DNA of 32,000 nucleotides from Methanopyrus kandleri AV19 (lineage in GTDB: Archaea; JAADCQ01; Methanopyri; Methanopyrales; Methanopyraceae). Positions 1 to 32,000 of this stretch are shown here, piece by piece. The translations under genes and the position numbers were made by a program. The stretch lies in assembly GCF_000007185.1 (NCBI RefSeq), contig NC_003551.1, positions 1,050,001 through 1,082,000 of the forward strand, read 5' to 3'. The notes beneath the pieces were generated by a model. That model did no database searches, was not told the origin of the DNA, and saw only the letters and a program-made list of their open reading frames with translations. How positions within the stretch are numbered: the first letter of the stretch is position 1; every line of letters starts with the position of its first letter.

Positions 1-953
1 AGGCTCCGCCAGTACGCCTTCATGACGAACTCTCGGAGTGCGTACATTCCGTCCCAGTCCACGCGGTACAGGAGGTCGAGCTTCTCCTCCACGGAGTCCC
101 AGAACTTGATCGCCGCCAAGGTGCCGGCGAACAGTGGCATCATGCCGACGAACGACGGGGAGTCCAGTGGGAAGTACGGGAACCCGTACTTAGACCAAAC
201 TAGGAACTTATCGAAGAACATTACTAAGTAATACGCGATTGCGGACATCATCATGACCGAGTAGTCCGCGAACGCTGCAATAGCTACTTTCAGGCTTTTA
301 ATTAGTAGATTGCCGCGCGTGAATATGGAGATTTTAGAGATTCTATTCACACCTTGGATGACATCTATGAAAGATAGTAACATCATAGCTACCAGTATAG
401 TGGAGGCTACTAAATACGCTTGGTCCGCCTCTATGATCATTAGGGAGACTATAAATGAAATTACGAAAAGGGCCCACGGCATCGTTACTCGACGAGCGAT
501 TAATCCCGGACGAGCCCAAGAAACGGCGGAATGAGCGGCCGTAAACATGTATGCTAATGTGGCCATAGGGGTCGCTATAGTGGTTGCTAGTGATATTTTT
601 ATGTTGAACAGCTGAGTTAATTCATTGTAAAGAATAATCGAACATACGGTACAAAAAATTGTCGATAATATTATGATTCCAGGTATGGGTATGAACGTTT
701 CTAGAAATAAGGTGTCTAAAATTACGCGTGAAACAAGTACTTGAAAGGGGGCGGAAGTAAGGACAGCTGCGATTAGTGAGAGGCTCACTGGAGCTAGTTT
801 CGTCGATCCTAGGACTATGAGTGTGGACAGCACGAAGATAACTCCGAGTACAGGGGAAGCGCCTAAGACGATTTTTATGAGTACGACCGGGTTACTGGCG
901 GCTCTACCTACTGAGCGGATTATCGCCACTAATGTGTCAGATATTGCGCCCAA
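1..953 (-). CDS. Polytopic integral membrane protein, C-terminus cut by window edge; putative PelG-like exopolysaccharide-synthase membrane component
   Basis: Absent from the ORF track only because it has no stop in-window. Hand check: + strand triplets starting at multiples of 3 contain no TTA/CTA/TCA from 953 down to 3, so the minus frame is open for ~317 codons. Translation from TTG 953-951: MGAISDTLVAIIRSVGRAASNPVVLIKIVLGASPVLGVIFVLSTLIVLGSTKLAPVSLSLIAAVLTSAPF... It ends at the edge with ...FPLDSPSFVGMMPLFAGTLAAIKFWDSVEEKLDLLYRVDWDGMYALREFVMKAYWRS and has many ~20-aa hydrophobic segments. A GGGGTGA SD lies 5 nt upstream of the TTG, which sits 1 nt after the stop of the upstream PelF-like gene. 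The PelG label rests on gene order and topology only. Confidence 0.6.
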   Translation of the reverse strand, partial: MGAISDTLVAIIRSVGRAASNPVVLIKIVLGASPVLGVIFVLSTLIVLGSTKLAPVSLSLIAAVLTSAPFQVLVSRVILDTLFLETFIPIPGIIILSTIFCTVCSIILYNELTQLFNIKISLATTIATPMATLAYMFTAAHSAVSWARPGLIARRVTMPWALFVISFIVSLMIIEADQAYLVASTILVAMMLLSFIDVIQGVNRISKISIFTRGNLLIKSLKVAIAAFADYSVMMMSAIAYYLVMFFDKFLVWSKYGFPYFPLDSPSFVGMMPLFAGTLAAIKFWDSVEEKLDLLYRVDWDGMYALREFVMKAYWRS

Positions 954-954
954 T

Positions 955-2430
955 TCAGTCACCCCTGGCGTATTTACAGTACTCCCGGAAGTAGTCATGA
1001 CACATGCGCATTACATCGTACTGTTTGGCGCGTTTGGTGGCATGATGTGCCATCTCGAACATTAACTCGGGATCGTAGAGTAGGCGTACCAGGTGCCTGG
1101 CGGCTTCGTCCGCGTCCTCGGATCGGAAGGTGCGACCGAAGTTCCTGTCGACTATGTACGGCACTGCGCCGACCTCGGAGGCTACTACCGGGCATCCACA
1201 GCTCATCGCCTCGAGGAGTGCCATTGGCAGTCCTTCCGAGCGGCTCGGTAGGAGGAAGATGTGGAACCTACGAAGCCACTTGACTACCTCGTCTGGAGTG
1301 CAGGGACCGTGGAACCTCACGATGTCTTCCAGGCCGTACTCCTTCACGAGTTTCCGGCACTCCTCGTAGTACGCCTCGTCTTCCACTGGGCCTACCACGT
1401 GGAACACGACATTGCCTATGTGCTCGACGGTGCGGGCCGCGATCTCGATAAGTACGTCGATACCCTTGACGCGTTCGATCCTCGTGATCGTACCGACCTC
1501 GAGCACTTCCGGCTCGTTGTACTTCCTCTCCAGGTCGCCGGGAGAGTACTTCCAGGTCTCTATTCCCGAGTAAACGACTTTGATTTTATCCTCAGGAGCT
1601 CCCTGCTCCAGGGCCAGCTCCGCGTGGTAGTCCGAGATTTCTATTATCTCCTCGCACTGCTCGTACGACGTGAGCATCATCGAGCGGAAGCACTCCTTGA
1701 AAAGCTCGCGTGTCGTCCTCCCGTACCCCTCCAGTCGCGTGTCGAGCTCCCTAAGCAGTATCCCGTGCTCGGTGATGATAAAGGGGACATTCCGTACCGC
1801 CTTCGCGACCGAGCACAGGAACCCGCATACTCCCGAGTTCTGGGCGTGCGCGACGTCACAGTTCGGTAGTCGTCTAGCGCCGGCGGCCGCCCCTAGCACG
1901 AAGGATGCTATGTTCACGGCTACCCAGAACACGTCGCTGAACGGGTTATTCTCGCACTTGTCCTCGTACTGGGAGGCTAGGTAGTGAACGTATCGTGCGA
2001 GCTCGTACATCGTGGAGCTGGCGAGTACGCTCGTGGGCGACTTGGAAACCTTCCACAGCTCCTTCAGCATTGGCTCCGAAAGTGGTTCACCTTCCACCAT
2101 CCTCTCGAAGGTGGCCCGGAGCGTTTTCGCTGCGGTCGACCACCTGAGGCGGTGTGTGGGAGTTATCCTGTCGAGCCACCGGCGCAGTTTGTTCCCCTTC
2201 GGGACGATCTCCTGAATTACAACATCCCGGACGTTTGCCGGAATTTCCACGACTGGTTCGGTTCTTTCCGGCCCCGTCATGCATAACACGTTGAACACGA
2301 CATCCGGTGAATACTTGATGAGGCGCTGGACCCAGGTGGTGACCCCACCTAAAGCTACGGGATAGGTAGCCTCGGTTACTACGGTGACAGTGGGTCGTTT
2401 GTACATCCCGCTTCCCCGAAATTCCACCAT
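955..2430 (-). CDS. GT4-family glycosyltransferase with PelF-like (DUF3492-type) N-terminal domain
   Basis: 491-aa ORF. C-terminal GT-B/GT4 signature SEGLPMALLEAMSCGCPVVASEVGAVPYIV and ITEHGI motif. The N-terminus TVTVVTEATYPVALGGVTTWVQRLIKYSPDVVFNVL...IPANV matches my recollection of the PelF N-domain pattern (LLEGTYPyv.GGVSSWv.qLI..lP...F.vl...IPANV). The GT4 call is solid; the PelF subfamily is from memory. Confidence 0.85.
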   Translation of the reverse strand: MVEFRGSGMYKRPTVTVVTEATYPVALGGVTTWVQRLIKYSPDVVFNVLCMTGPERTEPVVEIPANVRDVVIQEIVPKGNKLRRWLDRITPTHRLRWSTAAKTLRATFERMVEGEPLSEPMLKELWKVSKSPTSVLASSTMYELARYVHYLASQYEDKCENNPFSDVFWVAVNIASFVLGAAAGARRLPNCDVAHAQNSGVCGFLCSVAKAVRNVPFIITEHGILLRELDTRLEGYGRTTRELFKECFRSMMLTSYEQCEEIIEISDYHAELALEQGAPEDKIKVVYSGIETWKYSPGDLERKYNEPEVLEVGTITRIERVKGIDVLIEIAARTVEHIGNVVFHVVGPVEDEAYYEECRKLVKEYGLEDIVRFHGPCTPDEVVKWLRRFHIFLLPSRSEGLPMALLEAMSCGCPVVASEVGAVPYIVDRNFGRTFRSEDADEAARHLVRLLYDPELMFEMAHHATKRAKQYDVMRMCHDYFREYCKYARGD

Positions 2431-2588
2431 AGAGTGGTCGGCCTGGAGCTGGGTCCACGCTTCCTTCCTTTCGGTTTCTTTAGGTAATAACCCCAGTGAT
2501 AGGAGTCACCCCCGTCCGGTGTAGCCCCATCGCCCGGCGAGGAAACGGTATCTAGTACTTAATTCTTTGACTGGATGAAGGCATGTAG

Positions 2589-4142
2589 TTATCTGGTTTC
2601 GATCACTGTTGTGTCGGGTGGAACGTCCTCGGGTCGGGCGATCACTCGACACGGTCGGATCTCATCCCCCAAGTCGACCGGCCAATGGAATCCCGGGAGC
2701 ACGTCTTCGGGAACATCCACCATCTCGGCTTTCGTTCCCTCCTCGGCGTGGATCGGCGGTACCCGGGAGCTCACACAAAGTTCGGCACCCAACTGAGATA
2801 GGGTCAAGAGACCCGAGGTCGGGGGGACTGAAAAGGCCCTCTCCCCGTCGATGAGTACGCGCTGTCCGTCGAATCGGTAGTCCACGTTCTCCAACACGTC
2901 GACACCGAATTGAAACCTCGAAACGGCTCGGGGTACGTGCTCACGGAGATCCCCGGGCTCACCCTTCGTGAGATCCTCTAGGGTCCGGCGGAGCTCCTCG
3001 AGCGCCCCCCTGGAGGCGGGGTTCCCATCGGGGCGGCACGTGTAAACGACATCGTATCCTCTTTCTTCCAGCTCCTTTCCGACTTTCCGGTAACCGTCCG
3101 CGGCGTGGCACACTATCGGGAGGTCTCCCACTATCTTCTCAATAAGCGCCGCCGAGCGCTCGATCTCCTCTCGACTCCATTCCCCGGTGACTCGAACGTC
3201 GTAGTGGGCGGCGGGAAACGTCCTCTCCAGCGCCCTCGGCACGGCACCGAGTGGGCTGGTGATCATGATCTCATCCACGGGGAAATTCCACGTTATTCGC
3301 ATGATACGTCGGTGCGTGGGCGATCGTGAGTAGGGTTTCCGGGCGGAGCACGGGAGCAGGACGACCGCTTCCACCCAATCCGGGGGTTCGTACCGACGAA
3401 CGCGACGGAGCCACTCGGTGACCTCCGGACGGTCGAACGATAGGTCGGTAGCGCAGGCGATCTGGGTGTTCCGGTTCAGGTTCACGTATCGGGCGACGGC
3501 ACGTTCCCGGTCGCAGACCCGTAGGACTTCGGCGATCCTGGGGTGCCTCGCGGCCACGGACTCGACGAGTTCCCTCAAAGTGCCCTCACGGATCGCTTCG
3601 CGGAGCCTCAGCAGGCAGAACTGTAGCTGAGTCCAGTTCTCCCTGAGCAGCTCTTCGCGGTCCTCCGTCTCCACGGTCTCGGTCGAGAAGTCGTCCAACA
3701 GCAGTTGATCCTCCAGCGTCAGACGTAGACACAGTGCGGCGTCGAAGAGGTCGAACCCGAGGTAAAACAGCAGGGGGATCCATTCGGGATCTCGCACCGT
3801 CACGGCACGGACCGAGCCACTCCGACGTATCTTGCTCACTACCTCCGCGAACTCCCGAGCGTCCGGGATCGACTCGAGCCGGTACACCGTGATCGATCCG
3901 TCCGAAAGGGCTTCGGCCGGGTCCGTCCACGGGGACGGCAGGTCGTCCGGCGTGAGTCGTACGGAGTACGGCCGTGCCAGTTCCTCGAGCTCCTTCACGA
4001 GTTCTCGCACTTCGGGGACGTTCTCTACGGCGACGGACAGTCGTTCGGGGATGAGGAAGGGAGCCGGGGTTTCTACGCCCTCCACCTCGAGGACGCGCGC
4101 GCAATCACACCGAAGGACCCGGACTTTATCCCGCACCGACAC
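2589..4142 (-). CDS. arcS: Archaeosine synthase ArcS (tRNA preQ0-modifying enzyme, TGT-like with C-terminal PUA-like domain)
   Basis: 517-aa ORF with the diagnostic ArcS motif PC-x3-KPY-x2-S-x2-H, present as LLPCSARKPYSRSPTHRRI. The GTG start at 4142 overlaps the purB 3' end by 17 nt. Confidence 0.75.
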   Translation of the reverse strand: MSVRDKVRVLRCDCARVLEVEGVETPAPFLIPERLSVAVENVPEVRELVKELEELARPYSVRLTPDDLPSPWTDPAEALSDGSITVYRLESIPDAREFAEVVSKIRRSGSVRAVTVRDPEWIPLLFYLGFDLFDAALCLRLTLEDQLLLDDFSTETVETEDREELLRENWTQLQFCLLRLREAIREGTLRELVESVAARHPRIAEVLRVCDRERAVARYVNLNRNTQIACATDLSFDRPEVTEWLRRVRRYEPPDWVEAVVLLPCSARKPYSRSPTHRRIMRITWNFPVDEIMITSPLGAVPRALERTFPAAHYDVRVTGEWSREEIERSAALIEKIVGDLPIVCHAADGYRKVGKELEERGYDVVYTCRPDGNPASRGALEELRRTLEDLTKGEPGDLREHVPRAVSRFQFGVDVLENVDYRFDGQRVLIDGERAFSVPPTSGLLTLSQLGAELCVSSRVPPIHAEEGTKAEMVDVPEDVLPGFHWPVDLGDEIRPCRVIARPEDVPPDTTVIETR

Positions 4143-5580
4143 CCAACACCTCCTTCATCTCGCGATCGATCTCCTCCAGGTCGCGTCGGGTCTTCTCGGC
4201 GGCCTCACGCGCCAGGTCGGGAGCCACGCCCAAGTACTTCTCGGGGTCCAACACCTCATCTAACTCTTCTTCTCCGAACAGCTCACGGACGCGCTCTTCC
4301 TCCTTAACTACTTCCGCGAAGTCACGTCCTTCCTCCCAAGCCCTCATCGCGAGCCGTCTCACGAGCTCGTGCGCCTCCTGTCGCCCTATTCCTCGCTTGA
4401 CCAGTTCGACCATCAGTGCCTCCGCCATATTAAGCCCCTTCGTCAGCCGCAGGTTCTCCCGTATGTTCTCCTCGTAAACGCGTAATCCCTCCAAGTTGTG
4501 GATCGTCAGCCGCAGCATTTCGTCCAGCAGCAGGAACTGTTCGGGGAGGATCACCCGCTCGCTCGCGGAGTTCGTGAGGTCCCGCTCGTGTTCGAGCGGC
4601 ACGTTCTCGAGCGCTATCTGCACGTTTGACCGCAGTACCCTCGCCAGGCTACACACCCGCTCGGAACGGATCGGATTCCGCTTGTGTGGCATCGTCGAGG
4701 ATCCGACCTGCTTCTCGGGGTCGAACGGTTCCTCGACCTCCCGGATCTCCGTCCGCTGGAGGTTCCTGATCTCGCGGCCGATCTTATCCAGCGTCGAGCC
4801 GATCAGCGCGAGCAGTGCGATCAACTCCGCGTAGCGGTCCCGCTGAATGACCTGGTTGGACACGGTCACCGGCCTGAGGTTCAGCAGTTCCATCACCCGA
4901 CGCTGCACCTCAGGACCCTTCTCGCCCAGCGCCGCCATCGTTCCGACGGCACCGGACAGCTGCCCCACCAGTACCCGGTTCGCGCACTCCCGGAGTCGCT
5001 TCAGGTGCCTCACGACCTCGCGTGCCCAGATCGCGAACTTCATACCGAGCGTCGTGGGAACCGCGTGCTGACCGTGCGTGCGACCCACCATCGGGAGGTC
5101 GGCGTACTCCTCGGCCTTCTCCGCCAGCACTTCCGCTAGACGGTGCAGCCTGCGGTAGATTATCGACAGTGCTTCCCGCAGTACCAACGCGTGCGCGGTG
5201 TCTATCACGTCGTTGCTGGTAGCGCCCAGGTGCACGTAGTCCCCGCCAACCTCGCACCGCTCCGATAGCGCCTTCACCAGGGCCATCACGTCGTGTTTGA
5301 TCTCCGCCTCGATCTCCTTGACGCGTTCCACGAACCGTCGTAGCTCTTCCTCGTCGCCGGTGATCTCCTCGACGACGCGTTCCACCTCGTCCGCGGCCTC
5401 CTCCGGTACGAAGTCGAACACCTCGGAGAGCGCCCGTACCAGGGCCGCCTCAACCTCGAGCATCTTCGCCACTTTGTTCTCTTCCGAGAACACCCGGCGG
5501 AGCTCGTCCGATCCGTACCGTGACTCGATCGGATGAACGGGCAACTCAGAGCCCCCTCCGGTCGGGACGGCTCTCCGCAT
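4126..5580 (-). CDS. purB: Adenylosuccinate lyase
   Basis: 484-aa ORF with the fumarate-lyase superfamily signature GSSTMPHKRNP. N-terminal HPIESRYGSDELRRVF is typical of PurB. The true start may be a few codons downstream of 5580. Confidence 0.9.
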   Translation of the reverse strand: MRRAVPTGGGSELPVHPIESRYGSDELRRVFSEENKVAKMLEVEAALVRALSEVFDFVPEEAADEVERVVEEITGDEEELRRFVERVKEIEAEIKHDVMALVKALSERCEVGGDYVHLGATSNDVIDTAHALVLREALSIIYRRLHRLAEVLAEKAEEYADLPMVGRTHGQHAVPTTLGMKFAIWAREVVRHLKRLRECANRVLVGQLSGAVGTMAALGEKGPEVQRRVMELLNLRPVTVSNQVIQRDRYAELIALLALIGSTLDKIGREIRNLQRTEIREVEEPFDPEKQVGSSTMPHKRNPIRSERVCSLARVLRSNVQIALENVPLEHERDLTNSASERVILPEQFLLLDEMLRLTIHNLEGLRVYEENIRENLRLTKGLNMAEALMVELVKRGIGRQEAHELVRRLAMRAWEEGRDFAEVVKEEERVRELFGEEELDEVLDPEKYLGVAPDLAREAAEKTRRDLEEIDREMKEVLGVGAG

Positions 5581-5633
5581 CCCTCGTGGTCGACGGCAAC
5601 CTACCCTTTCGTCATCGGGGGTAAGTTATCCCT

Positions 5634-6806
5634 TCACCGGCGCACCGAGACCTTCTGGGCGTGCACCCTACGGAAACCCAAAGATCTGGCGTACTCTTCC
5701 AGCTCGACCATGTCCTCGTACTTGGGGAGTGGCAGGTCTCTACGCCGAAACTCCGGTCGATAGTCCAGGTAACACACCTGGACGTCCTCTCCCAGGTGCT
5801 CGTACAGCCAATCCGTCAGCGCGAAGACCTCCTCCTTGTCGACCAGCTCGGGGTTGTACGGTATCCCGACACCCACGAAGACTTCCTCCAGGTATTCGTC
5901 CGCCAGGTACTCCAGGATCCGTAGCACCCCATCTACGTACTCGGCCGCCCCCTTCACGTCTATTCCGGCCACCTCGGCGAACGTCTCGGGGCGGAACCCC
6001 TTCACGTCGATCCCTATATCCGTCATGCCCGCCTCGACCAGCTCGTCAACGTAGTCGGGGGAGAGGACCGTACCGTTCGTGTCGACGTGCACTCGGAGGT
6101 CGGGTCCGCCGTACTCACGGCACTTCCTGACGAATTCCACGAGGAACTCGCGGTTCAGCGTCGGCTCCCCACCGGAGATCGCGACGCGGTTCACGCCGTA
6201 CTCTCGGGCCGTCCCGACCAGCAGTCGGGCCGCCTCCTCCGGCCGCATCCGCGCGCCCATCGCGGCCCCGAAGGCGATCGAGTGGTTCTGACATTGAGGG
6301 CACCTGAGGTTACAACCGTGCGCGAAGCACGCCGCCTCGACGTAGCCCGGCTTGTCCTTCAGCTCGACCGGGGTCCCCACACCGCCGACGGGATGCGGCT
6401 GGAAACCGCTGACGACCCGGATCTTTCCGTCGACGTCCTCCGTCTCGACCTCGTCACCCTCGGTGAGCTTGGAGTTGCAGGCCGGAACCACCTCGCCGTT
6501 GAGCCGGACGGCGCACGCGTAGCAACCTCCCACGCCGCACGGGGCGTCGACGTCGTGTCCTATCTCCCGGAGGGCCCCTTCCACCCACCGGGATTCGACC
6601 TCGACTTCTTCCCCGTCCACCCGTACCGTGATCGGTCCTTCCTCGACCTCGACTAACCTGCGGGCGCCGTACGGGCAGGCCGGGACGCACGCGCCGCATC
6701 CGACGCAGTCCTCACGGTTCCACAGGGGATCACCGACGGGACAGTCCACCACCTGGGAGCAATAGCCGCAGTGCCTGCATCCGACCAGTCGGACTTTCCG
6801 GACCAA
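5634..6806 (-). CDS. Radical SAM enzyme (PflA/activase-like CX3CX2C core) fused to N-terminal 2x[4Fe-4S] ferredoxin and a 2Fe-2S-ferredoxin-like domain
   Basis: 390-aa ORF. Ferredoxin motifs CRHCGYCSQVVDCP and CVGCGACVPACP. A Fer2-like segment ITVRVDGEEVEV...APCGVGGCYACAVRLNGEVVPAC. Radical SAM motif GCNLRCPQCQN followed by SGGEPT. Confidence 0.8.
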   Translation of the reverse strand: MVRKVRLVGCRHCGYCSQVVDCPVGDPLWNREDCVGCGACVPACPYGARRLVEVEEGPITVRVDGEEVEVESRWVEGALREIGHDVDAPCGVGGCYACAVRLNGEVVPACNSKLTEGDEVETEDVDGKIRVVSGFQPHPVGGVGTPVELKDKPGYVEAACFAHGCNLRCPQCQNHSIAFGAAMGARMRPEEAARLLVGTAREYGVNRVAISGGEPTLNREFLVEFVRKCREYGGPDLRVHVDTNGTVLSPDYVDELVEAGMTDIGIDVKGFRPETFAEVAGIDVKGAAEYVDGVLRILEYLADEYLEEVFVGVGIPYNPELVDKEEVFALTDWLYEHLGEDVQVCYLDYRPEFRRRDLPLPKYEDMVELEEYARSLGFRRVHAQKVSVRR

Positions 6807-6849
6807 TCCACGCCCCTGAATGATGAGGGGGCGTAGGGGAAGAAGTTCG

Positions 6850-7178
<329 letters not shown>

Positions 7179-7185
<7 letters not shown>

Positions 7186-7493
7186 GCAGCCCACGCTTCG
7201 GCCGAGAACAGCCCCGACAACCAACCCCCGAGTCCCTTCGCGTACTCGGGGAACGCGATCGTGAAATCCAGTAGCATGAACGCGACGACTGTGATTCTCA
7301 CATCTACCAGGCACTCCATGAAAAACCGAGGCTGACTTGATTCTAAGAACATGAAACCGACCTGCATCATTACAACGAGTGCCATCGCCCGAATCAGGAA
7401 AAAGGATCGCACCCAGTCCCCGAGACACACCACATCGCTAGTGCCTAATATAGATCGCCGACGTCTGCCGACAATAATTTCCTCAACTTTCAT
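7179..7493 (-). pseudogene. N-terminal ~100-aa fragment resembling an Amt ammonium transporter, fused by deletion to the P-II relic
   Basis: The first ~105 aa of track ORF 7011..7493 read ...LGDWVRSFFLIRAMALVVMMQVGFMFLESSQPRFFMECLVDVRITVVAFMLLDFTIAF... This resembles the Amt TM1-TM2 pattern (GDtaW.l.saaLV.lMq.GFa.lE.G..R.kN...i..KnlmDf..g.laf). The rest of a ~400-aa Amt is missing, and the ORF continues into out-of-frame P-II sequence. The universal amt-glnK gene order supports the reading. The match is weak and made by eye. Confidence 0.4.
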
Positions 7494-7571
7494 CCAGCAA
7501 GGCTTTCCGGAGAGGCTTGACTATTGGATTTATTCTGTGATCATTTACCGGAAAGATCTGCCTGAAAGAGG

Positions 7572-8501
7572 GTGCCGGCAATGGACGTCACAAAGCTCGT
7601 CATACATTATCTACTGGTGATCGCAAAGGTAGCACCTCTGGTATTCCTGGGGTTCTTTTTGGCTTCAGTAATGATAATCCTTCGAGTACATGAGAGGTTA
7701 GGAAAACTGACGGGTAGGAGGCTGGCGAGGTTAGGGTTGACCCCCGAAGCCGCGTCTGCGATGGCGGCCTCGCTCGTGAGTCCCAGCGCGGGGTATCCCA
7801 TACTGGCCGAGTTCCGGCGTGAGGGTCGCTTGGACGATCGTGACGTGGTGTTGCTGGTCGTCGCTACCACGTTCCCCACTACCGTGGGTGAGATGTTCCT
7901 GAAAGGGCCGTTCTTCGCGGCCCTGGCGATACTCGGTCCGAAACTGGGAACGGAGTACATGGGTGCGCTCTTCGTTACCGCGCTGCTCCAGACGCTCCCT
8001 GCCTTGGCACTGTACGGAGCGCGCTCCGGCAACGGGTCCGACATCCATCTGCCATCGACGTCCCACGACGACGTCCCGCCCCTCCGCGAGGCCGTGATCG
8101 AGGGGCTACGGCGTGCGGCCCGAAGGATGAAATACGTCCTACCTAGGATGGTCGGGATCGGATTACCCATGGTGATCCTGGCGGAAGTCCTTCGGTCGTG
8201 GGTCCACGGAGGCCTCGGTCCGGTGGTGGCGATCACCCTCGCTAACGTCAGCCACTACACGGTCGGGTACGCCACGGCGGCGGAGCTGGTTCACAGAGGA
8301 GTGCTCTCGGAGAGCGAGGCGGTGGCGGCCTTGCTCATCGCGGGATGCGCCAACGTCCTGATGATCTTCCTGAAGGCGTCGTTGGCGACGTACGTGTCGA
8401 TCTTCGGCTCCAGGCTGGGTCTTCGGGCGTGGGCCGCGAACTTGGGATCCAGCGTCGGAGCTCGGCTCCTGATGGCGTACGCGATACTGCGATGGTCGTA
8501 G
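7572..8501 (+). CDS. Polytopic membrane protein, possibly nucleoside-recognition (Gate) domain family
   Basis: 309-aa ORF with multiple hydrophobic helices. The likely true start is ATG 7581 (MDVTKLV...) with a GAGGGTG SD 7 nt upstream. The family guess comes from the overall pattern only. Confidence 0.7.
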   Translation: MPAMDVTKLVIHYLLVIAKVAPLVFLGFFLASVMIILRVHERLGKLTGRRLARLGLTPEAASAMAASLVSPSAGYPILAEFRREGRLDDRDVVLLVVATTFPTTVGEMFLKGPFFAALAILGPKLGTEYMGALFVTALLQTLPALALYGARSGNGSDIHLPSTSHDDVPPLREAVIEGLRRAARRMKYVLPRMVGIGLPMVILAEVLRSWVHGGLGPVVAITLANVSHYTVGYATAAELVHRGVLSESEAVAALLIAGCANVLMIFLKASLATYVSIFGSRLGLRAWAANLGSSVGARLLMAYAILRWS

Positions 8502-8513
8502 CTAGGGAGTCAA

Positions 8514-8521
8514 CTTTATAG
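8514..8521 (+). promoter_or_regulatory. Candidate archaeal TATA box (CTTTATAG) for albA
   Basis: The only AT-rich box in the 8502-8599 spacer, ~80 nt upstream of the GTG start. A GGGGTG SD sits 8 nt before the start. Confidence 0.4.
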
Positions 8522-8599
8522 GACCGAACGCGGCGGCTCGGTTCGCCTGAAAAGACACCGTTCGCGGCGATAGGGAAGAGATGCAAGTGGGGTGTTCCC

Positions 8600-8881
8600 G
8601 TGGCTGAGGAGAACGTAATCTACGTCGGCAACAAGCCCGTGACCAACTACGTCCTGGCGGTGATGACGCAGTTCAGTGAAGGCGCCGACGAAGTGAAACT
8701 CGTCGCCCGTGGCCGTGCGATCAGCCGTGCAGTCGACGTCGCGGAGTTCATCAGGAACAACGTCATGCCGGAGGTCGAAGTTAAGGACATCGAGATCGGC
8801 ACCGAGGAGATCGAAACCGAGGAAGGCGACACCATCAGTGTGTCTACGATCGCCATCACCCTGGCCAAGCCGTCCGAGTAA
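8600..8881 (+). CDS. albA: DNA/RNA-binding chromatin protein Alba
   Basis: 93 aa: [21 protein letters not shown]...[23 protein letters not shown]...VSTIAITL. This is the classic Alba/Sac10b pattern. Confidence 0.95.
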
Positions 8882-8908
8882 AACGCCCCTCCCTCCCCTC
8901 CCCTGAGG

Positions 8909-9742
8909 GTGCCCGACTTGCCGGAGCTCCCATCAGTGGAGGATCTGATGTCGCGAAACCCGGTTACAGTGGACGCCGACCAGTCCCTCAAGTTCGCCCT
9001 GAAGACCATGCGCAAGCGCAAGGTGAACAGACTACCCGTCACCGAGCGCGTGTCCGAGGACCGGAAGGAGCTTGTGGGCATACTCACGGTCCTCGACGCG
9101 GCCCTGGCCGTCGCCGATGCTATGTTCGGTGACCGTTCACCCTCGAGGATTAAGGTTTCGGAGGTCATGTCGTCACCCGTGATCACCATCTCACCCGGAG
9201 CCACCGTCCTCGACGCCGCCCAGACCATGCTGGTCCACGGTGTCTCCGGGCTCCCGGTGCTGGACGGTGACCGCCTCGTCGGGATGATCACGAAGACCGA
9301 CTTACTGGAGCTCGTGCGGTCCGAGGACTACGTGGCGCTTCACATGGTCAAGGATCCCATCACGGTGTCGGCCGGTACCAGCCTGCTTCACGCACGTCGA
9401 CTCATGTTCGAGGAGAACGCCAAGGTGCTTCCGGTCGTCGAGCGCGAGCGGCTGGTCGGGCTGCTGACGGACCGCACACTGGCACTCGAGCTTGCCAGAC
9501 TCCGCGAGAAGTCACCCAAGGGCAAGTTCCGATCCGCACTCAAGCGCGCACGCGTGGATGACGTGATGAGAACGCCGATCTCCGTACGGACCGACTACGG
9601 CCTGGTCGACGCCGCCGAGCTCATTGTCCGGAAACGGGTCCCCGGGGTCCCGGTGGTCAACTACCAGGACGAGGTCGTCGGCGTAATAACCAAAACCGAC
9701 CTCCTGCACTTACTGGTGGAAGAGCTGGAGGCGGCCGGCTAA
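8909..9742 (+). CDS. CBS-domain protein (four tandem CBS repeats, two Bateman modules)
   Basis: 277 aa with four repeats starting MSRNPVTVDADQSL, MSSPVITISPGATV, MVKDPITVSAGTSL and MRTPISVRTDYGL. Each is followed by a ...GLPV/LPVV...GIIT.TDLL pattern. Confidence 0.9.
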   Translation: MPDLPELPSVEDLMSRNPVTVDADQSLKFALKTMRKRKVNRLPVTERVSEDRKELVGILTVLDAALAVADAMFGDRSPSRIKVSEVMSSPVITISPGATVLDAAQTMLVHGVSGLPVLDGDRLVGMITKTDLLELVRSEDYVALHMVKDPITVSAGTSLLHARRLMFEENAKVLPVVERERLVGLLTDRTLALELARLREKSPKGKFRSALKRARVDDVMRTPISVRTDYGLVDAAELIVRKRVPGVPVVNYQDEVVGVITKTDLLHLLVEELEAAG

Positions 9743-9785
9743 TTCTTAACCTCCACCAACCGCCCGTCGGACGGGCTCACCCGGG

Positions 9786-11828
9786 ATGGCCGAGCTCGCC
9801 GTCGGCATCGACGTGGGCGGCACTTTCACTGACCTGGTGGAGTACGACGGGCGGGAGCTCCGTGTCCGGAAGGTTCCGTCGTCACCCCGGCGGCCCGAAC
9901 GGGGCTTCGCGGAAGCTCTTAAAATCGTCGAGACAGACCCGGATGTTGTCCTTCACGCCACGACCATAGGGACCAACGCGTTTCTGGGTCAGAAGGGGCT
10001 TGAACTGCCCGAAGTTGCTCTCGTGACGACACTCGGGTTCCGCGACGCGATCGAGATCGGACGGCAGGTTCGTCCCCAGACCTACTCGCTGTCACCCCGA
10101 AAACCCGAACCGCTCGTACCTCGACGGCTCAGGTTCGAGGTTAAGGAGCGTACCTCACCCGACGGTGAGATCATAGTACCGGTCGACGAGGACAAGCTCC
10201 GTCGTATCGCCCGCCGTATCGCGGTCGAGGACGTCGATGTGGTCGTCGTCGCTTTCCTCCACGCCTACGCTAACCCGGCCAACGAGTGCAAGGCGAAGGA
10301 GGTTCTGGAGGAGGAGCTCGGTGACGTCGAGGTAGTATGTTCGCACGAGGTATGCAACGAATACCGCGAGTATGAGCGGACTTCGACGGCCCTCGTCAAC
10401 GCGGTCTTACGACAGATCGTCACGGAGTACGTCGAGAGGACCTGGGACGCCGTCCGCGACGCCGGTGCCTCGGAGTACTACCTGATGCAGTCGGACGGAT
10501 ACGCCGTGCCGGCCGAGCTCACCCTTCACACCCCGGCCAAGCTCATCGAGTCGGGTCCCGCCGCCGGAGTCGTCGCGGCCCGATACCTGGGTGAAACGCT
10601 GGGTAGGGACCGCCTGGTCTCGTTCGACATGGGTGGAACGACGGCTAAGGCCGGTACGGTCGTCGAAGGCCGTTACGAGGTGACTAAGGAGTACGAGGTG
10701 GGCGGTGAGGTACACAGGGGTCGTAGGGTGCGCGGTTCGGGATACCCCGTTCTTCATCGCTTCATCGACCTGACGGAGTGTAGCGCCGGCGGTGGTACGA
10801 TACTCTGGACCGACGAGGCCGGCGCGCTCCGGGTGGGACCGCTGAGCGCCGGAGCCGATCCGGGTCCGGTTTGCTACGGGAAGGGAGGTACGGATCCGAC
10901 GATCACCGACGCCAACGTCGTCTTGGGACGCCTCAACCGACGTGCCCTCCTCGGCGGCGAAATGCCCATCGACGCCGAGGCCGCCGATCGTGCGCTCTCG
11001 GAGCTCGCGGACGAGCTCGGACTCGAGCCGGAGGAAGCCGCGTACCAGGCCCTGCGCCTCGCCGTCGAGGAGATGGCCCGGATCGTGCGTATAGTCACGG
11101 TGGAGCGCGGCCACGATCCCCGCGAGTTCTCGCTGGTCGCTTTCGGTGGTGCGGGACCCTTACACGCGGCGGAGCTGGCCGAGATCTTGGAGGTCGAGGA
11201 GGTGATAGTTCCCCTCCATCCCGGCGTGTTCTCGGCGTACGGGCTCCTAGCGGCCGAGGTCGCCTGGGAACACGTCACCCCGGTCATGAGGACGCTCGAG
11301 GAGCTCGACGATGAGGAGCTGCGCGCGGTCGTGAGAGGTACCGCGGAGAAGGCGGCGGAGCGCCTGCCGAGGGAACCGGACGACGTCCGGATCGTCGTGG
11401 AAGCGAGGTACCGCGGGCAGGCGCATGAGCTCGAGGTTCAGACGGGGCCGGACGTGACGGCGGACGAGCTCGAGGAGGCTTTCCACGAGCGGCACCGCGC
11501 CGTTCACGGGTTCCAACTTAATGCCCCGGTGGAAATCGTCAACGTCCGCGCCCTCGCGGTGATCGAGCGGAAGCCACCCGAACCGAGCCCGCTCAAGGAG
11601 GGTGGAGAAGGGAACCCCAAGCGTGCGCTCGTCGAGACCCGGGAGGTGTACTTCAGGGAGGAGGGTTACCTGGAAACTCCCGTGTTCGATAGGGACGCCT
11701 TGAGGGCCGACGACATCGTCGAGGGACCGGCGGTCATCGAGCAGTACGACTCGACCACCCTCGTACCGCCCGGCTGGAGGGCACGCGTTCACAGGTCGGG
11801 TGCTATCCTGCTCCACCGGATCGAGTGA
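9786..11828 (+). CDS. Hydantoinase A / oxoprolinase / acetone-carboxylase-beta family protein (HyuA-like, ASKHA fold)
   Basis: 680 aa. N-terminal AVGIDVGGTFTD and a second phosphate motif SFDMGGTTAK. Length and architecture are typical of HyuA. Confidence 0.85.
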   Translation: MAELAVGIDVGGTFTDLVEYDGRELRVRKVPSSPRRPERGFAEALKIVETDPDVVLHATTIGTNAFLGQKGLELPEVALVTTLGFRDAIEIGRQVRPQTYSLSPRKPEPLVPRRLRFEVKERTSPDGEIIVPVDEDKLRRIARRIAVEDVDVVVVAFLHAYANPANECKAKEVLEEELGDVEVVCSHEVCNEYREYERTSTALVNAVLRQIVTEYVERTWDAVRDAGASEYYLMQSDGYAVPAELTLHTPAKLIESGPAAGVVAARYLGETLGRDRLVSFDMGGTTAKAGTVVEGRYEVTKEYEVGGEVHRGRRVRGSGYPVLHRFIDLTECSAGGGTILWTDEAGALRVGPLSAGADPGPVCYGKGGTDPTITDANVVLGRLNRRALLGGEMPIDAEAADRALSELADELGLEPEEAAYQALRLAVEEMARIVRIVTVERGHDPREFSLVAFGGAGPLHAAELAEILEVEEVIVPLHPGVFSAYGLLAAEVAWEHVTPVMRTLEELDDEELRAVVRGTAEKAAERLPREPDDVRIVVEARYRGQAHELEVQTGPDVTADELEEAFHERHRAVHGFQLNAPVEIVNVRALAVIERKPPEPSPLKEGGEGNPKRALVETREVYFREEGYLETPVFDRDALRADDIVEGPAVIEQYDSTTLVPPGWRARVHRSGAILLHRIE

Positions 11829-11830
11829 GG

Positions 11831-11934
11831 CGGGAACACTCCGGACGTGTCCTCGTGCCTGCTCGTTCCCGAGGACACAACCATCGGATGTGGCGGAGCC
11901 TTGGTGGGTCCGTTCCCGCATTGCTGACGGGAAC
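11831..11934. repeat. Cluster of inverted repeats sharing the 7-mer CGGGAAC/GTTCCCG, plus a 9-bp stem-loop, just 3' of the HyuA-like gene
   Basis: CGGGAAC at 11831-11837 and 11928-11934; GTTCCCG at 11865-11871 and 11912-11918. A perfect 9-bp inverted repeat GTGTCCTCG (11847-11855) / CGAGGACAC (11870-11878) has a 14-nt loop. Confidence 0.6.
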
Positions 11935-12012
11935 CGCCTCGGTGATAATCCCCGTCGGACTGGGAATCTTGGGGACCGTGTGTTGGCGGGGAAGGCGGAG
12001 ATCCTAGGTGAG

Positions 12013-12237
12013 GTGGTGCTGTGCGTGATCTACGGCTACAGGGTGGCCGGTGCGGTATCGGAGATCAGCGGGTCTCTATCCTCGCGCTGGTATGGACACG
12101 CGCGGTCCACGGAGGACTTGGCGGTGAGGACCGTGGAGGAACTCGGGAGGTCGCTCGGCTGGGATCCGGAGGAGGTGCGACGATGGCAGGCGATCGTGCG
12201 GACCATCGGTGACCTCGCGAGGAGGGGCCTTCTCTGA
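12013..12237 (+). CDS. Small hypothetical protein (~74 aa)
   Basis: This is the 3' part of track ORF 11800..12237. GTG at 12013/12016 lies within an AGGTGAGGTG SD-like context. The product VVLCVIYGYRVAGAVSEISG...WDPEEVRRWQAIVRTIGDLARRGLL has protein-like composition, unlike the upstream part of the ORF. No family recognised. Confidence 0.3.
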   Translation: MVLCVIYGYRVAGAVSEISGSLSSRWYGHARSTEDLAVRTVEELGRSLGWDPEEVRRWQAIVRTIGDLARRGLL

Positions 12238-12278
12238 GCCCCCGGGATATTGTTACAGTTTCCGTAACGATTCTGGGT

Positions 12279-12375
12279 TGGAGCCGCGGCCGGGATTTGA
12301 ACCCGGGTAACGGGATATCCGCCGGGACCGTGCCCGGCTGCAGTCCCGCGCCCAGCCAGGCTAGGCTGCCGCGGC
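12279..12375 (-). tRNA. tRNA-Cys (GCA) with 21-nt canonical-position intron and genomically encoded CCA
   Basis: Minus strand reads GCCGCGG-C-A-GCCT-AGCCTGGCT-GGGC-G-CGGGA-CTGCAG-[CCGGGCACGGTCCCGGCGGAT]-A-TCCCG-TTAC-CCGGG-TTCAAAT-CCCGG-CCGCGGC-T-CCA. The acceptor stem is a perfect 7 bp, the T-loop is TTCAAAT, and G18G19 are present. Anticodon GCA is at 12341-12339. The U73 discriminator is the known tRNA-Cys identity element. Confidence 0.9.
12317..12337 (-). other. tRNA intron between positions 37 and 38
   Basis: A 21-nt insert interrupts the anticodon loop/stem. It contains its own CCGGG/CCCGG hairpin. Removing it restores the CGGGA/TCCCG anticodon stem and a 76-nt tRNA. Confidence 0.8.
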
Positions 12376-12410
12376 GATCGCCCGGGCCGTGAGGCCTGCT
12401 CCCCTACCAG

Positions 12411-12420
12411 TTTTTAAGCC
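12411..12420 (-). promoter_or_regulatory. Candidate TATA box (GGCTTAAAAA on minus strand) for tRNA-Cys
   Basis: AT-rich box ~40 nt upstream of the tRNA 5' end, in an otherwise GC-rich spacer. Confidence 0.45.
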
Positions 12421-12426
12421 TTACCC

Positions 12427-13950
12427 TCAGGACGGCGGCTCGACGCCGGGGGTCCTGTACAGGTACACCTCGGCCCACTGACCCACGCGAACGCCCCCGC
12501 GTACGATCTCGAAGGCGCGGACCCTGACTTCGTCGGGCTCGAAGCCGGCGGCCTCGATGGCGAGCTCGACCAATTCTTCGCGACTGTACACGCGGCCCCG
12601 ATCGACTTCGAACCTCTCTCCGGCGGGAGCGACGTGTCCGTACCCGCGCTCGGTGTGTACGTAGACTACGGCTTCACGGGCGTGACGGGCGACGGCGCAG
12701 CCGACGGCGTTGCAGACGTCGTGATGGGGAACCACCTCACCGACGCCGGTTAGCTCGCGGAGGGCGGGCGCGAGGGCACCGGCCCAGAGGACGCTGTCGT
12801 GCGTCTCGAACCTCCGAAGCAGCTCCCGACGAATGGTTTCGAGGGTTTCCTCGGCCACCTCATGGGGATCGCCGAGCTCGCGGAGGACGCGACGAGACTT
12901 GGATGGATCGCCGTCGGGCTCCGGATCGTGGTATCCGGCGACTACCAGGGCGTCGGTCAGGGTGGGCTCGGAACCGCCGTAGCAGGCCGGTGTGGCGGTG
13001 TCGTTGGTGATTCCCTCACCGGTGAGGACGGCGTTGCCGCCGTACGGGAGGGAGCGGACGATGGCGGCTCGAACGGCGGTCGGATACCCGAAAAGCTCGG
13101 CCCCCTCCTCGGTGACCGGGCGCCCGCCGCGGGCCTCTGTGAGATCGATGGTAGCGCCCCCTACGTCGGCGAGGAGGAAGTCATCGCGGCCGGTGAGGTA
13201 AGCCGCACCTAGGACGCCGGCGGCGGGTCCGGAGTGAAGGACGTTGACAGGGACGCGGAGGGCCTCCTCAGGAGTCTGGAGTCCTCCGTCGCCCCGAAGC
13301 ACGCCGTCGACGCGACCGAGGGCCTCGAGGAAGCGACGGGTGACCCGTTTGACGCGGGCGCCGAGTACAGCAGTGGCGACACGGCGTGGGAAGTTGCCGT
13401 AAGGTAGGTGGTAGCCGGGGACCGCCTCGACGTAGGTCTCTCGGTGGGCTTCGATGATCTTCCGCTCCGGATCCGCGTTACGATGGGAGTGCTTCGCGAC
13501 GACGGCCAAGGCGTGATCCTCTCCGGAAGGCTCCACCGCGTCGGGGTCCGGTTCCTCGACGATGTCACCTCGATGGTCGACGTAACCGGGGAGAACGTCG
13601 GCGCGGTCGGCTAGGTCGAGGAGGGGCTCGGGGTCCAAGCCGGGACCAGGGATAAGGACGAGGTGGACGGGGTCGGTGCGACCGCGTGTAAGGGCGTTGA
13701 TCGGGAGGGTGGTGCTGACACGTCGCTCGTCGGCGTCGAGCGCGCGGAGGGCGCGACGGGTGGGTTCGAGGAGCTTACCGTCGCGCGGTACCTTGACGCG
13801 ATCCTCGACCTCTCCGTCCTCGAGGACGACGGCGTCGACGTGGGTGCTGCCGGTGTCGAGACCGAGGACGCGCATGTTCGGTCCCCCGGTGACGTCGGGA
13901 GTCTCGGTGCGGGGCTGAGCGGGGTGCGTCGGGGGCCGAGGACTAATCAT
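12427..13950 (-). CDS. Hydantoinase/oxoprolinase-family ASKHA ATPase-like protein (second, shorter HyuA paralog)
   Basis: 507-aa ORF with MRVLGLDTGSTHVDAVVL and LADVGGATIDL phosphate-binding motifs. The probable true start is the internal ATG at 13875 (MRVLGLD...), since the 25-aa extension is Pro/Thr-rich. Confidence 0.7.
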   Translation of the reverse strand: MISPRPPTHPAQPRTETPDVTGGPNMRVLGLDTGSTHVDAVVLEDGEVEDRVKVPRDGKLLEPTRRALRALDADERRVSTTLPINALTRGRTDPVHLVLIPGPGLDPEPLLDLADRADVLPGYVDHRGDIVEEPDPDAVEPSGEDHALAVVAKHSHRNADPERKIIEAHRETYVEAVPGYHLPYGNFPRRVATAVLGARVKRVTRRFLEALGRVDGVLRGDGGLQTPEEALRVPVNVLHSGPAAGVLGAAYLTGRDDFLLADVGGATIDLTEARGGRPVTEEGAELFGYPTAVRAAIVRSLPYGGNAVLTGEGITNDTATPACYGGSEPTLTDALVVAGYHDPEPDGDPSKSRRVLRELGDPHEVAEETLETIRRELLRRFETHDSVLWAGALAPALRELTGVGEVVPHHDVCNAVGCAVARHAREAVVYVHTERGYGHVAPAGERFEVDRGRVYSREELVELAIEAAGFEPDEVRVRAFEIVRGGVRVGQWAEVYLYRTPGVEPPS

Positions 13951-14527
13951 CGACGATCCGGAGCTGGAACTCCTCCCTGACCGTGCCGTAAGGACCCTCG
14001 TAGCGGACTACCAGTCGGTACTTGCCCGATTCCTCCGGTGTGTAGAATTCGAACTCCACCCAATCGCCGACCCAAACCTCAGGCTCGCTCAGGTCGATAC
14101 GACCGAGCTCGGAGTTTCCGGCACCGTTCAGACGAAACTCTAGGGTACCCTCCCACAGAGGGCCGCCGCCGCGAAGAGTGAGTAAATAAGGCCGGACGAA
14201 CACTATCGCCGAGGAGCCGGCCGGGGCCGATACCGGGGCGAAGATCTCGAGCGTCAGCGCTACTCCGCGGACCCGGGAGATGACGACGGTCGGAACGTAC
14301 TTAAGACCCAATCGAGCCATCGACCTCTCCCACTCCAGCCGCGCGTCCTCCTCGGGATCGATGGGGGTCAATCCCCGGCCCCCTTCGACCCGTCCGGGCG
14401 ACGGCGCTGGCCCTTGGGCCCCGCCCTGTTTCTCCACGAAAAAGCCTTGCGGACGGTTAGGGTAACCACCGTCCGCTGTCTTCGGCGTACGGGGGCCGTA
14501 CGATGGATCGCACGGCGGTTCGCTCAC
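13943..14527 (-). CDS. Hypothetical protein with beta-rich C-terminal domain
   Basis: 194-aa ORF. The N-terminal 69 aa are low-complexity Gly/Pro-rich. An alternative start at ATG 14320 (MARLGLKYVPTVVISRV...) has a GAGAGGT SD-like motif. No family recognised. Confidence 0.5.
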   Translation of the reverse strand: MSEPPCDPSYGPRTPKTADGGYPNRPQGFFVEKQGGAQGPAPSPGRVEGGRGLTPIDPEEDARLEWERSMARLGLKYVPTVVISRVRGVALTLEIFAPVSAPAGSSAIVFVRPYLLTLRGGGPLWEGTLEFRLNGAGNSELGRIDLSEPEVWVGDWVEFEFYTPEESGKYRLVVRYEGPYGTVREEFQLRIVDD

Positions 14528-14770
14528 AGTAACGGTCGTGCCCGCACGACGTCGCGAGGGTTCGAGGAACCCGCTCGACCGACGGTGGACTCCAATCCGT
14601 GGTTACAAACCGTGTCGTTTCGGACTGTTTGTTTGATTCAGTGACGCGACACCGATGCAACGATGCCGCCGGAGTACTGAACACTCGTCCGCGTAGCTTC
14701 CGAGGCCATGGTAGGCACGGCGGGCGAGGTACGTGCGAGAGAATTCAGTACGTGCCGTGGATGTGGCCCA

Positions 14771-15700
14771 TCACAACCCCTCGACGAGGACGGCGAGTTG
14801 GCCTAAAAGCAGCGATCTGATCGCCTTCGGTACGAGAGCTTCCGTCATCCGCGCGGACTTCCTCATGGCGTCTTCTACGGTATCGCGGTCTACACTCCAG
14901 CCGTCCGAAGCCAGCCGTGTCCCGACTTCGAGTATCGAGATCCAGAAGGCCGCCGCGAGCTCCGATGGTCCGTTGCGCAGCGCGCTGCGTACCCGAAGCT
15001 GCTTCCAGTACCGCTTCACGGAGTCCATCCACCACTCCAGTGTTTCCCCCTGGGGTGCCTCCAGTCTAATGGCTCCTAACCCCTCTACGGCTCTCTCACC
15101 GAGCACCTCCGCTACGGCGGTGAGCACCGGATCGACCACGTACCTCCGACCGTCCACGATCAAGTCCAGATCGGAGAAGTCCGCGACGTCCTCCGGACGT
15201 ACCTCGGCGGCGCTCACGACTCGGAAATCGGTCGGGTGAAGTCCTGTGTCGATTCTCGGGATTGGGAGGGTCAGTCCCGTCACGTCTAGGTTGAGCGCCT
15301 CGGGTGCGTGCCTCTCGAACTCCTCGGGCGGACCGTGACGCGCGTCCCACGTGGCTATGAACATCAGCCCACGGTTCAAAGCGTCCCCGGCTCGGTCCAA
15401 GATGCGACGGGCGGCGTCCGGACCCGCGTCGTGGACGTCGTGGATCGATATCCCGGACTCCGGGTCGCCCACGCCCCGGTAGACCAGCAGGTCGTCGGAG
15501 AAAAACACGTGGGCACCCACGTTAACGTCACAGAGCAACTCAGTGGTAGCCACCATCAGGCAGCGACTGGAGCGGATGATTTCGCAGTTCTTCCCGCGGC
15601 AGCTCTCACAAGGTAGGTGCTCGACGAAGACCGGCGCGAAACCTCGGGCTGCGGCTAAAACCGCCACCATCGCGGCGTAGCTGAACTCCATATGCGGCAT
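14771..15700 (-). CDS. Hypothetical protein with N-terminal Cys cluster
   Basis: Track ORF runs 14771..15988, but the first 96 codons are an Arg/Pro/Gly-rich shadow. ATG 15700 (or 15691) follows a GGGGAGG SD, giving M(PHM)EFSYAAMVAVLAAARGF...LPCESCRGKNCEIIRSSRC... with acidic, genome-typical composition. No family recognised. Confidence 0.6.
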   Translation of the reverse strand: MPHMEFSYAAMVAVLAAARGFAPVFVEHLPCESCRGKNCEIIRSSRCLMVATTELLCDVNVGAHVFFSDDLLVYRGVGDPESGISIHDVHDAGPDAARRILDRAGDALNRGLMFIATWDARHGPPEEFERHAPEALNLDVTGLTLPIPRIDTGLHPTDFRVVSAAEVRPEDVADFSDLDLIVDGRRYVVDPVLTAVAEVLGERAVEGLGAIRLEAPQGETLEWWMDSVKRYWKQLRVRSALRNGPSELAAAFWISILEVGTRLASDGWSVDRDTVEDAMRKSARMTEALVPKAIRSLLLGQLAVLVEGL

Positions 15701-16238
15701 CCTCCCCTGACCGCACGGTGCGAGCCGGGGCTTCGACTGACCGTGGCTTGGGTAGATTTGTCCGAGCGTTCGGTAGCACGGTCCCCGTGCGTCGTGTTCC
15801 GCTCGACCGGGTCGGGATAGGGGGACCGTCTCCCTGGTTCCGAACCCTCGACGGCACCGAACGAGCCCGACGGACACTGCTAGGACGCGGGATGGGAAGT
15901 GTACCGGGGCGTCGGAGGTCGAAGCGGGAGTTGGTTCGTGGTCCCCGGCCGTAATCGGGTACGCGCGCCACTCGCCGCGCCTCGGCAATAAGGGACGTCG
16001 TCACCCGTCGGTAAGCCGGCCTGTCGTCATCGGAGCGTGCTTCCGTGGAAGTTACGGGACGACTCCGGAAGTTCGGCGACGCGCGCGGACGCGGTAATCG
16101 TCATCATTCCACGATTACGTCGGCACCCGATGACTTTTCGATGCGGGCGCGGCGCACGGGAGCCGGGCCGATTCACACGAAAGGTTTAGGCGGCGTGAGC
16201 CGTCCGGGCGGCCGTACCGTCGGTGAGACGGCCGTACA

Positions 16239-17360
16239 TCAGCCAATCATCCGCCGGAGTGTCTCAACCGATGACTCTACTTCCACCCCTCCACCGACCG
16301 GGAGTTCCACACCACCCAACGCCGAGGCCCGCTCGATGACCTCGTCCGCGTGTTCCACTCCGATGAGGTTCTGAATCCTCTTGATCCTCGAGTACAAGCT
16401 CTCCTGGGCGCCCTTCTCTTCCCACAGGGGGTCGTACTCCTTCGGCTCTATCTCGATCCATCCTACCCTCACCGTCGCTCCCGAGTTCAGGATGTTCTCC
16501 GCGAGCTCCGTCGGCTGTGACAGAAGCTGTATCAGCTCCGCGGCCCTCTCCACGGTGTCCACGAGTATGTCCGATATCCATCTTTCCACCCGCTCGTCCT
16601 CGATTTCCAGAGCTGCGATGGCCTCCTCCAGGTATCCGTTGAGGAGCTCCAGTTCCTCCACGGGACCGAGCTCGACGTTCTCCAGAGGCTCGGCCAGCTC
16701 TTCGAGTGGGGGAAGCCTGTTCGCGCACGTATGACAGAGGAGTGTGAAGATCGTCCAAACCCGGGCCGGTGATGCGAACTTCGGGACGATGTCTCCGTAT
16801 TGAATCTCCAGCGACGGGAGCGCCTCGACGATGCACTGGTCCGTGTCTACCGCCTTGGCCACGAGCTCGGCGGCCTTCCCGAGGTCCTCGTCCTCTAAGA
16901 ACCCTTCCGTACACGCCATGAGCGCGACTTCTACCAGCAACGGACCCGCTACGGTCTCTAGGCAGGGTTCTTCGAGGTACTTGGGTACCGCCGATAGGAA
17001 GGCACGACGTATCTCCAGTAGGTACCCGAGTGCGACGTCTGGTGTTTCGGTAACTTCTTCGAGGGCCACGCGAAGCTCGAACACACCGCTCAACGACCAT
17101 CGGGTGATTCGCTCCACGGCATCGACCAGTGTAGCAGGATCATCCAAAACCTCTTCCAAAAGGAACCGAACCGGATGAACGTGATGGATCTCCTCCCCTC
17201 GAAGTGCGCGGACGAGCGGTTTATCCGGGTCAAGCGTCGAAATCATCGCGCGCCGAAAGAGTTCGAAGTTCTCGAGCACCTCACAAGGTTCCGATACCGC
17301 GGCGTGTAACTTCTCCAGCACCGACGGTTTCGGACGGACCGGGACCTCCCACCACTTCAA
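16239..17360 (-). CDS. Acidic helical protein of unknown function, paralog A of a tandem pair
   Basis: 373 aa with a TTG start. Collinear with 18430..19566 over the full length through shared blocks LEKLH, PCE.L..FE.FRR, HP.RFLLE, VEVALMAC, RVW.IF.LLCHTCANR and EYDP.WE. A 24-nt identical DNA stretch occurs at 16912-16935 and 19121-19144. Confidence 0.8.
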   Translation of the reverse strand: MKWWEVPVRPKPSVLEKLHAAVSEPCEVLENFELFRRAMISTLDPDKPLVRALRGEEIHHVHPVRFLLEEVLDDPATLVDAVERITRWSLSGVFELRVALEEVTETPDVALGYLLEIRRAFLSAVPKYLEEPCLETVAGPLLVEVALMACTEGFLEDEDLGKAAELVAKAVDTDQCIVEALPSLEIQYGDIVPKFASPARVWTIFTLLCHTCANRLPPLEELAEPLENVELGPVEELELLNGYLEEAIAALEIEDERVERWISDILVDTVERAAELIQLLSQPTELAENILNSGATVRVGWIEIEPKEYDPLWEEKGAQESLYSRIKRIQNLIGVEHADEVIERASALGGVELPVGGGVEVESSVETLRRMIG

Positions 17361-17564
17361 CCGACACTCCCCGGTACTCCGGTCGACGTATTACAATGTT
17401 AAGTTTGCAGGAATGTTCAGTCAGGTGGTCGCAGTCTTAAGAGAGATATAGAGATATTATGTGTGGGGGCGCTGAGAGAGTGCGAACACTCGGCCGGCGA
17501 AGTCAGCTTCAGGGGGCGCCTCCTCATCCCTTCGGCGTCGGGGACGTTCTTCATCCGTGGAGAG

Positions 17565-17867
17565 TCACCTTAGACCGAGCAACCTCCCGAGTAGATTCAG
17601 TAGATTGGTCCCTTCCGGTAACCCAAGCTCTCGGGCGAGCTCCCAGAGAGCGGGTGAGACCTGAGCTCTCCTTCGGACTTCTCCCCACAAGCGCTCCACG
17701 GACCGGTGAAACGAGCTGGGGTCTCGGCGTAACCTCCGGGATAGCCCGTCGAAAATCCTTCGGGCCTCCCCTTGCAGTGCCGCCCACATGGTCTCGTAGG
17801 CGAGTTTGGGATCTCCGGGGATTTCGGCTATCCCATAGCGGTATCGGATAGACGGGCGGCCAGCCAA
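17565..17867 (-). CDS. Small Arg-rich helical hypothetical protein
   Basis: Track ORF 17565..17978 would overlap the upstream membrane gene by ~100 nt. A TTG at 17867 (AGGAG 10 nt upstream) or ATG at 17789 is the more likely start. C-terminal part: ...MWAALQGEARRIFDGLSRRLRRDPSSFHRSVERLWGEV...LLNLLGRLLGLR. Confidence 0.45.
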   Translation of the reverse strand: MAGRPSIRYRYGIAEIPGDPKLAYETMWAALQGEARRIFDGLSRRLRRDPSSFHRSVERLWGEVRRRAQVSPALWELARELGLPEGTNLLNLLGRLLGLR

Positions 17868-17880
17868 AGATACCCTGCTC

Positions 17881-18261
17881 CTACCCGAAACCCCGTTCTT
17901 CCGAGCTCTTCCACAGCTTCCGCGCCCCCTGAAGCAGCACCCGGGCTGCGGCCACGTCTCGCGGGTCAGGTCTTCCACACAGTCGCCGTCTGAAATCGTG
18001 GATTATCCTCCAGGCACCGTACACGGTCAGGGGGATGGTGACCGCGAAGAACACCAGACAAGCCGTGCTCCGAGCCTGTAGGGCTTCACTAAGACGTTCC
18101 CAGTGACCGGAAAAGAGCGCCCACGTGGCGGCCCCGACCGCGGTCAAGTTCACGACGGCTACCACCGTACCGGGACCCGCTCGCGGTCCCCATAGCAGCC
18201 GGAGCAGCGACCATAAGGCAAAAACCGCCAATAATCCCCCTAGGGCGATATGGAGGTACAC
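17881..18261 (-). CDS. Small membrane protein (3-4 predicted TM helices)
   Basis: 126 aa with a GTG start: YLHIALGGLLAVFALWSLLRLLW, VVAVVNLTAVGAATWALF, ACLVFFAVTIPLTVYGAWRII, then a basic C-terminal tail. Confidence 0.6.
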   Translation of the reverse strand: MYLHIALGGLLAVFALWSLLRLLWGPRAGPGTVVAVVNLTAVGAATWALFSGHWERLSEALQARSTACLVFFAVTIPLTVYGAWRIIHDFRRRLCGRPDPRDVAAARVLLQGARKLWKSSEERGFG

Positions 18262-18429
18262 CGGGTGGCCCCCACTACATCCAACGCTGTCGCGCCTATA
18301 TCGACGCTACGTCGCGCGGTGTAGGGGGGACACAGCCGGACTCCCACCCCCGTGGCGCGATACCGGTCACGACCTTCCCGTGGTGATCCGGACTCCCCGT
18401 TCGCCGTCATCTAGGTCGAGCGTGTGGAT

Positions 18430-19566
18430 TCACCTCATCCTCCTCTTCCTGAGCTCCTCGATAGAGTCATCGAGGAGGTCGTCAAGCGCGTCGTCGCCCA
18501 CCAACTCGCCCGCTTCTTCCATGTCCAGCTCGTACAACCGCTCGACCGCCCCGTTTGCTTCCTCCTCCACGAGCTCACGAACGCGCTCCACGACCGACTC
18601 GTGTACTTCCTCCTGTGGACCCGGCTCCCAAATGGGGTCGTATTCGCCCGGCTGTATTTCGACTTCGCCCAAACGGATCACGGCACCCGCTCCGGGTATC
18701 TTCACCGCCAGCTCCTCCCATCGGGAAAGGGTGTCCGCGAGCTCCAACGCGTGTTCCACGCTGTCCACCAGAATCGAGCCCACCCAGCGCAGAACCTCCT
18801 CGTCGTCGATCCCCAACCCACCTACCGCTTCATGGAGTGCTTCTCGCACCGAATACTCTATCTCATCTATCGGCCCCGGTCTGAGCTCCTTCAGCGGTTT
18901 CACCAGTTCTTCCGGCGGGACGGTACGGTTCGCGCACGTGTGACATAGCAGTGCGAAGATCACCCAAACCCGAGTCGGCGACGCGAACCTCGGAACTAAG
19001 CTCCCGTACCGTACCCCCAGTTCCGGAAGGAGCTCTAAAACCCGCTCGTCCACACCCACCCCGTCGGCCACGTACTCGGCGGCTTCCTTCAGATCCTCAC
19101 GTTCCAGGAGTCCTCCCGCGCACGCCATGAGCGCGACTTCTACCGATAGTGGCTCCAGCACGCTCTCCAGACCCGGGTCTTCCAGGTATTCCGGGGTTCT
19201 CCGTACGAAGAACCGCCGTAGCTGAAGGAAATGCAGGAGGACTATCTCCGCGGGATCGACGGTACCCCTCAGTCCCTCCCAGAGCCCGGATACGCCGCTT
19301 ATCGTCCAGTGTATCAGCCGCTCCGCGGCTTCCGCCAGCGTACTAGGGGTGTCCAAGACCTCGAGGAGAAATCGTATCGGATGTGTCTCCTCGATTCCCT
19401 CGCCCTTCAGCAGTCCCGCGAGACCTTCACAGGACTCGAGCGTCGAGAGTACCACCCGTCGGAAGATCTCGAAGTCCCCGAGGGTCTCGCAGGGCTTCGG
19501 CATCGCCACGTGCAGCTTCTCCAATGCGGATTCCTCCGGTTGGAGCGGATCGTTCCAATCCAACAC
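18430..19566 (-). CDS. Acidic helical protein of unknown function, paralog B of the tandem pair
   Basis: 378 aa with a GTG start. The N-terminus aligns position-for-position with paralog A (LDWNDPLQPEESALEKLHV vs KWWEVPVRPKPSVLEKLHA). It has the same four conserved Cys and a highly acidic C-terminal tail. Confidence 0.8.
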   Translation of the reverse strand: MLDWNDPLQPEESALEKLHVAMPKPCETLGDFEIFRRVVLSTLESCEGLAGLLKGEGIEETHPIRFLLEVLDTPSTLAEAAERLIHWTISGVSGLWEGLRGTVDPAEIVLLHFLQLRRFFVRRTPEYLEDPGLESVLEPLSVEVALMACAGGLLEREDLKEAAEYVADGVGVDERVLELLPELGVRYGSLVPRFASPTRVWVIFALLCHTCANRTVPPEELVKPLKELRPGPIDEIEYSVREALHEAVGGLGIDDEEVLRWVGSILVDSVEHALELADTLSRWEELAVKIPGAGAVIRLGEVEIQPGEYDPIWEPGPQEEVHESVVERVRELVEEEANGAVERLYELDMEEAGELVGDDALDDLLDDSIEELRKRRMR

Positions 19567-20067
19567 GGCTCCCCGTAGACTCGGGTGGTGCGTTCGGCTT
19601 ACAAAGCTTTGAAAGCCCCGCCTTCCGGACGGGGACGCGATCGCCGGAGATACCCGCTAGAACTCTCGAGTCCAGAGCGGCAAAGGTATCGGGTGGATCG
19701 GATTCGCTGCTAATCGGAAGCGGGGTACCGAGTGCCAATCGCTGATTAACGGCTACAGCATCGGGGTCTCAGGGACTACCCAGACTCAAAGCTGTTGAAA
19801 CCGATTGAAGGACTTGGGTTACGATCCCGGGTCCCCAGGATCCGGTTTGGGAGCGGGGTCGGAGACTGATTCGAAGCCGAACTCAGGAACTTCTGAACCT
19901 TTCCGTCGCCCCCGCGAGCCCTTAGCCTAGGCGAGGGAAGTTAACTTCCGGAAAGTATCATCACGCCGTGAGGGGATCACACCGGACCCGACACCGGTCG
20001 ATCCAGGGCCGATCGAACCCCGAAGGGGTTTAACCCTCTGGCGAATGGCGGGTGGGAGGGTTACCGC

Positions 20068-21114
20068 GTGCTCGAGACTATCCTTCTGGCCACCGTCGCC
20101 TGGACGGTTCAGGACCACGATCAACCTTTCGCCACATATTGGCAGGACGTGAAGTTTTGGGAGATCCTGGAGCGACACCCGCGCACGCTCGTCGTCGATC
20201 CCTACTGCGGTCCCGACGACCGACCTTGGACCAAGGACGAGATCCGCACCCTACGCGAGCACGGTGTGAAACCCGTAGCGTACCTATCACTTGCCACGGT
20301 CGGCAAGCACCAGACGGACCTGTACAGTCTCGCGGAGGAGAAGGGACTCCTCGGTCCGCGGGACCCGTACTGGGAAGGGGACCGTGCAGTTCGATTCTGG
20401 GAACGCACCTGGCTCGACGCCCTCCGCACCAAGTTCGAAGAATTACGGGACCTCGGCTACGAGGGTGTGTTCATCGACGTTGTGGACCCGTGGACTCTGG
20501 ACTGGTACGTTAAGTGGTTCCGTCGCGAAACCGGCGAGAACTTGGAGAAACTGCGTGAGTTAACTTACGATGCACTCGAGGAACTCATTCAGGCGGCACT
20601 ACACCTCGGCCTCGAAGTCTACGTGAACGTCGGGGGCGCGATCTTCGATCCAAAGCTCGCCGAGCTCAAGGAACGTTACGGGTTCAAGGTCGTCGTTGAG
20701 GACGTGATCACCGACGATGAGGGTAATCTCGTCCCGGACGACGTGTTCCGTGATTACCTGCGCGCCCTCGCACACCTAGGCTCGGGCGTGTACGTGATCG
20801 AGTACGACCTGACGATGACCCCCGAGGTGAACGAGCGGCTCGAAGAACTCTTCGCGGAGACGAAGGTGGAGGCGGTGTACGTGACCTCGCTCGACCACGA
20901 TCGACTCGGGATCGACATAGTTCCCATCAAGGCTCCGGTGAACCCGTCGGACACCTCGGGGAGCTCGGGGGAGGAGAAGGCATCGTACACGCGGGAGAAC
21001 GAGGAAGACTTGGAGAGAATCCCCGTGGAGGAGCTCGTGGAGGAAGGTCCGAAGAAACTGCCGGTGATCCCGATAGTTCCTCCGGTGCGTCGACGATGCC
21101 TATCGCATGGGTAA
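20068..21114 (+). CDS. GH114 / TM1410-like TIM-barrel protein (putative endo-alpha-1,4-polygalactosaminidase-family glycosidase)
   Basis: 348 aa with a GTG start behind a GGGTGGGAGGG SD. KPVAYLSLATVG...DPYWEGDRAVRFWERTW...LRDLGYEGVFIDVVDPW matches the remembered family pattern (AYlSiGe.e..R.Y...W.Gn..vryW...W...l...GfDGvfLD.vD.y). It has a short hydrophobic N-terminus (LETILLATVAW) and an acidic C-terminal tail. Confidence 0.65.
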   Translation: MLETILLATVAWTVQDHDQPFATYWQDVKFWEILERHPRTLVVDPYCGPDDRPWTKDEIRTLREHGVKPVAYLSLATVGKHQTDLYSLAEEKGLLGPRDPYWEGDRAVRFWERTWLDALRTKFEELRDLGYEGVFIDVVDPWTLDWYVKWFRRETGENLEKLRELTYDALEELIQAALHLGLEVYVNVGGAIFDPKLAELKERYGFKVVVEDVITDDEGNLVPDDVFRDYLRALAHLGSGVYVIEYDLTMTPEVNERLEELFAETKVEAVYVTSLDHDRLGIDIVPIKAPVNPSDTSGSSGEEKASYTRENEEDLERIPVEELVEEGPKKLPVIPIVPPVRRRCLSHG

Positions 21115-21240
21115 CACTCCGGCTCTGCCCCTTCACGAAAATCCTCCGAAGTGCTGTGCGTTCGGAATTCGACGGCTTACCACGCGTTTCGAGGAGACGT
21201 GAGATGGGTCGCGCTGTGACAACGGTCCCGGGGCTCGGGT

Positions 21241-22530
21241 ATGGGATCGCCGGGGGCCCCGGTCCGTCGGCTCACCGGCTCGTTGTGTCTGGTGCTCGTG
21301 GAAGAGGCTACTACCGTACCCACGTTCCCCGGTGCGCTGTACGTTCTGGACCCACCCGGTGAACCGGGACGACTCCGTGAGGGTCCCGAGCTCACCGACG
21401 AAGAGGGAAGATCCGTCGTCCCGTTCGTGGCCCTCGTCGAGCCGCCGCTACGGGAAGTTATCCGGGTCGAGGGGACGACACTCCACGTACACCCGGACGC
21501 CGTCGTTCACGTGGACCCGGACCAACCGGTTGTACTGACAGGATACGCGTGCGACGATCGTCACACCGTCACCGCCGTTCTGCCGTTTCGCTCTTTCCTC
21601 GTAGCGCTGGATCACGCCCGTCACGGGCCACCTGATCCCTACGAACTTTTCGAGGTCTTTGCGATCCTGTATGACCCGATTCAGGCGGCCGCCTTCACCC
21701 TGAACGCCCGTGGACACGCGCTCCTGATCGACGAGCACGGAGTGAACGAACATGCCATGCTCTACACGACTCCGCCAGGTCACCCCGGGCCCGACCACAT
21801 CTCATCCCGGCACGTGCGGCCGAGTGACCTGCAGGGAGCCCCGAAGCACGTCACCGGCGACGGGCCGCCCATCCTTCCACGCGACCGCTACCTCGATCTG
21901 CTCGCCCGGACTCAGTTGATCACAGGTGTTCCGGAACCCGGACGCGCCGACTTCCGTCTACTCGAGAACGTGCACGAGTACGTTAGGCCCCTCCTTACCA
22001 CGATCCACCTCGCACACCATTGGGAAACGCGACAGGTTCACGAAGAAACCGGACGCCTCGTCGCCGAGATTCTCAGGGGAGACCTTCACAGAGAGGTCGC
22101 CGATGCTCACAAGCGGGCGGTGCGTGCCCTCGGATCCCGATACCCTACTCCGGCTTACGCCCCCGACGCTCGTGTTCGCTGGGCTCGTCAGCTCGCCGGG
22201 CCTGTCTCCGACCGCGTCCTCACGAAGGTACAGGATTTCGCCCGTCTCGTCGCCTGCCATCGTCTCGTCAACCGTCTTTGGACGTTCGTCGATACCGTAA
22301 CGCTGCTCGGATACGAGGAGTGCGTGGACCTCGTCGAGATGGCGTACAGCTACACCGAGCACGACCTTCCGGGACACGAGATCGAGAGGCTTCTCCGACC
22401 CTGGATCGACGCACTCCGGGATCCCCACTATCGACGTTTGGAGCGGGGGACCGCACCGCCACCTAAGTTGCGGCTCGTCGAACCCGAGGAGCCCGAGGAC
22501 TTGCTCGTGTGTTACGACCGTCTGCTGTGA
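21241..22530 (+). CDS. Hypothetical protein (His-rich, no recognised family)
   Basis: 429-aa ORF with genome-typical composition. The start is uncertain (ATG 21241, GTG 21292/21298). It lies 126 nt downstream of the GH114-like gene on the same strand. Confidence 0.6.
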   Translation: MGSPGAPVRRLTGSLCLVLVEEATTVPTFPGALYVLDPPGEPGRLREGPELTDEEGRSVVPFVALVEPPLREVIRVEGTTLHVHPDAVVHVDPDQPVVLTGYACDDRHTVTAVLPFRSFLVALDHARHGPPDPYELFEVFAILYDPIQAAAFTLNARGHALLIDEHGVNEHAMLYTTPPGHPGPDHISSRHVRPSDLQGAPKHVTGDGPPILPRDRYLDLLARTQLITGVPEPGRADFRLLENVHEYVRPLLTTIHLAHHWETRQVHEETGRLVAEILRGDLHREVADAHKRAVRALGSRYPTPAYAPDARVRWARQLAGPVSDRVLTKVQDFARLVACHRLVNRLWTFVDTVTLLGYEECVDLVEMAYSYTEHDLPGHEIERLLRPWIDALRDPHYRRLERGTAPPPKLRLVEPEEPEDLLVCYDRLL

Positions 22531-22581
22531 TCCGGCTACCGGAGGTCAGGGTTGGGCCGTGGGGAAAAGTGATCCGGAAAA

Positions 22582-22586
22582 TTTTT
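22582..22586 (+). terminator. Possible oligo-T archaeal terminator
   Basis: A T5 run within GGAAAATTTTTACC, ~50 nt after the stop at 22530. T-runs are rare in this GC-rich window. Confidence 0.3.
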
Positions 22587-22763
22587 ACCGGTGGGGGCCG
22601 GCGTGCGGCCGGCACCGTCGGAACCGTCGACGTCCGTGAGCGGTCTCGGACGGCGTGTCCGTCCGCCGAAAACCTGGCCTCCCTCATACACCCTATCCAT
22701 ACGGTGCAATGCGAACTATCGTGGGATAGTAGACCAAGATTCACTGTATGTCCGACTCCAGTA

Positions 22764-23159
22764 TTAAACTTCTTCTAAAGCTTTCAGTAAATCCTCCGCC
22801 TTGACAGATCTCGTCTTACCTAACACTCTCTCAATAGCTTTATCCTCGTCTTTGATAGCATAGATGGCACGTCCAGAGACCCGATTCGACTCTATTAATC
22901 CTTCCTTTTTGAGTCTACTTGCCAGAGAATAGATTTTGCGTTTGTTCACGTTATTGTAACCTAACTTACGGAGAACTTTCACGATTTCATCACATGTTAT
23001 CCCCATATTAAATTCCCTATACGCCACACATATGGTTGCTAAGACAGCATCGGTTAATGATAACCTACCGCTTTTTAACGCTTCTTTGACCTTTCTTAGT
23101 CTCTCATCTTCCGACAAGTGGGGCAGCCCCCACAACCCCATATGCTGACGTGGGACCAT
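22764..23159 (-). CDS. Winged-helix (MarR/ArsR-like) DNA-binding protein encoded by an AT-rich gene
   Basis: 131 aa. ...ITCDEIVKVLRKLGYNNVNKRKIYSLASRLKKEGLIESNRVSGRAIYAIKDED has an HTH plus wing pattern. Lys/Ile/Asn-rich composition and AT-rich codons contrast with all neighbours. Confidence 0.7.
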   Translation of the reverse strand: MVPRQHMGLWGLPHLSEDERLRKVKEALKSGRLSLTDAVLATICVAYREFNMGITCDEIVKVLRKLGYNNVNKRKIYSLASRLKKEGLIESNRVSGRAIYAIKDEDKAIERVLGKTRSVKAEDLLKALEEV

Positions 23160-23192
23160 CTATCCTCAAAGCGTTACTATGGGATGTTCCTT

Positions 23193-23200
23193 ATATAAAT
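23193..23200 (-). promoter_or_regulatory. Consensus archaeal TATA box (TTTATATA on minus strand) for the wHTH gene
   Basis: GGATTTATATAAGG lies 34 nt upstream of ATG 23159. This implies a leaderless or very short-leader transcript. Confidence 0.5.
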
Positions 23201-23509
23201 CCTGCGGAACGTCTGTTGGCTATCTGTAATGGGTGTTAGAAAATAGCAAGGGGAAGTGTGTGATCGTATGGTCGAATGTTTTCCCAACGGAGTGTAACAT
23301 CTGCTCACTACCCCATCAGGCTTTCATGGTGGGGCCGATTACCGTCGATTGGAGGATTCGGGGGAAGCTCGGCCCTGCCCAGTCCTGTCATCCCCGAGTG
23401 GGTCGACGTTACAACCCCTCCCCATCGCCGGCGGGTACGTATACTCGCGTTAGAGTTTAACCGATTCCGCCCATCGTTTCGTTCGTCGTAACGACAGGGG
23501 GAGGGTTCG

Positions 23510-24421
23510 TTGCGTTGTACGCGCTGCGGCGAACGGAACGCCGAGTACGAGCGTCCGTACGCGGGTGACGCGGTTTGCGGGCGGTGTTTGGTCGAACTGG
23601 TTCGGGATAGGGTGTTCCGCGAGATCAGACGGTGGAGGTGGTTCCGACCGGGACAGCGGATCGTGGTGGCCCTTTCGGGGGGTAAAGATAGCTCCCTGGC
23701 CCTACGGCTCGTTACGGAGTACGTGGAACCGCTGCCGGAGGTCGAGGTGATCGCGTTAACGGTGGACGAGGGGATCTCCGGGTTTCGGGACGCGTGTCTG
23801 CGGGCGGCGGAGCGGGTCGCGGACGAGCTCGACGTGGAGCACGAGGTCGTCTCGTTCGAGGAGGAGTACGGGTTCGCGCTGGAGGAGGTCGTGGAAGACG
23901 TGGACGTATCCGCGTGCACGTTGTGTGGTGTCCTGCGACGACGGTTGCTGAACAGGCGGGCGCGGGAGCTGGGAGCGGATGTCGTGGTAACGGGCCACAA
24001 CCTGGACGACGAGGCGCAAGCCGCCCTGATGAACTTCGTGAAGGCCGACCTGGCGCAGCTGGCGCGGCTACACCCGGAGGTGAGGCCGGAGGACGACCTG
24101 ATCGTGCCCAGGGTGAAGCCGCTACGGGGGGTACCGGAGCGTGAGGTGCGATGGGTGGCGGAAGAGCTCGGTCTGCCGTTCCACGCGGACCCGTGCCCGT
24201 ACGCGCGCTTCTCGGTGCGGTCGTTCTTCAGGGAGATACTCGATGAAATGGAGGAGCGGCTGCCGGACGTGAAGTTCGGGTTGGTGCGGGCGTTGGACAG
24301 GGCGGGTCCGGTGCTGGCGGAGGCGTTTCTGGAGGAGGGACTCGGGCGTTGCGAGCGGTGTGGCGAGCCGGCGGCTGGGAAGCTCTGTAAGGCGTGTGAA
24401 CTGCTGGAGCGGTTGGGTTAG
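23510..24421 (+). CDS. TtuA/Ncs6(NcsA)-family PP-loop ATPase, tRNA 2-thiouridine synthetase
   Basis: 303 aa with a TTG start behind a GGGGGAGGG SD. N-terminal Zn ribbon CTRCG...CGRC, PP-loop ALSGGKDS, Fe-S ligand candidates CTLCG and DPCPY, C-terminal Zn ribbon CERCG...CKAC. Confidence 0.8.
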   Translation: MRCTRCGERNAEYERPYAGDAVCGRCLVELVRDRVFREIRRWRWFRPGQRIVVALSGGKDSSLALRLVTEYVEPLPEVEVIALTVDEGISGFRDACLRAAERVADELDVEHEVVSFEEEYGFALEEVVEDVDVSACTLCGVLRRRLLNRRARELGADVVVTGHNLDDEAQAALMNFVKADLAQLARLHPEVRPEDDLIVPRVKPLRGVPEREVRWVAEELGLPFHADPCPYARFSVRSFFREILDEMEERLPDVKFGLVRALDRAGPVLAEAFLEEGLGRCERCGEPAAGKLCKACELLERLG

Positions 24422-25152
24422 TCGGAGAAGGCCTGCTCGATGCTTTCGATCAGGTCGCGCTCGAGACGGCGGTGAGCACGGAAATGGCGGTTGGGGTCCT
24501 GAACGACGGTGTACCACCAGTAGAGGGCGAAGATGCCGGCCGTCAATAAGGTGAGCACGAAGTACAGGAAGGTACTGCGGCGGGGTACGACGTAGAACGT
24601 CTCGAGCTCGAACGGTGGCTCGTGGGGGTTCATGTCGAGTAGGCGGGCGACACTCTCGAGGAAATCCCGCTCGCGGACGGAGTGTTCGTGGAGGTCCCTG
24701 TTCAGGAAGTGGTAGATGTAGAGGGCTACGAGCCACCCTATGGGCGGGACGAGGGTGAGGAGGGCGTAGATCACGGGGTTCCGACGCTCGGTGTGGAGAC
24801 GCATCTCCTCGAGCTCGGATCTCAGGATGTCAACGTCGTACCCCACGCCGGCGAGGAGCTCCACGAGGTATCGTAGGAACCCCAGGGACCTCGTCACGTG
24901 CTCGTTCCGACGCTTGATCATGAGGTACATCAGGTACACGGCCAGCGGGTACCCGATGAGCGCCTCGAGGAGGCCTAAGAGGACCAGGAACGTCGCGTGA
25001 CCCGGGAACGTCTTGGCCATGACGATCGTGAGCCATCCAAGGAACGTGAGTACCTGCGGGAAAAACGCGAACCACACCGGCACTATCCTGTCCTCTTCGC
25101 CGTAGACCGTGCTGTGCTCTCGGAGACCCTGGAGCGCTATCTCTGGGTCCAC
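24418..25152 (-). CDS. Four-TM membrane protein of unknown function, co-oriented 3 nt downstream of larC
   Basis: 244 aa. Hydrophobic segments: IVPVWFAFFPQVLTFLGWLTIVMA, ATFLVLLGLLEALIGYPLAVYLMYLMI, PVIYALLTLVPPIGWLVALYIYHFL, TFLYFVLTLLTAGIFALYWWYTVV. A His-rich loop reads HFLNRDLHEHS. Confidence 0.7.
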   Translation of the reverse strand: MDPEIALQGLREHSTVYGEEDRIVPVWFAFFPQVLTFLGWLTIVMAKTFPGHATFLVLLGLLEALIGYPLAVYLMYLMIKRRNEHVTRSLGFLRYLVELLAGVGYDVDILRSELEEMRLHTERRNPVIYALLTLVPPIGWLVALYIYHFLNRDLHEHSVRERDFLESVARLLDMNPHEPPFELETFYVVPRRSTFLYFVLTLLTAGIFALYWWYTVVQDPNRHFRAHRRLERDLIESIEQAFSD

Positions 25153-25155
25153 GGT

Positions 25156-26352
25156 TCAGTCCCCGGCCCCATCCTCGCCATCGCCCTCATAACGCTTCCG
25201 AAGATCTCCGACCAAGCGGGCCCGGGTCAGCGGGGCGGACTCCCGGTCGACCTTCCGGCGTACGTCCTCCCACTCGGGTTTCGCGTGATGCACGTCCTCG
25301 AACCGTGAGACCTTGACGCGGATCCCGTCGACGTCCACGATCCTCCGGTCGGCCGTGACGCGAGTGCACCGGTACACGCGGGCTCCCAAGGTACCCGTCC
25401 AGCGGAAGAGCTCCCGGAAGACTTCTCGTTCGATCCCTGGCCGATCCTCCGTCACAACTCGGATCACGAACCTCGGACGCCCCTTCTTCCCGAACCCGTG
25501 GAGGACCTCCACGTCATGCACGCCTTCGAGCTGCAGCACGGCCTCGATCAGCTCACCGACCGCCTCCCCGTCGACGTCGTCCACGGAGGTTTCGACGATC
25601 CGAACGTGCTCGCCGGACCCCCCGGGCTCGCAGATGAGCGCCCGGAGGACGTTCGGACGGTCCGGCAGGTCCTTGGTACCGGCCCCGAACCCCTGCCGTT
25701 TCACACGGTAGGGAGGTGGCGGGTCCGGGAGGAGCTCGTCGATAGTTCGGAGTAGGGCGGCGCCCGTGGGTGTGAGGAGCTCCCCCTCCCCCTCCCGGAC
25801 TATCCCCACGTCCCACTCGGACAATACCTCGACGACCGCCGGGGCCGGGACGGGAAGACGACCGTGCTCCGTCTCCACGGTCCCGGAACCCACGTTCGGG
25901 GGGAGGACCTCGGAGGCTTTGGGATTCAGGTCCTCGAGGAGCGCGGCCGTCCCGACGAGGTCCACGACGGTGTCGGATGAGCCGAGCTCGTGAAGATGGC
26001 AGAGGTCCCCGTGAACGCGTTCCTCGGCCCTCAGCAGGTACTTCAGGGCGAGTTCAGGAAGCTCGCGCCAGCGATCCTCGAGTACGTTCTCGGCGACCGT
26101 TTTCACGGCTTCTCGGAGCTCGTCCGGATCGCGGAGGTCTCCCTCGGCATCGACCTCCACCCGGACGGCGCGGATCCCGCGCTTCTGGATCTCGTGGACG
26201 TGCACGTCGACCTCGTGACCTAGGGAGGAGACCTCGTGCACGACCTCCTCGAGACGGTTCGGGTCCGCGCCGACGGCGATCAACGCTCCCAGGACCATGT
26301 CCCCGGAGGCACCGGCCACTTGCGGGTCGAGTGTGAGGATCACCGGAAACAC
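25156..26352 (-). CDS. larC: LarC-family nickel insertion protein (DUF111; nickel-pincer cofactor biosynthesis)
   Basis: 398 aa. The N-terminal VILTLDPQVAGASGDMVLGALIAVGADP is the characteristic LarC/DUF111 opening, and the length is right for the family. Confidence 0.85.
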   Translation of the reverse strand: MFPVILTLDPQVAGASGDMVLGALIAVGADPNRLEEVVHEVSSLGHEVDVHVHEIQKRGIRAVRVEVDAEGDLRDPDELREAVKTVAENVLEDRWRELPELALKYLLRAEERVHGDLCHLHELGSSDTVVDLVGTAALLEDLNPKASEVLPPNVGSGTVETEHGRLPVPAPAVVEVLSEWDVGIVREGEGELLTPTGAALLRTIDELLPDPPPPYRVKRQGFGAGTKDLPDRPNVLRALICEPGGSGEHVRIVETSVDDVDGEAVGELIEAVLQLEGVHDVEVLHGFGKKGRPRFVIRVVTEDRPGIEREVFRELFRWTGTLGARVYRCTRVTADRRIVDVDGIRVKVSRFEDVHHAKPEWEDVRRKVDRESAPLTRARLVGDLRKRYEGDGEDGAGD

Positions 26353-26416
26353 CCCGCGCGCCGCGGATCATAACGTTGTAAACCGCTCGGTGCCTATCAC
26401 GGTAGGGGTATCCGGC

Positions 26417-26743
26417 GTGAAGGAGGTGCGCCTCTTCGTGGATCCCGAAAACGTCGGGCGCGTCATGAACGCGATGGCGGACGTCGGCGTGACGGGTTTC
26501 TACGCGATCGAATATCGGGGTGTGGCTCCGGATCGTTGGGCCGGCTTCGAGATCCGTGAGGATCCCGAGAGCGCGATCAAAGCGCTCAACGACCTGTCGG
26601 AGCGGGCGGTGATGATCGTGACGGTGGTCCCGGAGGAGTGCGTCGAGAAGTTGAAGGACGCTGCCGCGGAGCGCCTGGCGGGTGAGCGGTACACGATAAT
26701 AGTGACCGACGTGGAGGAGATCCACGTGGATTACGGGCGTTAG
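26417..26743 (+). CDS. Small P-II(GlnB)-like fold protein (putative)
   Basis: Track ORF starts at 26297, but the in-frame GTG at 26417 gives a 108-aa product. MKEVRLFVDPENVGRVMNAMADVGVTGFYAIEYRG... parallels the P-II N-terminus (MK.iEaIirPeklee V..aL.eaGv.GmTvtevkG). It is divergent from larC with a 64-nt spacer. Confidence 0.45.
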   Translation: MKEVRLFVDPENVGRVMNAMADVGVTGFYAIEYRGVAPDRWAGFEIREDPESAIKALNDLSERAVMIVTVVPEECVEKLKDAAAERLAGERYTIIVTDVEEIHVDYGR

Positions 26744-27711
26744 TGGAACGCACGCTTCACGGCGTCGACGACACGCTTCGCCTTCCAAATGACTCCTCTC
26801 GCCTTGACCACGCAGGTCCCCACGACCTCATCTTCCTCGGCCGCACACCTCACCTCCACGAGGTCCTTGAAGGGTACGTTCCAGTGCTCTAGGGTTTCGG
26901 CGAGTGCACCGCGGACCGCGTGACAGATCGGTTCCTTGAACGGCATTCCCGCGCACTCCAGGCACTTCTCGACGATGAACCGGTCACCTTCGAGGGAGTA
27001 CGAAGATCCGCTTATCTCTTCGACGTGCCCGATGAGCTCGTCCGGATCTTCGGGATCGAACGCGTTGATGAACGCGCGGGCGTACAACCGACCCGCACGG
27101 AAAAACATGGGTCGGGCCACGTCGCTGAGGGCGCACCGCAGGAGGCCCTCAGAGGCGATCTTGAATGCCGCAACCTCGACGGCGTCGCGACCGTCGGCGC
27201 TCATGACGATCTCGATGTCCTCCGCCGTCATCTCGTCGACCTCAGTATCGAAACCGCCGACTTCACCCCGCTCACCCAGGATGAACTCGCATCGCCTATC
27301 CCCTGTCGCCTCGCACGCCACCTGTGCCACGGACACTACCTCACCCAACTCGTGTTCCGCCGCCCGCGAGATGAAGCCCCGTAGGAAGTTGCAGACAGCT
27401 CCCTCGGCGTTCACGTATCCGAGGCATTCCGGGCAGCTCTCGATGGCCACATAATTCCGGTCCAGGTCGTAATCCGCTCCGGTGAGCTCGCAGAAGGTGT
27501 GAAGGGCGTCCTCGAGTGTTTCGACACCGAAGAAGCCGGCGAGCATCCTACCCGCCCTGAACACGGAGGCGCAGCTTCGCTCGCCCCCGAGCGAGTAAAG
27601 AGCCATCATCACCATCTTGTTCGTCGCCAGGAGCTCCTCCGCGGTGAACACCGAGCCGGCCTCCTCCGCACGTTCCCGTAAACTCTCCGGACTGAATCCG
27701 TCGTCTATCAT
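26740..27711 (-). CDS. Tandem V4R (4-vinyl reductase-type) small-molecule-binding domain protein
   Basis: 323 aa with two repeats carrying V4R-style Cys patterns: ESCPECLG...AVCNFLRGF...VACEATGDRRCEF and EKCLECAG...PICHAVRGAL...VRCAAEED..GTCVV. Confidence 0.65.
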   Translation of the reverse strand: MIDDGFSPESLRERAEEAGSVFTAEELLATNKMVMMALYSLGGERSCASVFRAGRMLAGFFGVETLEDALHTFCELTGADYDLDRNYVAIESCPECLGYVNAEGAVCNFLRGFISRAAEHELGEVVSVAQVACEATGDRRCEFILGERGEVGGFDTEVDEMTAEDIEIVMSADGRDAVEVAAFKIASEGLLRCALSDVARPMFFRAGRLYARAFINAFDPEDPDELIGHVEEISGSSYSLEGDRFIVEKCLECAGMPFKEPICHAVRGALAETLEHWNVPFKDLVEVRCAAEEDEVVGTCVVKARGVIWKAKRVVDAVKRAFH

Positions 27712-27886
27712 GCGGCGGGCACCCCCGGTGCGCCGCGGCGCGATCCCTCTGAAACGGTGAAATTTCCACCGCGCCGGACCGACCGCGCGACAGCTGTAAA
27801 CTTCCCGGAAAAGACTTACCTCTTCCGGGATGGGGAGGACCTTTGGGGCGGAGGCACGCCGATGACGTGAGGCCGGCTTTGCCGAC

Positions 27887-29302
27887 CTACCTCCGACCGA
27901 TCACCACGGTCTTCTCCTCCGTGAACTCCCGGACCGCCTGCGGTACGCCCTCCCTGCCCACGCCGCTCGCCTTCACCCCGCCGAACGGCATGTAGTCGGC
28001 CCGGTAGATGGTGGACTCGTTGACGATTACACCACCCGCCTCGAGCTTCCTCGTGGCCTTCACGGCCCTGTCCAAACGTTCCGTAAACACGGCGGCGTGC
28101 AGCCCGTAGTCGGTCGAGTTCGCGATCCGGATCGCCTCCTCGAAGTCCTTCGCCCGAATGACCGGGAGGACGGGTCCGAACGTCTCCTCCCGGGCCACGA
28201 GTGCGTCCTCCGGCACGTCGGCCAGCACCGTCGGCGGGAAGAGCCTACCCTCCGGCTCGCCGCCTGTCAGGATCTCCGCGCCCCGCTCCACGGCGTCCTC
28301 GACGTGTCGTCGGACCTTCTCCACCGCACCGTCGTCGATGAGCGGTCCCACGTCCGTGTCCTCGTCGAGCGGGTCCCCCACCTTCAGCGACTCCGCCACC
28401 TCGACGGCGGCCTCCAGGAACTCCTCGTACACGTCCTCCACCACTATCGCCCGCTCGACCGCGATGCAAACCTGACCCGCGTGGTAGCAGGCCCCGCGAA
28501 CCGCCGCCTCGGCGGCCGCTTCCACGTCCGCGGTCTCGTCCACGATCACGGGGTCGTTACCGCCCAGCTCCAGCGTGATCCTGGGGATCGGGGAGATCTC
28601 ACGCAGGTGCTCCCCGACTGATCGGCTCCCCGTGAACGAGAGCGCGTCGAAGTCCGCCCGGGCGAGCTCCTCCCCGAGCTCGGCTCCCGGGCCGACCACG
28701 ACCTGCAGCGCCAGTGGTTCCACGCCCGCATCGAGCAGGATCTCGGCCAGTCTGAGCGAAGAGAGCGGTGTCACCGTCGCGGGTTTGTGCACCACGGAAC
28801 ACCGTGCGGCGAGGGCCGGTCCGAGCTTGTGCGTCGGCAGCAGGAGCGGGAAGTTGTACGGGGTGATCGACAGGACCACACCGACTGGCTCACGGACCGT
28901 GAGAATCAGCTCGGCCGTCCGACCGCGCTGCGCGTCACCCGGTAGCGTCTCACCGTACAACCGCTCCGCCTCGGCCGCACTCAGTCGTAGGACCTCCCGC
29001 GTCCGGTAGACCTCGTACCGCGCGTCTCGGATCGGCTTGCCACCCTCGAGCGCGATCAGCTCCGCCAGCTCGTCCTCGTGCTTCTTCAGAAGGTGTGCGG
29101 CCTCTGCCAACGCCTCGCGTACTTCGTACGTGGGCCGCTCTCTCCACCGCCGTTGGCCCTCTCGGGCGTCCTTCAGTAGCGCCTCGACGTCCACTTCCGG
29201 AGCGAGGACGCGGCCCACTTCCGAACCGTCGTACGGGTTCTCCACTACGATCTCTCGGTCGCCTTCGAGCCACTCTCCCCCGATCAGACACCCGTACTCC
29301 AA
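27887..29302 (-). CDS. NAD(P)-dependent aldehyde dehydrogenase (lactaldehyde-dehydrogenase-like)
   Basis: 471 aa with a TTG start. ALDH signatures FTGS, ELGGNDP and the catalytic-Cys motif AGQVCIAVER. Confidence 0.9.
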   Translation of the reverse strand: MEYGCLIGGEWLEGDREIVVENPYDGSEVGRVLAPEVDVEALLKDAREGQRRWRERPTYEVREALAEAAHLLKKHEDELAELIALEGGKPIRDARYEVYRTREVLRLSAAEAERLYGETLPGDAQRGRTAELILTVREPVGVVLSITPYNFPLLLPTHKLGPALAARCSVVHKPATVTPLSSLRLAEILLDAGVEPLALQVVVGPGAELGEELARADFDALSFTGSRSVGEHLREISPIPRITLELGGNDPVIVDETADVEAAAEAAVRGACYHAGQVCIAVERAIVVEDVYEEFLEAAVEVAESLKVGDPLDEDTDVGPLIDDGAVEKVRRHVEDAVERGAEILTGGEPEGRLFPPTVLADVPEDALVAREETFGPVLPVIRAKDFEEAIRIANSTDYGLHAAVFTERLDRAVKATRKLEAGGVIVNESTIYRADYMPFGGVKASGVGREGVPQAVREFTEEKTVVIGRR

Positions 29303-29335
29303 CGAAGGCCCCGCCGCTCAGGCCGGCTCTACACC

Positions 29336-30184
29336 TTAGAAGCGGATCGGTCTCGATCGACGGCCCGACTCCGCCGCTAGGTCGAGCAGCTTCGGGAGTG
29401 TCTCCCAACCTAGGTCCAGAAACGTCGCTGCCGCCCGTTGCAGTTCGACTCGCTCCCGTGCGTGGCGCGCGAACGCCACGGCGACGGGGAAATGGAGTCC
29501 GTCACGCGTCCGCTTCACCTGGAGTACCAGTCGGAATCGGGCTCGTGCGAGCCGATTGTAAACGCTTTCCACCCGGCCCAACACTTCGTATAGATCTCCC
29601 GTGGGACCGACCGCGACGAGGAAGTAGCCGTCCCGGAACGCCGCGAACCTCGGTGATCGGTCCGGCACGTCCCCGAACTTTGCCTCCACCCACCTCAGCG
29701 CCGCGTCCGTCCGCGAGAGCACGTCCACGGGACGACGCGGTTCCCGACCCTCCCACAGGAGCGAGCCTGCACAGAGGTCCGATTGTGCGCCGACACCTCC
29801 CAGCAGTGAGAGGAGCTCCAGCGCCCAACCCAGACACTCCGATGCGAACTCCACGGGATCGTCCGAGTAGCGGCTCAGGATCGACCAGGGTAATTCTCGA
29901 CTCTCGACTCTCACCTCCAACTCGAACACCGAGCCGGCCGGATACCTAGGGAGCTCGTCTCCGACCAGCCGGAACTCCACCGCCGGGAAGATCGTTTCAC
30001 CGTTTACCGTTCCACCGAACAGTGCGGTCTCTATCCGGCGTACCTCTCCTCGCTCCAAACACCGCCCCAGAAGCGCCCGGAGATGCCGACGCAGGTCTTC
30101 CCGGAGGTCGACCACGACCGACTCGCCAGTACGGGATGTGACGGGGCTGACGGCCCGTAGCCGGACGGTTTCCGTCCCTGACAA
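29336..30184 (-). CDS. Hypothetical protein (weak RAMP-like features only)
   Basis: 282 aa with a TTG start behind a GGGTGA SD. It ends 33 nt upstream of the ALDH gene. Contains VRLRAVSPVTSRTGE, ALFGG and a glycine-rich LLGGVGAQSDLCAGSL segment. No confident family. Confidence 0.6.
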   Translation of the reverse strand: MSGTETVRLRAVSPVTSRTGESVVVDLREDLRRHLRALLGRCLERGEVRRIETALFGGTVNGETIFPAVEFRLVGDELPRYPAGSVFELEVRVESRELPWSILSRYSDDPVEFASECLGWALELLSLLGGVGAQSDLCAGSLLWEGREPRRPVDVLSRTDAALRWVEAKFGDVPDRSPRFAAFRDGYFLVAVGPTGDLYEVLGRVESVYNRLARARFRLVLQVKRTRDGLHFPVAVAFARHARERVELQRAAATFLDLGWETLPKLLDLAAESGRRSRPIRF

Positions 30185-30369
30185 CCCCCGTCACCCGATG
30201 TGACGTTCCTGAAAGTAAAGGTCCCGGGACGTGGAACTGGTCTCGACCGGGTAGTATGCCGAACGCTCCTTAGCTCTTACCCTCCGCGGGCTCATGAGAG
30301 GGCGTGGGGGGTAACGCCTCCGCTAACCTCTGTGACTCACGGTGGTCCTCGTAGGACTCCCTCGCCTTC

Positions 30370-31089
30370 TCAGCCCGTGAACGTTTCCATGATGCCCTTT
30401 CGGTACCGAGTCACGAGCTCCAAGAGACCGACGTCGAACCTCCCGGCCAGCTTGCATTCCTCGGTCGGGAAGAAGATCCTGACCTTGCAGGTCACGTACC
30501 GCAGATTCCTGAACGTCCGTGCTTCGGGTTTCAGTCCAGCGCGCTCGATATCCTTGCTCGTGATGGCCAGCTCGTTCTCCTCGGCCACCTCGACCAGCTT
30601 CATCGGTGTCCTGGCTCCGGCGAGTAGATGGTCGGGGACGCTCCTGACGAGGTAGTACGCGAGCCCGTACGTGGCGATGGGCCCGACGAGAGTCGGCACG
30701 TACATGATCCCGCCGATCCTGATCGCGTATCTGGCCCGTCCCGCGCTCTTCCTGAAGTGCCCCTGTAGGAGCTGCCGCCTCGCCCGTTCACCCGGTGTGG
30801 TGAGCCAATCGTCCGGTAGTTGCTCGACGAACTCCCTGAACTCTCCCCTGGCTATCACCGGTTCCATTCCCCTGAACACACCGTGCTTGCACCATTTTTT
30901 CGCCCACGTCGTCGGTGGCTTGTTCTTCAAGTCCCTGAGCCGTACGACTTCTCCGAGCGCGTTCCTGAACGCTACTTCGGCTATGCCCCACTGGCGTCTG
31001 TCGCGGGCCTCGACTAGGATCCTGAACGCCCAGCCGGCCAGCTCCGGCCGTTCCCCCGCCACCTTCTCCGCGAGTTCGGCAAGCTCCAT
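30370..31089 (-). CDS. Hypothetical protein
   Basis: 239 aa with an ATG start behind a GAGGGAG SD. Basic/aromatic middle region (KPPTTWAKKWCKHGVFRG). No family recognised. Confidence 0.6.
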   Translation of the reverse strand: MELAELAEKVAGERPELAGWAFRILVEARDRRQWGIAEVAFRNALGEVVRLRDLKNKPPTTWAKKWCKHGVFRGMEPVIARGEFREFVEQLPDDWLTTPGERARRQLLQGHFRKSAGRARYAIRIGGIMYVPTLVGPIATYGLAYYLVRSVPDHLLAGARTPMKLVEVAEENELAITSKDIERAGLKPEARTFRNLRYVTCKVRIFFPTEECKLAGRFDVGLLELVTRYRKGIMETFTG

Positions 31090-31196
31090 CGTAGCTCCCT
31101 CGTGAACGATTGAGTGGATCCTCGGTGTACGGCCGCCCGGCGTCGATCGGAACCCTGATCACCCGAGTCGGCGAATACTGTTTCGGGGCGGGTGAG

Positions 31197-32000
31197 ATGC
31201 TGCTGTTCTCAACCGCGATCCCGGCGGAAGTTAAGAGAGGACTCGGGGAGGCCGGGCTGCGATTCGGTACCGTCTTCGAGGTTGTCGGAGGTCTGGTCTT
31301 GCCGTACATCGCCGAGTTTAGCGAGGAATATCACGTGGTCGAAGGCTTGGCCCGGATCGATAAGGAGAAGGTGCGCAGTCAGGGGGCCGTGACCCCCGCG
31401 CTGGGAATCCCCCGAAAGAAGGTCCGAAATTACCCGCTGGAGCTCGCCCAGGTCACACTCAAGGTCAGGGATGTTCTGACCTACAAGGCGGCGGCCGCAT
31501 ACTTCGCGTGGATCGCGAGGGAGTTCGACGTCTCCGTGGCGTCGGCAGTCAGGGCGATCCTCGAGGATAGTGAGTTTCTCGAGGCCCTTGTCGAGATCCT
31601 ATGTCCGGTGAACCCGAAGGCGGCTGAGGTGCTCGCCGGGTTCCGGGGGAGGATGTGGAGAGATGAGGCTAGGTGGTTGAAGTTCGAGGAGATGGCCCGG
31701 AAGGCGCTTGAGCTCGCGGAGGAGCTCGGAGATAACAGGCTCCGAACCGCGGCCGAACTGATTCTGCGGGGCAAATCGAGCGGTCCTACGGTACCCGGCG
31801 CTCGTGGCGATCACGACGGCGTCTACGTCTACGACATCGGCAAGGTCCGCAATTTCCTCGTCGAACGGATGCTCAAGTACGGCGAAAGCTCGAGGAAGCA
31901 GCCTGACGAGGAGATCATTGAGGCACTGGTGACGGAGTACGGAGTGGACTTCGAGGACGTACACTACGCGATCGCCGTTCTCAGCGAAGGTAGGATCCCC
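31197..32000 (+). CDS. Hypothetical protein, 3'-truncated by window edge
   Basis: Not in the ORF track (no stop in-window). Hand translation from ATG 31197 is open to 32000: MLLFSTAIPAEVKRGLGEAGLRFGTVFEVVGG...ARWLKFEEMARKALELAEELGDNRLRTAAELIL...GVYVYDIGKVRNFLVERMLKYGE...EDVHYAIAVLSEGRIP. Composition is genome-typical. The two track ORFs on the opposite strand (31481..31774, 31599..31964) are Ser/Arg/Pro-rich shadows. An alternative GTG start lies at 31125. Confidence 0.6.
   Translation, partial: MLLFSTAIPAEVKRGLGEAGLRFGTVFEVVGGLVLPYIAEFSEEYHVVEGLARIDKEKVRSQGAVTPALGIPRKKVRNYPLELAQVTLKVRDVLTYKAAAAYFAWIAREFDVSVASAVRAILEDSEFLEALVEILCPVNPKAAEVLAGFRGRMWRDEARWLKFEEMARKALELAEELGDNRLRTAAELILRGKSSGPTVPGARGDHDGVYVYDIGKVRNFLVERMLKYGESSRKQPDEEIIEALVTEYGVDFEDVHYAIAVLSEGRIP

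Follow-up and report, generated by a model that had tools for sequence, protein, structure and literature searches.

At the left end of the window (the whole 32-kb stretch of DNA that was analysed, from the hyperthermophilic methanogen Methanopyrus, a host type rightly guessed from the letters) two reverse-strand genes lie in tight succession, a pelF-like glycosyltransferase gene and a gene for a polytopic membrane protein. The features discussed below are the following:

1..953, minus strand: pelG-like polytopic membrane gene, first 317 codons, with a TTG start at 953-951; the gene leaves the window
264..953, minus strand: low-GC3 segment of pelG, codons 1 to ~230 (GC3 0.32-0.53; boundary approximate)
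951..965, minus strand: coupling junction, with SD-like GGGGTGA at 965-959, stop TGA at 957-955 and TTG at 953-951
955..2430, minus strand: pelF-like gene for a retaining GT4 glycosyltransferase whose N-domain is DUF3492 (stop at 955-957)
2431..2588, minus strand: intergenic region of 158 nt between a DUF5591 (arcS-like) gene and pelF, from the ORF map and the sequence
20068..21114, plus strand: gene for a GH114-like TIM-barrel protein of 348 aa (Pfam PF03537, 39.8 bits, cut-off 27)

The pelF-like ORF encodes 491 aa if translation begins at the ATG at 2430; public gene calls start it at the ATG at 2406, which gives 483 aa. An exact look-up of the 483-aa form returned 8 contigs, while the 491-aa form and the 484-aa lyase ORF gave no match. 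The sequence-only reading had described a GT4 enzyme with a DUF3492-type N-terminal block, and profile searches bear this out: the blocks TVTVVTEATYPVALGGVTTWVQRLIKYSPDVVFNVL, IPANV and ITEHGI are all present in the translation, Pfam DUF3492 (PF11997) matches residues 14-281 over model positions 2-268 of 268 (E 6.1e-74), Glycos_transf_1 matches residues 311-469 (E 2.3e-31), and the NCBIfam PelF equivalog NF038011 scores 158.4 bits over model positions 2-486 of 489, against a curated cut-off of 100 bits. On the same model, 152-160 bits are reached by the paralogue and the Korarchaeota relatives. Bacterial PelF proteins are 25-30% identical to the window enzyme. In an alignment of 17 archaeal and bacterial PelF-like proteins, R309, K314 and E391-x7-E399 are invariant, as are the TEATYP..GGV..W and TEHG...RE blocks; the former are the catalytic and UDP-binding residues, shared with bacterial PelF.

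An AF2 model of the enzyme has a GT-B fold (pLDDT 87), and the PDB folds that it matches best are those of MshA and BshA, retaining enzymes that use UDP-GlcNAc; the donor of these fold neighbours is not decisive for that of the PelF-like enzyme. The model corrects one detail of the earlier description, which had placed the DUF3492 block upstream of the GT-B half. It is rather the N-terminal Rossmann half of the GT-B fold itself, with a helical insertion of ~100 aa (residues ~70-180).

The junction between the two genes can be read directly. GGGGTGA is followed by CTGAA and then by the TTG, a spacer of 5 nt after the SD-like motif; since the pelF stop occupies 957-955, the membrane ORF opens 1 nt past it, just as had been claimed. 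An alternative in-frame GTG, 9 nt upstream of the TTG, would produce an 8-nt overlap with pelF and is the start of the gene call for the pelG-like gene in another strain. On the other side of pelF, the gene previously read as arcS is the DUF5591 (arcS-like) gene, and the 158-nt intergenic region presumably holds the pelF-pelG promoter. A scan of sigma-70 promoters and terminators found nothing above chance, with a model that is bacterial and not applicable to an archaeal host.

Relationship of the membrane protein to PelG

The pelG-like reading frame is open over all 317 codons up to the window edge, in agreement with the earlier statement that it runs off the window. Given the 8 contigs carrying the 483-aa PelF-like form, the membrane gene could be completed to 497 aa on public Methanopyrus contigs (L002 5955-7448), which match the window base for base over the 1,000 nt aligned (the 3' end of pelF plus the window part of the pelG-like gene). 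Against Pfam PelG (PF16933) the window fragment scores 16 bits (E 0.0058) and does not reach the gathering threshold of 29 bits, and the full-length 497-aa protein has no match at E <= 10 in Pfam or NCBIfam. We therefore used orthologues and profile-profile comparison instead. The orthologue P0005 (59-66% identity) scores 38.2 bits on PF16933, above threshold; other orthologues score 21 (P0004/L012) and 16.6 (P0045), the L009 copy of the paralogue scores 13.3, and there was no match in P0046, P0048 or L011. PelG is the sole Pfam family found at E <= 0.01 for any archaeal family member, and the Polysacc_synt, MurJ and MatE models do not match any of 10 family members at E <= 1.

Compared by hhalign with 31 bacterial PelG sequences, the archaeal family aligned over 253 columns with a probability of 96.5% (E 7.5e-10) and a score of 82.0, while the reversed control scored 20.2 and 15 block shuffles scored 26.5-38.3. 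In this alignment the archaeal S-R-x3-D (S-R-V-I-L-D) falls on the invariant R80/D84 of bacterial PelG, F-D-K-x3-W (F-F-D-K-F-L-V-W) on the invariant D234/K235/W239 (W-x-D-K-x3-W), and P-L-D on the Y-D motif; where bacteria have W232 and Y256, the archaeal proteins have F and L. D248, K249, F284 and W285 are invariant within the archaeal family, and so is the C-terminal tail, YRVVAYNAFVSYVTEIP. On the strength of the profile-profile comparison, the orthologue scores and the scrambled controls, PelG homology holds. The sequence data thus support a divergent PelG homologue rather than a Wzx, Wzy or MATE protein. The original proposal of a PelG-like protein stands as regards the family, by hhalign and P0005, but the window protein itself remains under the Pfam threshold.

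An AF2 model of the protein (pTM 0.75; residues 339-387 of low confidence) contains ~14 helices, the crude hydropathy count of TM segments being too noisy for a helix number. The model's best matches in the PDB all come from the MOP superfamily (MATE, WzxE and MurJ; TM 0.45-0.54), and its fold is that of a polytopic MOP exporter. MOP proteins typically flip lipid-linked oligosaccharides, and we know of no experimental demonstration of PelG function even in bacteria. The pair might serve a lipid-linked glycoconjugate pathway instead of making a free polymer of the Pel type. Such a pathway would have the GT4 enzyme transfer a single sugar, or a few of them, onto a membrane lipid or a carrier of the dolichol or undecaprenol type, and the MOP protein flip, in the manner of Wzx or MurJ, a glycolipid, a pseudomurein decoration or the glycans of the S-layer or of surface proteins. 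A MOP fold paired with a cytoplasmic GT4 is a feature shared with the Wzx/Wzy-dependent pathways; the model resembles the carrier-lipid flippases MATE, WzxE and MurJ about equally well, and MshA and BshA, the nearest solved GT4 folds, are single-transfer enzymes. Bacterial PelG also belongs to the MOP superfamily but is cited with 12 helices (PMC13254593), while the ~14 predicted here are like those of MurJ. Against a flippase of this kind, the membrane sequence is PelG-specific and has no Wzx, MurJ or MATE match in Pfam, and the enzyme passes the PelF equivalog but no Agl/Pgl model, Agl16 giving 68 bits against a cut-off of 575.

The pelG-like gene is mosaic and hypervariable. Beyond the low-GC3 segment, GC3 in the remainder of the gene is 0.72-0.95, and in neighbouring genes 0.74-0.81. 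Bacterial wzx and O-antigen loci are typically low in GC and hypervariable, a pattern shared by Methanopyrus pelG.

Gene neighbourhood and distribution in Archaea

The flanks of the pair consist of tRNA-modification and purine genes and contain no agl, aglB or cell-wall genes. The reported lack of adjacent pelA-E was confirmed, as no pelA-E-like gene lies within ~10 kb on either flank. PelD-like (GAF, GGDEF-like) and PelE-like (TPR) genes are absent from ~10 kb on either side and from the 32-kb window, and were not found at the paralogous pelF-pelG locus either. No Wzy polymerase, initiating phosphoglycosyltransferase or chain-length regulator is encoded nearby. Nor was a deacetylase found within ~10 kb of the pair or in the window, and a polymer left acetylated would not be cationic Pel.

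One candidate partner is the GH114-like gene, which is unlinked to the pair (17.6 kb away) and matches its family weakly. Its Pfam family is that of the PelA hydrolase domain and is also shared with the MJ1477/TM1410 family. In phmmer searches against the PDB the protein matched TM1410 at 1e-7 and PelA (5tcb, 9cgy) at about 2e-4; TIGR01370 (MJ1477/TM1410) gave 36.6 bits, far under its cut-off of 181, and a crude hydropathy scan revealed no TM segment or signal-like region. It is a possible, unproven accessory enzyme of the pair.

The two genes are separated by at most 6 nt, or overlap, in 5/5 other archaeal loci examined (L012, L011, L013, L009 and L010), which makes six archaeal loci with tight linkage, that of the window included. 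The pair is syntenic across Methanopyri, and the order arcS-like gene, pelF, pelG, radical-SAM gene persists in a diverged Methanopyri lineage in which PelF is 49% and PelG ~24% identical. Methanopyrus also carries a second, paralogous pelF-pelG pair. A profile search of 1.84 billion representatives returned 6 PelG-like relatives, all from Methanopyri where the source was traceable; it found none in the pseudomurein-containing Methanobacteriales, and no bridge to other archaea. This confinement argues against a core cell-wall role. The absence of the family from other pseudomurein archaea in so exhaustive a search, together with the tRNA-modification and purine neighbours, leads us to rank a pseudomurein or N-glycosylation role lower, and the lipid-linked alternative as a whole is in our judgement unlikely, if a serious contender.

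A Korarchaeota-type contig (L010) encodes a small TPR protein (PelE-like in kind), a PelF, a PelG and an NAD-dependent sugar epimerase/dehydratase-family protein, and fuller pel-like clusters therefore do occur in archaea. Its DUF3492 glycosyltransferase (152 bits on the PelF model) is 29% identical to the window PelF, and its gene overlaps that of PelG by 4 nt. Unlike the window protein, the L010 PelG passes Pfam (46.6 bits), and it has no specific relationship to Methanopyrus PelG; the archaeal PelG-like profile matched this single sequence with a probability of 7%, which is uninformative. The SDR protein is GalE/TviC-like but falls under every equivalog cut-off, and a PelX-like epimerase role for it is a guess.

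One could still ask whether the adjacency has any meaning, that is, whether a generic GT4 gene merely sits beside that of an unrelated transporter, as the weak direct Pfam PelG match of the window fragment might allow. The same adjacency in the paralogous locus, in Korarchaeota and in bacterial pel operons speaks against this, as does PelG homology set by profile-profile comparison, orthologue scores and scrambled controls; with homology and recurrent adjacency combined, such a coincidence is scarcely credible and effectively refuted.

As to novelty, no paper on archaeal Pel was found in a literature search, and two large surveys of pel operons took in bacteria only (PMC7112168; PMC7112194). 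The system had been thought uncharacterised in archaea, and the literature search agrees with this, but the RefSeq/NCBI pipeline already auto-names Methanopyrus relatives PelF/PelG. Both proteins are recognisable with standard models; the novelty is the context and the missing partners, not a new protein family.

Comparison with known systems and possible function

In Pseudomonas aeruginosa (pelABCDEFG, with PelDEFG) PelF is likewise a DUF3492/GT4 protein with conserved R/K and E-x7-E, and pelF is followed by pelG, an order also seen in our bacterial control locus with a canonical pel operon (L007), which came from a contig scan with PelF that yielded at least two bacterial loci. PelG is a MOP-fold membrane protein there, as its Methanopyrus counterpart is predicted to be by modelling. 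The differences are that PelD (the c-di-GMP receptor), PelE, PelA, PelB and PelC were not found locally in Methanopyrus, that the host is an archaeon without an outer membrane, and that its PelG is under the Pfam threshold and ~50 aa longer. The pelDEA(DA)FG operon of Bacillus cereus ATCC 10987 is also reduced and works in a cell that has one membrane; its conserved core consists of pelF and pelG (PMC7112168). First-pass searches in Gram-positives had also found only pelF and pelG (PMC7112194), and the follow-up uncovered divergent PelD, PelE and PelA deacetylase genes adjacent to them, all required (PMC7112168). The Methanopyrus flanks, in contrast, hold tRNA-modification and purine genes and no candidates for PelD, PelE or the deacetylase.

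The explanation we favour, with somewhat better than even confidence, is that the two proteins are true archaeal homologues of PelF and PelG, encoded by translationally coupled genes, and form a minimal, differently regulated Pel-type core for an accessory surface or extracellular polysaccharide. Our best reading is of a c-di-GMP-independent synthase/exporter core. We infer that PelF and PelG would interact physically and make and export a Pel-like polymer, as follows. The soluble PelF-like GT4 enzyme would act at the cytoplasmic face, building an alpha-linked glycan from a UDP-HexNAc donor with retention of configuration; UDP-GalNAc is a plausible donor because pseudomurein-making methanogens already make it. 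The enzyme probably docks on the PelG-like MOP-fold protein via the DUF3492-specific helical insertion, and the latter would then conduct the glycan over the membrane to the cell surface.

In bacteria, a single complex contains PelD, PelE, PelF and PelG, and none of the four is dispensable (PMC7112168; PMC12022489). That PelD and PelE were not found in the 32-kb window or the ~10 kb flanks counts against the core we propose, and their local absence also favours the lipid-linked alternative, since the bacterial synthase-type mechanism needs both. The missing partner genes could further be taken to mean that the pair descends from an ancient bacterial transfer and is now decaying or silent, a relic without function in this strain. 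The atypical codon usage of the first ~230 pelG codons would fit decay, as would the split of the paralogous PelF in strain SNP6 and an internal deletion of ~50 aa in the orthologous PelG P0005. Both ORFs are intact, however, at ~490 aa each, their catalytic residues are invariant, and the SD-like motif and tight coupling are preserved. Moreover, synteny with intact genes despite divergence to 49% (PelF) and 24% (PelG) requires purifying selection, and we consider a relic very improbable.

In a bolder version of the Pel-type core, which we regard as doubtful, PelF and PelG would need no c-di-GMP receptor, no scaffold and no deacetylase: the two proteins by themselves would polymerise a GalNAc-type exopolysaccharide and export it at ~100 °C, and recombination with an unsampled low-GC donor would repeatedly replace the membrane component. 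If this were true, the irreducible core of the Pel machine would be such a two-protein synthase. Among the polysaccharides of bacterial biofilms Pel is a major one, and how PelF and PelG cooperate and why they need PelD and PelE is a standing question in the field; a thermostable archaeal pair lacking PelD and PelE would lend itself, as a naturally minimal system, to structural and biochemical studies of polymerisation and export. Should the Pel-type core itself prove correct, synthase-type matrix polysaccharides would extend to Archaea, a domain whose biofilm-matrix genetics is poorly known.

The repeated replacement of PelG envisaged for a two-protein synthase may be likened to bacterial O-antigen loci. 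The second paralogous pair, with its PelF split in SNP6, and the mosaic, hypervariable pelG give the system an accessory character.

A coupled glycosyltransferase and membrane-protein gene pair

The sequence-only reading had described a 491-aa GT4 ORF followed, one nucleotide past its stop and behind a GGGGTGA sequence, by a membrane ORF that leaves the window. Because the ORFs, the junction and the contigs that complete the second gene agree, this description proved accurate in all its details.

955..2430 (-): pelF-like ORF, 491 aa, from the ORF map
1..953 (-): pelG-like membrane gene, cut by the window edge

The TGA of pelF (957-955) is followed by a single base and then by the TTG of pelG (953-951), from which the frame runs without a stop across all 317 codons up to the window edge; GGGGTGA lies at 965-959, 5 bases ahead of this TTG. 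In public gene calls pelF starts at the second ATG, at 2406, and the resulting 483-aa form has exact copies on 8 assembled contigs, one of them 204 kb long (NCBI assembly GCA_013329715.1). We retrieved six of the eight, three of which (L001, L002 and L003) reach more than 5 kb past the gene pair. Window positions 1-1000 are identical to L001 and L002 base for base across the 1,000-nt aligned stretch, and leftward extension on these two contigs completes pelG at 497 aa. The close spacing recurs in all six archaeal loci, where pelG starts no more than 6 nt from the pelF stop or overlaps pelF.

Profile HMMs bear out the assignment of the GT4 enzyme to PelF. Pfam DUF3492 matches residues 14-281 over the entire model (E 6.1e-74), Glycos_transf_1 matches residues 311-469 (E 2.3e-31), and the NCBI PelF equivalog NF038011 gives 158.4 bits (curated cut-off 100), colinear with model positions 2-486 of 489, while the other GT4 equivalog models each score far under their own cut-offs. 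When PelF-like proteins from Methanopyrus, Korarchaeota and bacteria (25-90% identity) were aligned, the N-terminal TEATYP..GGV..W block, TEHG...RE, R309, K314 and E391-x7-E399 proved invariant. The AlphaFold model has a GT-B fold (pLDDT 87, pTM 0.85), and among solved structures it comes closest to MshA and BshA, two retaining enzymes that use UDP-GlcNAc. Compared with these enzymes of ~390 aa, the PelF-like protein has an extra helical insertion of ~100 residues, at roughly 70-180, in the N-terminal Rossmann half. Since the insertion sits inside this half, DUF3492 comprises the N-terminal half of the GT-B fold together with the helical insert and is not a separate upstream domain; the sequence-only reading had thus recognised DUF3492 correctly but misplaced it upstream of the GT-B half.

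The membrane protein matches PelG weakly in direct comparison. Its 317-aa window fragment gives E 0.0058 and 16 bits against Pfam PelG (cut-off 29), which is under the membership threshold, and the full-length 497-aa protein has no Pfam or NCBIfam match even at E <= 10. Despite this, PelG homology, as originally proposed, is established by four independent lines. First, its relative P0005 (59-66% identical) scores 38.2 bits over Pfam PelG model positions 64-443 of 452 and is named by NCBI 'exopolysaccharide Pel transporter PelG [Methanopyrus sp.]'; lower scores come from another relative, P0004 (21 bits), and from the paralogue P0045 (16.6 bits). No family member matches another Pfam family at E <= 0.01, and the remaining matches are at chance level (DUF2798 0.023, Pol_alpha_B_N 0.12-0.27, DUF5438 0.75). 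Second, a 9-sequence archaeal profile aligned to a 31-protein bacterial PelG profile over 253 columns with 96.5% probability (E 7.5e-10, score 82.0), against scores of 20.2 for the reversed PelG alignment and 26.5-38.3 for the same alignment shuffled 15 times in 20-column blocks. Third, the archaeal motifs S-R-x3-D, F-D-K-x3-W and P-L-D align on bacterial R80/D84, D234/K235/W239 and D257, which are invariant or nearly so. Fourth, the top PDB matches of its AlphaFold model (pLDDT 71.6, pTM 0.75) all belong to the MOP superfamily (MATE, WzxE, MurJ; TM 0.45-0.54), in which PelG is placed (PMC13254593). We therefore regard the protein as a divergent homologue of PelG. Because the MOP fold is common to PelG-like proteins and Wzx/MurJ, and because the mechanism of PelG itself is unproven, the main rival explanation, a glycosyltransferase with a Wzx/MurJ-like flippase serving a lipid-linked glycan, is plausible, if less likely. 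Our data do show that both proteins share ancestry with their bacterial counterparts PelF and PelG, that the catalytic residues are intact and that the genes are tightly coupled.

Distribution, synteny and codon mosaic

The PelG-like family has very few members. Among 5.8 billion proteins, a word-indexed search matched six, all from Methanopyrus, and an exhaustive HMM search through 1.84 billion cluster representatives likewise found only six, none of them traced to other pseudomurein archaea. The relatives that were traced (P0005, P0006, P0045 and P0048; P0046 and P0047 are untraced) belong to assemblies labelled Methanopyrus or 'Methanopyri archaeon'.

The pair is located in a tRNA-modification neighbourhood.

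2589-4142 (-): DUF5591 arcS-like gene, directly upstream of pelFG
5634-6806 (-): ferredoxin-domain radical-SAM gene, two genes further upstream, beyond the arcS-like gene
L002 7454-8725: MiaB-like UPF0004/radical-SAM gene, starting only 5 nt past pelG

All retrieved Methanopyrus contigs of sufficient length keep the order DUF5591, pelF, pelG, UPF0004/radical-SAM, as do another Methanopyrus lineage (L012) and a deeper Methanopyri lineage (L011, L013) in which identity has fallen to 49% for PelF and about 24% for PelG. Such conservation through deep divergence implies purifying selection. pelFG may share a transcript with the radical-SAM gene downstream of it. A paralogous pair, comprising a PelF 55% identical and a 505-aa membrane protein, occupies an unrelated locus in a Methanopyrus MAG (L009 10001-13000, GCA_054026675.1); in Methanopyrus sp. 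SNP6 the paralogous PelF is split (122 + 364 aa).

The nearest PelF outside Methanopyri (29%) is on the Korarchaeota-type contig L010 (JGI metagenome 3300014887). There, one block (2034-6462, -) contains a small TPR protein, PelF (152 bits), a PelG above the Pfam threshold (46.6 bits) and, scoring under every equivalog cut-off, a GalE/TviC-like SDR protein of the NAD-dependent sugar epimerase/dehydratase family; a second DUF3492 glycosyltransferase followed by a 207-aa protein without family match lies at 10001-12081 (+). By comparison, the bacterial control (L007, Spirochaetales) carries the canonical set of PelB-like TPR, GAF, TPR, PelF and PelG (214 bits).

Codon usage in pelG is mosaic. 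In the full window gene (L002 5955-7448), GC3 is 0.32-0.53 from codon 1 to ~230 (window about 264-953, -) and then jumps to 0.72-0.95, neighbouring genes having 0.74-0.81. The low tract covers codons about 100-260 in L011 (11449-12966) and ~400 codons in L012 (8563-11491; GC3 0.07-0.3), where the drop extends into pelF; the paralogous pelG2 is high throughout. Identity between window and L012 PelG rises from 38-74% in the first 400 residues to 89-94% in the final 100. Boundaries that are this sharp and differ between strains suggest repeated allelic replacement or recombination from an unsampled low-GC source, for which the exhaustive HMM search of 1.84 billion representatives found no donor. 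Similar allelic replacement is seen in bacterial O-antigen and wzx loci.

Partner genes and a proposed role

As the sequence-only reading had it, no pelA-E genes adjoin the pair: GAF, GGDEF-like, TPR and deacetylase proteins are absent within ~10 kb either side and from the whole 32-kb window; PelD, PelE or PelA equivalents may lie elsewhere in the genome. This inventory contains tRNA-modification genes (DUF5591, a MiaB-like radical-SAM enzyme, a PP-loop ATPase), metabolic genes (adenylosuccinate-lyase family, hydantoinase, nickel-insertion protein, aldehyde dehydrogenase), Alba, CBS and PII proteins, and several ORFs without family match. One further gene could be relevant.

20068..21114 (+): GH114-family TIM barrel, 17.6 kb from pelF (39.8 bits, cut-off 27)

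Its product matches TM1410 (1e-7) and the PelA hydrolase domain (E about 2e-4) in the PDB, a weak match outside the pelFG operon and within the wider MJ1477/TM1410 group, and a crude scan showed no obvious hydrophobic export signal, signal peptide or TM segment. It is possibly an accessory enzyme that could act on a GalNAc/GalN polymer.

RefSeq already names Methanopyrus relatives 'GT4 family glycosyltransferase PelF', and one carries the name 'exopolysaccharide Pel transporter PelG', so the identification is reachable with standard tools. Full-text literature searches found no paper on archaeal Pel genes, and neither of two systematic pel surveys (PMC7112168, PMC7112194) mentions archaea. What is new is a pel-like system that is archaeal, duplicated and cut down to an FG core.

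Signalling by c-di-GMP is not known in archaea, so regulation of pelFG must differ from the bacterial scheme. In bacteria, PelF polymerises UDP-GalNAc upon c-di-GMP binding by PelD, and PelD, PelE, PelF and PelG assemble into a single complex (PMC13254593, PMC12022489, PMC7112168). In Methanopyrus, the soluble PelF-like protein would transfer UDP-activated HexNAc with retention of configuration, building an alpha-linked chain at the membrane while docked on the PelG-like protein, which would carry the product outward; the DUF3492 helical insert and the invariant cytoplasmic C-terminal tail of PelG are candidate contacts. Pseudomurein biosynthesis runs via UDP-GalNAc, which should give Methanopyrus access to this donor. 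A product with an accessory role, at the surface or in the matrix, fits better than a core wall function, since the paralogue is split in one strain, pelG is hypervariable and the HMM search placed the PelG-like family in no other pseudomurein archaea.

Other ORFs in the window

The window contains three putative ORFs without Pfam match at E <= 1e-4, and two paralogous ORFs without Pfam match.

13943-14527 (-): putative ORF, 194 aa
14771-15988 (-): putative ORF, 405 aa
21241-22530 (+): putative ORF, 429 aa
16239-17360 (-): paralogous ORF, 373 aa
18430-19566 (-): paralogous ORF, 378 aa

The 373- and 378-aa products are visibly alike over much of their length (e.g. ...LEKLHAAVSEPCEVLENFELFRR... 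and ...LEKLHVAMPKPCETLGDFEIFRR...), and their genes are separated by about 1 kb with small ORFs.

What the first reader, a model, noticed from the sequence alone, without database searches (positions are those of the whole stretch)
16239..19566. Tandem divergent paralogs with four conserved cysteines bracketing a small membrane protein and a small helical protein: uncharacterised four-gene module
Genes 16239..17360 and 18430..19566 are full-length collinear paralogs, with about half the positions identical by eye. Islands of DNA identity include a 24-nt exact match (16912-16935 = 19121-19144, encoding VEVALMAC). Conserved residues include C in PCE, C in LMAC and the CHTC of LLCHTCANR, which suggests a metal or Fe-S site in an otherwise all-helical, very acidic scaffold. 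Between them lie a 126-aa 3-4-TM protein and a 75-100-aa Arg-rich helical protein. I recognise no known family, enzyme motif or defence or secretion signature. The module is flanked on both sides by the two longest noncoding stretches of the window. This is my best candidate for a genuinely undescribed system here, but its function is entirely open.
Basis: seen in the sequence. Interest (0 to 1): 0.65.

Follow-up and report, generated by a model that had tools for sequence, protein, structure and literature searches.

The report
Tandem orphan paralogs in Methanopyrus
Two neighbouring copies of a protein found only in Methanopyrus-type archaea are real, selected genes of unknown function, but the proposed four-gene module and four-cysteine metal site do not survive comparison with related genomes.

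Summary
The window is Methanopyrus kandleri AV19, genome positions about 1,050,001-1,082,000. The two paralogs are real: 49% identical (E 2e-106), in tandem in all six Methanopyrus genomes where both are visible, each under purifying selection (dN/dS 0.15-0.24).

They belong to an orphan family seen only in class Methanopyri. A third AV19 member is annotated "MK-7 family". No Pfam, NCBIfam, PADLOC, PHROG or PDB match exists. A confident AlphaFold model (pLDDT 84, pTM 0.81) has no Foldseek match in PDB or BFVD.

- None of the four cysteines is conserved family-wide, and two vary within the genus. The invariant residues are H210, R215 and P306-x-E-Y-D-x-x-W313.
- The two small ORFs are intact only in M. 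kandleri itself. The second is truncated in this window by a 175-bp deletion. Both are frameshifted in three other species and absent in a fourth.
- The spacers carry two published C/D box sRNA genes, sRNA 85 and sRNA 84.

The only functional lead is genomic context. A GH114/GH191-like gene is a conserved divergent neighbour. In a sister lineage the two paralogs sit beside cofG and cofH. Function remains inferred.

The parts
16239..17360 (-). Paralog A, 373 aa, TTG start. Soluble, acidic, all-alpha protein of the MK-7-type family.
   Evidence: ORF. 49% identical to B. Orthologs at 80-95% identity in six other Methanopyrus assemblies. dN/dS 0.15-0.24. AlphaFold model pLDDT 84, pTM 0.81.
18430..19563 (-). 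Paralog B, 377 aa from the conserved TTG start.
   Evidence: ORF. P0007 is 100% identical, 377 aa, on a 1,694,969-bp contig. Start-codon alignment. dN/dS 0.22-0.23.
17361..17430 (-). A's own upstream region: AAACTTAAC box and GTACCGGGGAG Shine-Dalgarno-like element. I infer this is A's own promoter and ribosome-binding site.
   Evidence: The last ~70 columns before A's start are conserved in all five aligned genomes. This includes L003, where it is nearly all that separates B from A. Sequence. The promoter role is inferred, not shown.
17504..17563 (-). C/D box sRNA 85, a published, RNA-seq-detected methylation guide RNA. It directly abuts the stop codon of the second small ORF.
   Evidence: Exact 60-nt match to 'C/D box sRNA 85', genome position 1067504, negative strand (PMC3695527, supplementary file 3). 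Weak Rfam sR47 hit. Divergence K = 0.06-0.10 against 0.2-0.4 in the flanks. Deleted in L003 and L011.
17565..17843 (-). C-terminal 93 codons of a small Arg-rich helical ORF. It is 174 aa and intact in the closest relative (L015). Here it is truncated and frameshifted by a 175-bp deletion at the 17843/17844 junction.
   Evidence: Frameshifts and stops in KOL6, L002 and L011. Absent in L003.
17881..18261 (-). 126-aa ORF with three hydrophobic segments. Intact only in AV19 and one ~95%-identical strain. A TATA-like GATATAGG lies ~37 nt upstream (18291-18305).
   Evidence: 6 synonymous against 6 non-synonymous differences. Frameshifting indels and dN/dS 0.6-0.7 against KOL6 and L002. No intact frame in L011. 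Absent in L003. Upstream sequence; its conservation.
15979..16036 (-). C/D box sRNA 84, published. It lies ~200 nt downstream of A on the same strand.
   Evidence: Exact 58-nt match to 'C/D box sRNA 84'. Conserved in all six Methanopyrus loci aligned, with a canonical AUGAUGA C box in L003. Weak Rfam sR14 hit.
14771..15988 (-). 405-aa ORF intact only in this strain. Probably a decaying or strain-specific gene, not part of a conserved unit.
   Evidence: Frameshifted in the 94%-identical L004, fragmentary in KOL6 and L002, no match in L003 or L011. No Pfam, NCBIfam, PADLOC or PHROG hit.
19567..20067 (.). Divergent intergenic region between B and the GH114-like gene. Its centre is variable. It holds the palindrome GGCTTTCAAAGCTTTGTAAGCC (19596-19617), 30-50 nt upstream of B.
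   Evidence: (I16). The palindrome is conserved in 4 of 5 genomes; L003 has a different palindrome at the same place.
20068..21114 (+). GH114/GH191-like TIM-barrel gene (MJ1477/TM1410-type). It is the only neighbour of this paralog clade that is conserved across deep Methanopyri lineages.
   Evidence: Pfam PF03537 39.8 bits, cut-off 27. TIGR01370 36.6 bits, below cut-off. 41% identical (E 5e-88) to the gene in the operon divergent from P0013 in L012.

Best explanation
The locus is a tandem duplication of a gene from an orphan family seen only in the archaeal class Methanopyri. The AV19 annotation calls a third member of this family 'MK-7'.

Shown:
- Both copies are kept by purifying selection in every Methanopyrus genome examined. 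Short tracts are occasionally homogenised by gene conversion.
- The DNA between and downstream of the copies is lineage-variable spacer, not a conserved module. It carries two expressed C/D box sRNA genes (85 and 84). It also carries ORFs that are intact only in M. kandleri itself and are decaying or absent elsewhere.
- The proteins are all-alpha, with 17 helices in the ordered part, one beta-hairpin and a low-confidence acidic tail. The fold is confidently predicted and has no PDB or BFVD match.
- The family-wide conserved residues are E144 (nearly invariant), H210, R215 and the C-terminal P306-x-E-Y-D-x-x-W313 motif, plus an N-terminal W-x-x-x-P-x-x-P peptide. The four cysteines are not conserved.

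Inferred:
- Each copy has its own promoter and Shine-Dalgarno-like element.
- From the sequence (no long hydrophobic segment or signal-like N-terminus) I read the proteins as soluble and cytoplasmic; no predictor was run.
- The proteins use this polar constellation to bind a ligand or partner, or to catalyse a reaction, without a Cys-ligated metal.
- The A/B clade works with the neighbouring GH114/GH191-like TIM-barrel gene. In the sister lineage that gene lies in one operon with cofG.

My confidence in the anatomy and evolution is about 0.85. My confidence in the functional coupling is about 0.25.
For: Paralogy. Tandem arrangement in the window, L001, L002, L003, L011 and L015. dN/dS 0.15-0.24, similar to the neighbouring genes. 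Conserved upstream box in all genomes. Conversion tracts of 35-68 identical nt at codons 193-215 in KOL6, L002 and L011.

Family limits: only six real clusters among 1.84 billion representatives, and every one that carries a source name is Methanopyrus or Methanopyri (P0015 carries none). Conserved sites. Structure. No fold match.

Spacer decay. sRNAs.

Context: the GH114-like gene is 41% identical between lineages while all other synteny is lost. cofG is confirmed at 494 bits and cofH at 527 bits.
Against: - No experiment or homology ties the proteins to any activity.
- I could not inspect the model's coordinates, so clustering of the conserved residues into one site is unverified.
- The other subfamilies have unrelated neighbours: P0014 beside unknown genes and CobN, P0015 and P0035 beside Translin and RsmB.
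- In the sister lineage cofG lies between P0013 and the GH114-like gene.
- Divergent or convergent adjacency does not prove co-function.
- Within M. kandleri itself both small ORFs are intact in one strain. The 6:6 synonymous to non-synonymous count in the membrane ORF cannot exclude a species-specific function.
Confidence: 0.65

Rival explanations
1. F0-synthase accessory proteins. Members of the A/B/P0012/P0013 clade each bind one radical-SAM half of 7,8-didemethyl-8-hydroxy-5-deazariboflavin (F0) synthase. They would hold CofG and CofH together, or protect the labile CofH product, at about 100 C. This would be a non-covalent counterpart of the fused CofGH (FbiC) enzyme.
For: In the sister Methanopyri lineage, P0013 is divergent (134 bp) from an operon that starts with cofG (TIGR03550, 494 bits, cut-off 213). 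P0012 overlaps the 3' end of cofH by 10 nt (TIGR03551, 527 bits, cut-off 374). The tree suggests P0012 and P0013 arose by duplication within that lineage (90% bootstrap). The two adjacencies would then be independent. My rough post-hoc chance estimate is 1e-3 to 1e-2.
Against: Seen in one lineage only. No cofG or cofH, and no remnant of either, lies within 16 kb of A and B in this window or in any other Methanopyrus locus held for the A/B region (L001-L003, L011). One adjacency is convergent, so the genes are not co-transcribed. All other methanogens make F420 without this family. No interaction data exist.
Confidence: 0.12
2. This is a four-gene module (large, small membrane, small helical, large) whose large subunits carry a Cys4 metal or Fe-S centre.
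For: All four Cys are present in both window paralogs, and C150 and C212 are invariant within the genus. Both small ORFs are intact in one close relative, L015. A TATA-like box upstream of the membrane ORF is conserved in KOL6 and L002.
Against: C26 is Tyr in one ortholog. C209 is Ser in both copies of one genome. P0012 and P0013 have none of the four. The small ORFs are absent in L003, frameshifted in KOL6, L002 and L011, and truncated in this window. No other family member has such neighbours.
Confidence: 0.04
3. Non-catalytic structural or adaptor protein. The conserved residues only stabilise a lineage-specific helical scaffold or a protein-protein interface, with no small-molecule site.
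For: Four of the eight invariant positions are prolines and one is tryptophan. The protein is all-alpha with no cofactor motif. It has a low-confidence acidic tail.
Against: Invariant His, Arg, Tyr and Asp and a nearly invariant Glu across subfamilies only 24-30% identical are more typical of a binding or catalytic site.
Confidence: 0.15
4. Remnant of a mobile element or a defence island. The variable flanks and lineage-specific ORFs would mark an integrated element that the paralogs belong to.
For: The flanks are strongly strain-variable. The family has no relatives outside one class.
Against: No PADLOC or PHROG hit below E = 0.09 for the paralogs, small ORFs or flanking ORFs. No BFVD fold match. 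No integrase, tRNA gene or terminal repeats. The pair is syntenic in all Methanopyrus genomes, between the same GH114-like and hydantoinase-like genes. Base composition is not atypical.
Confidence: 0.03

Closest known systems
'MK-7 family' of the M. kandleri AV19 genome annotation (e.g. AAM02394.1 / WP_011019549.1, 299 aa)
   Same: Detectable homology: the profile of A and B hits the cluster holding AAM02394.1 at E 1.4e-10. The N-terminal M-x-W-x-E-V-P-V-x-P peptide, H-x4-R and P-x-E/D-Y-D-P-x-W motifs are shared. It has the same restricted taxonomic range.
   Different: Only 25-30% identical, 75 residues shorter and single-copy in an unrelated neighbourhood. The label is a catalogue name only; no function, structure or experiment is attached to it.
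TenA / heme-oxygenase-like all-alpha proteins (top but non-significant Foldseek hits)
   Same: All-helical proteins. Several TenA entries recur among the best hits for both models.
   Different: E >= 0.27, probability <= 0.11, TM-score <= 0.19 and rmsd ~20 A. That is no real structural similarity. There is no sequence similarity either.
Archaeal C/D box sRNA genes (for the elements in the spacers)
   Same: Exact identity to published M. kandleri sRNA 84 and sRNA 85, with C, D', C' and D boxes and ~12-nt guides.
   Different: These are neighbours of the paralogs. Nothing shows they are functionally tied to them. sRNA 85 is missing in two Methanopyrus species.
Fused CofGH (FbiC) F0 synthase. This is an analogy for the novel reading only.
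   Same: It would achieve physical coupling of the CofG and CofH activities. NCBIfam holds a model for the bifunctional CofGH enzyme, and both neighbouring genes match it.
   Different: No homology to CofG or CofH. The link rests on gene adjacency in one lineage. It was not tested.

Membership tests
MK-7-type orphan family (Methanopyri) | Significant sequence similarity to an annotated MK-7 member | tested here: met
   The profile of A and B orthologs hits P0014 at E 1.4e-10. P0014's cluster contains AAM02394.1, 'MK-7 family'. BLASTP of A against the P0014 locus gives E 4e-9.
MK-7-type orphan family (Methanopyri) | Shared motifs: the N-terminal W-x-x-x-P-x-x-P peptide, H210-x4-R215 and P-x-[ED]-Y-D-x-x-W | tested here: met
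   H210, R215, P306, Y309, D310 and W313 are invariant in 21 sequences from seven subfamilies. B's N-terminal peptide is diverged but keeps P7 and P10; W4 survives only in the window's copy and is Arg in four of the five other B orthologs (the fifth, P0008, lacks that end).
Cys-ligated metal / Fe-S proteins | Invariant set of Cys (or Cys/His) ligands across homologs | tested here: not met
   C26 is Y, R, F or a gap. C150 is A, V, L or a gap. C209 is S or A. C212 is V or T in various members. P0012 and P0013 have none of the four. No Fe-S or zinc Pfam model matches.
Cys-ligated metal / Fe-S proteins | Bound metal in purified protein | not testable with these tools
   Needs ICP-MS and UV-vis spectroscopy on recombinant protein.
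Conserved multi-gene module or operon | Same gene set and order in related genomes, with intact reading frames | tested here: not met
   The small ORFs are absent in L003, frameshifted in KOL6, L002 and L011, and truncated in the window. They are not found next to the distant members.
TenA / heme-oxygenase-like fold | Significant structural superposition | tested here: not met
   Best Foldseek E 0.27, TM <= 0.19.
Known anti-phage defence systems (PADLOC) and phage protein families (PHROGs) | Match to a defence or phage protein model | tested here: not met
   No hits for A, B, P0012, P0013, P0027 or P0015. Only chance-level hits (E 0.04-0.09) for two neighbouring ORFs.
Archaeal C/D box sRNA (elements at 17504-17563 and 15979-16036) | C/D/C'/D' boxes with ~12-nt guides, and detection as a stable small RNA | tested here: met
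   Boxes are readable in the sequence. Exact matches to RNA-seq-detected sRNA 85 and sRNA 84 (listed values 600 and 400, which I take to be read counts) in PMC3695527, supplementary file 3. Rfam scores are below gathering (19.8 and 18.1 bits).
GH114/GH191 glycoside hydrolases (neighbour gene 20068-21114) | Family HMM above the curated threshold; catalytic Asp/Glu pair | tested here: inconclusive
   Pfam PF03537 39.8 bits, above the 27-bit cut-off. TIGR01370 only 36.6 bits against a 181-bit cut-off. Catalytic residues were not checked. The GH191 description is from PMC12054363.

The most novel reading that the evidence does not exclude
The MK-7-type proteins define a new all-alpha fold. The A/B/P0012/P0013 clade are dedicated partner proteins of the two radical-SAM halves of F0 synthase, one paralog per subunit. 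They would be a hyperthermophile-specific, non-covalent way of coupling CofH to CofG, possibly together with the co-operonic GH114/GH191-like TIM-barrel protein.
Probability: 0.1. Interest if true: 0.65.

Novelty: already known. Interest (0 to 1): 0.3.

Why it matters
As it stands this is mostly a clean-up result.
- An apparent four-gene "system" resolves into two duplicated orphan genes, two already published guide-RNA genes and decaying strain-specific ORFs.
- The cysteine-metal idea is excluded by comparative data.

What remains of interest is modest:
- A family restricted to the class Methanopyri has a confidently predicted fold with no match in PDB or BFVD, and a defined set of invariant polar residues.
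- Its only non-random genomic associations are with a GH114/GH191-like gene and, in a sister lineage, with both halves of F0 synthase.

If the F0-synthase link were real, it would point to an unrecognised accessory factor for F420 cofactor biosynthesis near the upper temperature limit of life. That is a lead, not a finding.

Tried and rejected
- **Decayed third paralog.** The ~1.1-1.25 kb between A and B is about the length of one gene, so I tested whether it is a decayed third copy. hmmsearch of the family profile with filters off against all six frames of four genomes gave nothing (best E = 1).
- **Internal repeats.** hhalign self-comparison found none.
- **Hidden homology to neighbours.** hhalign of the family profile against the 429-aa protein, the 405-aa ORF and the 394-aa gene beside P0014 gave probabilities <= 0.3%.
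- **Family libraries.** Pfam on all 21 members, NCBIfam, PADLOC, PHROGs and PDB sequence profiles gave only chance-level hits.
- **Fold searches.** Foldseek with the first, poor model (pLDDT 64) and the second, good model (pLDDT 84) against PDB, and with the good model against BFVD, gave no hit with E < 0.1.
- **Collection scans.** Two scans of genome contigs (small-ORF protein, A/B alignment) and one of metagenome contigs (P0013) returned nothing, so Methanopyrus seems unreachable there.
- **cofG/cofH remnants.** tblastn of cofG, cofH and the other sister-lineage neighbours against the Methanopyrus loci found none.
- **Literature.** The 2002 genome paper that defined the MK families is not held. 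The SNP6/KOL6 comparative paper does not mention this locus.
- **Rfam.** At gathering threshold it finds none of the four published sRNAs in the window.


Full report
**Source and observation**

The window is Methanopyrus kandleri AV19. Paralog B is 100% identical to a protein on a 1,694,969-bp contig. Four published AV19 C/D box sRNAs map exactly in the window at a constant offset, so the window is genome 1,050,001-1,082,000.

ORFs 16239..17360(-) (A, 373 aa) and 18430..19566(-) (B) exist. They are collinear paralogs: 49% identity over 342 residues, E 2e-106. The 24-nt exact match is real and is the longest shared word. Both carry the four named cysteines. A 126-aa hydrophobic ORF and an Arg-rich ORF lie between them.

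Three corrections apply:
- B's conserved start is TTG 19563.
- pI 4.4 is not unusual here, since neighbours have pI 4.65-5.9.
- The flanks contain RNA genes and a strain-specific ORF (below).

**The paralogs are real, selected genes**

Orthologs of A and B occur in tandem in every Methanopyrus assembly where both sides are visible. These are KOL6 (L001), three MAG species (L002, L003, L011) and a close M. kandleri relative (L015).

Pairwise dN/dS is 0.15-0.24 for A and 0.22-0.23 for B. That is similar to the neighbouring GH114-like gene and the 429-aa gene.

The ~70 nt upstream of A hold an AAACTTAAC box and a GTACCGGGGAG element. They are conserved in all genomes, including L003, where they are almost the whole 157-bp spacer. 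B has a similar ACGGGGAG element and a palindrome over its presumed promoter. I infer that each copy is its own transcription unit.

Identical runs of 35, 61 and 68 nt between A and B lie at codons 193-215 in KOL6, L002 and L011. About half of identical residues share a codon, so these runs indicate short gene-conversion tracts. The window's own 24-nt run is only weakly beyond chance.

**The cysteines**

Within the genus, C150 and C212 are invariant. C26 is Tyr in P0003. C209 is Ser in both copies of the L011 genome.

A filter-free HMMER search of 1.84 billion representatives found four more clusters. In these, C26 and C150 are never Cys, and P0012 and P0013 have none of the four.

The invariant positions across 21 sequences are P63, P193, H210, R215, P306, Y309, D310 and W313. 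E144, W202 and S197 are nearly invariant. A Cys4 or Fe-S site is therefore not a property of the family.

**The 'small genes' and the 'noncoding' flanks**

| Genome | State of the region between B and A |
|---|---|
| L003 | 157-bp spacer; window 17378-18438 has no counterpart |
| KOL6, L002 | Both small ORFs hit in two or three frames; frameshifting indels in both, stops in KOL6 |
| L011 | No intact frame for the membrane ORF; truncated second ORF; 300-bp deletion |
| L015 (~95% identical) | Both ORFs intact, 126 and 174 aa |
| This window (AV19) | 175-bp deletion at 17843/17844 shifts the frame and leaves only the last 93 codons of the second ORF |

In KOL6 and L002, dN/dS is 0.6-0.7 for the membrane ORF and 0.33-0.58 for the second ORF.

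The membrane ORF differs between the two M. kandleri strains by 6 synonymous and 6 non-synonymous codons. That count is uninformative. The middle region is not a decayed third paralog.

Directly after the second ORF's stop lies C/D box sRNA 85 (17504-17563, -). About 200 nt downstream of A lies sRNA 84 (15979-16036, -). Both are exact matches to RNA-seq-detected sRNAs of Su, Tripp and Randau 2013 (PMC3695527, supplementary file 3).

sRNA 84 is conserved in all six loci. sRNA 85 is much better conserved than its surroundings, with K 0.06-0.10 against 0.2-0.4. It is nevertheless lost in L003 and L011.

The 405-aa ORF downstream of A is intact only in AV19.

**Family, structure, and what it is not**

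Of the six real clusters, every one that carries a source name is Methanopyrus or 'Methanopyri archaeon' MAGs. The seventh hit is a repetitive fish protein at E 1e-4, which I take as spurious. One cluster contains AAM02394.1, annotated 'Uncharacterized protein specific for M.kandleri, MK-7 family'.

No Pfam, NCBIfam, PADLOC, PHROG or PDB-sequence match exists. There is no internal repeat.

With 12 close sequences AlphaFold gave pLDDT 64. With 21 sequences including the distant subfamilies it gave pLDDT 84 and pTM 0.81, and all five models scored 81.7-84. The model has 17 helices in its ordered part (residues 1-310). A beta-hairpin at 297-304 precedes the EYDPLW motif. The acidic C-terminal region scores low (pLDDT about 62 falling to 35).

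Foldseek found nothing in PDB (best E 0.27, TM <= 0.24) or BFVD (best E 0.12). AlphaFold DB was not available.

**Context**

An NJ tree puts A and B together (98.5% bootstrap) and P0012 and P0013 together (90.5%). So the duplications were independent, or conversion has homogenised the copies.

- B is divergent from a GH114/GH191-like gene in all Methanopyrus genomes.
- In the sister lineage, P0013 is divergent from an operon of cofG, a GH114-like gene, a 146-aa gene and a 323-aa gene. Its GH114-like protein is 41% identical to the window's (E 5e-88). No other synteny survives.
- P0012 overlaps the 3' end of cofH.
- cofG and cofH are the two halves of F0 synthase.
- The other subfamilies sit beside unknown genes and CobN (P0014), or beside Translin and RsmB (P0015 and P0035, conserved in two lineages).
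- No cofG or cofH, or remnant of either, lies near A and B in Methanopyrus.

**Mechanism**

Shown: tandem, independently maintained paralogs of an orphan all-alpha family; no conserved Cys site; no conserved module.

Inferred:
- A polar E/H/R plus Y-D-W constellation forms a ligand, partner or catalytic site (about 0.5).
- The A/B clade acts with the GH114/GH191-like gene product or its operon (about 0.25).
- As the boldest reading, the clade partners CofG and CofH (about 0.1).

**Verdict**

The family was already catalogued as MK-7 and the spacer RNAs are published.

The result is an ordinary lineage-specific orphan duplication with a possibly new fold and one context lead. Interest is 0.3.

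Noticed in passing
window 5548-5620(-), 15979-16036(-), 17504-17563(-), 23361-23432(-): Four published M. kandleri C/D box sRNAs (83, 84, 85, 86) map exactly in the window, all on the minus strand. Rfam at gathering threshold detects none of them. Only 84 and 85 appear, as sub-threshold sR14 and sR47 hits, in the permissive scan, which covered 14400-20200 only.
   Followed up: yes
window 14771-15988(-): The 405-aa ORF has gene-like codon-position GC but is intact only in AV19. It is frameshifted in a 94%-identical strain, fragmentary in two species and absent in two. It is probably a decaying or very young gene.
   Followed up: partly
L002 and L011 (A/B codons 193-215); KOL6 likewise: Runs of 35-68 identical nucleotides between the tandem paralogs indicate short gene-conversion tracts over the region that holds the invariant P193, H210 and R215. 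In L011 both copies carry C209S, consistent with conversion.
   Followed up: partly
window 19596-19617: Palindrome GGCTTTCAAAGCTTTGTAAGCC lies 30-50 nt upstream of B and is conserved in 4 of 5 genomes. L003 has a different palindrome (GGTTCCCGGAACC) at the same position. It could be an operator or promoter element.
   Followed up: no
L012 5840-7866(-) and L007 8996-10093(-): In a sister Methanopyri lineage, cofG is co-operonic with a GH114/GH191-like TIM-barrel gene (4-nt overlap). The two MK-7-like paralogs flank cofG and cofH respectively.
   Followed up: partly
L005 7301-7924(-) and L014 683-1306(-): The P0015/P0035 subfamily is divergently paired with a Translin-family gene, followed by RsmB, DUF1152 and QRPTase, in two different lineages. 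A homolog (62% identity) of the 323-aa protein from the cofG operon lies 3.3 kb away in L005.
   Followed up: no
window 955-2430(-) and 20068-21114(+): A PelF-like glycosyltransferase (DUF3492 + GT1) and a GH114/GH191-like putative galactosaminidase lie in the same 32-kb window. This hints at a Pel- or galactosaminogalactan-like exopolysaccharide capacity in Methanopyrus.
   Followed up: no
window 18291-18305: A TATA-like GTCGATATAGGCGCG lies ~37 nt upstream of the 126-aa ORF. It is conserved in KOL6 and L002 even though the ORFs there are broken. The transcript may be retained to deliver sRNA 85.
   Followed up: no
window 21241-22530(+): The 429-aa protein downstream of the GH114-like gene is conserved in the genus (dN/dS ~0.15) but has no family match. 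It contains a short 'ACHRLVNR' string resembling the paralogs' 'CHTCANR', which is not significant (hhalign E 0.62).
   Followed up: partly
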